Assembly (NCBI GenBank): GCA_003963235.1
Contig: RXKF01000009.1
Span: forward strand, 1 to 62,691
Direction: 5' to 3'
DNA from: Rickettsiales bacterium
GTDB taxonomy: Bacteria > Pseudomonadota > Alphaproteobacteria > Rickettsiales > Rickettsiaceae
DNA: 62,691 nt
The position numbers were made by a program, and so were the translations under genes. Under the pieces are notes generated by a model. It was not told where the DNA came from, ran no database searches, and saw only the letters and a program-made list of their open reading frames with translations. Shown here one piece after another: positions 1 to 62,691 of this stretch (position 1 is the first letter of the stretch; each line of letters opens with the position of its first letter).

Positions 1-18917: not shown

Positions 18918-20246
18918 TTACTCCTCCCTAAATTTTGTTATATTTCCCTGATATTTTAAAATAAATGATCCACAGCGGCCGTCTCTGTTTTTTGCTACTA
19001 TGACCGTAATTATTTTCTCATAATCTTTTAGCATCAGCGGGTAATCATCCTGCCTGTGCAGGAATATTACTAGGTTTGAATCCTGCTCTATTGAACCTGA
19101 ATCCCTTAAGTCAGAAAGAATTGGTTGTTTGTTTTCTCTCTTTTGATATTCTCTTGATAACTGGGAAAGTATGATTACCGTAATACCAAGCTCACTAGCC
19201 ATATTCTTTAGTGTTTTTGTAATGAGTTCTATTTCAGAAACTCTGTTTAAACCCGTAAAACCTGATAAATGTATTAATTGAACATAATCAATAATTATAA
19301 CCTTCATGTTTTCCTTGATACTTTCCTTACGGCAGTGAAGATAGAAACTCCCTAAATCCTTAATCCGATCAGTAAAAATCTGAATATTATCTTTAGCTTC
19401 TTTAAAATATTTCTTAACTGCATTGTAACGTTCTTCTGCATGCAACCTATCTTTCCTGCTAATTTCAGTAATATTTGAAATTATTCTTTGATAAACTTCC
19501 TCCTTATCCATCTCAAAAGACCAGAGACCAACTTTATAACCTTGGTTAGTAATATTTAAAGCAAGGTTAACCGCAAAAGCACTTTTACCTACTCCGGTAC
19601 CTGCTCCGACAGTAATTAATTGACCTGGTCTAAATCCCTCTATAATCTGATCAAGGTCTTTAAAACCGCTACTGATTACAGCTTGTTCTGTGGTATTTAA
19701 AACCTCCATTACTTCTGTTTCGTAATCATATTCGTTGCTTGGTGTCATTCCATCAAGAAGAGCATTACACTTGTTACCGATATCAGTTACTATTTCCGTT
19801 AAATCCTTACTATCTGCCGTATTAAGAATTTTTGGTTTGGCATTTTCATAAAGAAAAAATGCCTCTCTTCTAAAATACTGTTTCTGTATCTGGCCAAAAA
19901 CACCCTCAGCGTAAACATCTGTACCAAGGAATGGGACGCTAAGTACCATACATTGCCTTAAGTATTCCTCTCTTGCTACACCTTGCGAAAAAAACTGCCA
20001 ATCCTCTTCTGCTATTGAGTGAATGTGGAAGTATATATCGCTAACTGATTTCCCCTCTTCTACATACGACTTAACAATCTTAAACACATGGGCAGCATGA
20101 GGAGTGATGAAGTATTTTGCTATTAACATTCTAGTTCCGGTAATAGCTGCTACCTCATCTTGGAGCATATGACCGATAGCTATTTTCTCGTTGCGAGCAT
20201 CAAGTTGCTTTATTTCTTCTAGTTTAGTTAAAATGTCCTGATCCAT
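18918..20246 (-). CDS. dnaB: DnaB-like replicative helicase
   Basis: GTGVGKS, SFEM, IIDYVQL, LSQLSR, SDLRDSGSIEQD, KNRDG. Confidence 0.93.
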   Translation of the reverse strand: MDQDILTKLEEIKQLDARNEKIAIGHMLQDEVAAITGTRMLIAKYFITPHAAHVFKIVKSYVEEGKSVSDIYFHIHSIAEEDWQFFSQGVAREEYLRQCMVLSVPFLGTDVYAEGVFGQIQKQYFRREAFFLYENAKPKILNTADSKDLTEIVTDIGNKCNALLDGMTPSNEYDYETEVMEVLNTTEQAVISSGFKDLDQIIEGFRPGQLITVGAGTGVGKSAFAVNLALNITNQGYKVGLWSFEMDKEEVYQRIISNITEISRKDRLHAEERYNAVKKYFKEAKDNIQIFTDRIKDLGSFYLHCRKESIKENMKVIIIDYVQLIHLSGFTGLNRVSEIELITKTLKNMASELGITVIILSQLSREYQKRENKQPILSDLRDSGSIEQDSNLVIFLHRQDDYPLMLKDYEKIITVIVAKNRDGRCGSFILKYQGNITKFREE

Positions 20247-20257
20247 TATTTTATTCC

Positions 20258-21529
20258 TTAAAAATATCTGATTACTCGGTGTTCAAAGTCATAGAGTAGC
20301 TGTTCTGCTTCTTTTTTCTTTATTTCGGCAAGTGATTGCGCTTTCTCCTCCTTAGTGAATTCCTTCTCGTTATTTACCGCTTTGACCATGTAGTTAATAA
20401 AAGCCTGTCGTCCTCCCCAAATTCTGATCTTAGGGTTGCTAGCGACAATATTCCTCATAATCGCAATTATTCGGCTATTGGAAAAATGCGGTTTATCGCT
20501 CTTCTCTCGTACGGCATCAATTAACTCGTCCGTAAAATCAAACTCGTTAAGCAGTCTGTTGCCATGGTAGACATTGCCGTTCTTGGTATGGATATCGTTT
20601 TGTTGTTCCTTATCATGCAGTATTTCTTGCTTTGCAACCTCTAACAATTCGCAATTAGGGTCAGGTTCAATTTGTTTTATTTCCGTTGGCTTTCGCTGTT
20701 TTGCTAAGGTTAACTGCTCCCTATCCCGATCAGCTTTAGCTCTTGCAAGCCGTTCTTCGAATGAGTCTCCTGCTAATTCCTCCCGTTCCCTTCTAGCCTG
20801 CTCCTTTGCTATCATTCTGTCTACACGGCTCATGTTATGGAACTCCGTATTAGCCCCTAACTCCTTCTGATTAGAAAAAATAAAATTAGTGTCCTGATTT
20901 TTTAGATTTTTGCTCTCTGTACACAAACTACTATCTTTACTGGAACAAAGATCTAAAAGATCTGTTTCTATATTTGTTTCTATTATGTTTCTATGTTCTG
21001 GCAATCCTTGAGAAGAACTAGGGTTGGCAGTATAGGGGCTAGTCAAATTTGACTTGGATACCAGACATTTCTGACTTGTATACAAGTCACTTTTGGCTTC
21101 TATGCAAGTCATTTTTGACTGCCGGTTTTTATAAAATTCTTGTGGATTTTTTAAAATTGCCAATGAATTTTCTGTGCGCTTTGCAGAATATATAAAATGA
21201 TATTTTTTTCCCTTATAGTTGTATGATGTATGAGGGGTAATTTTGTATATATCGGCTAATTGTGCTAAAAACCTGCTACGCTGTCTTGGACCCTGCTTAC
21301 ATTTCTTTGTTAGTAATTCTTTATTAAAAATAATTTCATCAGGATTTTTAGTAAAAAGAAATTCTAAAGTCGCTATAAACGTAATAGCTTCATGCGCTAT
21401 TGTTTTAGAGGGATCACATGCTCTTTTTATATCAAGCCATTTGTCGTACCAACTGTTGTATATATCCTGCTCTGTAACATTTTTCTTCTTTTGGAAATCT
21501 ACATAGGATACGTTAGCTGCTTTACTCAC
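20258..21529 (-). CDS. replication initiator with internal iterons
   Basis: directly upstream of dnaB; carries four 22-bp repeats; N-terminus resembles 25124-26173 (WLDIKRA vs WDKIKRA). Confidence 0.7.
   Translation of the reverse strand: MSKAANVSYVDFQKKKNVTEQDIYNSWYDKWLDIKRACDPSKTIAHEAITFIATLEFLFTKNPDEIIFNKELLTKKCKQGPRQRSRFLAQLADIYKITPHTSYNYKGKKYHFIYSAKRTENSLAILKNPQEFYKNRQSKMTCIEAKSDLYTSQKCLVSKSNLTSPYTANPSSSQGLPEHRNIIETNIETDLLDLCSSKDSSLCTESKNLKNQDTNFIFSNQKELGANTEFHNMSRVDRMIAKEQARREREELAGDSFEERLARAKADRDREQLTLAKQRKPTEIKQIEPDPNCELLEVAKQEILHDKEQQNDIHTKNGNVYHGNRLLNEFDFTDELIDAVREKSDKPHFSNSRIIAIMRNIVASNPKIRIWGGRQAFINYMVKAVNNEKEFTKEEKAQSLAEIKKKEAEQLLYDFEHRVIRYF
21041..21120. repeat. four palindromic iterons, 22-bp period (putative origin)
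   Basis: AGTCAaattTGACT 21041, AGACAtttcTGACT 21063, AGTCActttTGGCT 21085, AGTCAttttTGACT 21107. Confidence 0.85.
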
Positions 21530-21659
21530 TTTCTTCCTCCTTCAAAATTAAATTTATGAGCGTGTCTAAATCATCCCAGAAAATGCCGTGAAGTAATGCC
21601 TGATCTCCTACTTTAAGCATTCTCTTTAGTCTTTTAGCTACTATTCTTATATCTTCCAT
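21522..21659 (-). CDS. 45-aa hypothetical protein, not in ORF track
   Basis: MEDIRIVAKRLKRMLKVGDQALLHGIFWDDLDTLINLILKEEESE; AAGGA RBS; overlaps the rep start. Confidence 0.5.
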   Translation of the reverse strand: MEDIRIVAKRLKRMLKVGDQALLHGIFWDDLDTLINLILKEEESE

Positions 21660-21811
21660 AAATTATTCCTTTCGTTGTTATTCTGGTTAATTCCCCGCCT
21701 TATCGCATAACTTTGTAAAGATTCCTTTATTTCTTGGATACGTTTATGTTCTTTTCTCAAGGCTAGCTGGTTTCGTATTTTTTGGAGGAGGAAAAAAAAG
21801 AGGTGGGACAT
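21647..21811 (-). CDS. 54-aa hypothetical protein, not in ORF track
   Basis: MSHLFFFLLQKIRNQLALRKEHKRIQEIK...; TGATG overlap with the upstream ORF. Confidence 0.4.
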   Translation of the reverse strand: MSHLFFFLLQKIRNQLALRKEHKRIQEIKESLQSYAIRRGINQNNNERNNLWKI

Positions 21812-22155
21812 CAACTTAACCCCACTGAAAAAAATCCAAAATATTCGGGATCAATTATTATGGTGTATTTTTGTTTGTGATACTTGCCAACTTTTGCAAA
21901 TGATAAAGCACCTACATTACTTAAACGTATAAAAATACCTTTTATACCTTCTGTGGTATCTACTTCTAAAACAACTTTTAAATCTTTTAACTCCACCACT
22001 ATTTTACTTGAAATAATATTTTGACCTTTAAAAAAATAACTAATTAACCTTTCTAAATAAGTACCATCCAATAGCGATAATCCGTTAATTTTTGAGAAAT
22101 AACGGAATTGATCAATTTTACATGAAACATTTAAATCAAGGTTTTCAACCAACAT
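21811..22155 (-). CDS. hypothetical protein heading the replication operon
   Basis: 114-aa ORF. Confidence 0.5.
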   Translation of the reverse strand: MLVENLDLNVSCKIDQFRYFSKINGLSLLDGTYLERLISYFFKGQNIISSKIVVELKDLKVVLEVDTTEGIKGIFIRLSNVGALSFAKVGKYHKQKYTIIIDPEYFGFFSVGLS

Positions 22156-22516
22156 AAAACTTAATGCTATGATTCATTTTAAGAATTTTAATCGATTGTT
22201 CAGTATATGAAAAATAGAACGTAAATTGTTTTGTTAACCAATTTTTAATAATTATATTTAGCTTTTAAAATAGATTATGACTACTAACCTTCTATTATTT
22301 AAAAATTGATAGTATCAGATATTTTTTGAAAAATGCTCTCGCCAAAATCGTATATACCACTGTATATATACATAACAGGGGTATTACCTAATTTTAGGAG
22401 AGATAATATTTTGTTGATTATTTGTTACCAAGACAGAAAATAGGCAAAATTTTTAAACATACCTGTTGTAATATCTCTGCTGATAATGCTTAAATCAAAA
22501 TTACTAATTAGTATTA

Positions 22517-23851
22517 TTGTATATGGAAGTAGTAGAGCAAAAAAGACTTACCAGAGAACAAAAAGAAGTTGTTGGTTTATTGTCAATAGGCACGTTCCTT
22601 GAATATTTTGATTTAATGCTTTATGTTCATATGGCAGTACTTCTTAATGAGTTATTTTTCCCTAAAACAGACCCTTTTACAGCTTCCCTACTTTCAGCAT
22701 TTGCTTTTTGTTCAACATACATTTTAAGACCTTTTGGAGCTTTATTATTAGGATATATAGGTGATAACATAGGAAGAAAAGCTACTATTATTATTTCAAC
22801 AGGTATTATGGCACTATCCTGTATAATAATGGCAAATGTTCCAACCTATGCTCAAATAGGTATAGCAGCATCTTGGGTAGTAACAGTGTGTAGAATACTA
22901 CAGGGTTTATCTTCTTTAAGCGAAATTATAGGAGCAGAAATTTACTTACTTGAAAGTTTTAAACCACCTGTTGTATATCCAATGGTTTGTATCATAATAG
23001 TTTTTAGTGCTTTAGGTGGTTTTGCGGCTCTTGGAATTGCAACATTATCTACTTCATTAAATTTTAATTGGCGTATGGCTTTTTGGTTTGGAACAGGAAT
23101 TGCCTTAATTGGAGTAGTAGCAAGAACCACACTTAGGGAATCTAGAGATTTTGTTGATGCTCAAAATAAGTTAAAAAATGCATTTAATAAAATTAACTTA
23201 GATAAAGGAAATATAAGTAAAAATTTAATTTGGCTTCACAAAACTGATAAGCGTGTTATTTTATCCTACTTTATTATGGAGTGTACTTCGCCAATTTATT
23301 TTTATATCAATTATATTTATTGTTCAGATATTTTAAAATCATTTGGTTTAACTTCGGTTGATATTATTGAACACAACTTTATTTTATCAGGAATTAATCT
23401 ATTAAATTCAATATTATTAACCATATTAGTATTTAAATTTCATCCTATAAAAATTCTAAAATTTAAATTTATATTGTTTGTACCGCTTATGGTATCTTTC
23501 CCATTTTTATTAAACGTAGTTAATTCCGAGTTAGAATTATTTATTATACAAACTTTAAGTCTTTTATTGGGATGTACAGCTTTTCCAGCAAATCCTGTTA
23601 TTTTTAAGTATTTTCCAATTTTACGAAGATTTACTCATTCTACTTTCACGTTTGCTATAGCAAAGGCTGTGACATACTGTATTACTGCTTTTGGAACTAT
23701 TTATCTTTTTAAATTTTTTAGTCACACAGGCCTTTTAATTTTATTAATTCCAGTTAATATAGGTTATTTCTTTGCCTTAAACTTTTTTAGGCGACTAGAA
23801 ATTGAGGATAAGTGTTATTATTCTTCAGATATGAAAATTCCTGTTGTGTAA
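22517..23851 (+). CDS. MFS transporter, ProP-like (rickettsial family)
   Basis: GTFLEYFDL, RPFGA..GYIGDNIGRK, RILQG, WRMAF, LRES. Confidence 0.88.
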   Translation: MYMEVVEQKRLTREQKEVVGLLSIGTFLEYFDLMLYVHMAVLLNELFFPKTDPFTASLLSAFAFCSTYILRPFGALLLGYIGDNIGRKATIIISTGIMALSCIIMANVPTYAQIGIAASWVVTVCRILQGLSSLSEIIGAEIYLLESFKPPVVYPMVCIIIVFSALGGFAALGIATLSTSLNFNWRMAFWFGTGIALIGVVARTTLRESRDFVDAQNKLKNAFNKINLDKGNISKNLIWLHKTDKRVILSYFIMECTSPIYFYINYIYCSDILKSFGLTSVDIIEHNFILSGINLLNSILLTILVFKFHPIKILKFKFILFVPLMVSFPFLLNVVNSELELFIIQTLSLLLGCTAFPANPVIFKYFPILRRFTHSTFTFAIAKAVTYCITAFGTIYLFKFFSHTGLLILLIPVNIGYFFALNFFRRLEIEDKCYYSSDMKIPVV

Positions 23852-24437
23852 ATTGATTAAGTAATGTTAATCCGAGATCATGTAATTTGTCTGCAAGATA
23901 TTTGTTGTTGAGGTAAAAACAGACAACCAACATTTCATTTATGGTTTCTTTACAAATTTTTTCTTTCTTTTCTGGAGTCTTTACTCCAATAGTCTGCATA
24001 TTATGCAATCTATCAATTAACTTAATTAATAATACTTCTTTATCTTGTTTTTGATAAGCATTGGTGATTATTTCTGATACACTTAACTTCGTTCCATCAG
24101 GCCTATCACGAGTAAGCCTATCAACCATTTCAGCTATTCGCCAGCTAAAATTATCAATAATCATTCCTACAGTAACTTCGGTATCCTCTACTATATCGTG
24201 TAATATACTAGCTACTATTACATCAGTTTTTAGGTTATGCTCAGATATCATATAAGCAACTTCTAGCGGATGGGTGTAATAAGCCTCACCACTCTTTCGT
24301 TTTTGGTCACCGTGATACTTCTTAGCCCAATAAATAGCCTTATTGATCAAATCAAAATCCAGTACGTTTTTATTATCTAATAACTTTAACTTCTCTAATA
24401 ATCTGGTGGAATATTGGCAAGGTTCTAAATAATCCAT
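23787..24437 (-). CDS. (p)ppGpp hydrolase HD-domain protein (SpoT-like small alarmone hydrolase)
   Basis: HGDQKRKSGEAYYTHPLEVA, LHDIVEDT, IKLIDRLHNM. Confidence 0.9.
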   Translation of the reverse strand: MDYLEPCQYSTRLLEKLKLLDNKNVLDFDLINKAIYWAKKYHGDQKRKSGEAYYTHPLEVAYMISEHNLKTDVIVASILHDIVEDTEVTVGMIIDNFSWRIAEMVDRLTRDRPDGTKLSVSEIITNAYQKQDKEVLLIKLIDRLHNMQTIGVKTPEKKEKICKETINEMLVVCFYLNNKYLADKLHDLGLTLLNQFTQQEFSYLKNNNTYPQFLVA

Positions 24438-24660
24438 AATTAAAAACTAATTAATGATAATCTACTATTATTATAAATAATTTATTGATCTTTATTAAAG
24501 ATGCTTTTTAATTTATTATGTACAATATACTTTACATCATCTTTGATTTTTTTGTCTTTCTGATGTATATTTGCCTCGCTTCTTTAAATTAATAATTTAA
24601 AGGAAACTCATAATAAAATTTTTGGTTTCTAGTTCTAAGATAAATTAAAAGATAAATAAT

Positions 24661-24909
24661 ATGGCACTTATTAATACACATGCTACAGTAAAAAAGTTTA
24701 TACAACATGGCTTTACCGAAGAACAAGCCGAGGTTATAGTAGAAACAATTAATAACCAAAATAATGAACTAGTGACTAAGCAAGACTTAGATATTGCTAT
24801 TACAAAACTCGATTCAAAAATAGAATCAGTTAATACCAATATAAAATGGATCATGGCTATTGGTTTGTTGATTGTAGGTATTTTGTTAAAAAATACATTT
24901 ATACATTAA
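24661..24909 (+). CDS. DUF1640/CCDC90-like coiled-coil membrane protein
   Basis: GFTEEQAE..LVTKQDL..IKW plus C-terminal TM segment. Confidence 0.75.
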   Translation: MALINTHATVKKFIQHGFTEEQAEVIVETINNQNNELVTKQDLDIAITKLDSKIESVNTNIKWIMAIGLLIVGILLKNTFIH

Positions 24910-25014
24910 TCACTTGCCTTTTAACCCTCAATTAGTATTATGACACTTGATCAAATTTATTTATTGATCACACGTTGGTGTACTCTTCTTCTCTAAATAA
25001 GTCTAAAGTCAGTT

Positions 25015-25043
25015 AAAGTGATCGTAGTTTTGCGATCACTTTT
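25015..25043. terminator. intrinsic terminator, possibly bidirectional
   Basis: AAAGTGATCG-N8-CGATCACTTTT between convergent genes. Confidence 0.7.
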
Positions 25044-25123
25044 CTATTGGGAAAATTTTAAAATCATGTTACAGTATAAATTCCCATGATTTAGTGTAGG
25101 CAACTTTCAGGTAGGTAAGGCAG

Positions 25124-26173
25124 TTATTCCATGATTGCCTTACCTTTGACTAACAAATTCTCAACAGCAACTGATAATAGCTGAAAACCGTCAGTGGTTC
25201 TGTTTTTTAAATCATATGCCACTTCCTCAATTCCGCTGATTATCTTGGGTTCTGCTATTTTTTCCTTGGAAATATTAGCTTTTATGCGGAAATTATCATT
25301 GCTAGTTTTGACAGCATCCCGCATCTCAAACATCAGACACTTGCCGAAATATGCCATAAACTGGGATTTCGAGCAAAACCTGTTATCTTTCCGTTTTGAC
25401 ATATCAAGGAGTATTTCATTCATGGCATTTAGGCTAAAATCTCGCCCTGACAGGCTTTGTAATTTAGTGCAGTCCTCTTTTATCAATGGGTAGTGATGGC
25501 TTAATAATTGCGGCTCTTTGTACTGGTTAAAACGATAAATTCTTGCTTTACGCTCGGCATTAGTCGATTTTTTCCGCTTATTAGAAAATCGTTTTTTAAA
25601 TTTAACACTTTTTTTAAGGCAAATAAAACTTTTAGAATTTTGTGAAAAATTAGATTCTAGATCTATATCTTCAATATCTTTATTTTCTTTATATATATAG
25701 AGAGAAGCGTTTTGTTGGGGCTTAGATGTCCCGACAGAATGTTTAATGAATGCACTATTTAGCTGTTTTTCGGTCTCTTGAATTGTATGGTGTTTAAAAT
25801 TAAATTCATAACTGTAACGATAGTTTTTGCCATCAACAGTAATAGAATTATGATAAGTAATATTTAAGACGGATTCTAACTGTTTTATAATCCTTGTATT
25901 TTGTTTTCTTCCGCATAAGGTGATGGTAGAAATATACTTGTGATTAAGAAATACACACTCGCCTTTTTTTAATCTTTGTATAACTGGAGCAAGAATAGCT
26001 TGAGCATCTTTGCTTAAATATTTTGCTTTTTTACGAATAGCATTACTATTAGCTCTTTTTATTTTATCCCAATTCATATACGTTTTTCTATAACGTGCTT
26101 TTTCTTCCTTGAAAGAATAGAGTTTACACAGTTGATCTGGGTATGATTCCGTTTCTATTTGTAATTTTGTCAT
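25124..26173 (-). CDS. second replication-initiator-like protein (rickettsial plasmid DnaA-like Rep type)
   Basis: LNHKYISTIT.C...QN.RII.QL, LQSLSGRDFSLNAMNEILL, FMAYFGK.L..EMRDA resemble rickettsial plasmid initiators as recalled. Confidence 0.6.
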   Translation of the reverse strand: MTKLQIETESYPDQLCKLYSFKEEKARYRKTYMNWDKIKRANSNAIRKKAKYLSKDAQAILAPVIQRLKKGECVFLNHKYISTITLCGRKQNTRIIKQLESVLNITYHNSITVDGKNYRYSYEFNFKHHTIQETEKQLNSAFIKHSVGTSKPQQNASLYIYKENKDIEDIDLESNFSQNSKSFICLKKSVKFKKRFSNKRKKSTNAERKARIYRFNQYKEPQLLSHHYPLIKEDCTKLQSLSGRDFSLNAMNEILLDMSKRKDNRFCSKSQFMAYFGKCLMFEMRDAVKTSNDNFRIKANISKEKIAEPKIISGIEEVAYDLKNRTTDGFQLLSVAVENLLVKGKAIME

Positions 26174-26358
26174 AATTCTTTAAAAATTGTTATTATTTGT
26201 AATTTTTAAAGAAAAAACTTGACTAATAAGTAATACTCTTATATTCTTCTAACTGGTAAAGGTTAGAAGTTTTTTGTGTGTTTTTCTTTAAAAATAAACG
26301 CTCTGTCCTATCTAAAATATTCTATTTCACAATTTTCCTCTATCTTTAAAATTAAAAC

Positions 26359-26736
26359 TTGTTACCCTATATACATAATTATATATACAAGAAAAAGTCA
26401 ACGCTTTTGTTTAATATGAGAAAAGAGTTTAATATTATGGATAATATAAATTTATGTAATCAGGCTATAGATTTCACAGGATTTTTATCTAAAGGGCAAA
26501 AAGAAATATTAAAGTATATATTAGTCTTTGATGACAAAGGCGGGGTTACAGCAGAAACAATAAAAAATTCTAGCAACATATCTCGGCAAGCAGCTAATAT
26601 TCATTTAAAACATTTAATGGATCGTGGTTTTGTTAATCGTGAAAAAAACAGAATTTATGTATATTATGCAAAGAAAAGAAAACTCCAAGAACTCATAGAA
26701 ACATATAAAACAAGCAAAAGTTTAACTAAAAAATAA
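26359..26736 (+). CDS. winged-HTH transcriptional regulator
   Basis: LSKGQKEIL ... ISRQAANIHLKHLMDRGFV. Confidence 0.75.
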   Translation: MLPYIHNYIYKKKSTLLFNMRKEFNIMDNINLCNQAIDFTGFLSKGQKEILKYILVFDDKGGVTAETIKNSSNISRQAANIHLKHLMDRGFVNREKNRIYVYYAKKRKLQELIETYKTSKSLTKK

Positions 26737-26760
26737 ATTGCAAAAATTAAAATTTTTTAG

Positions 26761-26789
26761 TTGACAATTTTATTTATTCTTTCTATATT
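26761..26789 (+). promoter_or_regulatory. sigma70 promoter of the recombination operon
   Basis: TTGACA-17-TATATT followed by a leader hairpin at about 26810-26840. Confidence 0.65.
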
Positions 26790-26928
26790 GATATCATAAG
26801 GCATAAAAAAAACGCCTTAAGCTGCAAACTTAAGACGTTTTAAGAACCTTATATGTCGTAAGAATCAAACGGTTTGATTGACTTAATAATTCTTACTTTT
26901 AATCACTTTATCCATCAATGGAGGATAT

Positions 26929-27588
26929 ATGCAAAATATCTTAACGCTACCATTATGTCAAGGTAGTTATTCAGAATCAAAAAATCACGAGAAAATCAAT
27001 AATTCGGTAAATCATGGTAGAATAGAATTAATAAGCCATGAATTATTGGATTCTACCATGACTAGTCTAGAAGAAATCAGCGTTGCTAAGGCAAAAGAAG
27101 CTTTAATAAAGAATTTACTTATGCCAAGGGAGGCAATGCAGGTATTTTCAAACCTTGAAGCGGCCAGAGAAGCTAACGAAATCTTCAAGCAACGGTCTGC
27201 CCAAGCATTACCTGCTAATATAGCAGAAACACCCAAATTTCATGAAGCTAAAACTGAAAGCTTAGAATTATCTGATTCTGCTAAAGAAACATTTGCCAGA
27301 ATTGGTATAAGGGTAAGAGAAGCATTTATAGAGGAGCAGATAGAGAGAGCAAGTCTCTATAACATCCCATATAAAATCTACGGCGATGACTATTATAGGT
27401 TAATGCTTGATATTGATAAATACGAGTATTTACTTGAGAAAGCAAACGATTACTGTGTTGACTGGGATACTAGCGAATACGACCCGGTAGCTCTAGAGCA
27501 GGCAATAGATGAGGCAGAGTATAATGCTTACACGGCTGATCAGGAATTACGCTCTTACTTTTCGCTAACTAGAGGAGTGGAGGTATAA
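26929..27588 (+). CDS. hypothetical protein
   Basis: GGAGGA RBS, 219 aa. Confidence 0.65.
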   Translation: MQNILTLPLCQGSYSESKNHEKINNSVNHGRIELISHELLDSTMTSLEEISVAKAKEALIKNLLMPREAMQVFSNLEAAREANEIFKQRSAQALPANIAETPKFHEAKTESLELSDSAKETFARIGIRVREAFIEEQIERASLYNIPYKIYGDDYYRLMLDIDKYEYLLEKANDYCVDWDTSEYDPVALEQAIDEAEYNAYTADQELRSYFSLTRGVEV

Positions 27589-27589
27589 A

Positions 27590-27847
27590 ATGCTTACTGT
27601 AAAAGATCGTTTTATTCCACGGGAGGAAATCTCTAATCTTCTCTGGGGCATGGTTGGTGATATTTCTACTCACAGTTTATCAATGTGGTTAAAATCAAAG
27701 ACTGACGATGAATTTGTGGTAGTACCGAGAGAATTTTGTATCTTGGTAGTTTCATTTTTGGAACGACAGGCAGTAGCAAAAGATCATTTACTGTTTGATC
27801 CACAGAAGGTACTAGGTCAGCTTGAAGAAATAAAGCGTTATTTATAA
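27590..27847 (+). CDS. hypothetical protein
   Basis: GGAGG RBS; operon position. Confidence 0.6.
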   Translation: MLTVKDRFIPREEISNLLWGMVGDISTHSLSMWLKSKTDDEFVVVPREFCILVVSFLERQAVAKDHLLFDPQKVLGQLEEIKRYL

Positions 27848-27871
27848 TAATAAAGAAATAAAGTTATTAAT

Positions 27872-28807
27872 ATGAAAAACAAGCAAGAATGGTTAAGAGA
27901 ACGTAAGAATTATTTGGGAGGAACTGATCTAGCTGCTATCTGTGGGTTAAGTCCATATAGAACAGCTCTTGATGTATATCTTGATAAAACCAGCGATAAT
28001 ATAAGCGAAGATACTAATGCTGCGATGCGTTGGGGTAATCTCTTGGAGGATGTTGTTGCTAAGGCTTACAGCGAAGATACTGGTCATTTTTTAAAAATAG
28101 CAGATGGTCCAATTTATCATTCCGAGTATAAGTTTTTAGGAGCTAATATTGATCGGTGGGCATATGATCTTCATCCTTTTAAAAGTGAAATGAATACGAA
28201 ACATATTTTAGAATGTAAGACAGCTGGTTTTACTAAGGGTAAGGAATGGGGAGACTCAGGCACTGACCAAATCCCTGAGCCATATCTGATACAAGTAGCT
28301 TACTATGCTGCTATCTGTGACGTTTCAAAAGTTGATATAGCAGTTTTAATCGGCGGTCAAGATTTTAGAATTTATACGTATGAAAGAAACAGAGAACTAG
28401 AAGATAAGCTAATTAAAATAGCCTGTAATTTCTGGTCCAACCATATAGAAAAAAGGATACCGCCTAAGTGTGTTAATACTAGGGATACATTTAACTTATT
28501 CCCGCAAAGTAATTATCAAGAGATTGTAGCAGAAAGTAACATCATGGAAAAACTGGAACAACTTAAAAGCTTAAAGAAGGAAGAAATACGGATAGCTGAT
28601 ACCATTGAGAAATTAAAAACCGAAATTCAAGAATTTATGCGGGATTACGATGTGCTAATTGATAATCAGGGGAACGTAATAGCTACATGGAAAAATACTA
28701 CTCCAAGGTCATTTTTTGACTTAAAAAGATTCAAAGATGAGGCAAAAGACCTGTATTTGAAGTATACTAGTCATGCTAAGCAATCAAGAATGTTTTTAAT
28801 TAAATGA
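27872..28807 (+). CDS. YqaJ-like (lambda-Exo family) exonuclease
   Basis: WLRERKNYLGGTD, WGNLLE, ANID, LECKT, YLIQV. Confidence 0.92.
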   Translation: MKNKQEWLRERKNYLGGTDLAAICGLSPYRTALDVYLDKTSDNISEDTNAAMRWGNLLEDVVAKAYSEDTGHFLKIADGPIYHSEYKFLGANIDRWAYDLHPFKSEMNTKHILECKTAGFTKGKEWGDSGTDQIPEPYLIQVAYYAAICDVSKVDIAVLIGGQDFRIYTYERNRELEDKLIKIACNFWSNHIEKRIPPKCVNTRDTFNLFPQSNYQEIVAESNIMEKLEQLKSLKKEEIRIADTIEKLKTEIQEFMRDYDVLIDNQGNVIATWKNTTPRSFFDLKRFKDEAKDLYLKYTSHAKQSRMFLIK

Positions 28808-29025
28808 TGACGAGAAAATATCCGGTACTGACAAAGGAAGAAAGAGAGGAACTAAAACAAATGCGTAAGGAAGCTGGTATAGCAATACCTAAAATAGCAG
28901 AATATATGCATACTTATCCATCAAGGATTAGTGATCTGGAAAGAGGAAATAAAGGAGCAGAACCTGATTTTCTAGAAAGGTTAAAGAAACGTTACCGGCT
29001 AATAATAAAATATAAAAACATTTAA
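28804..29025 (+). CDS. XRE-family HTH protein
   Basis: LKQMRKEAGI..IAE...ISDLERG. Confidence 0.8.
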   Translation: MMTRKYPVLTKEEREELKQMRKEAGIAIPKIAEYMHTYPSRISDLERGNKGAEPDFLERLKKRYRLIIKYKNI

Positions 29026-29040
29026 ACAAGAGGGGAAACC

Positions 29041-29922
29041 ATGAATAACATAGTAGCAGTTAATACCAGCAATGAAATTGACCAGCATATATGGTCAGCA
29101 TTAAAAAACAGCTTATATACTGGTGCTAAGGATGAAAGTATAAAAATGGTTCTTGATTATTGCAAGGCAGCAAAATTAGACCCTATGCAAAAGCCAGTTC
29201 ATATTGTCCCGATGAGTGTAAAAAATGCCGTTACAGGCAAATACGAATACAAGGACGTGGTTATGGCAGGTATTGGCTTATATAGAATACAGGCGGCACG
29301 TAGTAATCAATATGCTGGTGTAAGCGAGCCTGAATTTGGCGAAGATGTAACATGTAATTTAGGAGGAGTAGAAATTACCTATCCAAAATGGTGTAAGGTA
29401 ACAGTTAAAAAACTGGTAAATAATACTATTGTTGAATTTACTGCGAAAGAATACTGGTTAGAAAACTATGCTTCTAAAAAAGACGAACTGACACCTAATA
29501 CTATGTGGCGAAAAAGACCATATGGACAGCTAGCCAAATGTGCCGAGGCACAGGCCTTGCGTAAGGCTTTTCCTGAGATAGTAAGTCAGCATCCGACAGC
29601 TGAGGAAATGGAAGGCAAGAATTTTAACGATCTTGAAATGGAAGTTAAAAATATCACGCCAAAATCTGCTAGCATAAGTAGCAAGCTTGATTCTGTATTA
29701 TCTCATCAGGAAGAAGAGGTCAAAAACCTAGAGCCGAGCGAAACTCTAGCCGAATTAATAGAACTTATTAAACTGCATAATGTATCAAGCGAGATAATAA
29801 ATAAGTGGTGTAGCAAAGCTGGTGTTGAAAGCATCGCTGATTTAGGGGAGGAAAGGCAACTATCCTGTATTGAATGGATTAACAAGCAGTATAATTATTC
29901 GCTAAGCCCAGAGGCGGCATAA
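29041..29922 (+). CDS. bet: phage single-strand annealing protein Bet
   Basis: LDPMQKPVHIVP, GIGLYRIQAARS, MWRKRPYGQLAKCAEAQALRKAFP. Confidence 0.9.
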   Translation: MNNIVAVNTSNEIDQHIWSALKNSLYTGAKDESIKMVLDYCKAAKLDPMQKPVHIVPMSVKNAVTGKYEYKDVVMAGIGLYRIQAARSNQYAGVSEPEFGEDVTCNLGGVEITYPKWCKVTVKKLVNNTIVEFTAKEYWLENYASKKDELTPNTMWRKRPYGQLAKCAEAQALRKAFPEIVSQHPTAEEMEGKNFNDLEMEVKNITPKSASISSKLDSVLSHQEEEVKNLEPSETLAELIELIKLHNVSSEIINKWCSKAGVESIADLGEERQLSCIEWINKQYNYSLSPEAA

Positions 29923-30001
29923 GTTTAGAAAATACATCTAGATTTGCTTATTAAAATATGTTAACGTGAACAAACAATTACTCATTTTTTTCTGTTTTTA
30001 G

Positions 30002-30028
30002 AGGAGCTAAGGTTTTTAGCTCCTTTTT
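30002..30028 (+). terminator. intrinsic terminator after bet
   Basis: AGGAGCTAA-GGTTT-TTAGCTCCT followed by a T run. Confidence 0.8.
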
Positions 30029-30112
30029 CCTTTTTATGAAAAAACATGGATTAAGATTGTTTCTGCTATAATAAAAATAAAGCTTTTATTTTGTTATAGA
30101 CTAGAGGCAAGA

Positions 30113-31612
30113 ATGCAAAATTACGATCCATATTTAAATACCTACAACTATCCTTATAACAGTTCTGATCCTTATAACCTAGCTTCTGATGGCGATAATC
30201 AAATGCCTGATTCTCGTTATGAAGATGGAGGGTATGGTGATCCCAATATGTCTTACAGTAATGCTTATGATAATACAGGAGCGCAATATTCCTTTAAAGA
30301 AGGAGGCTCTGTTGGTGATGAGGACTTACCGAAGCTTGCCGATCTGATTCGAAGATATGGAAGGAACGGCGATACTGAGCTTGCCCATATTAATCCTATT
30401 GAAGCACAAATATTAAAAAGTTTAGGTGGTAGCGGTACGATAAATCCTGCTACCGGACTTCGTGAGTACAGTTTTTGGAAAAAACCATGGAAGGCAATAA
30501 GAAGTGTAATAGGAGGTGGAGCAGGAGCAGTTATCGGTAACATGATTGCGCCTGGAATAGGAGGTATTATTGGCGGCGCTATTGGTCAGGGAGCACAGCA
30601 CGCAGTAAGAGGTAAAAGTGCACTCGGCGGAGCTTTAAAAGGAGCAGGTATGGGTGCAGCTCTTCCATCTATGGCATCAGGGCTTGGATGGGGAGCAAGT
30701 AAGCTTGGAGCAACAGCTCTTGGCTCTAGCCTTAGTAATTACGGTACTACTAATGCAATATTGCCTTCCCTCGGTCTTGGTGGTTCAGGTAGTAGTGGAT
30801 TATTTGGTCTTGGAGGAAGTAATCCTTATGTAAGTGGTGGAGTTAGTGCTGCAACAGCACTTTCTTCTGGTATAGGAGGACTACCTGCTGGCTATGGACA
30901 ATATCCTCAAATGCAATATCCAGGCTACCCTTATGTAGATAACAGGGGTTTTCTAGAAAAGTTTGGTGATAATGCCAAAGACTATTTAACCGAGCCAGGG
31001 AATTTACTAACACTTGGAACAGTAGCGGCTCAATATGCTGGTCGGCAGAAGCCAAAAAGCCCAGAGAAAATAGCAGAAGAAGAGAGAAGGTATAGAAACG
31101 CAAGTCGGAGGACCATTGCAGAAGTTGAAGCTGACGAAGCTCTGGAAACTGCACGTGCCGATTTAGAAAAAAAGCGAAAAAACAAGCAGTTAGAAGAAGA
31201 TATAAAGAATATGGGTTCTGTTCACAGGCGTGTCGTATCTCCTGAAGAGTTTGCAAGAACCGGTCGCTGGCTTGAGTATACGGATGATGATGGTAGGCCT
31301 ATTAGAATGAAAGGCGGCGGGAGCGCACGCAGTCCTTATGCTTATCTGATGGAAGAGACTTATTATCCGACAAGCCCTATAAGTTATTTAAGTGGTGATA
31401 GTGGGGGGCAAGATGATTTGATTGATGCAAAGCTTAGCGACGGCGAATATGTATTTGACGCATCAACAGTGTCTGATTTAGGTGATGGTAATAATGCAGC
31501 TGGTGCACGTAAGCTCGACATATTCCGTGAAAATATCCGCCGGCATAAGAGAGGAGGAAAAGTAAATCTTCCTCCGCGTGCAAAATCTTTAGAGAGTTAT
31601 TTAAGAGGATAA
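30113..31612 (+). CDS. internal virion/ejection protein
   Basis: GRNGDTELAHINP.EA..LK.LGGSGTINP.TGL.EY, Gly-rich hydrophobic middle, DDLIDAKLSDGEYV. Confidence 0.7.
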   Translation: MQNYDPYLNTYNYPYNSSDPYNLASDGDNQMPDSRYEDGGYGDPNMSYSNAYDNTGAQYSFKEGGSVGDEDLPKLADLIRRYGRNGDTELAHINPIEAQILKSLGGSGTINPATGLREYSFWKKPWKAIRSVIGGGAGAVIGNMIAPGIGGIIGGAIGQGAQHAVRGKSALGGALKGAGMGAALPSMASGLGWGASKLGATALGSSLSNYGTTNAILPSLGLGGSGSSGLFGLGGSNPYVSGGVSAATALSSGIGGLPAGYGQYPQMQYPGYPYVDNRGFLEKFGDNAKDYLTEPGNLLTLGTVAAQYAGRQKPKSPEKIAEEERRYRNASRRTIAEVEADEALETARADLEKKRKNKQLEEDIKNMGSVHRRVVSPEEFARTGRWLEYTDDDGRPIRMKGGGSARSPYAYLMEETYYPTSPISYLSGDSGGQDDLIDAKLSDGEYVFDASTVSDLGDGNNAAGARKLDIFRENIRRHKRGGKVNLPPRAKSLESYLRG

Positions 31613-31613
31613 T

Positions 31614-33560
31614 ATGAAAACACAAAACTTAAATGACCTAAGAGAACAAGCCTTAGCCGTTATTAATCGTGATGTAGGGCGAATGGTAGCTAACCCTACA
31701 CCTGTATATAGGGGAAAGACTAGCGTTCCGATGTCTGCTTTAACACAGAGGAAACGTGCTTTAGAAGATCAGTTTGCGAGTAACCCCGCTCCTTACTCGG
31801 TGGAGGCAAACAGCGTTTTTAATAGAACTCCGCAAGGTTTTAATGAAGGGCAAAAGACCTCTTTACTGGATATACTCTCATCAGGTCAAAGAGGGGTGGG
31901 TAATACCGGATGGAGGATGATGGGAAAGCAGTTTGGAGATAGGACTAATAGCAGACAATCGGGGTTTTATAATAAATTTGATAAGAATCTAAATAAGGGG
32001 CTTCCATTATCACGCGTCGGTATAGATGCTTTAAGTAACGATGCACAGAGCCTTGATTCTGAATATAATTCCGGACTTGGCAATAGTTTAAATGCTCTTG
32101 GTAATAGCGAAAAGGCAAAGAGGGCAGGACTTACTAATATGCTGGGGCAATTCGGCAATCAGCAGCATATATACTCACATTTGGCAAATTCTGAAGATAA
32201 GAACAAGTACTACGCGGAATTAAATGCTCCAAAGCAAAAGATGAAGGCGTTATACAATATAGTAAATAGCGGGGGTAATCCTGATAACATGGGGCCTTAT
32301 GGTGAAGCGGCCGGCATCAAAGTGCTTGAAAAGGGGCTAAATCTTTATAATAGCCCGACTCCTACTTACAGTGGTCAGCAGCTAGCTAATGTGCCTGAAG
32401 AATTAGCGGTATCGCATCGCTTACTTGGAGATTTGAGCCATGATTATAATGATTCATCAAGGGAAGCAAGAGATAAGCTTTATGGCTCGTTAATGGGGCG
32501 AGAGAATGTTGGCTCGCGAGCTATAGGCGATTTACCTACGATTTATGATCCGCAAGTAGATAAACTTGATTCTGATACCAAACGTCTTTTAAAAGCAGAG
32601 AAAGCCAGAATCAGTATGGATCATGAGCGAAAGGGTACTTATGGATCACAATCACATTTATCACAAACCGAGGATGCTATTAATAGAATTGCTAAAAGCC
32701 GTTTTGGTAATAGAAACAATTTACTTCAGGATGTACTCAGAGGAAGAATGAGCAGTTTAAATAAAAGCGACATGAATGATTTAAACCAGTTAAATAGTTT
32801 AGGTCAGCAAGGATTGTCCGAATATCAGGATGTACTTGGCAAGATTAGCGGAATGAACCAGCTCGGAGTAGACAAATGGCTAAATGCACAGGATGAATTA
32901 AATCAGAAACGGGAGCGATTTGAAGAAGAGAGGAATCAGGAATGGCCTGGGGGATCAGGTAGTGATATTGTCAAATACAACGTAAGCCCAGAAATCAGCA
33001 GTATTTTTGCTAATCCGAATGTAAGTAGTAACCCTTCTGTTTATACGCCGTCTTTAAGGCCTAATATTCATGCACTTGCACAATATGCACAAACTGTACC
33101 GGTAAGTCATAGTGAAACGGAGCTTGAGAGTAATTTAAATCAGGATATGGGAGGTATCAAGAATTATGCTGATTTTGAAAATACTAAGATTCAAAAAAAG
33201 AGAGAAGATGAGGTAAGACGTAAAGAGGAAGAAAAGCAGCGAGTATTAAGAATAGCAGAAGAAAATAAGCAAGCTCAAATTAGGAAAGATCAGGAATTAA
33301 AAATAGCGGAAGAAAATAGACAAGCTTTGCTTAAAAGAAAAGCTTTAGCTGAAAGCAAATTAAAACAAAAAGATATTGAATTAAAAAGGCAACAAGATGA
33401 ACTAGCAAAAGTACAACAAAGATTTAACCTCATGTATCATTTTGGTCTTGATTATCATAATTATGATAGAGATAAAGCTAGAATAGCCGTATTGCAACCA
33501 AGGATACAGAACATATTAGATAGTATGTCTTACTGGAAAAAATATGCTAATTTAATTTAA
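31614..33560 (+). CDS. internal virion/ejection protein
   Basis: Q/N/G-rich helical protein with duplicated PTP.Y.G motif and C-terminal coiled coil. Confidence 0.6.
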   Translation: MKTQNLNDLREQALAVINRDVGRMVANPTPVYRGKTSVPMSALTQRKRALEDQFASNPAPYSVEANSVFNRTPQGFNEGQKTSLLDILSSGQRGVGNTGWRMMGKQFGDRTNSRQSGFYNKFDKNLNKGLPLSRVGIDALSNDAQSLDSEYNSGLGNSLNALGNSEKAKRAGLTNMLGQFGNQQHIYSHLANSEDKNKYYAELNAPKQKMKALYNIVNSGGNPDNMGPYGEAAGIKVLEKGLNLYNSPTPTYSGQQLANVPEELAVSHRLLGDLSHDYNDSSREARDKLYGSLMGRENVGSRAIGDLPTIYDPQVDKLDSDTKRLLKAEKARISMDHERKGTYGSQSHLSQTEDAINRIAKSRFGNRNNLLQDVLRGRMSSLNKSDMNDLNQLNSLGQQGLSEYQDVLGKISGMNQLGVDKWLNAQDELNQKRERFEEERNQEWPGGSGSDIVKYNVSPEISSIFANPNVSSNPSVYTPSLRPNIHALAQYAQTVPVSHSETELESNLNQDMGGIKNYADFENTKIQKKREDEVRRKEEEKQRVLRIAEENKQAQIRKDQELKIAEENRQALLKRKALAESKLKQKDIELKRQQDELAKVQQRFNLMYHFGLDYHNYDRDKARIAVLQPRIQNILDSMSYWKKYANLI

Positions 33561-33562
33561 TT

Positions 33563-34510
33563 ATGATTATGGAAGAAGAAATATTAAATCGCATGCAAGC
33601 TTTGCCGGAAAGAAAGAATCCTTTTGATGAGGGAATAGCAAAAGCAATTATCAGCTCAAGGAATAATTTAGGGATGAGCAGGGATCAGCAGCATAGAGCG
33701 ATAAATAATGCGTTACTTGCTCTTGGTAATGGTTTAGCAACCGAGCCTGTGCAACGTGGTTTTAAGAATAATTTAGGGGTAATAGGGCGGGCAATGAATC
33801 CAGCACTCTCGGCTTATAATACTAGCGAGGATGCTGCAATTGCTGAAAATGAGCGTTTGGCTAATCAAGTTCTGCAACATCAAAGAGCAGAGCAAGCTTT
33901 AGCGGACGCTCGAGAAGACAAAGCCTGGCATCGTAAATTCCAAGAGAGGCAATTGGAGGAGACTAAGAGACATCATAATTTATTGGATAACTTCAAAAGG
34001 GAAAAAGGGGGCAGCAAAAATTTACTAGATAATTTTAAGAAAAGTAAAGAAGAACAAGAAAAGCAGGAAACTTTGAACGAGTTGAAAGGAATGCTGACTC
34101 ATGCAGAAAATACGGTTACGAATCTTGGCTCTGAAGGGGAGAGGTCGCTCTTGGCAAAAAACTTCCGATCAAAATTCAGTAATCAGGAATATAGTCCGGA
34201 TCAGGCAAAGATTTGGGCAATAGGTGAGGTATTACGCGGGAAATTGAATAAAGCTTTTAAATACACCAATCAGGAAGAATTTAAACACATACCAACGATA
34301 TCGCCTGATAATGATATGGCAACAAATTTAAACGTTATTAATGATTTAAGAGCTATGCTCGGTATAAGTGCTGATGAAGGGGATAAGAGCACTAACGGCG
34401 GCGATAGAGTTTTAATGCTTGATCCAATAACAGGTACAAAAGATTGGGTTCATAAAGATTGGGTGCAAGATGCCATAGATAATGACGGTTTGCAGGTAGT
34501 CAATGAGTAA
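33563..34510 (+). CDS. probable ejection protein
   Basis: position; charged helical composition, LEETKRHHN. Confidence 0.5.
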   Translation: MIMEEEILNRMQALPERKNPFDEGIAKAIISSRNNLGMSRDQQHRAINNALLALGNGLATEPVQRGFKNNLGVIGRAMNPALSAYNTSEDAAIAENERLANQVLQHQRAEQALADAREDKAWHRKFQERQLEETKRHHNLLDNFKREKGGSKNLLDNFKKSKEEQEKQETLNELKGMLTHAENTVTNLGSEGERSLLAKNFRSKFSNQEYSPDQAKIWAIGEVLRGKLNKAFKYTNQEEFKHIPTISPDNDMATNLNVINDLRAMLGISADEGDKSTNGGDRVLMLDPITGTKDWVHKDWVQDAIDNDGLQVVNE

Positions 34511-36317
34511 ATTTGATAAGTATAAAGCTCCTAAAAATATAGATAGAGATCAATTACCGAGCCAAAGAAGTGGTGTATTTGATAAATACCGGAGTCCTAA
34601 AGCTGTAGCAAAAGAAAACTCGCCGTCTTTTCTTGATAGGGCTTCACAATTCGGCAAGGGGGCATTATCAGGTTTTATGAGAAGCGGGTTAGCGGAAGGA
34701 GCAGATCAATTCGGGGCAGGTGTTATAGAGGTAGCACCCGGAGTTGTTGCTCCAATCCTGCCAGAGTCCGCAGAATTCATAGCTAAGTCAGCAAGTAGAG
34801 GACTTGAGGCTTTGGATGCCATGAAACCTAAGGAGAATGATAGTTTAGGGAATATTCTATATAAAGCCGGAGAATTTGGAGGAGCTACAGCAAGTATGCC
34901 TCTTCCAACCGGCGCTTCGTTAAATGCTGCCGGAAGTGCAATTCGAGGGGGTGGTAAATCTTTATTAACCAAATTTGCCAAAGATGTAGGAACGGGCAGT
35001 AGCATAGGGGCAGGGTCTGGAGTAATGCAGGAAGCAGGAGTTGATCCGTTATATGCTGATCTGATATCTAGCGTTGCTACTCCTACCGCTATTATTAAAA
35101 GTAAAAGTCTGTTAAATAACTTTACAAAACCTCGCCAAACGCTCGCAAAAATACCAATGAAAATTATGGGGTTAACGCCTAAGAGTATGAATATTGAAGC
35201 AGCGAGGGCAGCAAGAGATTTAGGCATAGATTTACCGGCTGCGGCAGTTACCGATTCTAAATTAACGGCCTTAGCTGATCAGTACGTGGGGAAAGCTCCC
35301 ATTTTTGGTAATAAGTTAAAAAATAAATATGCACTTGCCGAAGAACAGACACAAAAAGTATTAAGTGATATTTTAGATGAAATTGGTCCGTCAAGGACTC
35401 CTGAAATAGAAGGTCATATTGCCAGTTTATATAATAAAGTAGCGACTTCATTACCACAGGAGGCAAAAGTATTACCGGTTAATCTTAAAAAGGTAATTGA
35501 TGATATTAAGATAAATACGGCTATTCTTTCCCATGATGAAAAAAGCCTCCTGCAGTCACTTGAAACTATTAAAAATGAGATTGAACCGGCATCAAAGATA
35601 GTCAGTCAGTATGGTCCTATAAAGTTACCACTGCAAGAATATGACGTTAATAAACTGGTTGGGACTAAAAAGAGCCTGAATTCGATCATAAAATGGGATA
35701 CAGACGCGGGAGTTAAAAATCAGCTTAAGAAAATACAAAAAGCGATTTCACGGGATATCCAGGAGTACGGCAAGAGTAACCCCGAGTGGTATGATGCTTT
35801 TAAGGAAGCCGATAAATTATACGGGGATGTAGCTAGAAGAGAAAAACTGGAAAATATACTCGGCCATAAAGCTACGAATTACGCTACTGAAAGTCTATCT
35901 TACAACGCTCTTGCTAAAGCAATAAACAATCCTAAAAATAGTGTATCTATTAGAAAACAGCTTACGCCTGAAGTTTTTAAAAAAATACAGAAATTAGGTA
36001 CTGTTGCTAAAGCTATGGCTATAAAAAGTAAAAATATTCCTAATCCATCAGGGACGGCTACTACCGGTGGGATTAGTGCGGCAATTTTTGGATTGTTTTA
36101 TGATCCTATTATAACCGCCAAGCTTCTTGGCGGGGGATATGGTGCGAGCAGGTTATTAACTGATAAAAAGTTTTTGGATTTAGCCTTAAAATTAGCGGAA
36201 AATCCTAATAACCTTGCAACTAGTACCGCTTTAAATCATCGCATTAAAGAAATTACCGGATACCCAGCTATAGCTTTAAATAAAAATTTGCAGGAGATGA
36301 ATAACCTACCAGAATAA
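34503..36317 (+). CDS. probable DNA-transfer/ejection protein
   Basis: FDKY repeats, Gly/Ala-rich segments, NPSGTA near C-terminus. Confidence 0.6.
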   Translation: MSKFDKYKAPKNIDRDQLPSQRSGVFDKYRSPKAVAKENSPSFLDRASQFGKGALSGFMRSGLAEGADQFGAGVIEVAPGVVAPILPESAEFIAKSASRGLEALDAMKPKENDSLGNILYKAGEFGGATASMPLPTGASLNAAGSAIRGGGKSLLTKFAKDVGTGSSIGAGSGVMQEAGVDPLYADLISSVATPTAIIKSKSLLNNFTKPRQTLAKIPMKIMGLTPKSMNIEAARAARDLGIDLPAAAVTDSKLTALADQYVGKAPIFGNKLKNKYALAEEQTQKVLSDILDEIGPSRTPEIEGHIASLYNKVATSLPQEAKVLPVNLKKVIDDIKINTAILSHDEKSLLQSLETIKNEIEPASKIVSQYGPIKLPLQEYDVNKLVGTKKSLNSIIKWDTDAGVKNQLKKIQKAISRDIQEYGKSNPEWYDAFKEADKLYGDVARREKLENILGHKATNYATESLSYNALAKAINNPKNSVSIRKQLTPEVFKKIQKLGTVAKAMAIKSKNIPNPSGTATTGGISAAIFGLFYDPIITAKLLGGGYGASRLLTDKKFLDLALKLAENPNNLATSTALNHRIKEITGYPAIALNKNLQEMNNLPE

Positions 36318-36383
36318 CCAAAAATGCTTTTAAGTACACGTTAAATCTGTTATTTTAAGTTGAATATTTAATAACTTTGGATT

Positions 36384-36596
36384 GTGTTCATGAAAAGAGG
36401 TGTTGTTAAATTTTATTCTACCGAAGGCAAGTATGGATTTATTAAACCTGATGATGGTTCAAAGGATGTTTTTGTTCATCAGAATGATCTTAAAACATCA
36501 GGTATAGAAAAGATAACAAAGAATCAGAAAGTAGAGTATGAGCTAGCTACTAAAAAGGAAAAAGTATTTGCTATCAACGTTAAGATCATAGATTAA
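36384..36596 (+). CDS. csp: cold-shock domain protein (start probably 36390)
   Basis: KYGFIKPDDGSKDVFVH RNP motifs. Confidence 0.92.
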   Translation: MFMKRGVVKFYSTEGKYGFIKPDDGSKDVFVHQNDLKTSGIEKITKNQKVEYELATKKEKVFAINVKIID

Positions 36597-36714
36597 TTTA
36601 TCCACAAAAATCTTGATAACTTTGTATATTATCTTTGCTAAAGGTTAGTTTTTTAAGGCTTTACCGGTAACGCTTAGGAAATAGGCAATCCAGATTATTA
36701 TCAGTTAAATAAAA

Positions 36715-37191
36715 TTAACCTTCAATTTTCTCTTGGTAATTTAGTACAAAATCAAGTAGGGCAAGACTATCGGCCTCATTATCGTCAACCGGAGCAAAAC
36801 CCTTGTTTTTAACAGCTGTTATTACGGATTCCTTGGGAGCATTTCCTTTGCCTGTAATATGCTTCTTTATCGTTCCAACAGGTATGCCGCTGTAGGGTAT
36901 CCGGTGATGTTCGCACCAGCTGGTCAGGTGAGCAACGAATCCTCCGTATTTATGGGCGGCGTCTACTCCTTTATGGGCTCTTACTTCCTCAAAATAGATC
37001 GCATCAATATTCCCTAAAGTTGCCTTTAAATCGGTAAGCCATCGTTTAAAACGTAAAAAAGGCATGCCGCCGCCTTCAAACCTACCGGTTTTAAAGCTAG
37101 TAGTCCCAGAAGTTATGTTACCAGATAAATCGCAGGTAGCCCAGCCGGTAGTAGTACCAAGGTCTAGAGCCACAATTATTGATCTGCTCAC
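36715..37191 (-). CDS. phage RuvC-like Holliday junction resolvase
   Basis: ALDLGTTTGWA, YFEEV, IKKHITGKGNA.K, DDNEADS; GTG at 37191 preferred because the promoter lies at 37205-37241. Confidence 0.85.
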   Translation of the reverse strand: MSRSIIVALDLGTTTGWATCDLSGNITSGTTSFKTGRFEGGGMPFLRFKRWLTDLKATLGNIDAIYFEEVRAHKGVDAAHKYGGFVAHLTSWCEHHRIPYSGIPVGTIKKHITGKGNAPKESVITAVKNKGFAPVDDNEADSLALLDFVLNYQEKIEG

Positions 37192-37244
37192 TTTTTTCTT
37201 TTTTATTATACCACAGAACACTTGTAGTCTTAAAAAATCGTAGT

Positions 37245-37514
37245 TTATTCTGGATCAGATAGCATAACCAGATAGGCTTTTTTTGCCCATTCTTCCCAGT
37301 TTTTAAAAGCAAGCTCTCCATCCTTTTTACGAACGTCTTTATAGGGACTTGGTACTCCGGCAATCATAAACGGTTCGATACTGATTAAGTCTTGCGCCCA
37401 TGCTGCCCATTTCGTTTCATCATGAAGTACAGGAAGAGGAAAATCCGAGTAATCATCGCAGACCGTAGCTGCCCAGTATTTAATGCTAATATATTTAGGA
37501 TAAACGCTAATCAT
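37245..37514 (-). CDS. small Trp-rich virion-module protein
   Basis: W.AWA...PSPY...WEEWA; coupled to the nozzle gene. Confidence 0.6.
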   Translation of the reverse strand: MISVYPKYISIKYWAATVCDDYSDFPLPVLHDETKWAAWAQDLISIEPFMIAGVPSPYKDVRKKDGELAFKNWEEWAKKAYLVMLSDPE

Positions 37515-39256
37515 GGTCTACCATCATCTATTTCAGCTAAAACAAAGGTAGTTCCCATCTGATAACCAGAACCGATACCTTCTGATTTGAAAGTAAAATT
37601 AATGTTTCTTCCTTGTTTGCGTTCATTAATAGCAGGTCTAATAGAATTTTCTTCTCCATCAATAGTAAGGTCATAAGTGGCTGTTACAGGAGCACTTGCG
37701 GGATATTCATACGTATTGATACTAACAGTCATCTTTATCTTTTTTGTACCTACAATATTAGGCTCTATTCTCTCTATACCTATGTTGTAATCAATTCCTG
37801 CTACCTGTTTTTGTGGGTTAAAGGTAGCATAAGAAATTATAGGTGTGGTAAAGAAGGATGGGATGGGTTTAACCTGCTCTTCTACTTCCTTATAAAGATT
37901 GACCTGATCGTTTCCGACTTCATGTTGCCAGACATAACTGTTATTATCACCTTCGTAAGGACTTAAGTTCTTTCCTACAGTGTACATATTACCGCCGGTA
38001 TTATCGAAATAACCCGCTGCCCTTTCTATATCCGTATCATACCAGGTATTATCTACAACATTGTAAATAACGGCTCTGGTGCATCCAACATTAGCATCTT
38101 TCCCCTTTTCAGGGTAGAACCACCATATTTCATCTCTGCTTACGTTTTTGACACCAAAGACTCTCTGACGCTTACTCATATCAATAGTATCAAAAAAGGT
38201 CTGACGATTGAGATTATTCTCAAGCGGAAGCACTACGCCGTTGAATACAAAAAACCTTTGCGTTCCAGGCCAGTAGAATATTCCGTCATATTCAACTACG
38301 CTATTTGAAGATAAAATGGAGCTATCTCTTGATAATACCTTTCTACTAAAAGAAAGGTCATCAGGATCATCAATAATCTGATTATTGCTACCTGTAGTAT
38401 TGGTAATAAGAACAACAGAGCCGAGTGTCCAGAAGATTATTGTCGGCGAGTTTGCTCCTCCTCTCCATTCTGCGCCGTAGATTACTTTATCGGTGCTAAT
38501 ATTGATGGAATATTTATCTTCAAAAAACAGGAATGGGCAGGTTATGTTTGTTTTTTTATTTAATTTTTCTTGTGATGCTGAAGACCATCTAACAAGCCCA
38601 TTGTTGCCGTAATAAAATAATCTGTTTCCAACGTAAAGCATTCCTCCTGTTGCTTCTTTAAAAATAAAATTATCTTCTGTAGGTATAGGTTGTTTAAATT
38701 CTTCATTTTGGTTTTTAACCGGATCTGCTTTAAATTTTACTGTCCAGAACTCACCGGTATCTTTCTTTGCCAAGATAGTAGAAACTGCTTCGTTGCTATT
38801 AATATCTAAGTAGTTTTTCATCCCTAAACACAATATTAACTCTGTTTTAACATTATTAATAATGCTTATGACTACAACAAATTGTGTCAAGGTATTGGTA
38901 GGATTAGTAAACTTCTTAAAATAAGTTAAGGTTTGACCACCAATATTGTTATAAGTAGCATCTATTACGCTATATTTATGTTGCTGAGTAACAAGGGAAA
39001 CTCCAACTAAAATGTGTTTATTTCCATCACTATCATAGTATATAAGAGCTGCAGTTGGAGTAGAGCTAGGTGGTAGCAGTTCAGGTACAGTTTGCAGATA
39101 TAGTACATAATTTTTCATTCCGCCAATATTCTGAGGCCAGCCTCTAAAAAATCTGACCCATTGGCCCTTGGTGCAGTAACTTCCTTGAAAAGGAGAACCA
39201 TCACGTAGTATTCCCGGTTTATAGATAATAGGAAACATCTGTTTTTGCGTAGCCAT
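37511..39256 (-). CDS. putative tail nozzle/stabilisation protein
   Basis: KPGI.RD, WVRF, EIWWFYP, RAVIYN..W; size and position. Confidence 0.65.
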   Translation of the reverse strand: MATQKQMFPIIYKPGILRDGSPFQGSYCTKGQWVRFFRGWPQNIGGMKNYVLYLQTVPELLPPSSTPTAALIYYDSDGNKHILVGVSLVTQQHKYSVIDATYNNIGGQTLTYFKKFTNPTNTLTQFVVVISIINNVKTELILCLGMKNYLDINSNEAVSTILAKKDTGEFWTVKFKADPVKNQNEEFKQPIPTEDNFIFKEATGGMLYVGNRLFYYGNNGLVRWSSASQEKLNKKTNITCPFLFFEDKYSINISTDKVIYGAEWRGGANSPTIIFWTLGSVVLITNTTGSNNQIIDDPDDLSFSRKVLSRDSSILSSNSVVEYDGIFYWPGTQRFFVFNGVVLPLENNLNRQTFFDTIDMSKRQRVFGVKNVSRDEIWWFYPEKGKDANVGCTRAVIYNVVDNTWYDTDIERAAGYFDNTGGNMYTVGKNLSPYEGDNNSYVWQHEVGNDQVNLYKEVEEQVKPIPSFFTTPIISYATFNPQKQVAGIDYNIGIERIEPNIVGTKKIKMTVSINTYEYPASAPVTATYDLTIDGEENSIRPAINERKQGRNINFTFKSEGIGSGYQMGTTFVLAEIDDGRP

Positions 39257-39259
39257 AAA

Positions 39260-39928
39260 TTACCCTATATCTCTTTTTACACTGCGATCGATGTAACGAT
39301 CTTTGGTCAAATTATTAGCAGACGTTAAGCTTTCCTGATATAATTTTGTATAGACAGGCATTCTCTGATCATCTTTTAAATAAATAAGAGCCTCTAAAAA
39401 GGCGGCATAAAATAGAAGATCAGGGTAATAGTCTGTTAGTATGTTTGTTTGATTCTCATTTGTAATTAAATTAGGTCTTCCTATGTAAGTTATTTGGTAA
39501 TTATATGCTTTATCCGGAGTTGGAACGATCAGATAATACTTATAAGGACTTACATTTTCCTGTCCTGGCTGATAATCTGAGTAAAACAGGGGAGGATTAG
39601 CCGCGTCGCTTAAATTAACATTTGGCCAGTAATTTATACAGAACTCGTAACTTCTAGGAAACAGGACAACGTTATTGATAAAAAAGTTATCTTCCGAACC
39701 ATAAATTATTGAGATGGTTTCCTGCCAATCGGCAGGCTTTTCAATAGTGGCATTATTTACCTGAAACTTTTTAAGCTGTGTAGTTTTTTGAAAACCTGTG
39801 GTATTTAGCTCCTTCCAGATTTTCTGCTGTCCCATCTCAATAAAATAGGGAATAGAGGCGGCAAATTCAATGCTACCACCTCTATTGGCATAAGCTATTA
39901 TCTGGTTAAAGAGAGTAGTATAGTTCAT
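39260..39928 (-). CDS. putative tail adaptor/tubular protein
   Basis: MNY..L, PTPD..Y, YPDLLFYAA.LEA. Confidence 0.65.
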   Translation of the reverse strand: MNYTTLFNQIIAYANRGGSIEFAASIPYFIEMGQQKIWKELNTTGFQKTTQLKKFQVNNATIEKPADWQETISIIYGSEDNFFINNVVLFPRSYEFCINYWPNVNLSDAANPPLFYSDYQPGQENVSPYKYYLIVPTPDKAYNYQITYIGRPNLITNENQTNILTDYYPDLLFYAAFLEALIYLKDDQRMPVYTKLYQESLTSANNLTKDRYIDRSVKRDIG

Positions 39929-39951
39929 TTACTAATAAGCTTTTTAACTTT

Positions 39952-40560
39952 TTAAGCTGAGGTAATTGTCTGCCAGGCATTTTTATAGGTTCTAAGGACT
40001 GTGTTGGTAACATCAAAATAAGTGAACCCATTGACTTGGTTGGCAGCTACTTCAACGTTTCCCCTTGGCCCGGACGGATATACAAAAGGTGCTCCGTTAG
40101 TAAGACCGACTCCGGTAGCAGTAGTAGCAACCGTAAATAGAGTCATCCACTGGGTATTAATATATCCTCTGACCTGGTTATTGGTTGTATCATTATATAT
40201 AAACCCGTTTACCTGATTAGCAGCTACCTCAACTGCAGCTCTCGTGCCAGATGGAATGGAAAAAGGAGATGAAGATAAACCAACTCCGGTAGCAGTACTT
40301 ATATTTGTTGTAACACTTTCCCAACCCCCATTTCTAAACATTTGTAATTTATCAACGCTGATATTAAAAATGATAGTTCCTTCCTTTATTCTAACTGTTA
40401 CTCCATTTACTACGTAAGGAGTAACGTTTTGTAATAAATCTCTCTGAGCGGTAGTAACATTGCTAACGGCAAAGGTAGCGTTAGGATTATTAGTTCCAGT
40501 GGTTTGATCACTGGTAATAGTAAGACCGCTTAAAGCGGTAATATTTGATAAGTCTGCCAT
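39952..40560 (-). CDS. fibre-like protein with three intact G..F/YN....L....W repeats
   Basis: repeated EVAANQVNGF and ATGVGL blocks. Confidence 0.6.
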   Translation of the reverse strand: MADLSNITALSGLTITSDQTTGTNNPNATFAVSNVTTAQRDLLQNVTPYVVNGVTVRIKEGTIIFNISVDKLQMFRNGGWESVTTNISTATGVGLSSSPFSIPSGTRAAVEVAANQVNGFIYNDTTNNQVRGYINTQWMTLFTVATTATGVGLTNGAPFVYPSGPRGNVEVAANQVNGFTYFDVTNTVLRTYKNAWQTITSA

Positions 40561-40628
40561 ATGTTTCCTTTTTCTTTTTTATTATAACATATAAGTACTT
40601 ATAACTCTTAAAAATCGTATAAATGTAA

Positions 40629-41717
40629 TTATTTTTGAAAATTACATTTTTGAATAAATTGCTGTATCTTTATGGCATCCTGTCCATATTGGAGGTTTGC
40701 TTCAGATTTTAAATATGCTATAGCTTCCGGTGTTGGATTATCGAGTTTACTTAATTCCTGATCTGCAAGAAAACGTTGGAATCTGTAGTAAGATAGATTA
40801 TTTGTTGCGCCTTTATATAAAGACATCAGGTTAAATTGCATTTCTACTGCATCCGTTGCTCCATTTAACGTTAAATTCAAACTATTAGCAAGTAATCCGA
40901 GTCCATTATTAGGGGCTACTTTTAGGTTACCTGATGTTGTCGTTATTTCGATATCAGGATCAGAATATCCGGTACCGACTGAAAGAATGCAAGTTGCAAC
41001 ATTCTGCGGGAATAATATATTAGAGAATGCATAACCAAGGCTAGTTGGGTTGTTTTGATACAAACCGCCATCAATAAAGAAGGTATCAGAAGGCATGCCT
41101 TGGATAAGAGTTGGGCGAAAAAATACCGGCGCTGCACCTGTTGCAATAGCAACATCAATACAAGTATAATTTTGTCCGGTAGTAAAACCCGGAATTAAAA
41201 CATTAGAAAATTGATAATACTGGCTACTTGTAACATCACCATATGGAAAATTAACATTATCCGTGCTAGGACCGGTTCCACCTTGAAACCCTACAGCAGT
41301 AATCAAAGTATTAGTTTTTAATTGAAACATGCGAGTAGTCCCTAAAATAGGACTTAAAGCATCTCGGAGAGGTTGCTGATTGTAGATATAAGGATCAACT
41401 CCCGGAACTGCCAGCACAGTACCTAAAGTAGCAGACCCTGCCGGACCAAGAGGTTGCAAAGGGTTCACTCCTGCTCTAATAGTAAAAATGCTTGTTGCAT
41501 TAGTCGTTAGTAAATTAATGACGTCGGTAGGAGATAGACCAAGTGAGTAAGCCAAGCCTTGAATACCGCCAATACTTGTTCCACAAATAATATCAAAATA
41601 CTTCCATAATTCATTCCCTTTAATCCCGGCATCATTACAAAAATTCTCTAGAAATGTAGCAGAGAATAATCCTCTAATACCACCTCCATCTAAAGATAAG
41701 ATACGTATTACTTGCAT
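40629..41717 (-). CDS. patatin-like phospholipase
   Basis: DGGGIRG, GTSIG nucleophile elbow, AAP, DGG. Confidence 0.92.
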   Translation of the reverse strand: MQVIRILSLDGGGIRGLFSATFLENFCNDAGIKGNELWKYFDIICGTSIGGIQGLAYSLGLSPTDVINLLTTNATSIFTIRAGVNPLQPLGPAGSATLGTVLAVPGVDPYIYNQQPLRDALSPILGTTRMFQLKTNTLITAVGFQGGTGPSTDNVNFPYGDVTSSQYYQFSNVLIPGFTTGQNYTCIDVAIATGAAPVFFRPTLIQGMPSDTFFIDGGLYQNNPTSLGYAFSNILFPQNVATCILSVGTGYSDPDIEITTTSGNLKVAPNNGLGLLANSLNLTLNGATDAVEMQFNLMSLYKGATNNLSYYRFQRFLADQELSKLDNPTPEAIAYLKSEANLQYGQDAIKIQQFIQKCNFQK

Positions 41718-41729
41718 AATTTCTATTGA

Positions 41730-42152
41730 TCAATTCAATTCTTCTGGTGATGCGCCCGCTACTTGATTCTGATCAAGCGGTATGATTTTTTGGATAGACT
41801 GACAATCAGTTATAAAAATATTTAAAACTGTTGTTAAATCAGCTCCTTTTGGGTTTTCTAGCGGAATTTTACTAATTAGATCATTAGCATCATCAATTGA
41901 CTGATTTAAACCTGATTTTAATGCTACATACCATATTTTTTGAGTATTTGGGTCAGAAGCAGTAAAATAGTTAAAAAGCTGCCCGCCAATCTGATTAATG
42001 AACTGGACATCCGATTGGATACTTGCATATATACTTGGGTCGCTAAAGACCGCTCCTACAAGGCTGTTAAAATAGGATAGATCGACTTGGGTACTGGTAA
42101 TTAACTTTAAGTCATTTAAGTTGGTACTTATATCTTTTAAAGCTGTATTCAT
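41730..42152 (-). CDS. hypothetical protein
   Basis: GGAG RBS; between fibre and patatin genes. Confidence 0.6.
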   Translation of the reverse strand: MNTALKDISTNLNDLKLITSTQVDLSYFNSLVGAVFSDPSIYASIQSDVQFINQIGGQLFNYFTASDPNTQKIWYVALKSGLNQSIDDANDLISKIPLENPKGADLTTVLNIFITDCQSIQKIIPLDQNQVAGASPEELN

Positions 42153-42183
42153 TTTAATTCTCCTAATTATTATTAATAAATTG

Positions 42184-43650
42184 TTATAAACCTTTCAATT
42201 TCTGTTCCAGAATATCTACTTTCCCGGTTAACTCCTGAATGGCTAAAATTGCGTAGCAAAGAATAGTGTTATAATTAACACCTAGCGAAGGTATATGAGC
42301 CGGTTTTTCTTTTTTTGATAAATCCAGTGGTTTATATAGGTTAGTAGCATTATCGAAAATCTCTGCTACTTCTTCAGCTATGACTCCTATTTGCAATTCA
42401 TTCATTTTAAGCTGTTTCCGCATTCTTTTTTTAGTAGAGTCGGTTTTATTAATCGGATATTTTAGGCCGTAAGAATAAATATTAAGCTTATTTAATCTTT
42501 GCAGATAATCTTTGTGTTCTTTCTTGCGTATGCTATGTTTTTTGTCTTTAGAACAAGGGACGATTTGTCCAGAGCTGTTAATATAGGCTACATAACTGCT
42601 CATGCTTGAGTTATCTTCATCAGTAAAAATAAATCCAAGGGTATCCATTGGATTGATAAACTGCATAAAATCGCCGTTCATGACAATAGAAGAGGTCTCA
42701 CCGCCGGCATTGGTTTCTATAATAGTTGAGGTGATTGAGTTATAGACGTTTAGTCCTCTCATATCCAAATAATTACTGGCAGGGCGAATATAGCAATTAT
42801 AAGAAGGGTCATAAAATGAAGTTTTACCACTATTACCGGCAATATCCATCCGTTTGACACCGGCAGTACCGAATTTTAACGTGGCAGTTCCAGCTGCCCA
42901 GGCATATGCTTCATTAGTACTATTATTGAAACCAAACTCTGCATTAATAGTACCGTTGTTCTGCACGATAAGCCCTGCAGCTACAGCTGCCGGATTAGTA
43001 TTATTGACAATAAAACCACCGGCATTAGTAACGTTTGATGCATTAGTAGTAAACTGACGAGGATTTTCCCAAGTACCACTGCCATTTAAAAATAAGGAGC
43101 TATTTGCAGGATATCCGTTTAAACGGTCAATATTTAATTGACCGGTGGTATTCGTATTAATATCAAAGATTTTATTATCTACATAAATCTTGGTTGTTGC
43201 ATCCTGTGAATTAATAGGGTTAGTAATTCCCGAGAGACGATAGGAATTAAAATTGAATACTGTAGAATTGTTGGCTAAAGAAAAAACAGTACCAAATTGA
43301 CTACCGGAGTTATAACCAAAAGTAAAAGTATCTACTCCATTTGTCGGTGCGTAAAACTGAAACTCATAACCGGCTCCATTACCGGTATTAGCCCTATTCA
43401 TTCGGAGTTTCATGGTTTGATTAGCACTATTTGGAATAGTTAAATCATAATTAAAACTAGTATTAGAGCCTGTAAAATTAAATACTTGATTTCCTGTTCT
43501 TCCTATGGTCGATGCAAGAATTGCCGAGAGTGAATTACTTAAAACTCCAGAGCCGGTTATATCACCTGTGATATTAATATTTATATTGTTTACAAAATTT
43601 TCACTTGCAACGTTATACCAGCTACTTCCGTCAAAAAACTCAAGCTTCAT
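42184..43650 (-). CDS. distal tail fibre with C-terminal intramolecular chaperone (peptidase S74-like)
   Basis: DATTKIYVD; CS...K.SI, GVIAEEV, VNYN..L.Y.ILAIQEL coiled coil. Confidence 0.75.
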   Translation of the reverse strand: MKLEFFDGSSWYNVASENFVNNININITGDITGSGVLSNSLSAILASTIGRTGNQVFNFTGSNTSFNYDLTIPNSANQTMKLRMNRANTGNGAGYEFQFYAPTNGVDTFTFGYNSGSQFGTVFSLANNSTVFNFNSYRLSGITNPINSQDATTKIYVDNKIFDINTNTTGQLNIDRLNGYPANSSLFLNGSGTWENPRQFTTNASNVTNAGGFIVNNTNPAAVAAGLIVQNNGTINAEFGFNNSTNEAYAWAAGTATLKFGTAGVKRMDIAGNSGKTSFYDPSYNCYIRPASNYLDMRGLNVYNSITSTIIETNAGGETSSIVMNGDFMQFINPMDTLGFIFTDEDNSSMSSYVAYINSSGQIVPCSKDKKHSIRKKEHKDYLQRLNKLNIYSYGLKYPINKTDSTKKRMRKQLKMNELQIGVIAEEVAEIFDNATNLYKPLDLSKKEKPAHIPSLGVNYNTILCYAILAIQELTGKVDILEQKLKGL

Positions 43651-43675
43651 TATTTAAACCTATTTTATTTCTCTC

Positions 43676-44389
43676 CTAGAGACTGGTGTTAAATCTGAGC
43701 ATTCCGGCAGTTAGAGTAGATGGTCTCTGCACGGTTGTTCCAGTTGGAATGGTAACTGATGCAGTGCCGGGCAATACAGGGTTAGAACTAAGACTTATCG
43801 TTGCAACTCCATTAGTAATAGTAACAATTACTTGATTCGTAGTTCCTAAAATATTTGTAATACCACTTTGAGCTAATTTAGCAAAGGTAATGCTATCTGT
43901 CCCGACAGTTGCAACGGCTCCGGTAAGCATCCATGATGTTACGGCATTTACTGTTCCGCTAATTACATCGATAGTCTTACCTCTGACCATTTGGGACGGG
44001 GAATCAAAGTCGGTAGCTCTTGTTAATACCCAGTTAGTTGTAGTAGAACCAATATTAGTTACCGTATATATTCCGTTTTGTAAGGCTGCTGTCTGATCTT
44101 TAACTAGAACCCTGTTACCTGCAGCTAAAGTAACTCCATCAATAACAAGTGCTGCTTGTGTCCCTGAATTAGTTAAAGTAGCTCCCACCCCACTAGTACC
44201 ATTAGCATAAGTAGCCGTTAAATTGCTAGTCGTTGCTGCCAAAGTTGCAGGCACGCTACCTATGGTGTTTAAAACCCAGTTTTCAGTAGCAAGGGTAAAC
44301 CAGTTTGTGCCGTCAGTAATTTCCGGCTTTCCGGTAGATGTCGGTAACGGTGCTTTTAGATTCTTGTCATTTAATAAGTTATCAGTCAT
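43676..44389 (-). CDS. tail fibre segment
   Basis: IDGVTL..GNRVLVKDQT...QNGIY.V....WVLTRATDFD motif. Confidence 0.75.
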   Translation of the reverse strand: MTDNLLNDKNLKAPLPTSTGKPEITDGTNWFTLATENWVLNTIGSVPATLAATTSNLTATYANGTSGVGATLTNSGTQAALVIDGVTLAAGNRVLVKDQTAALQNGIYTVTNIGSTTTNWVLTRATDFDSPSQMVRGKTIDVISGTVNAVTSWMLTGAVATVGTDSITFAKLAQSGITNILGTTNQVIVTITNGVATISLSSNPVLPGTASVTIPTGTTVQRPSTLTAGMLRFNTSL

Positions 44390-44430
44390 TTTAAATCTCT
44401 TGTAATTAATTAATAAATTTTACCATAAAA

Positions 44431-46239
44431 TCAAAGTGAAGTATTAAACCTGATCATTCCGGGGATTAGGGTAGTTGGTCTTTGCATGCTGTTACCTGCA
44501 GGCATAGTCATTGAGCCATTACCAGTAAATGTCGGATTAGGTTTAAATGTCGTAACAATTGGCGTACTTAATAACCCGCTACCGGTTACATCTCCTTGGA
44601 GAGTTAATCCGGTATTTAAAAGGGTATTTAAATAAGTTTGAGCTTGGGTAGCACTGTTAGATGCATTCGTTGCCGATTCACTTGCGCTGCTTGCAGAATG
44701 ACTGGCATCAGAGGCACTCGAGGAAGCATCAGATGCCGAACTTGATGCACTACCTGCTGAAAGCCCAGCAGCAAGTGCTGAGCCGGCCGCTGCTCCAGCT
44801 GATATTCCTGCAGCTCCTGCAGAAGCACTAGCTTCGCCTGCGGCAGCGGTGGCTTCTGCTGCTGCTCCCGTAGCCTCTGTCGCCGATGCAGTAGCTTCAC
44901 CTGCACTCGTTGCCGCCTCGCCTGCTGCAGCTTCTGCTTCCTCCGCTGAAGCAGCAGCTTGTTCTGCGTACTGCTGGCATTGATCTCTAATTTCTTCTAA
45001 CTGCGCGACAGTTGCGTAATCCTCGCCTGCAATCGCAATTGCAAAGGCTCCGCCGGCAACAATCTTGGCCATGCCTATCCCTAGTTCCTCTAAAACCTGT
45101 GCTTCAGGTAAATTGACATTCGGAGTTTTTATGATGTAAGTAGCATCGGTTGGAGCAAGGTTTAACTGGACTTCGACCGGTCTATTTGCTGAGTCCCCTT
45201 GCCAGACTCTTCCATTAGTTAAGGATGGTAGGTTGGCAATATCTATAGTTTGACGTGCTTCTGGTACATTATTTAAACCTCCCATCAATAACTGATTTTG
45301 AGCAATAGTAGCAGCAACAATCGCTCCTGTTCCTGTGCTGCTCGTCTGCATCCAAGAACCGCTAGGGAGATTTGAGAGAAATTGTGAGCCAGGCATTAAT
45401 GTTTGCAGTACGCTGTTACCTTTTCCAAGAATAAAATTAGCACTAAAGAACCTAAAATTAATTAAGGCAATATCTCCTTCTACAACTAATAAAGCCGTAG
45501 ATTCTTCCGGTCTGTTGCTATCAGTACCGTGCCAGATTTTACCTCCTGAAATAACAATTGGATTAGTTGGATCAAGAGGATTAGGCACGTTAATGCTAGC
45601 AGTGCCTAAATTTGGTAGGTTATCAATGGTAATGGTTTGCTGCGCAGTTGCAATATTTGAGCTATTGCCTATGAATAATTGACCTGAAGGCAAGGTAATA
45701 CTTAAATAATCTTCTCCAGGGACAGCAATTTGTATAACGCCGTCTTTGTTCTTCATTAAACCATTATTTAGCTGATTTAAGGCTTGAGCGTTTGGAAGGT
45801 CAGAAGTTGGTTGTTGCAAGATATATGTAGCATCCTTTGGTGCTGATCCTCCGCCGGTATCTATAAACGATAGAATACCATTGCCGTTTGTTGCTATTAC
45901 CTGCCCGTTAGTTCCATCCTGCAGCGGTAATCTCCAGATTGTATTCCGGGTTAAATTACCGGCAGTAAAGCCAACATAATAATCATTAGAGGGATTACTC
46001 CATTTTAGCCTATTAGTAATAATATCTTCAGTATTAGTGATGCTCGCAGAGTTAATACCGGTTGCATATATTGTATAAAGCTCAGCAGTACCGCCGGTAA
46101 TAACAGGAGACAAAATACTTTCAAAACTAGCCTCTTTTGCATATAAATAGTTAATTGGGGTTAATCCTTCTCCTCTATTAGCTAACGCTATAAAAGCTGC
46201 TTTTTCTCTATCAAATCCCGGATTAAAATGATTAGCCAT
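44431..46239 (-). CDS. proximal tail fibre with Ala/Ser-rich coiled segment
   Basis: LP..DGTNGQV..TNG.G.LSF, duplicated DATYI...LPnAQ.L units, low-complexity A/S/E tract. Confidence 0.7.
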   Translation of the reverse strand: MANHFNPGFDREKAAFIALANRGEGLTPINYLYAKEASFESILSPVITGGTAELYTIYATGINSASITNTEDIITNRLKWSNPSNDYYVGFTAGNLTRNTIWRLPLQDGTNGQVIATNGNGILSFIDTGGGSAPKDATYILQQPTSDLPNAQALNQLNNGLMKNKDGVIQIAVPGEDYLSITLPSGQLFIGNSSNIATAQQTITIDNLPNLGTASINVPNPLDPTNPIVISGGKIWHGTDSNRPEESTALLVVEGDIALINFRFFSANFILGKGNSVLQTLMPGSQFLSNLPSGSWMQTSSTGTGAIVAATIAQNQLLMGGLNNVPEARQTIDIANLPSLTNGRVWQGDSANRPVEVQLNLAPTDATYIIKTPNVNLPEAQVLEELGIGMAKIVAGGAFAIAIAGEDYATVAQLEEIRDQCQQYAEQAAASAEEAEAAAGEAATSAGEATASATEATGAAAEATAAAGEASASAGAAGISAGAAAGSALAAGLSAGSASSSASDASSSASDASHSASSASESATNASNSATQAQTYLNTLLNTGLTLQGDVTGSGLLSTPIVTTFKPNPTFTGNGSMTMPAGNSMQRPTTLIPGMIRFNTSL

Positions 46240-46243
46240 TACT

Positions 46244-46687
46244 TTAGAACTTAATTTGGTGCAACGATTCCAAACGCTCTCGTGCGTCTATATTGCTAAC
46301 ACTCTGACCAGCAAAATCAGGTAAAACCGGGGGTATATCCTCACTTGTAAAGTTGATATCTTCTAAAATAACAGGCGAACTATTACCAATTGCCTCAGGA
46401 CCTTGCGGTGTCTCTATCCCAAATGGTCGAGGATTCTGCAGGGCTTTCGGATCACCTTTTATTTGCGGTGGTCTATTCTGCTCGTTTGGCTCATCAACAA
46501 AAGGACGCCCGACTATTGCTCCCGTCCAGACTAGCTGATTCCCTCGCCATTCATATTGCTTAACTAGATCAGACCTGCTAAAGGGAAACCCTGAATAATC
46601 ACAAGTTCCAATAGGTTCAATGACGTCCTTTCTAACGTAATCTCCCATTTGCGTATTTACAGGGATAACTTTTAAGCTAGTTGCCAT
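46244..46687 (-). CDS. hypothetical virion-module protein
   Basis: CDYSGF, W.G..V, DP..L.NPRP. Confidence 0.6.
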   Translation of the reverse strand: MATSLKVIPVNTQMGDYVRKDVIEPIGTCDYSGFPFSRSDLVKQYEWRGNQLVWTGAIVGRPFVDEPNEQNRPPQIKGDPKALQNPRPFGIETPQGPEAIGNSSPVILEDINFTSEDIPPVLPDFAGQSVSNIDARERLESLHQIKF

Positions 46688-47747
46688 ATACCTCCAGTTT
46701 AAGCGGTACTTCCGTTGTATTATTAATCACTGCCGGATTTAAAGTTTCCTGATATCTCATTTTTAAGCCTTCTTCTTTTTCAGGAGCATATTGTGCTGCT
46801 AGCATGCTAGCGAGTCCATATATTAGAGGAGTATAAAAATATGATGGGATATCTACGCTTTGCGTGTAATTCTCTAGAGTTTCTATACTGCTTTGACCGC
46901 TATACATTACTAAATTATACATTGGAGCAGCAGTCTGCCAAATGTAGAGGGATGGAGTCCGCTGGTAATCAACGTAGTAAATAGTAGGTCTACCGATTTG
47001 CGATTTATTGGGATAGGTTAAATATTCATATCTGGATACCTCGCTCATGGTAGTATCCTGACTTACACTATTAAAATAAAGTTCTTCAATATCGAGTGTG
47101 TATCCTCCTGTTTCTTTAATTCTATATGCCCTTGCATAAATTGGATCAGGTACATAAAACCATGAAATTACATGTGCTTGATATGGATATAATGGAGGAG
47201 GGGTAAAAACAGGAAACCAATTTATCGTATCCTGTGATGCTTCTAAAACTAAGCTATATGGACGATTAGAAACATAACTTTGAATGCCGATAATGCTGAT
47301 TTGCTTTGTTACCCCTAAACCGTAATCATAAGAAATATTGCCGTTTTGAACGTCTTGTGTACATCTTGTCAGTGGATTACCATCAAAAGCATAAGCAGCA
47401 ATTCCTCCACCGTTTCCATCATAAGTATTTGCGGTATTTGATTGCGGTGTTCCATTTAATTGTCTTACGTTACTTCTAAGGAACACTTGAAATATTTTAG
47501 TAATGTTGCTTGGCAGCGGATAGGATGCTTGCCCTGGAGTTAAAAAAACAGGATTTAGTTTTAGAGTCCATAAGTTAACATTAGAGTTAGCCCAATCACT
47601 TAAAATAAAATTAATAATATTAAGTGCTGAATTATATTGCTCGGCAGTTACCATGCTAAGAGGCATGCCGATTAACTCATAAGCCTTTCTGATAATCAGC
47701 TCTCCTTTTATATTACTAAAGCTATAACTTCCACTAGTTGCCGGCAT
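46677..47747 (-). CDS. putative head-tail adaptor with inserted beta-sandwich domain
   Basis: TSG.Y.F, WAN..VNLW, SR.EY...PNK..GRP. Confidence 0.65.
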   Translation of the reverse strand: MPATSGSYSFSNIKGELIIRKAYELIGMPLSMVTAEQYNSALNIINFILSDWANSNVNLWTLKLNPVFLTPGQASYPLPSNITKIFQVFLRSNVRQLNGTPQSNTANTYDGNGGGIAAYAFDGNPLTRCTQDVQNGNISYDYGLGVTKQISIIGIQSYVSNRPYSLVLEASQDTINWFPVFTPPPLYPYQAHVISWFYVPDPIYARAYRIKETGGYTLDIEELYFNSVSQDTTMSEVSRYEYLTYPNKSQIGRPTIYYVDYQRTPSLYIWQTAAPMYNLVMYSGQSSIETLENYTQSVDIPSYFYTPLIYGLASMLAAQYAPEKEEGLKMRYQETLNPAVINNTTEVPLKLEVYGN

Positions 47748-47764
47748 TTTATCTTCCTCTTTAC

Positions 47765-48430
47765 TTACAATTGCAGGAATTGAGCTTTAAGAACCGAGTT
47801 ATTAGCATTTGTGCCAATTTTAATGAGTAAATTGGAAGCTAAAGAATTATACTGTATTAATGCAGACGCAGTAGCAGCAGCGGCTGGAGCTGCAAAATTA
47901 CCGTTAGCTGCAGTAGTTAAATCATCGTATTTCCCTAGGCCTAAATTATTCTTTAGCGATAAAAATACCTGATAAGTAGCAGGGTTAGCTGTTGCTGCTA
48001 CGATATTTAAGGCATAGCTTATAGAAGAAGTATTGGTCTTAGCGGTGTTTAATAGAATCATTGGAAAATAACCAACGGAGGCAACGCCGACTTGAACGGT
48101 AGAAGCTGTAGTATTATTTGGAATTATCTGCACCACACTATCAAAGCAGTTGACACTTGTAACTGTTGTGTTATTTGGTCCAGTTAAGGTTTCACTAATA
48201 AAAAACCCATTCTGATAACCAGTAATAAGAAAATTAATACCAGAAAGATTTGCTACTGAATTAAGAGTAATTCTTGGAACAATACCGAAATCAATAAAAT
48301 TAACTATTCTTGTGGTTTTATTAACATAAGAACCATTTAATAGCAGCGGAGTATTTGCAGTTGTAGTTTGAAAAAGCGATATTCCATTGACAACCGGTGT
48401 AGGCCAATTATATTCGTAAAATTGGGACAT
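47765..48430 (-). CDS. hypothetical virion protein
   Basis: follows the capsid gene; ITGY..G..ISET.TGPN. Confidence 0.55.
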   Translation of the reverse strand: MSQFYEYNWPTPVVNGISLFQTTTANTPLLLNGSYVNKTTRIVNFIDFGIVPRITLNSVANLSGINFLITGYQNGFFISETLTGPNNTTVTSVNCFDSVVQIIPNNTTASTVQVGVASVGYFPMILLNTAKTNTSSISYALNIVAATANPATYQVFLSLKNNLGLGKYDDLTTAANGNFAAPAAAATASALIQYNSLASNLLIKIGTNANNSVLKAQFLQL

Positions 48431-48467
48431 AATTTTCTCCTAATTTTAAGTTCTTTTACAAAACATG

Positions 48468-48500
48468 GAAGCACTTGGCTCATTAAAGCTTAAGTGCTTC
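48468..48500. terminator. hairpin after major capsid gene
   Basis: GAAGCACTT...AAGTGCTTC stem. Confidence 0.55.
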
Positions 48501-48514
48501 TTTTTTTATAAGGT

Positions 48515-49444
48515 TTAAGCAGTTGAACCTTGTGCGCCAATTACCCCAAGAGGAGTAAACATACCAAAAGAATAACGACCTGATGCAAGCACTGACATGG
48601 TTTCAGTTACGGGATCGGTTGTTACGTTAACTTTAAGCGGACGTCTTACGAAATGCTTACGACTTCCCTTAACATTAGTTAATCCAAACCAGTTACTAGG
48701 ATTTGTTAAGAAATGGCTTACTTCATAACCTTGTGGAATAGCCTTCATGTTATAAAGTGCATTTATGTCATTATTAGCCGTTCCTGTTCTAAATACAGAT
48801 TCAAGTAACCGGCAACCTGAGAACATTAAGTCTTGTGGAAGTAGCAATCTCTCAATTTGAGCATTAATTAGCAGTCCTGCCTGATCTTTCACTTTACCAG
48901 CAAGAATTACTGCCTGTTCAACGCCTGCTTCACTAAAGTCGACATTAACATTAACGCCGTTATATGCCCCGACGCGGTTAGAATAAACACCGCCGTCGTA
49001 AGGCTGAGAACCGGAGCAGAGAGGTTGTCCGTTGGCTTGAGTTGCCGCTACGTTAAACGCCTGGTTAAAAGGGTTCATAGCTACTACTTCTCTGGTTTGT
49101 TCATAGGAAGTAGTAAGCGATTTTGTACCATTAAAGAACTGATCGGCATAAAGATCATCTTCCATGGCAATATTAGTAATCTGAAAACCGAGGGCAAATT
49201 CCCGATGGACAAATTCATAAATAAACCGCTCAGCCATGCTATCCATTTTAATAGGAGCACCTTGGGTTTTCTCAAGAGCGTAACCTGTTCCTCTAATATC
49301 AACCATCCTTTCAGTATGTTTGACAGAATTAGCCTGTTCGTAAACTTTGGTATATTCCCCTTTAAACCGATCATACTGAGATTTTACCTCATAAAGACCC
49401 GGCCAAAGCAGACTTGGAATATCACCAGTTGTTATAATAGACAT
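48515..49444 (-). CDS. major capsid protein
   Basis: LLWPGL, ALGF.IT..AMEDDLY, GTANNDINAL, HFLT...WF, RYSFG. Confidence 0.8.
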   Translation of the reverse strand: MSIITTGDIPSLLWPGLYEVKSQYDRFKGEYTKVYEQANSVKHTERMVDIRGTGYALEKTQGAPIKMDSMAERFIYEFVHREFALGFQITNIAMEDDLYADQFFNGTKSLTTSYEQTREVVAMNPFNQAFNVAATQANGQPLCSGSQPYDGGVYSNRVGAYNGVNVNVDFSEAGVEQAVILAGKVKDQAGLLINAQIERLLLPQDLMFSGCRLLESVFRTGTANNDINALYNMKAIPQGYEVSHFLTNPSNWFGLTNVKGSRKHFVRRPLKVNVTTDPVTETMSVLASGRYSFGMFTPLGVIGAQGSTA

Positions 49445-49446
49445 AA

Positions 49447-49572
49447 TTAATTACCTTTGTTTTTAGTTTTCTTTACTGATCCTGCCTTAACAGGTGTTTT
49501 TTTCTTCTCTTTCGGTAGGTATAATCCTTCCTTTAAAAGAGACGGCATATTGCCGCTTGTTATTATGGACAT
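49447..49572 (-). CDS. 41-aa basic peptide whose N-terminus copies the capsid N-terminus, not in ORF track
   Basis: MSIITSGNMPSLLKEGLYLPKEKKKTPVKAGSVKKTKNKGN; fills the gap between two genes. Confidence 0.7.
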   Translation of the reverse strand: MSIITSGNMPSLLKEGLYLPKEKKKTPVKAGSVKKTKNKGN

Positions 49573-49584
49573 AACCTTATACTC

Positions 49585-50370
49585 CTATGCTCCGGCTGTT
49601 GGACCTGCTACGCCGCTTGATCCATACATATGCTTGTTGAACTTAACTAGTAGGTTAGTAAACGGCATATTTACTCCCGGGACTAATCCTGTAGGATTGC
49701 TACTGCCGGTAATTACAGGATCAATTCCAATAATTTTTACGTCTAAGGTAGCTGTAGTAGCTGAGTAAGTTGAGCCATCGAGATAGTAAACAGAGCCGTA
49801 TATATTACTGCCGCTGCGGGGGTTTTGACCACCTGCGATAGCAGTAGCATCCGTGAAGGTTATTCCTGCCACTGATAAACTGGCATTAAGACCAAGCCCG
49901 GTTGCTAAAAAAGTAATTCCTGTTGCAGCTGCTAGAGAACTTGATACCTGCACTCTGAATACCGCCATTGGATCATCATTGACATATGCAATAATAGGCG
50001 TGCCGGCTTTTACCGCTCTACCACCCGGCCAGTAATCCGCTTCAACAAGTATACCGGTATTTGCATCAGTATAAGCGCAGCTTATGAACACCCCAAGGAA
50101 AGCGTCTGCGTCTGCCGTTGCAACAGCTTGTACCTGTGTTCCGTTTGTTGGAGCTGATAACTTTTGTGGTGCGATTGTTCCTGCCATGACGGCAAGACCA
50201 GGGTTACTTACAAATTTAATGGGATCACCTTGAAAAATACTATTTGGCTGCGTGGTTAAGCCGTCAGCAGATGCGTAAATAAAGTATTGACCTAGTTTTT
50301 GTGTTCCGCCGTTTCCTATTTGAGACTGAACTACTTCCAAACCATAAGGTCTATTAATGCCGTTAGACAT
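49585..50370 (-). CDS. putative capsid decoration/minor capsid protein
   Basis: N...PYGL, IFQGD, GVF..C.YTD, DDP...F.VQ; upstream of the capsid gene. Confidence 0.65.
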   Translation of the reverse strand: MSNGINRPYGLEVVQSQIGNGGTQKLGQYFIYASADGLTTQPNSIFQGDPIKFVSNPGLAVMAGTIAPQKLSAPTNGTQVQAVATADADAFLGVFISCAYTDANTGILVEADYWPGGRAVKAGTPIIAYVNDDPMAVFRVQVSSSLAAATGITFLATGLGLNASLSVAGITFTDATAIAGGQNPRSGSNIYGSVYYLDGSTYSATTATLDVKIIGIDPVITGSSNPTGLVPGVNMPFTNLLVKFNKHMYGSSGVAGPTAGA

Positions 50371-50451
50371 AATTTCCTCATATATTGTTAATTATTAAAA
50401 AACGTAAATATTTTAAATTTAAAAAAGATAAGCTAATTCAAGCTCAGGAGA

Positions 50452-50619
50452 CCTTTTAACGTCTAGTTATGACGATAAACTTTGTTATAGATAAGTTTCA
50501 AAACTAGCCTTTTTGTGTCTTGCGATGACAGAGGTAGCTTTTTTAGAAAAGATTTAGCTACAAACTACGCCTTTTAACGTCTAGCAATGACGGAAACTTT
50601 TTACAGTCTAGTTATGACT
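50452..50619 (-). repeat. four GTC-N7-GAC hairpin units in the capsid-operon leader
   Basis: units at 50460, 50516, 50578, 50605 with covarying outer pair. Confidence 0.8.
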
Positions 50620-50635
50620 TTTTTTACCTAATTAT

Positions 50636-50670
50636 ATTATAGCAAAAAGACTGTTACTTTTGCAAATCGT
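50636..50670 (-). promoter_or_regulatory. capsid operon promoter
   Basis: TTGCAA-18-TATAAT with extended -10 TG. Confidence 0.65.
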
Positions 50671-50709
50671 GCTACTATTTTTAGATTTAGCTTATATATC
50701 TTCAAGCCT

Positions 50710-51801
50710 TTAATTACCAAATACCACCACGGATACGCCATCAAGTACTGGGAGTAAATTACCGAGCGTATCAGTTGTAAAAATAATAAATTCAGTAGCA
50801 GATCTAGACCTAAAGAACACCTGAAACGGCGCTATGACCTCCGTTCCGCGTGCTAATGCCGGTAATACTAAATAATTACCATCAGGAAAAGGAGTAGCAA
50901 ACGTTATAACATATGACCCTTGCGCTCCGCTAACCGAGGCTATATTAAAGCTGCTCTCTATCTGGATATTATTAGTCGGGGCATTATTATCGTAAAAGAA
51001 ACAATAAGCTTTAGCAGTAGCAGGATTTATAATCTTTCCCGGTACTGTCATATTACCGACATTGTCAATTTGAGTACTATTTAAATTGATTACTCCATCA
51101 TCTACAGTAGCTAGGTTAATATCCTGATCTCCAATGGCCGTAGTAATGGTATTTACCGAGATTAAGAGATTACCTACATTAATACTGGATAATCCTACTA
51201 GAGAATCGGCTAAATTAATAATTACATCATTTGTTTCCCCATCGCCGCTTTGTACATTTATATTAGAGCCACCGCCTATTTTTCTGCTAACGTAGGAAAG
51301 CGGAGTATTACCGGTTATTACTAAAAACCCATTCTGTACCTGAGTAGCCAGATTATTTAAATTATTCAACGAATCGGCAATTTTAAAAATGATGTTACCT
51401 GTTGGTGGAGTAATAGTTGAGTTTGTGATCTGCAAGCTGTTATTCTGACTTTCCGTAGAAAAGCTTACTATACCGCTACTACCGCCCCCAAAAGGTATTA
51501 CCTGCCATATTCCCGTGCTGGTTAGATTCTCAGTTAGATATATCAGTATTACTTCCCCGGGAATAATTACGTTAGTTAGCGGCGTTCCATCGTTATATAA
51601 GAGGGTAAAGTCTTTTTGACCGACATTATTAAACAATAAGCTAGTACCGGTTTCTACAGTATTGGCAGGCGGCAAAGTAATTGTATATGCATCATTTTCA
51701 GAAATTACATTATTAATGTCACTAACAATCTCCCCTTCAGTGCGGGGATAAGGCCAGGATAGTTTAATATCGCTATTAAGTATGATTTTAGAATATGACA
51801 T
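50710..51801 (-). CDS. fibre-like structural protein
   Basis: ITLPPA..V.TG...LFNNVG; C-terminal SFNIASV....G.Y.ITF. Confidence 0.55.
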   Translation of the reverse strand: MSYSKIILNSDIKLSWPYPRTEGEIVSDINNVISENDAYTITLPPANTVETGTSLLFNNVGQKDFTLLYNDGTPLTNVIIPGEVILIYLTENLTSTGIWQVIPFGGGSSGIVSFSTESQNNSLQITNSTITPPTGNIIFKIADSLNNLNNLATQVQNGFLVITGNTPLSYVSRKIGGGSNINVQSGDGETNDVIINLADSLVGLSSINVGNLLISVNTITTAIGDQDINLATVDDGVINLNSTQIDNVGNMTVPGKIINPATAKAYCFFYDNNAPTNNIQIESSFNIASVSGAQGSYVITFATPFPDGNYLVLPALARGTEVIAPFQVFFRSRSATEFIIFTTDTLGNLLPVLDGVSVVVFGN

Positions 51802-51810
51802 GATATTCTT

Positions 51811-52266
51811 CTACATTGCTCTATCAGAAAACGGCATGACCGGATTGTAGATATCGGTCTGTACTTTTTGCAGCGTATCCCGCATGACTCTTACGGCTTT
51901 TTGTTCATAATATTGCTGCTCTTTAAGCCCGTAACGTTCATCACGAGCTAAAAGGATTGTATCACCAGTAGTAATGCAGTCGTTTTCCTCTCTTAAATTT
52001 CCTCTATAAGTACGTTTGTTTTTAAGCCTATCAGGAGATACGATATACCACTTCTTTGCCAGTAACCTATTAATGCGCTCAGGGCTATTAAAGGCAAAGT
52101 AATATTCCTCGCCCGGTTGTTTTATCTCATCAATTAAAGCTTTAAAAGGACAGGTTGAATCAGTGAACATTAAATCAAAATCACTTCCTTCAAGTTCATG
52201 CTCCCTGATATCTCTATCAATAGATAGAAATTCATTATTTTTGTCTTGTTTATATTTAATTGCCAT
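51811..52266 (-). CDS. hypothetical head-module protein
   Basis: between scaffold and capsid region; GDTILLAR. Confidence 0.55.
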   Translation of the reverse strand: MAIKYKQDKNNEFLSIDRDIREHELEGSDFDLMFTDSTCPFKALIDEIKQPGEEYYFAFNSPERINRLLAKKWYIVSPDRLKNKRTYRGNLREENDCITTGDTILLARDERYGLKEQQYYEQKAVRVMRDTLQKVQTDIYNPVMPFSDRAM

Positions 52267-53236
52267 TTTTTGACCTCATTTCTTTGTTACGTTGATCTAG
52301 AAGCTCCCGGTACCTCTCGTAAGACATACCAAAAGCAAGAGCTGCCTTTTTCTCTCTATCGCTTAATTCCCTTGTTTTTGGATCGGGTATTGATTCTCGT
52401 GGAGCGCGACTGCGCACTGCTCCAAAATGTTTGGCGGGAATCATGGCTGAGGAAGTATCCTGCATTTTTAAATTATCGATATACTCATCAATCATGCCGT
52501 AATAACTACCAGAGCCTATTAGATGTTCCTTTCCTCCGCTTTGGTATTTACGATCCAGTTTGGTAATAAAGGATAATACTGAGGTCGCTAGCTTCTCATC
52601 ATACTCAGGGGCGTTCCTATCTACTTCAGGATTACTTTCAAGCCAGCTATATAACCTATCTTCATATTCCCTAGCTCGAACCTGATTTAGATGCTCTTGT
52701 GAGTATTCTTCTTTAGGAAAACTGGCTATTCTAGATGCCTCATTCAAGGCATGCGTTGCCTTTGAAATATCCGCAGTAGCTCTGCTAACTCCAGCAGCAT
52801 CCCCGTTTTCCAGTGCTAATTGAAGCCGTGCCTGAGCCATTTCAAGTTCGCTGGCAACATTGTTCTTATAATGGGTAGAACCGGTATTAATAGCTTGGCT
52901 GAGCATCTGCTCTATTTGCAGCTTTTCTTGCTGTAACCGCTCTAATTGTTCGGCAAGCTTTACCTTTTCTTCACGTTCTTTTTTTAATTTAGACCAGTAT
53001 TTTTCCTTGTCTTTGTCAGGAGCAGAGGTTTTAGTAGGTTTTTCTTCTTTTTCGGAAACATCTGCAGAAATATCGTTTTTATCATTGCTGCTATCTAAAG
53101 CTTGTGTATCTTCTTCTTTAGTAGCAACATGCTCTTCTTTATCTTCGTCCTTCTCGTCCTTATTTTCGGCTACTTCTTTTAAAGGTGGAATAGCAGCGTT
53201 TAAGTCGCTTGTATTTTCAATATCTATTTTAAACAT
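52256..53236 (-). CDS. putative capsid scaffolding protein
   Basis: acidic N-terminus, coiled coil, W...NP, C-terminal LS..EK..A..FGMS.E.Y. Confidence 0.7.
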   Translation of the reverse strand: MFKIDIENTSDLNAAIPPLKEVAENKDEKDEDKEEHVATKEEDTQALDSSNDKNDISADVSEKEEKPTKTSAPDKDKEKYWSKLKKEREEKVKLAEQLERLQQEKLQIEQMLSQAINTGSTHYKNNVASELEMAQARLQLALENGDAAGVSRATADISKATHALNEASRIASFPKEEYSQEHLNQVRAREYEDRLYSWLESNPEVDRNAPEYDEKLATSVLSFITKLDRKYQSGGKEHLIGSGSYYGMIDEYIDNLKMQDTSSAMIPAKHFGAVRSRAPRESIPDPKTRELSDREKKAALAFGMSYERYRELLDQRNKEMRSKNGN

Positions 53237-53240
53237 ATTC

Positions 53241-53669
53241 TTACCTTGATACTTTTGATGGATTATCGACTAGCAGTTTGATTTTAAAATCCTCTACCAT
53301 AATTATCGGCTCACCCTCATATTTTGACTGCAATGATGAACCACGCGGGAATATGACCCAGTCTCCGGCTTTTACATAAGGACCGCTTGGAAACTGATCA
53401 CCCTTATAACTATCAGGACCCAGCTTTAATACCATCCCGACCATTGAGTTATATTCCAGATCATCTTGGACGGCGCTCGGTGGTTTTATAATTCCTCCTC
53501 TTGTAACCTCTTCGACAGGAGGTTTGTAAATAAGAATTAATACATTGATTCCGGTAACTGACACCTCTTTAAATCTCTCTATCATTGCTTCCTTATTAAA
53601 AGCTTCCAGATCAATGCCTTTGGTTTTAAAATCTTCCGGTTTGTAATTGGCTATTTGATGGTTAATCAT
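53241..53669 (-). CDS. phage co-chaperonin GroES-like protein
   Basis: TRGGII, VLKLGPDSY, VKAGDWVIF. Confidence 0.8.
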   Translation of the reverse strand: MINHQIANYKPEDFKTKGIDLEAFNKEAMIERFKEVSVTGINVLILIYKPPVEEVTRGGIIKPPSAVQDDLEYNSMVGMVLKLGPDSYKGDQFPSGPYVKAGDWVIFPRGSSLQSKYEGEPIIMVEDFKIKLLVDNPSKVSR

Positions 53670-53886
53670 TGTTATTTACCTCTATTATGTGCCTGTTAAA
53701 GAGTTCAAGGGAACTCTCAAGTCCCTCAATTAATCCCACGTGATATTTGTAATCCTCTAGCGTAGAAATTGATGCCGGATTACTTAAAATACGCCTGTAT
53801 CTATCAATCTCAGCTTCAATACTTCCTATAAAACCCGAAGTAAAAGAACCTCGGCTATAAATGTTATTTCTGTTCATTCCAATCAT
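53662..53886 (-). CDS. hypothetical head-module protein
   Basis: EDYKY.VG.IEGL. Confidence 0.6.
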   Translation of the reverse strand: MIGMNRNNIYSRGSFTSGFIGSIEAEIDRYRRILSNPASISTLEDYKYHVGLIEGLESSLELFNRHIIEVNNND

Positions 53887-54056
53887 TTACTGCTCCTTCC
53901 CATATTTCTAGGTTTTACTACCTTACCGCTTTTTGTAGCTACATCTTTTCTAATTTTAGCAGCGCCACCGGCAGCGTACTTATTACAACTCGTTTCTTTT
54001 TCTCTAGCTCTTTCTTGCATTTCCCTTAATGCCAGTTCTCTTGTATGTTTATTCAT
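53883..54056 (-). CDS. 57-aa basic peptide with YAAGG motif, not in ORF track
   Basis: MNKHTRELALREMQERAREKETSCNKYAAGGAAKIRKDVATKSGKVVKPRNMGRSSK; GGAGG RBS; overlaps both neighbours. Confidence 0.6.
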   Translation of the reverse strand: MNKHTRELALREMQERAREKETSCNKYAAGGAAKIRKDVATKSGKVVKPRNMGRSSK

Positions 54057-56394
54057 AAATTACCTCCTCCTGTTTTGGTGTTGACGAAATTTCCGATCTT
54101 AAAGCTTCTACTTGTGCCTTTAACTCAGCTTCTTTTGCTTTGTACTCAAGCCGTAGTAATTCAAGCTCGTTTTTACTGTTTATTTCCTGTTCTTTAGTCA
54201 GGGTATCGATGACTTTTTCTTTCTCGGTTAATTCGAGTTTTAAAAGTTCAATTTGATATTTCTGCTCAGCAAGTTGTTGTTGTTCATTAACTTTTAATTC
54301 AGCTAAATACTTCTCTTGTTCCAGTTTTTCCTTATCAAGCTCGATACTCATTTGCGTCTTATAGCCGTCAGCTTCAATATTTAAGTGAGCTAGCCGTTCT
54401 TTTGACTCTACTTCAAGTTTTCGCTGCTCAATGTCAGCAATCTGAACCTGTAGGGCTGGGTCTATTGGTTGCTCCTGCTGCTGCTCCGGCGCTGCTTCAG
54501 GTAACAATATCTTATCAATGTCCTTAATCCCTAGGGCTTGATATACTTTTAAATATACTTCTCGCATGTTATGTAGCTCAGGGCTACTGCTAGCTAACTT
54601 TAAAATACTCTCTGCCTTGATTATTCTCTGCGTAGAAGATTCAACCGATGGATCAGATACAGGGATTACTTTTAAACTCTCTTTGTCTAGAGGTAGTGAT
54701 GGCAGGTTGAACATTTTATAAAAGAGCTGCAATTCCTGGCTAAAGCTACTATGAACTGTTCTCATTATTGCCGATTGCATCCGATTGGATACTTCAAGCA
54801 AGGCAATCGTAGTACCGACAGGTGTATTCTGATTATTTTCAGTGAGTCCCATCTCTGTTGCGGACGCTAGCTCCTGTGTCTGGGCAGTTATCCGGTTAAT
54901 ATATTCAAGTAAAGCTGGCGATGGTCCATTATAAGGAAGTGGCATAATTGAATCACGAAGAGACAAATTACCGGTCTCAACAGTTACGAATTGACCCGGT
55001 AATATATTCAAATCATTATTAGTAGTTTTTATTCCCTTAGCTTTCATTCCTCCCGGGAAATTCTGGAAAATAGCTGCGTCAATCGCCATTTGCTGCATGG
55101 AAGTTAAACTCTTTGAATTAGAGCCAAGTATTTGAGCAAGCCCCAGTCCAAAAACATCAAACCCGGGGAATAAATTATAATGAATAAAGCAGTTAATCCT
55201 TGTTTTGGTTGGATCATTTTCATCCCAGTTTGGCGTAAGTGATACGATCTGATTACTGCTGCCGCATCTGGTAATAACGTAAGGTAGTGGGATACTATAG
55301 TCCTCAGATGTATTGTTATTGTCAAAAAAATCATTCAAAACCAGATATTCGTGCGTCTCATAAAAAGGAAAACGGGAATTTGTGGGGTCTACCTGTTTTG
55401 CTTTAGAGTCGTCCGTTGCTTCTTCCCCGTCGCTGCTACCTACACTATCTAGGTAATCAAGATCAACTTTTGAAAATATCCCGCTCTGCATATTGAAGAG
55501 GATTTCTCTTTTAGAGAGGTATCTAATATGAGTCAGGCGATTTGATTCGGTAATACTTGAGCAGTTATTATCAAATAAAAAATCCTCAGGCATGATAAAC
55601 CTACTCAAGGGCTTACCTGTAATAGAGTCATAGTAGATTTTACGAAATACACACCCATATAAAATTAAGTACAATAAGAACCGATCGTAGTCTGGATAAA
55701 AACCCTTATCTTCTACTGTTAAGTACTCATTTAAAGCATCCCTAACCATCTCGCCTTTTAATTCGTAATCTTCATTAGGAGTTAGACGATTTGATTCATT
55801 CTCATTAAGAGGGCGGTCAAAATATGAAGGTATTTTAAATCCTACAGGACCGGTTGAGGGGAGTAACTCGGAGCGAAGAGTTGCCCAGAGCCTGAGCACG
55901 CTGCTGGAGAATGTCGTATCGTAAGTCTTAACCTGGGCAGCATTTCCGATGGAAGAATTGGATTTACGGGTACTTGCGTTATTCGGGTCTTGTATTTCCT
56001 CAATTTTAAAGCCAAGTAAGGTTTTAGCTTTTTCAATTATATCAAGCCAAGGCGCACGGTTTTTTGTATCTTTTTCTGTTACCTCTTCCAAGTAAGCAGC
56101 GATTTTATCTCTGACGCTTTCCGGTATATCATCCGCAAAATTACTATTAAAGGTAGCATCCGGAGGTGATAATTCTTCGCCCTTCTTATCTATACGTGAT
56201 AAGATTTGATCTTCTAGGGAAATAAGTGCTTCTTCTTCCGGTAAAACCGGTTCATCTAAACTACCTGTTTCCTGTAGCAGGATTTGTTCTTCCATCGGCA
56301 TTTCTTGAGCAAAGTTTAGAGAATCAGGCTCAAAACTCTTGGACACCGATAAATCAAGATTAGTCTTTCCTTTTTGCTTCCTTCTTGTTGCCAT
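54049..56394 (-). CDS. portal protein
   Basis: follows TerL; ELLP..GPV, G..FRKIY.D, PG...FGLGL, PVGTTIALLE, PVSDP, C-terminal coiled coil. Confidence 0.85.
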   Translation of the reverse strand: MATRRKQKGKTNLDLSVSKSFEPDSLNFAQEMPMEEQILLQETGSLDEPVLPEEEALISLEDQILSRIDKKGEELSPPDATFNSNFADDIPESVRDKIAAYLEEVTEKDTKNRAPWLDIIEKAKTLLGFKIEEIQDPNNASTRKSNSSIGNAAQVKTYDTTFSSSVLRLWATLRSELLPSTGPVGFKIPSYFDRPLNENESNRLTPNEDYELKGEMVRDALNEYLTVEDKGFYPDYDRFLLYLILYGCVFRKIYYDSITGKPLSRFIMPEDFLFDNNCSSITESNRLTHIRYLSKREILFNMQSGIFSKVDLDYLDSVGSSDGEEATDDSKAKQVDPTNSRFPFYETHEYLVLNDFFDNNNTSEDYSIPLPYVITRCGSSNQIVSLTPNWDENDPTKTRINCFIHYNLFPGFDVFGLGLAQILGSNSKSLTSMQQMAIDAAIFQNFPGGMKAKGIKTTNNDLNILPGQFVTVETGNLSLRDSIMPLPYNGPSPALLEYINRITAQTQELASATEMGLTENNQNTPVGTTIALLEVSNRMQSAIMRTVHSSFSQELQLFYKMFNLPSLPLDKESLKVIPVSDPSVESSTQRIIKAESILKLASSSPELHNMREVYLKVYQALGIKDIDKILLPEAAPEQQQEQPIDPALQVQIADIEQRKLEVESKERLAHLNIEADGYKTQMSIELDKEKLEQEKYLAELKVNEQQQLAEQKYQIELLKLELTEKEKVIDTLTKEQEINSKNELELLRLEYKAKEAELKAQVEALRSEISSTPKQEEVIYE

Positions 56395-58025
56395 TAGTAT
56401 AATTTCTTGCGTTTAGTAACGATCTCATCTTCCTTAACATCACTTGTATGAATTAAAGTATCAAAGTCTCTAAGGTACAAAATTGTCTGTGTCATCGAGT
56501 CAACCAGGTCTTTTGATTCCCCATTTGGAAAAGTTATCACTGTTTCTAAAAACTCCTCGGCCATAGGAGTTAGTCTTTCAGGGTTTTTCTCCTCGGTGGG
56601 TAAGTATACAAGCCCGCACTCAATAAGAGGTGCTGCTCTCTGTACTCTTGCATTCTTATCGCCTTTTGGGGTGTAGCCTATAGCAGGAACTCCTCCAAGC
56701 CTTAGATCACGTATTAAAGGATCGCCCGTTGCTTTTGCCTCAATAAGGCAAATATCAACAGTTCTTTGAGCCGGCATTGGGTTCTTATGCTTGCCTATAT
56801 CCTTATAATCTTTGGCTAAGCGCTGAGCCCTGCTTCGGAGCTCCGGATAGCCTACACGACCCCGCCAACTAGAGAGTAGCATCATCCTAAATAGCTCATC
56901 CTCGGATTTTTCGCCCCAAACTCCCCACGTAGTACAGGCAGAATATGCAGCTGTTGGTTCATCAGAGATTGCCGTATCCCAGCTTTGCAATATGTAATCA
57001 AATTTAGGCTTAATAGGGCTAGTCCAGAGCTTAAACCATTTTTTCTTGATTATTCCGCCGCCAATTGGAGATGGTCTTTGCTGGCACTGCCCAGCATAAC
57101 CATAAGAGCCGAGTAACTTTTTTAACTCATTTACCTGCTTTTCGCCAAAACGTAAGTCGCTCAGTACCTCTCCTTCTTTGTTTCTGGGGTCTTCCCAAAT
57201 AACCTGATCTATACCAAGAGGAACTGTAATACACTTGCGCTTTTCTTCAAATTCTAGCGGCAGCACTAACTCCACCCAATCACCCTCGCTGTCATTCTTT
57301 CTGATATAACCGGTTAAATCATTCTCGTGCGTTCTTTGCTGGACAACTATTCGGCAGTCATTAGCTGGGTTATTTGAACGGGTAGACATTCTTTGTGTCC
57401 ACCAGTTAATTACGTTCTCACGTTTTATTTCAGATAAATCCCCTGGGTCATTAGGGTCATCAATGATAATAATTGAACCGCCTTTACCGACAGTTTTAGA
57501 TACCACGCTTGTTGATTGCCTATATCCTGTTTTTGTATTCTGGAAAAAGCTCTTAACGTTCTGATCTCTAAGAAGAGGGAATCTATATCCCCAATTATCC
57601 TGATACCAGTTACTTTCGAGTAATGATCTATTCTTCTGTGCATGCTCAAGGCTTAAGGAATTAACGCAGGAAACAGTTAAAAACCGCTCACTAGGGTTAT
57701 GTATCCATACCCACGCAGGAAAAGCTACCGATATTAAATTGGTTTTACCGGTACGAGGAGGAACATTAATAATCAGCTTCTTTATTTGCCGCGCGTAAAC
57801 CGCTTCTAAATGTTCTGCTATAGCTTTAATATGCCAGCTATCAACATAAGGCATGTTACCCTCAATATAAGGCCAGCTCGATTTAAAGAATTCATATAAA
57901 GAGCCCTCGCTACTTGCTACTTGCTCCTGTACTTTAAATAATTCATCCAAATAACTCTGCTCGAATGTAGACATTAAAGCAGGATCAAGCAGAGATGAAT
58001 TTATATGATCGGACTTACGCTTCAT
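56394..58025 (-). CDS. terL: terminase large subunit
   Basis: INVPPRTGKT, IIIDDP, QQRP, SWDTA, IEAKATG, DK.AR, DLVDS. Confidence 0.92.
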   Translation of the reverse strand: MKRKSDHINSSLLDPALMSTFEQSYLDELFKVQEQVASSEGSLYEFFKSSWPYIEGNMPYVDSWHIKAIAEHLEAVYARQIKKLIINVPPRTGKTNLISVAFPAWVWIHNPSERFLTVSCVNSLSLEHAQKNRSLLESNWYQDNWGYRFPLLRDQNVKSFFQNTKTGYRQSTSVVSKTVGKGGSIIIIDDPNDPGDLSEIKRENVINWWTQRMSTRSNNPANDCRIVVQQRTHENDLTGYIRKNDSEGDWVELVLPLEFEEKRKCITVPLGIDQVIWEDPRNKEGEVLSDLRFGEKQVNELKKLLGSYGYAGQCQQRPSPIGGGIIKKKWFKLWTSPIKPKFDYILQSWDTAISDEPTAAYSACTTWGVWGEKSEDELFRMMLLSSWRGRVGYPELRSRAQRLAKDYKDIGKHKNPMPAQRTVDICLIEAKATGDPLIRDLRLGGVPAIGYTPKGDKNARVQRAAPLIECGLVYLPTEEKNPERLTPMAEEFLETVITFPNGESKDLVDSMTQTILYLRDFDTLIHTSDVKEDEIVTKRKKLY

Positions 58026-58180
58026 ATGCGTTAACTATTTCCTTTACTTAAAATAATTATAACACACTCCTTTTTAATCTTGATTTTCTCGTACTTTTTT
58101 AGTTTAGAGGTAAGGGATTGTATGTTATAATCCATGTGTATTTTTAGAAAATTAAGAGTAATGAATATAAGAGGAAAGAT

Positions 58181-59461
58181 ATGGTAATAAAAAAAGCATC
58201 AGTTGTTTTATTAGCAGGATTACTTGCAAGTAGCACGGCATTAGCCGGCGATCCGTTGCCTGTGGTATCAGATTTAAATATAAAACTTGGAGCATATGCT
58301 GCCTTTGAAAGTGGATTTAGCAATCAGGGTAAACTAAAAGGCTCAGAGAAGAATATATCAGCTAATAAAAGAGGTTTTGCTTTTTATAACGATACTGCTT
58401 TATTTGCTGCCATATCAAATACTACTGATGACATTACTTATGGTGCCAAGATTATACTAGTGCCTACAACTAAAAGAAAAGTTAACAAGGATTATAATGG
58501 TTCATACGTATTTTTAGAACATGAGTTTGGTCGAATTGAAGCCGGTTCACCTATTCCTGCTGCTAAGAATATGATGATAAGTGATGGATCCATACCGACA
58601 AAATACATCAAAACCGGGATAGATTACCTAAAACAAAGCACAAAAGCTGTACCCTCCTTTTTGACTTCGGAAGGGTCTTTCCTTGGTGACCAAATAATTG
58701 CAAGTATGGATTCTGCCACTTACAGTAGTGAACCGCCAAGAACAATAAATTATTATACTCCTAAGTTTGATTTAACCGATTCCAGTAAAATTAGGCTTGG
58801 TATATCCTATACTCCTGATTCTGCTAATACCGGCGTAGAAAAACCATCAGATAAATCAGACGGAATAAAAAAATATGCCGTAGGAGAGCCTACTATAGAT
58901 AGGTTTGAAATCGATAGATCAGTTAAAGATGCTGTAACTGGTGGGATGGTATTTGAGCAGAAACTAACGGAAGAAGCAGAATTAAAACTGGCTCTAACTG
59001 GTGAATACGGCAAATCTGCAGGTAAAATCAAGAAATTTGCTAATAAAGACGATCAGAATCCACTTGCATATAAATTAAGTGACTTAAAATCTTATAATAT
59101 TGGCGGCGAATTAAAGGTTGGTAATTTTAAATATAATGCCTGCTACAGCTCTTTCGGTAAAAGTTTAACTACAAAAGAATTACATAAAGGTAATCGTAAG
59201 TCTCAATACTATAATGCCGGTATTGCATATACTTACAATAAGGCTACGACAACCTCATTATCGTATTTTGCCTCAGAGCAGTTTAAAAATAAAGTAAACT
59301 CGGTAAAACTAGCCGTAAGTCACATACTTGCACCGGGACTAAAGCCTTATGCTGAAATACATGCCTATACTCTTAAAGGCAAACCTGAGTTCTATCCTAA
59401 TTTAAAGGCAAGAAAGGTAAAAGGTACTGTAGCTCTAGTTGGTGTTAAGCTATCTCTTTAA
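58181..59461 (+). CDS. rickettsial-type outer-membrane porin
   Basis: signal peptide (STALA), FGRIEAG, INYYTP, GISYTPD, PGLKPYAE, terminal beta strand. Confidence 0.75.
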   Translation: MVIKKASVVLLAGLLASSTALAGDPLPVVSDLNIKLGAYAAFESGFSNQGKLKGSEKNISANKRGFAFYNDTALFAAISNTTDDITYGAKIILVPTTKRKVNKDYNGSYVFLEHEFGRIEAGSPIPAAKNMMISDGSIPTKYIKTGIDYLKQSTKAVPSFLTSEGSFLGDQIIASMDSATYSSEPPRTINYYTPKFDLTDSSKIRLGISYTPDSANTGVEKPSDKSDGIKKYAVGEPTIDRFEIDRSVKDAVTGGMVFEQKLTEEAELKLALTGEYGKSAGKIKKFANKDDQNPLAYKLSDLKSYNIGGELKVGNFKYNACYSSFGKSLTTKELHKGNRKSQYYNAGIAYTYNKATTTSLSYFASEQFKNKVNSVKLAVSHILAPGLKPYAEIHAYTLKGKPEFYPNLKARKVKGTVALVGVKLSL

Positions 59462-59473
59462 ATTATTACTGAT

Positions 59474-60361
59474 ATGGAAAAACCGCTAATTAGCTTTGAC
59501 TACGCTATCAAATATCTACTAAAAGATAAAGGCGACTATGAAATAGTCGAAGGGTTTATCTCTGCCCTTCTTACCTCAGAAGGATATAAACCGGTTAAGA
59601 TAAAGGCCTTACTTGACGGCGAAAGTAATAAGGAAAGTAGATATTTAAAAAGAAGTATAGCCGATGTTATAGTTGAAGACGAACAAGGTAATAACTATAT
59701 AGTTGAGATCGATCGTGCTTATACTGATCTTTTTCTGAACAAAGCGATATTTAATACCTCAAGGCTAATCGTTGATAATCTCGGGGCAAATCAGGATTAC
59801 TTACAAATTAAAAAGGTATTCCATATCAATCTGCTATACTTCCCTTTTGAAAATACCAAAGCACCACTACATCACGGTAAGGTAATATTTCATGAGATAG
59901 ACCACACACATCCTGTAGATGTTCACTTAATAGATAGAGGAATGCATACATTTGATGCTCACAACATATTCCCTGAATATTTTATTGTTTCAATTCCTTT
60001 ATTTGATGATGTAATAAAAGAGGAAATCGACGAGTGGTTATATTTAATGAAGCACTCTGAGGTAAAAGAGGATTTTAAGTCTCCTTACATGCAGAAAGTA
60101 GCACAGCGTTTAAGTATATTAAAAATGACCAATCAGGAAAGAGAGATTTATGATAGCTATGTCATGGATTCTATGAAAGGTCGTGACTATATAATCTCCG
60201 CTGAGGCTAGAGGTGAAGCTAGAGGTGAAGCTAGAGGTGAGGTTAGAGGCATTGAAAAAACAGCCGTTAATATGTTAAAACAGAAAATAGATGATAAACT
60301 TATTGCTTCTGTCACTGGTTTTAGCTTAGAGGAGATAGCAAAACTGAAAAACAAGCTATAA
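59474..60361 (+). CDS. Rpn/PD-(D/E)xK nuclease family protein
   Basis: SFDYAIK, IADVIVED...YIVEI, EARG repeats, IASVTG.S.EEI tail. Confidence 0.85.
   Translation: MEKPLISFDYAIKYLLKDKGDYEIVEGFISALLTSEGYKPVKIKALLDGESNKESRYLKRSIADVIVEDEQGNNYIVEIDRAYTDLFLNKAIFNTSRLIVDNLGANQDYLQIKKVFHINLLYFPFENTKAPLHHGKVIFHEIDHTHPVDVHLIDRGMHTFDAHNIFPEYFIVSIPLFDDVIKEEIDEWLYLMKHSEVKEDFKSPYMQKVAQRLSILKMTNQEREIYDSYVMDSMKGRDYIISAEARGEARGEARGEVRGIEKTAVNMLKQKIDDKLIASVTGFSLEEIAKLKNKL
60203..60250 (+). repeat. 12-bp tandem repeat x4 (EARG/EVRG)
   Basis: GA(G/A)G(C/T)TAGAGG(T/C) x4. Confidence 0.9.
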
Positions 60362-60492
60362 TTTATAAAAAGTATTGTAAAGATTTGCTGTTGACTGATT
60401 AGGATAGTATGGTATCATCGCGGATGTATCTATGATTATCTCTTAAGTTAGTTTGATACATTTTTTTCATTAAGATACACCTAGAAAAAATT

Positions 60493-60533
60493 AAAAATGA
60501 ACTCTGTTTTTATTTTGCGGGGTTCATTTTTTT
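60493..60533. terminator. intrinsic terminator
   Basis: AAAATGAACTCTG...CGGGGTTCATTTTTTT. Confidence 0.65.
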
Positions 60534-60675
60534 AGGGTTCATCTTAAATTCCCATTTTTTAAATTTCTTAAAATTGATTAAGGAAAAGAGAGTAAAGATT
60601 TTATACATAACCTACCTTATGGAAAATAAAGGTTTATAAAAAGTTGAATATCAACGGTTTACAATCTCGTTTTTG

Positions 60676-62388
60676 CTACCTTCTAAAATCTCTAAGGCAA
60701 TGCCTTTGCAAGATATGAACTTCAGCAAAGTTACCTTCTTTAAAAGCCTTATATATTTCTTCATGGGACTCTACTATGGCTATCCCCAAGATTGGCTCAG
60801 AAACTAACAAATCTTTCATCTGTTCTAATGCCTTATCCTTCCAATCATCACGACACGATTCTTTATTATTATAATCGAAAAATAGATAATTATCGTCATC
60901 AAATATAAATCTAATTTCCTTTATACCCAATTTTATTCTTAAAATTAAGTATTCATTGGAATCGTCTGGAAAATGATGCCAAAATAACTTAACTATATTT
61001 TTTTCTCTTATTTTTGTACTATCACCTCTAATAGTATATTTCTTTTTTGGATCATTTTTACTTTGTGCAATTTCTATTATATCTCCTTTCTCCTTTAAAC
61101 GATTAAGTTTCATAATAACTGTGCGTCGACTTATATCCATAACTTGAGCAATTTGATGAGCACTTAATGATCCGCAAAAGGCAAGCAATTCAATAATAAA
61201 ACGATCGTTGATATCTATTACAATAGCGTCCTCTCTGGTTTTTTGTCTGTGAAATGTTACTTTAATACGTCCTCCTATAGCATCAAAATGCGGTGGCTCA
61301 AGACCAACTTCGAGGCAAGCTTGAATCATCCTTCCAATACCGCTTCCCCATTGTTCAATTAATCCGATTTCATTAAAAATTCGTCCAATAACAGGATTAC
61401 GTAATTTAGATATACCACCTACTTTTAAATCTTCTAAAGTGAGTGCGCCAAGTAAAACAGCATTATTCTCAATTTCTATCCTGTCATCAAATATACTTAC
61501 AGTAATTGGAGTACCACTGATTGAATAATCAGTATGAACAACTGCATTAATTATAGCCTCTCTTAAAGCAACTAGTGGTATATCGTCTAATAATTTCTGG
61601 TGGCGGACTTGTTTAATTACTAAAGAAACACGAGTATTTTTTTTTATATAATTGAGAGTCTCGTCTATTGCATTTGGCAAAAAAGAAGTAAATTGTTGAG
61701 TATCAAGTATTCTACTCTTATTGATTCCATCAAAAATTCCTACTTTTATAAATGCCCAAGGAAAGTACTTTAAGCGATTTATAGCAAATAATATAACGCC
61801 TCCATTAGTAGGTGTCTTGGCATTCTCAGCAAATATACCAAGTGTAACAAGATCATTAGTTTTTAATACCCTTTTATGTGCAAATAACTGTGTAACATCT
61901 GTGAATTTTATATCTTCACACTTAATATCATAACATAATTCTTCATCGAAAGATTTAGGAGAGATTGACCTTTCAATCACTTTTATTAGTTCTGAGTCAG
62001 CAGCTCTTGTTGAAGACCCAATACGAATATATGCTTGTTTTTCTTTTTGCTTATTACCTTTTATAAAATGGGGTCTTGTAATACTTGAGCAAATTTCAAT
62101 AAGTATTACATACATACTGCGATATGGTAAAATTTCTATTTCAAAATAAATTCTTGGTTCAATAATACTAGAAATTTTATTAGTAAGTATTTCTTCTGCC
62201 TTTTTGACATTTTTAACTCCAACTATATTACGCTCCTTATCTGAAACTCCAATTAAAAGTGTACCTCCTGAGCCATTAGCAAAAGCAACTATAGTAGCAA
62301 GAATCTTATCTATAGAATCTATATTTTCTTTGAATTCTAACTTTGACCCTTCATGTTGTTTTATTAAATCCTCAATCTTTTTGCTCAT
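60676..62388 (-). CDS. AlbA_2 (Schlafen-like) plus HATPase_c_4 plus wHTH protein
   Basis: EGSKLEFKE, AFANGSGGTLLIGV, ALREAIINAVVH.DY, RNPVI, EQWGSG. Confidence 0.85.
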   Translation of the reverse strand: MSKKIEDLIKQHEGSKLEFKENIDSIDKILATIVAFANGSGGTLLIGVSDKERNIVGVKNVKKAEEILTNKISSIIEPRIYFEIEILPYRSMYVILIEICSSITRPHFIKGNKQKEKQAYIRIGSSTRAADSELIKVIERSISPKSFDEELCYDIKCEDIKFTDVTQLFAHKRVLKTNDLVTLGIFAENAKTPTNGGVILFAINRLKYFPWAFIKVGIFDGINKSRILDTQQFTSFLPNAIDETLNYIKKNTRVSLVIKQVRHQKLLDDIPLVALREAIINAVVHTDYSISGTPITVSIFDDRIEIENNAVLLGALTLEDLKVGGISKLRNPVIGRIFNEIGLIEQWGSGIGRMIQACLEVGLEPPHFDAIGGRIKVTFHRQKTREDAIVIDINDRFIIELLAFCGSLSAHQIAQVMDISRRTVIMKLNRLKEKGDIIEIAQSKNDPKKKYTIRGDSTKIREKNIVKLFWHHFPDDSNEYLILRIKLGIKEIRFIFDDDNYLFFDYNNKESCRDDWKDKALEQMKDLLVSEPILGIAIVESHEEIYKAFKEGNFAEVHILQRHCLRDFRR

Positions 62389-62691
62389 TACAAACCATAA
62401 ATTATCACTACTATTGTAGTGTGCATTTTACTATGAAGTAACTATGCAGTCAAGGGTAATTTGAGAATTGCAAATGAGCTAAATTAGGATCGCAAAAAGA
62501 ATTCAAGTAAGTTTGGGAGTGAGAATGTTCTTTTCTTATTAAAATGTATATACAATTTAGAAAAACTCATGTCACCTGCCTATTTCCATCATTCCCCATT
62601 TAACCCTAAAACTTCATTTATTGCCTTTATAGCAAAATTTATTTGATCATAACTTATATCTTTGTGGGTAATAGCTCTGATTTTATCTTTT

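What the first reader, a model, noticed from the sequence alone, without database searches (positions are those of the whole stretch)
42184..46239. One fibre domain is split at the same point across three consecutive genes
Seen: gene 44431-46239 ends MPAGNSMQRPTTLIPGMIRFNTSL* and gene 43676-44389 ends IPTGTTVQRPSTLTAGMLRFNTSL*. The following genes begin ...TSTGKPEITDGTNWFTLATENWV and MKLEFFDGSSWYNVASENFV. Known: P.GT..QRP....GM.RFNT....E.YDG..W is normally one continuous fibre motif, and related intact units occur in 39952-40560. The gaps are 41 and 25 nt, in different frames, so simple readthrough is excluded. Inference: a plug-and-socket beta-complementation joint that chains separate polypeptides into an exchangeable modular fibre.
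Basis: partly seen in the sequence, partly recalled or inferred. Interest (0 to 1): 0.8.

Follow-up and report, generated by a model that had tools for sequence, protein, structure and literature searches.

The report
Split beta-prism joints chain phage fibres
Three neighbouring phage fibre genes stop and start at the same loop of a small protein domain that is normally made in one piece, in this phage and many relatives, so the separately made proteins likely clip together end to end by rebuilding that domain.

Summary
Confirmed. In a podovirus-like prophage, fibre genes A (44431-46239) and B (43676-44389) end with the first half of a common three-stranded fibre unit, and B and C (42184-43650) begin with the second half. 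The unit is continuous in 130 of 134 sampled viral copies. In 80 relatives found with B it is never continuous (0 of 151 copies; 143 stop exactly three residues after RFN). Gap length, frame and stop codon vary, and in one relative the halves lie 578 nt apart around another ORF, which argues against lesions and recoding. A 65%-identical relative has B fused to a tip with the unit intact. A 3+3 complex model rebuilds the sheet in the intact register (score 0.94, best control 0.08), possibly from likeness to known folds. Binding is predicted, not shown. 'Exchangeable' is only partly supported: swaps also fall inside genes. Plugs of successive joints can be identical, so order may be loose. The scan noted this joint before on other DNA (e1-6276410, e1-10040831). 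Four literature searches found no description.

The parts
44431..46239 (-). Gene A, 602 aa, likely proximal fibre protein; ends with the first half ('plug') of the fibre unit
   Evidence: (PHROG tail-fibre hits over the Ala-rich stretch 413-537, low complexity)
44434..44502 (-). Plug of A: P-x-G-x4-R-P-x5-G-M-I-R-F-N + 3 residues, then TGA
44390..44430 (-). 41-nt gap between A and B
43676..44389 (-). Gene B, 237 aa, middle piece: socket at the N terminus, a common phage fibre/decoration domain (about 45-175), plug at the C terminus
44300..44332 (-). Socket of B (residues 20-30, G-K-P-E-I-T-D-G-T-N-W), predicted beta-hairpin after a 19-residue lead-in
43679..43747 (-). Plug of B; invariant R222, G229, R232, N234
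43651..43675 (-). 25-nt gap between B and C
42184..43650 (-). Gene C, 488 aa, likely distal/tip fibre protein; begins with the socket
43618..43650 (-). Socket of C (residues 1-11); invariant E4, G8, W11
42346..42543 (-). Peptidase_S74 intramolecular-chaperone domain of C (residues 370-435)
   Evidence: PF13884 29.1 bits, cut-off 22
39952..40560 (-). 202-aa protein with weak, degenerate relatives of the unit; not part of the chain
40629..41717 (-). Patatin-like phospholipase that travels with the fibre cassette; not part of the joint

Best explanation
Genes A, B and C split one fibre domain at the same loop, and their separately translated products likely assemble as trimers that clip end to end by rebuilding that domain. 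Shown: the intact unit elsewhere runs plug-RFN-six residues-E-x-x-D-G-x-x-W, and the split leaves three residues after RFN on one gene and, in the shortest sockets, three or four before E on the next. Predicted: the intact unit is a three-stranded antiparallel sheet; strand 1 and the R-P loop come from the upstream protein, the strand 2-3 hairpin from the downstream protein, and three such sheets close into a beta-prism around the fibre axis, with R232-E4 and R222-W11 across the boundary. Inferred: A anchors the fibre, B is an extender with a socket and a plug, C is the tip that folds on its own with its S74 chaperone; the likely gain is independent folding of trimeric segments and the freedom to add, drop or replace segments. 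Where on the virion the fibre sits was not determined.
For: (1) Conservation: in 80 loci fetched with B (best 80 of 153; 51-99% identity), 0 of 151 motif copies are continuous; 143 stop at N+3, 7 at N+4, 1 at N+8; among 88 distinct copies the stops are TAA 42, TAG 26, TGA 20. (2) Separate translation: 150 of 152 distinct junctions have an in-frame ATG/GTG before the socket; stop-to-E distances take 53 values from 12 to 228 nt in all three frames, 36/59/57 (this set includes loci picked by a stop-at-N+3 pattern). (3) L452: the plug gene and the socket gene lie 578 nt apart with a 189-codon ORF between, and the same two proteins hold 3 intact units (2 in the plug protein, 1 in the socket protein). 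(4) Fusion: P0005 (682 aa, 65% identical to B over residues 12-237) continues through an intact unit into a tip region and keeps its N-terminal socket; MW202545.1 has one 853-aa fibre with an intact unit behind its tail adaptor gene. (5) Model of the intact unit: pLDDT 89.6, strands 33-36, 41-46, 49-52; the split falls in the turn between strands 1 and 2; N-to-E spacing is 6 in all 119 of 126 rows that the pattern could read. (6) Complex of B C-terminal 60 aa x3 with C N-terminal 40 aa x3: score 0.94 in three runs, best of 3 controls 0.08, runs agree in at least 95% of contacts, partner pLDDT at least 73; the mark was reached by 116 of 157 solved complexes and 2 of 215 mismatched pairs, counts that hold only roughly for this job; contacts are antiparallel 53-6, 54-5, 55-4, 56-3, 57-2, and 45-11. 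(7) Chains of four genes with three joints (L420, L412, L243) and different middle proteins (136-153 aa versus 226-248 aa) use the same joint.
Against: No binding experiment. The complex score may come from likeness to the intact fold, which is very common (25,992 representatives at E<=0.001) and resembles solved structures; only the B-C junction was folded, the A-B junction was not. Seven plugs sit inside proteins with no hairpin after them, 51-94 residues before a terminal plug (L243 x2, L270, L284, L358, L452, L462), so a plug can persist without an adjacent socket. Two terminal plugs have no visible socket in the downstream sequence held (L026, L358). Fold matches to solved beta-prisms are weak on their own (Foldseek E 0.05, VIA Z 4-5). 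Plugs of successive joints do not clearly encode order (identical at L438, 69 of 69 nt; median 13 of 23 aa over 67 pairs).
Confidence: 0.82

Rival explanations
1. The halves work alone: the plug is a C-terminal trimer cap and the socket an N-terminal hairpin, left over from an old gene fission, and A, B and C attach to the virion separately or by other surfaces.
For: Seven internal plugs without a hairpin and two orphan terminal plugs. Intact units also occur at protein ends (9d83_D 370-407 of 410; TSP3 583-624), so the unit can serve as an end cap.
Against: The invariant residues of the two halves (R, R of the plug; E, W of the socket) face each other in the complex model; a socket follows 192 of 210 plugs; in the B monomer model the plug end forms no strand (mean pLDDT 69.8, so weak).
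Confidence: 0.11
2. One continuous fibre chain is made by recoding or RNA processing: ribosome hopping, readthrough with frameshift, or removal of the gap from the transcript.
For: In some relatives the ATG follows the stop directly and in frame (L054, L072, L075), where readthrough would be possible. Two contigs carry a single in-frame stop at the same loop of otherwise intact units (L460, L461).
Against: All three stops, all three frames, 53 distances; the take-off codon recurs at the position that would restore intact spacing in 7 of 152 junctions (21 of 152 anywhere in E-1 to E-7); start codons are kept in 150 of 152. Lead-ins before the socket change by whole codons. L452 has 578 nt with an ORF between the halves. 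Contigs from RNA-labelled runs X15 and X16 bridge both gaps unspliced and no joint skips them (contigs only, may be DNA, rare spliced forms would be lost).
Confidence: 0.05
3. The breaks are recent lesions of a decaying prophage or assembly errors.
For: The window is a prophage in a fragmented assembly (88 contigs).
Against: The same breaks stand in 80 of 80 viral loci down to about 51% identity, in two other genomes of the genus (2 of 129 other genomes scored) and in contigs of independent runs.
Confidence: 0.01

Closest known systems
Beta-prism II module of phage spikes and fibres: CBA120 TSP4 anchor domain (PDB 7RFO, 7REJ, 7RFV), CBA120 TSP3 C terminus (5W6F), Bordetella phage Mtd N terminus (1YU0)
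   Same: Top fold matches for the intact-unit model and a weak sequence match to TSP4 54-79 (E 0.005). PMC8825819 (passages read) describes each subunit forming a 3-stranded antiparallel sheet and the three sheets forming a triangular beta-prism II.
   Different: There the sheet comes from one chain; here it is divided between two gene products. Matches are weak in E-value and Z.
Phage T4 long tail fibre gp34-gp35-gp36-gp37
   Same: A linear fibre made of several gene products; trimeric gp36 binds the N-terminal region of gp37 (PMC3004832, passages read).
   Different: The passages read do not describe one domain divided between the partners or one joint reused at successive boundaries; T4 uses a monomeric kneecap. 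No homology to gp34-37 was named in the PHROG scan.
Donor-strand complementation in chaperone-usher pili (recalled, no call)
   Same: Separate polypeptides are chained by completing a fold across subunits.
   Different: Ig-like monomers with an N-terminal donor strand and a chaperone/usher, against a predicted three-fold beta-prism rebuilt by two trimers, with one strand from the upstream C terminus and a hairpin from the downstream N terminus.
Branched receptor-binding protein systems (branching domain + conserved docking peptide) of Klebsiella podophages and CBA120 TSP1-4
   Same: A short N-terminal peptide docks a second receptor-binding protein on a first (PMC13352976, abstract read).
   Different: Those dock on a complete branching domain (gp10-like XD domains in TSP4) and give a branch; here the dock is half of a domain at the very C terminus and gives a predicted straight chain.

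Membership tests
Beta-prism II fibre module (TSP4 anchor / Mtd N-terminal type) | Three-stranded antiparallel sheet per subunit | tested here: met
   AF2 model of 126 intact homologues, pLDDT 89.6, three strands; predicted, and for intact relatives rather than the window's halves
Beta-prism II fibre module (TSP4 anchor / Mtd N-terminal type) | Structural and sequence likeness to solved members | tested here: inconclusive
   Foldseek 7rfo_A E 0.053, TM 0.64; VIA Z 5.0, rmsd 1.6, 40 aligned (5w6f_A); hmmsearch E 0.005: consistent top hits, weak scores
Beta-prism II fibre module (TSP4 anchor / Mtd N-terminal type) | Sheet made by one polypeptide | tested here: not met
   Split in 151 of 151 copies in 80 loci
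Beta-prism II fibre module (TSP4 anchor / Mtd N-terminal type) | Trimer closing into a triangular prism | tested here: inconclusive
   3+3 model is symmetric and confident, but the stoichiometry was imposed by me
Donor-strand-complemented pili | Ig-like fold lacking one strand | tested here: not met
   The unit is a 3-strand meander of about 40 residues
Donor-strand-complemented pili | Dedicated chaperone and usher | not tested
   No search was made; neighbours scanned are phage virion genes
T4-type multi-gene long tail fibre | Several gene products joined end to end in one fibre | not testable with these tools
   Supported by gene order and model only; needs a virion structure
T4-type multi-gene long tail fibre | Homology to gp34/35/36/37 | tested here: inconclusive
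   PHROG hits are generic tail-fibre families; no direct comparison with T4 proteins
Branched RBP system | gp10-like branching domain on the primary protein | tested here: inconclusive
   None reported for A, B or C in Pfam/PHROG or for the B model; A and C were not folded
Programmed translational bypass (T4 gene 60 type, features recalled) | Matched take-off and landing codons across a conserved gap | tested here: not met
   7 of 152 at intact spacing; 53 gap distances

The most novel reading that the evidence does not exclude
The joint is a universal connector with little built-in order: any plug accepts any socket, so the middle protein can be skipped or repeated (A-C, A-B-C, A-B-B-C), internal plugs and 42-61-aa socket mini-proteins add adaptors or side branches, and one phage genome makes a population of fibres of different lengths and tips.
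Probability: 0.25. Interest if true: 0.88.

Novelty: new variant of a known kind. Interest (0 to 1): 0.68.

Why it matters
It gives a sequence-level account of how separate trimeric fibre proteins can be joined in line, with a joint of about 23 + 11 residues that can be tested with short fragments. It raises a directly testable question: what sets segment order when successive plugs are alike or identical. A small three-fold connector could be useful for building modular trimeric proteins. It also warns annotators that such 'truncated' fibre genes are intact, conserved parts.

Tried and rejected
No other copy of A, B, C or the motif in the window's own genome. No Pfam family describes the intact unit (best: DUF7360 in 5 of 126 rows). 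No cultured phage record covers 80% of B (0 of 63 matching records). Fold search of the B monomer model found nothing at E<=0.001. Promoter/terminator scan gave nothing above shuffles and no site in either gap; folding of the gap regions gave no notable result and no control was run. Covariation across the joint: Pro at RP+3 of the plug goes with an aromatic at E+2 of the socket (40/21/10/38 over 109 pairs, odds ratio 7.2), but this follows junction class and kinship and is not counted as evidence. The top 150 profile hits held 611 intact of 619 motif copies and no terminal plug, but they were selected with an intact profile. The metagenome split-pattern scan returned many chance matches and no split family clearly unrelated to this one. 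Fusions of A with B were not searched for specifically; only 120 of 4,549 longer homologues of B were read, of which 1 (P0005) is a B-tip fusion. Literature searches without a description of this joint; passages of PMC12143355 and bioRxiv 10.64898/2026.03.06.709160 did not mention it; subscription papers and supplements were not seen. No paper was found for PDB 9D83/9D84. The host's taxon was not established.
Full report
Setting. The window is one whole contig of a 1.36-Mb, 30.9% GC assembly. The minus strand from about 58,000 to 37,000 holds a phage virion module: terminase (TIGR01630), SU10-type portal and adaptors, and a capsid protein 32-36% identical to those of HTVC023P, CRP-901/902 and related phages. 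The three genes lie behind an adaptor gene and a 147-aa gene. C ends with a Peptidase_S74 chaperone above the Pfam cut-off; B and C match tail-fibre PHROGs. They are therefore very likely fibre proteins; tail versus head position was not determined.

Observation. The termini and the 41- and 25-nt gaps are as reported. A profile of 126 intact copies finds 25,992 representative proteins. It matches the ends of A and B over its first 38 positions and, weakly, the starts of B and C over its last third.

Old and conserved, not a lesion. Eighty viral loci fetched with B (best 80 of 153) hold 151 copies; none is continuous, 143 stop at N+3, 7 at N+4, 1 at N+8, and all three stop codons are used. This set was not chosen on stop position. 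Two other genomes of the genus carry the split (2 of 129 scored, one genome not scored). The cassette sits in several different gene neighbourhoods.

Separate proteins, not recoding. Over 152 distinct junctions (including loci from a scan that required a stop at N+3) the stop-to-E distance takes 53 values from 12 to 228 nt in all frames; 150 have an in-frame ATG or GTG; the last sense codon recurs at the position needed for intact spacing in 7. Lead-ins in front of B's socket differ by whole codons. In L452 the halves lie 578 nt apart around a 189-codon ORF with no NCBIfam match. Contigs of RNA-labelled runs bridge both gaps and no joint skips them, a weak test since these are contigs and may be DNA.

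Where the cut lies. The intact unit is predicted as a loop with a short helix followed by three antiparallel strands. Its best matches are the CBA120 TSP4 anchor domain, the TSP3 C terminus and the Mtd N terminus, each weak; PMC8825819 (passages) calls the TSP4 element a beta-prism II formed by three 3-stranded sheets. Intact copies have six residues between N and E (119 of the 126 rows readable, all six). The split leaves three on the plug and three or four on the shortest sockets, so the cut is in the turn between strands 1 and 2. Two unrelated contigs show a lone in-frame stop in this same turn, which may be errors but show how such a fission could begin.

Do the halves meet? A natural fusion exists: P0005 is 65% identical to B, keeps the N-terminal socket and runs through an intact unit into a tip region. 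MW202545.1 has a single 853-aa fibre with an intact unit at a similar place in the gene order. The complex model of B's last 60 residues x3 with C's first 40 x3 scored 0.94 in three runs against a best control of 0.08, with at least 95% agreement of contacts and partner pLDDT at least 73; 116 of 157 solved and 2 of 215 mismatched pairs reached the mark in a calibration that fits this job only roughly. The register places invariant R against invariant E and the RP arginine against invariant W, as strands 1 and 2 would pair in the intact unit. Because the intact fold is common and partly solved, the pass may reflect likeness and does not show binding.

Results against. Seven plugs lie inside proteins with no hairpin behind them, and two terminal plugs have no visible socket downstream. 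Of the 18 plugs that missed the profile threshold, I read 14 by eye as having divergent sockets (outputs), one is L452, one is a chance match and two are those orphans. A plug can therefore persist alone; in L452 the sequence after the internal plug resembles that after the next gene's socket, which suggests an old fusion that lost the hairpin (inference).

Modularity. Among 61 distinct chains, the B cluster containing the window's B (85% linkage) occurs with three unrelated tip bodies and two kinds of A N terminus, and one tip family occurs with both 226-aa and 153-aa middle proteins. Four-gene chains with three joints occur, and in many loci the last socket is a 42-61-aa mini-protein followed by a separate tip gene. 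But exchange also falls inside genes: tip N- and C-parts mix, and the window's C has a 424-nt module just behind an unchanged socket that relatives lack. So exchange is real, but the joint is not shown to be its cause.

Order. The two plugs of one locus share a median 13 of 23 residues over 67 pairs, and are identical to the base in L438; in the window both end RFNTSL. Order may come from socket flanks, from coupled translation of neighbouring genes, or may be loose. This is the open and most novel point, and it is untested.

Comparison and verdict. It works like donor-strand complementation (recalled) and sits among multi-gene fibres such as T4 gp34-37 (PMC3004832, passages) and docking-peptide systems (PMC13352976, abstract), but is a member of neither by the features tested. 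Searches found no description; subscription papers and supplements were not seen. Earlier notes of this scan report what appears to be the same joint on other DNA; they are unchecked and not counted as evidence, and one gave the TSP4 lead that I then tested. Verdict: real, conserved, a new variant of a known kind; joint 0.82; interest 0.68.

Noticed in passing
window 40629-41717: A patatin-like phospholipase lies within the fetched stretch in 54 of 61 fibre chains (the 7 without are stretches of 7.2 kb or less), upstream of A in some backbones and downstream of C in others. Phage WO has a patatin cassette next to its tail module (PMC9203015, passages). Best NCBIfam match is the CBASS phospholipase model, below cut-off.
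   Followed up: partly
L027 3839-4024; L031 3595-3780; L062 5785-5919; L071 724-852; L082: 42-61-aa mini-genes that carry only a socket and a short acidic/hydrophobic tail, followed by a separate tip gene; likely adaptors using a second, different kind of joint.
   Followed up: partly
L243, L270, L284, L358, L452, L462: Internal plugs without a hairpin, 51-94 residues before a terminal plug, most followed by a Pro-containing linker: relics of fusion or possible branch points.
   Followed up: partly
window 44333-44353 and relatives: B-type sockets are preceded by L-P-x-P-x-G, which resembles the start of the intact unit; the first joint may have arisen by duplication and reciprocal loss rather than a simple stop-start (unverified).
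   Followed up: no
L288: Two socket-bearing ORFs (59 aa and more than 231 aa) follow a single plug: alternative tips or a remnant.
   Followed up: no
window 43168-43591: A 424-nt module of C directly behind the socket helix is replaced by 13 nt in relatives.
   Followed up: partly
window 53241-53669: Phage-encoded Cpn10 (GroES-like) gene in the head module.
   Followed up: no
window 50710-51801: A further fibre-like virion protein (363 aa; PHROG 11355) between the head genes, without the motif.
   Followed up: no
window 1-30000 and 58181-62388: Flanks hold host-type genes (TrpRS, EamA-type transporter, Rpn transposase) that look Rickettsiales-like by recall only; a block at 5439-8137 (FAD oxidoreductase-like and radical-SAM-like ORFs, by eye) lies in low-GC DNA.
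   Followed up: no
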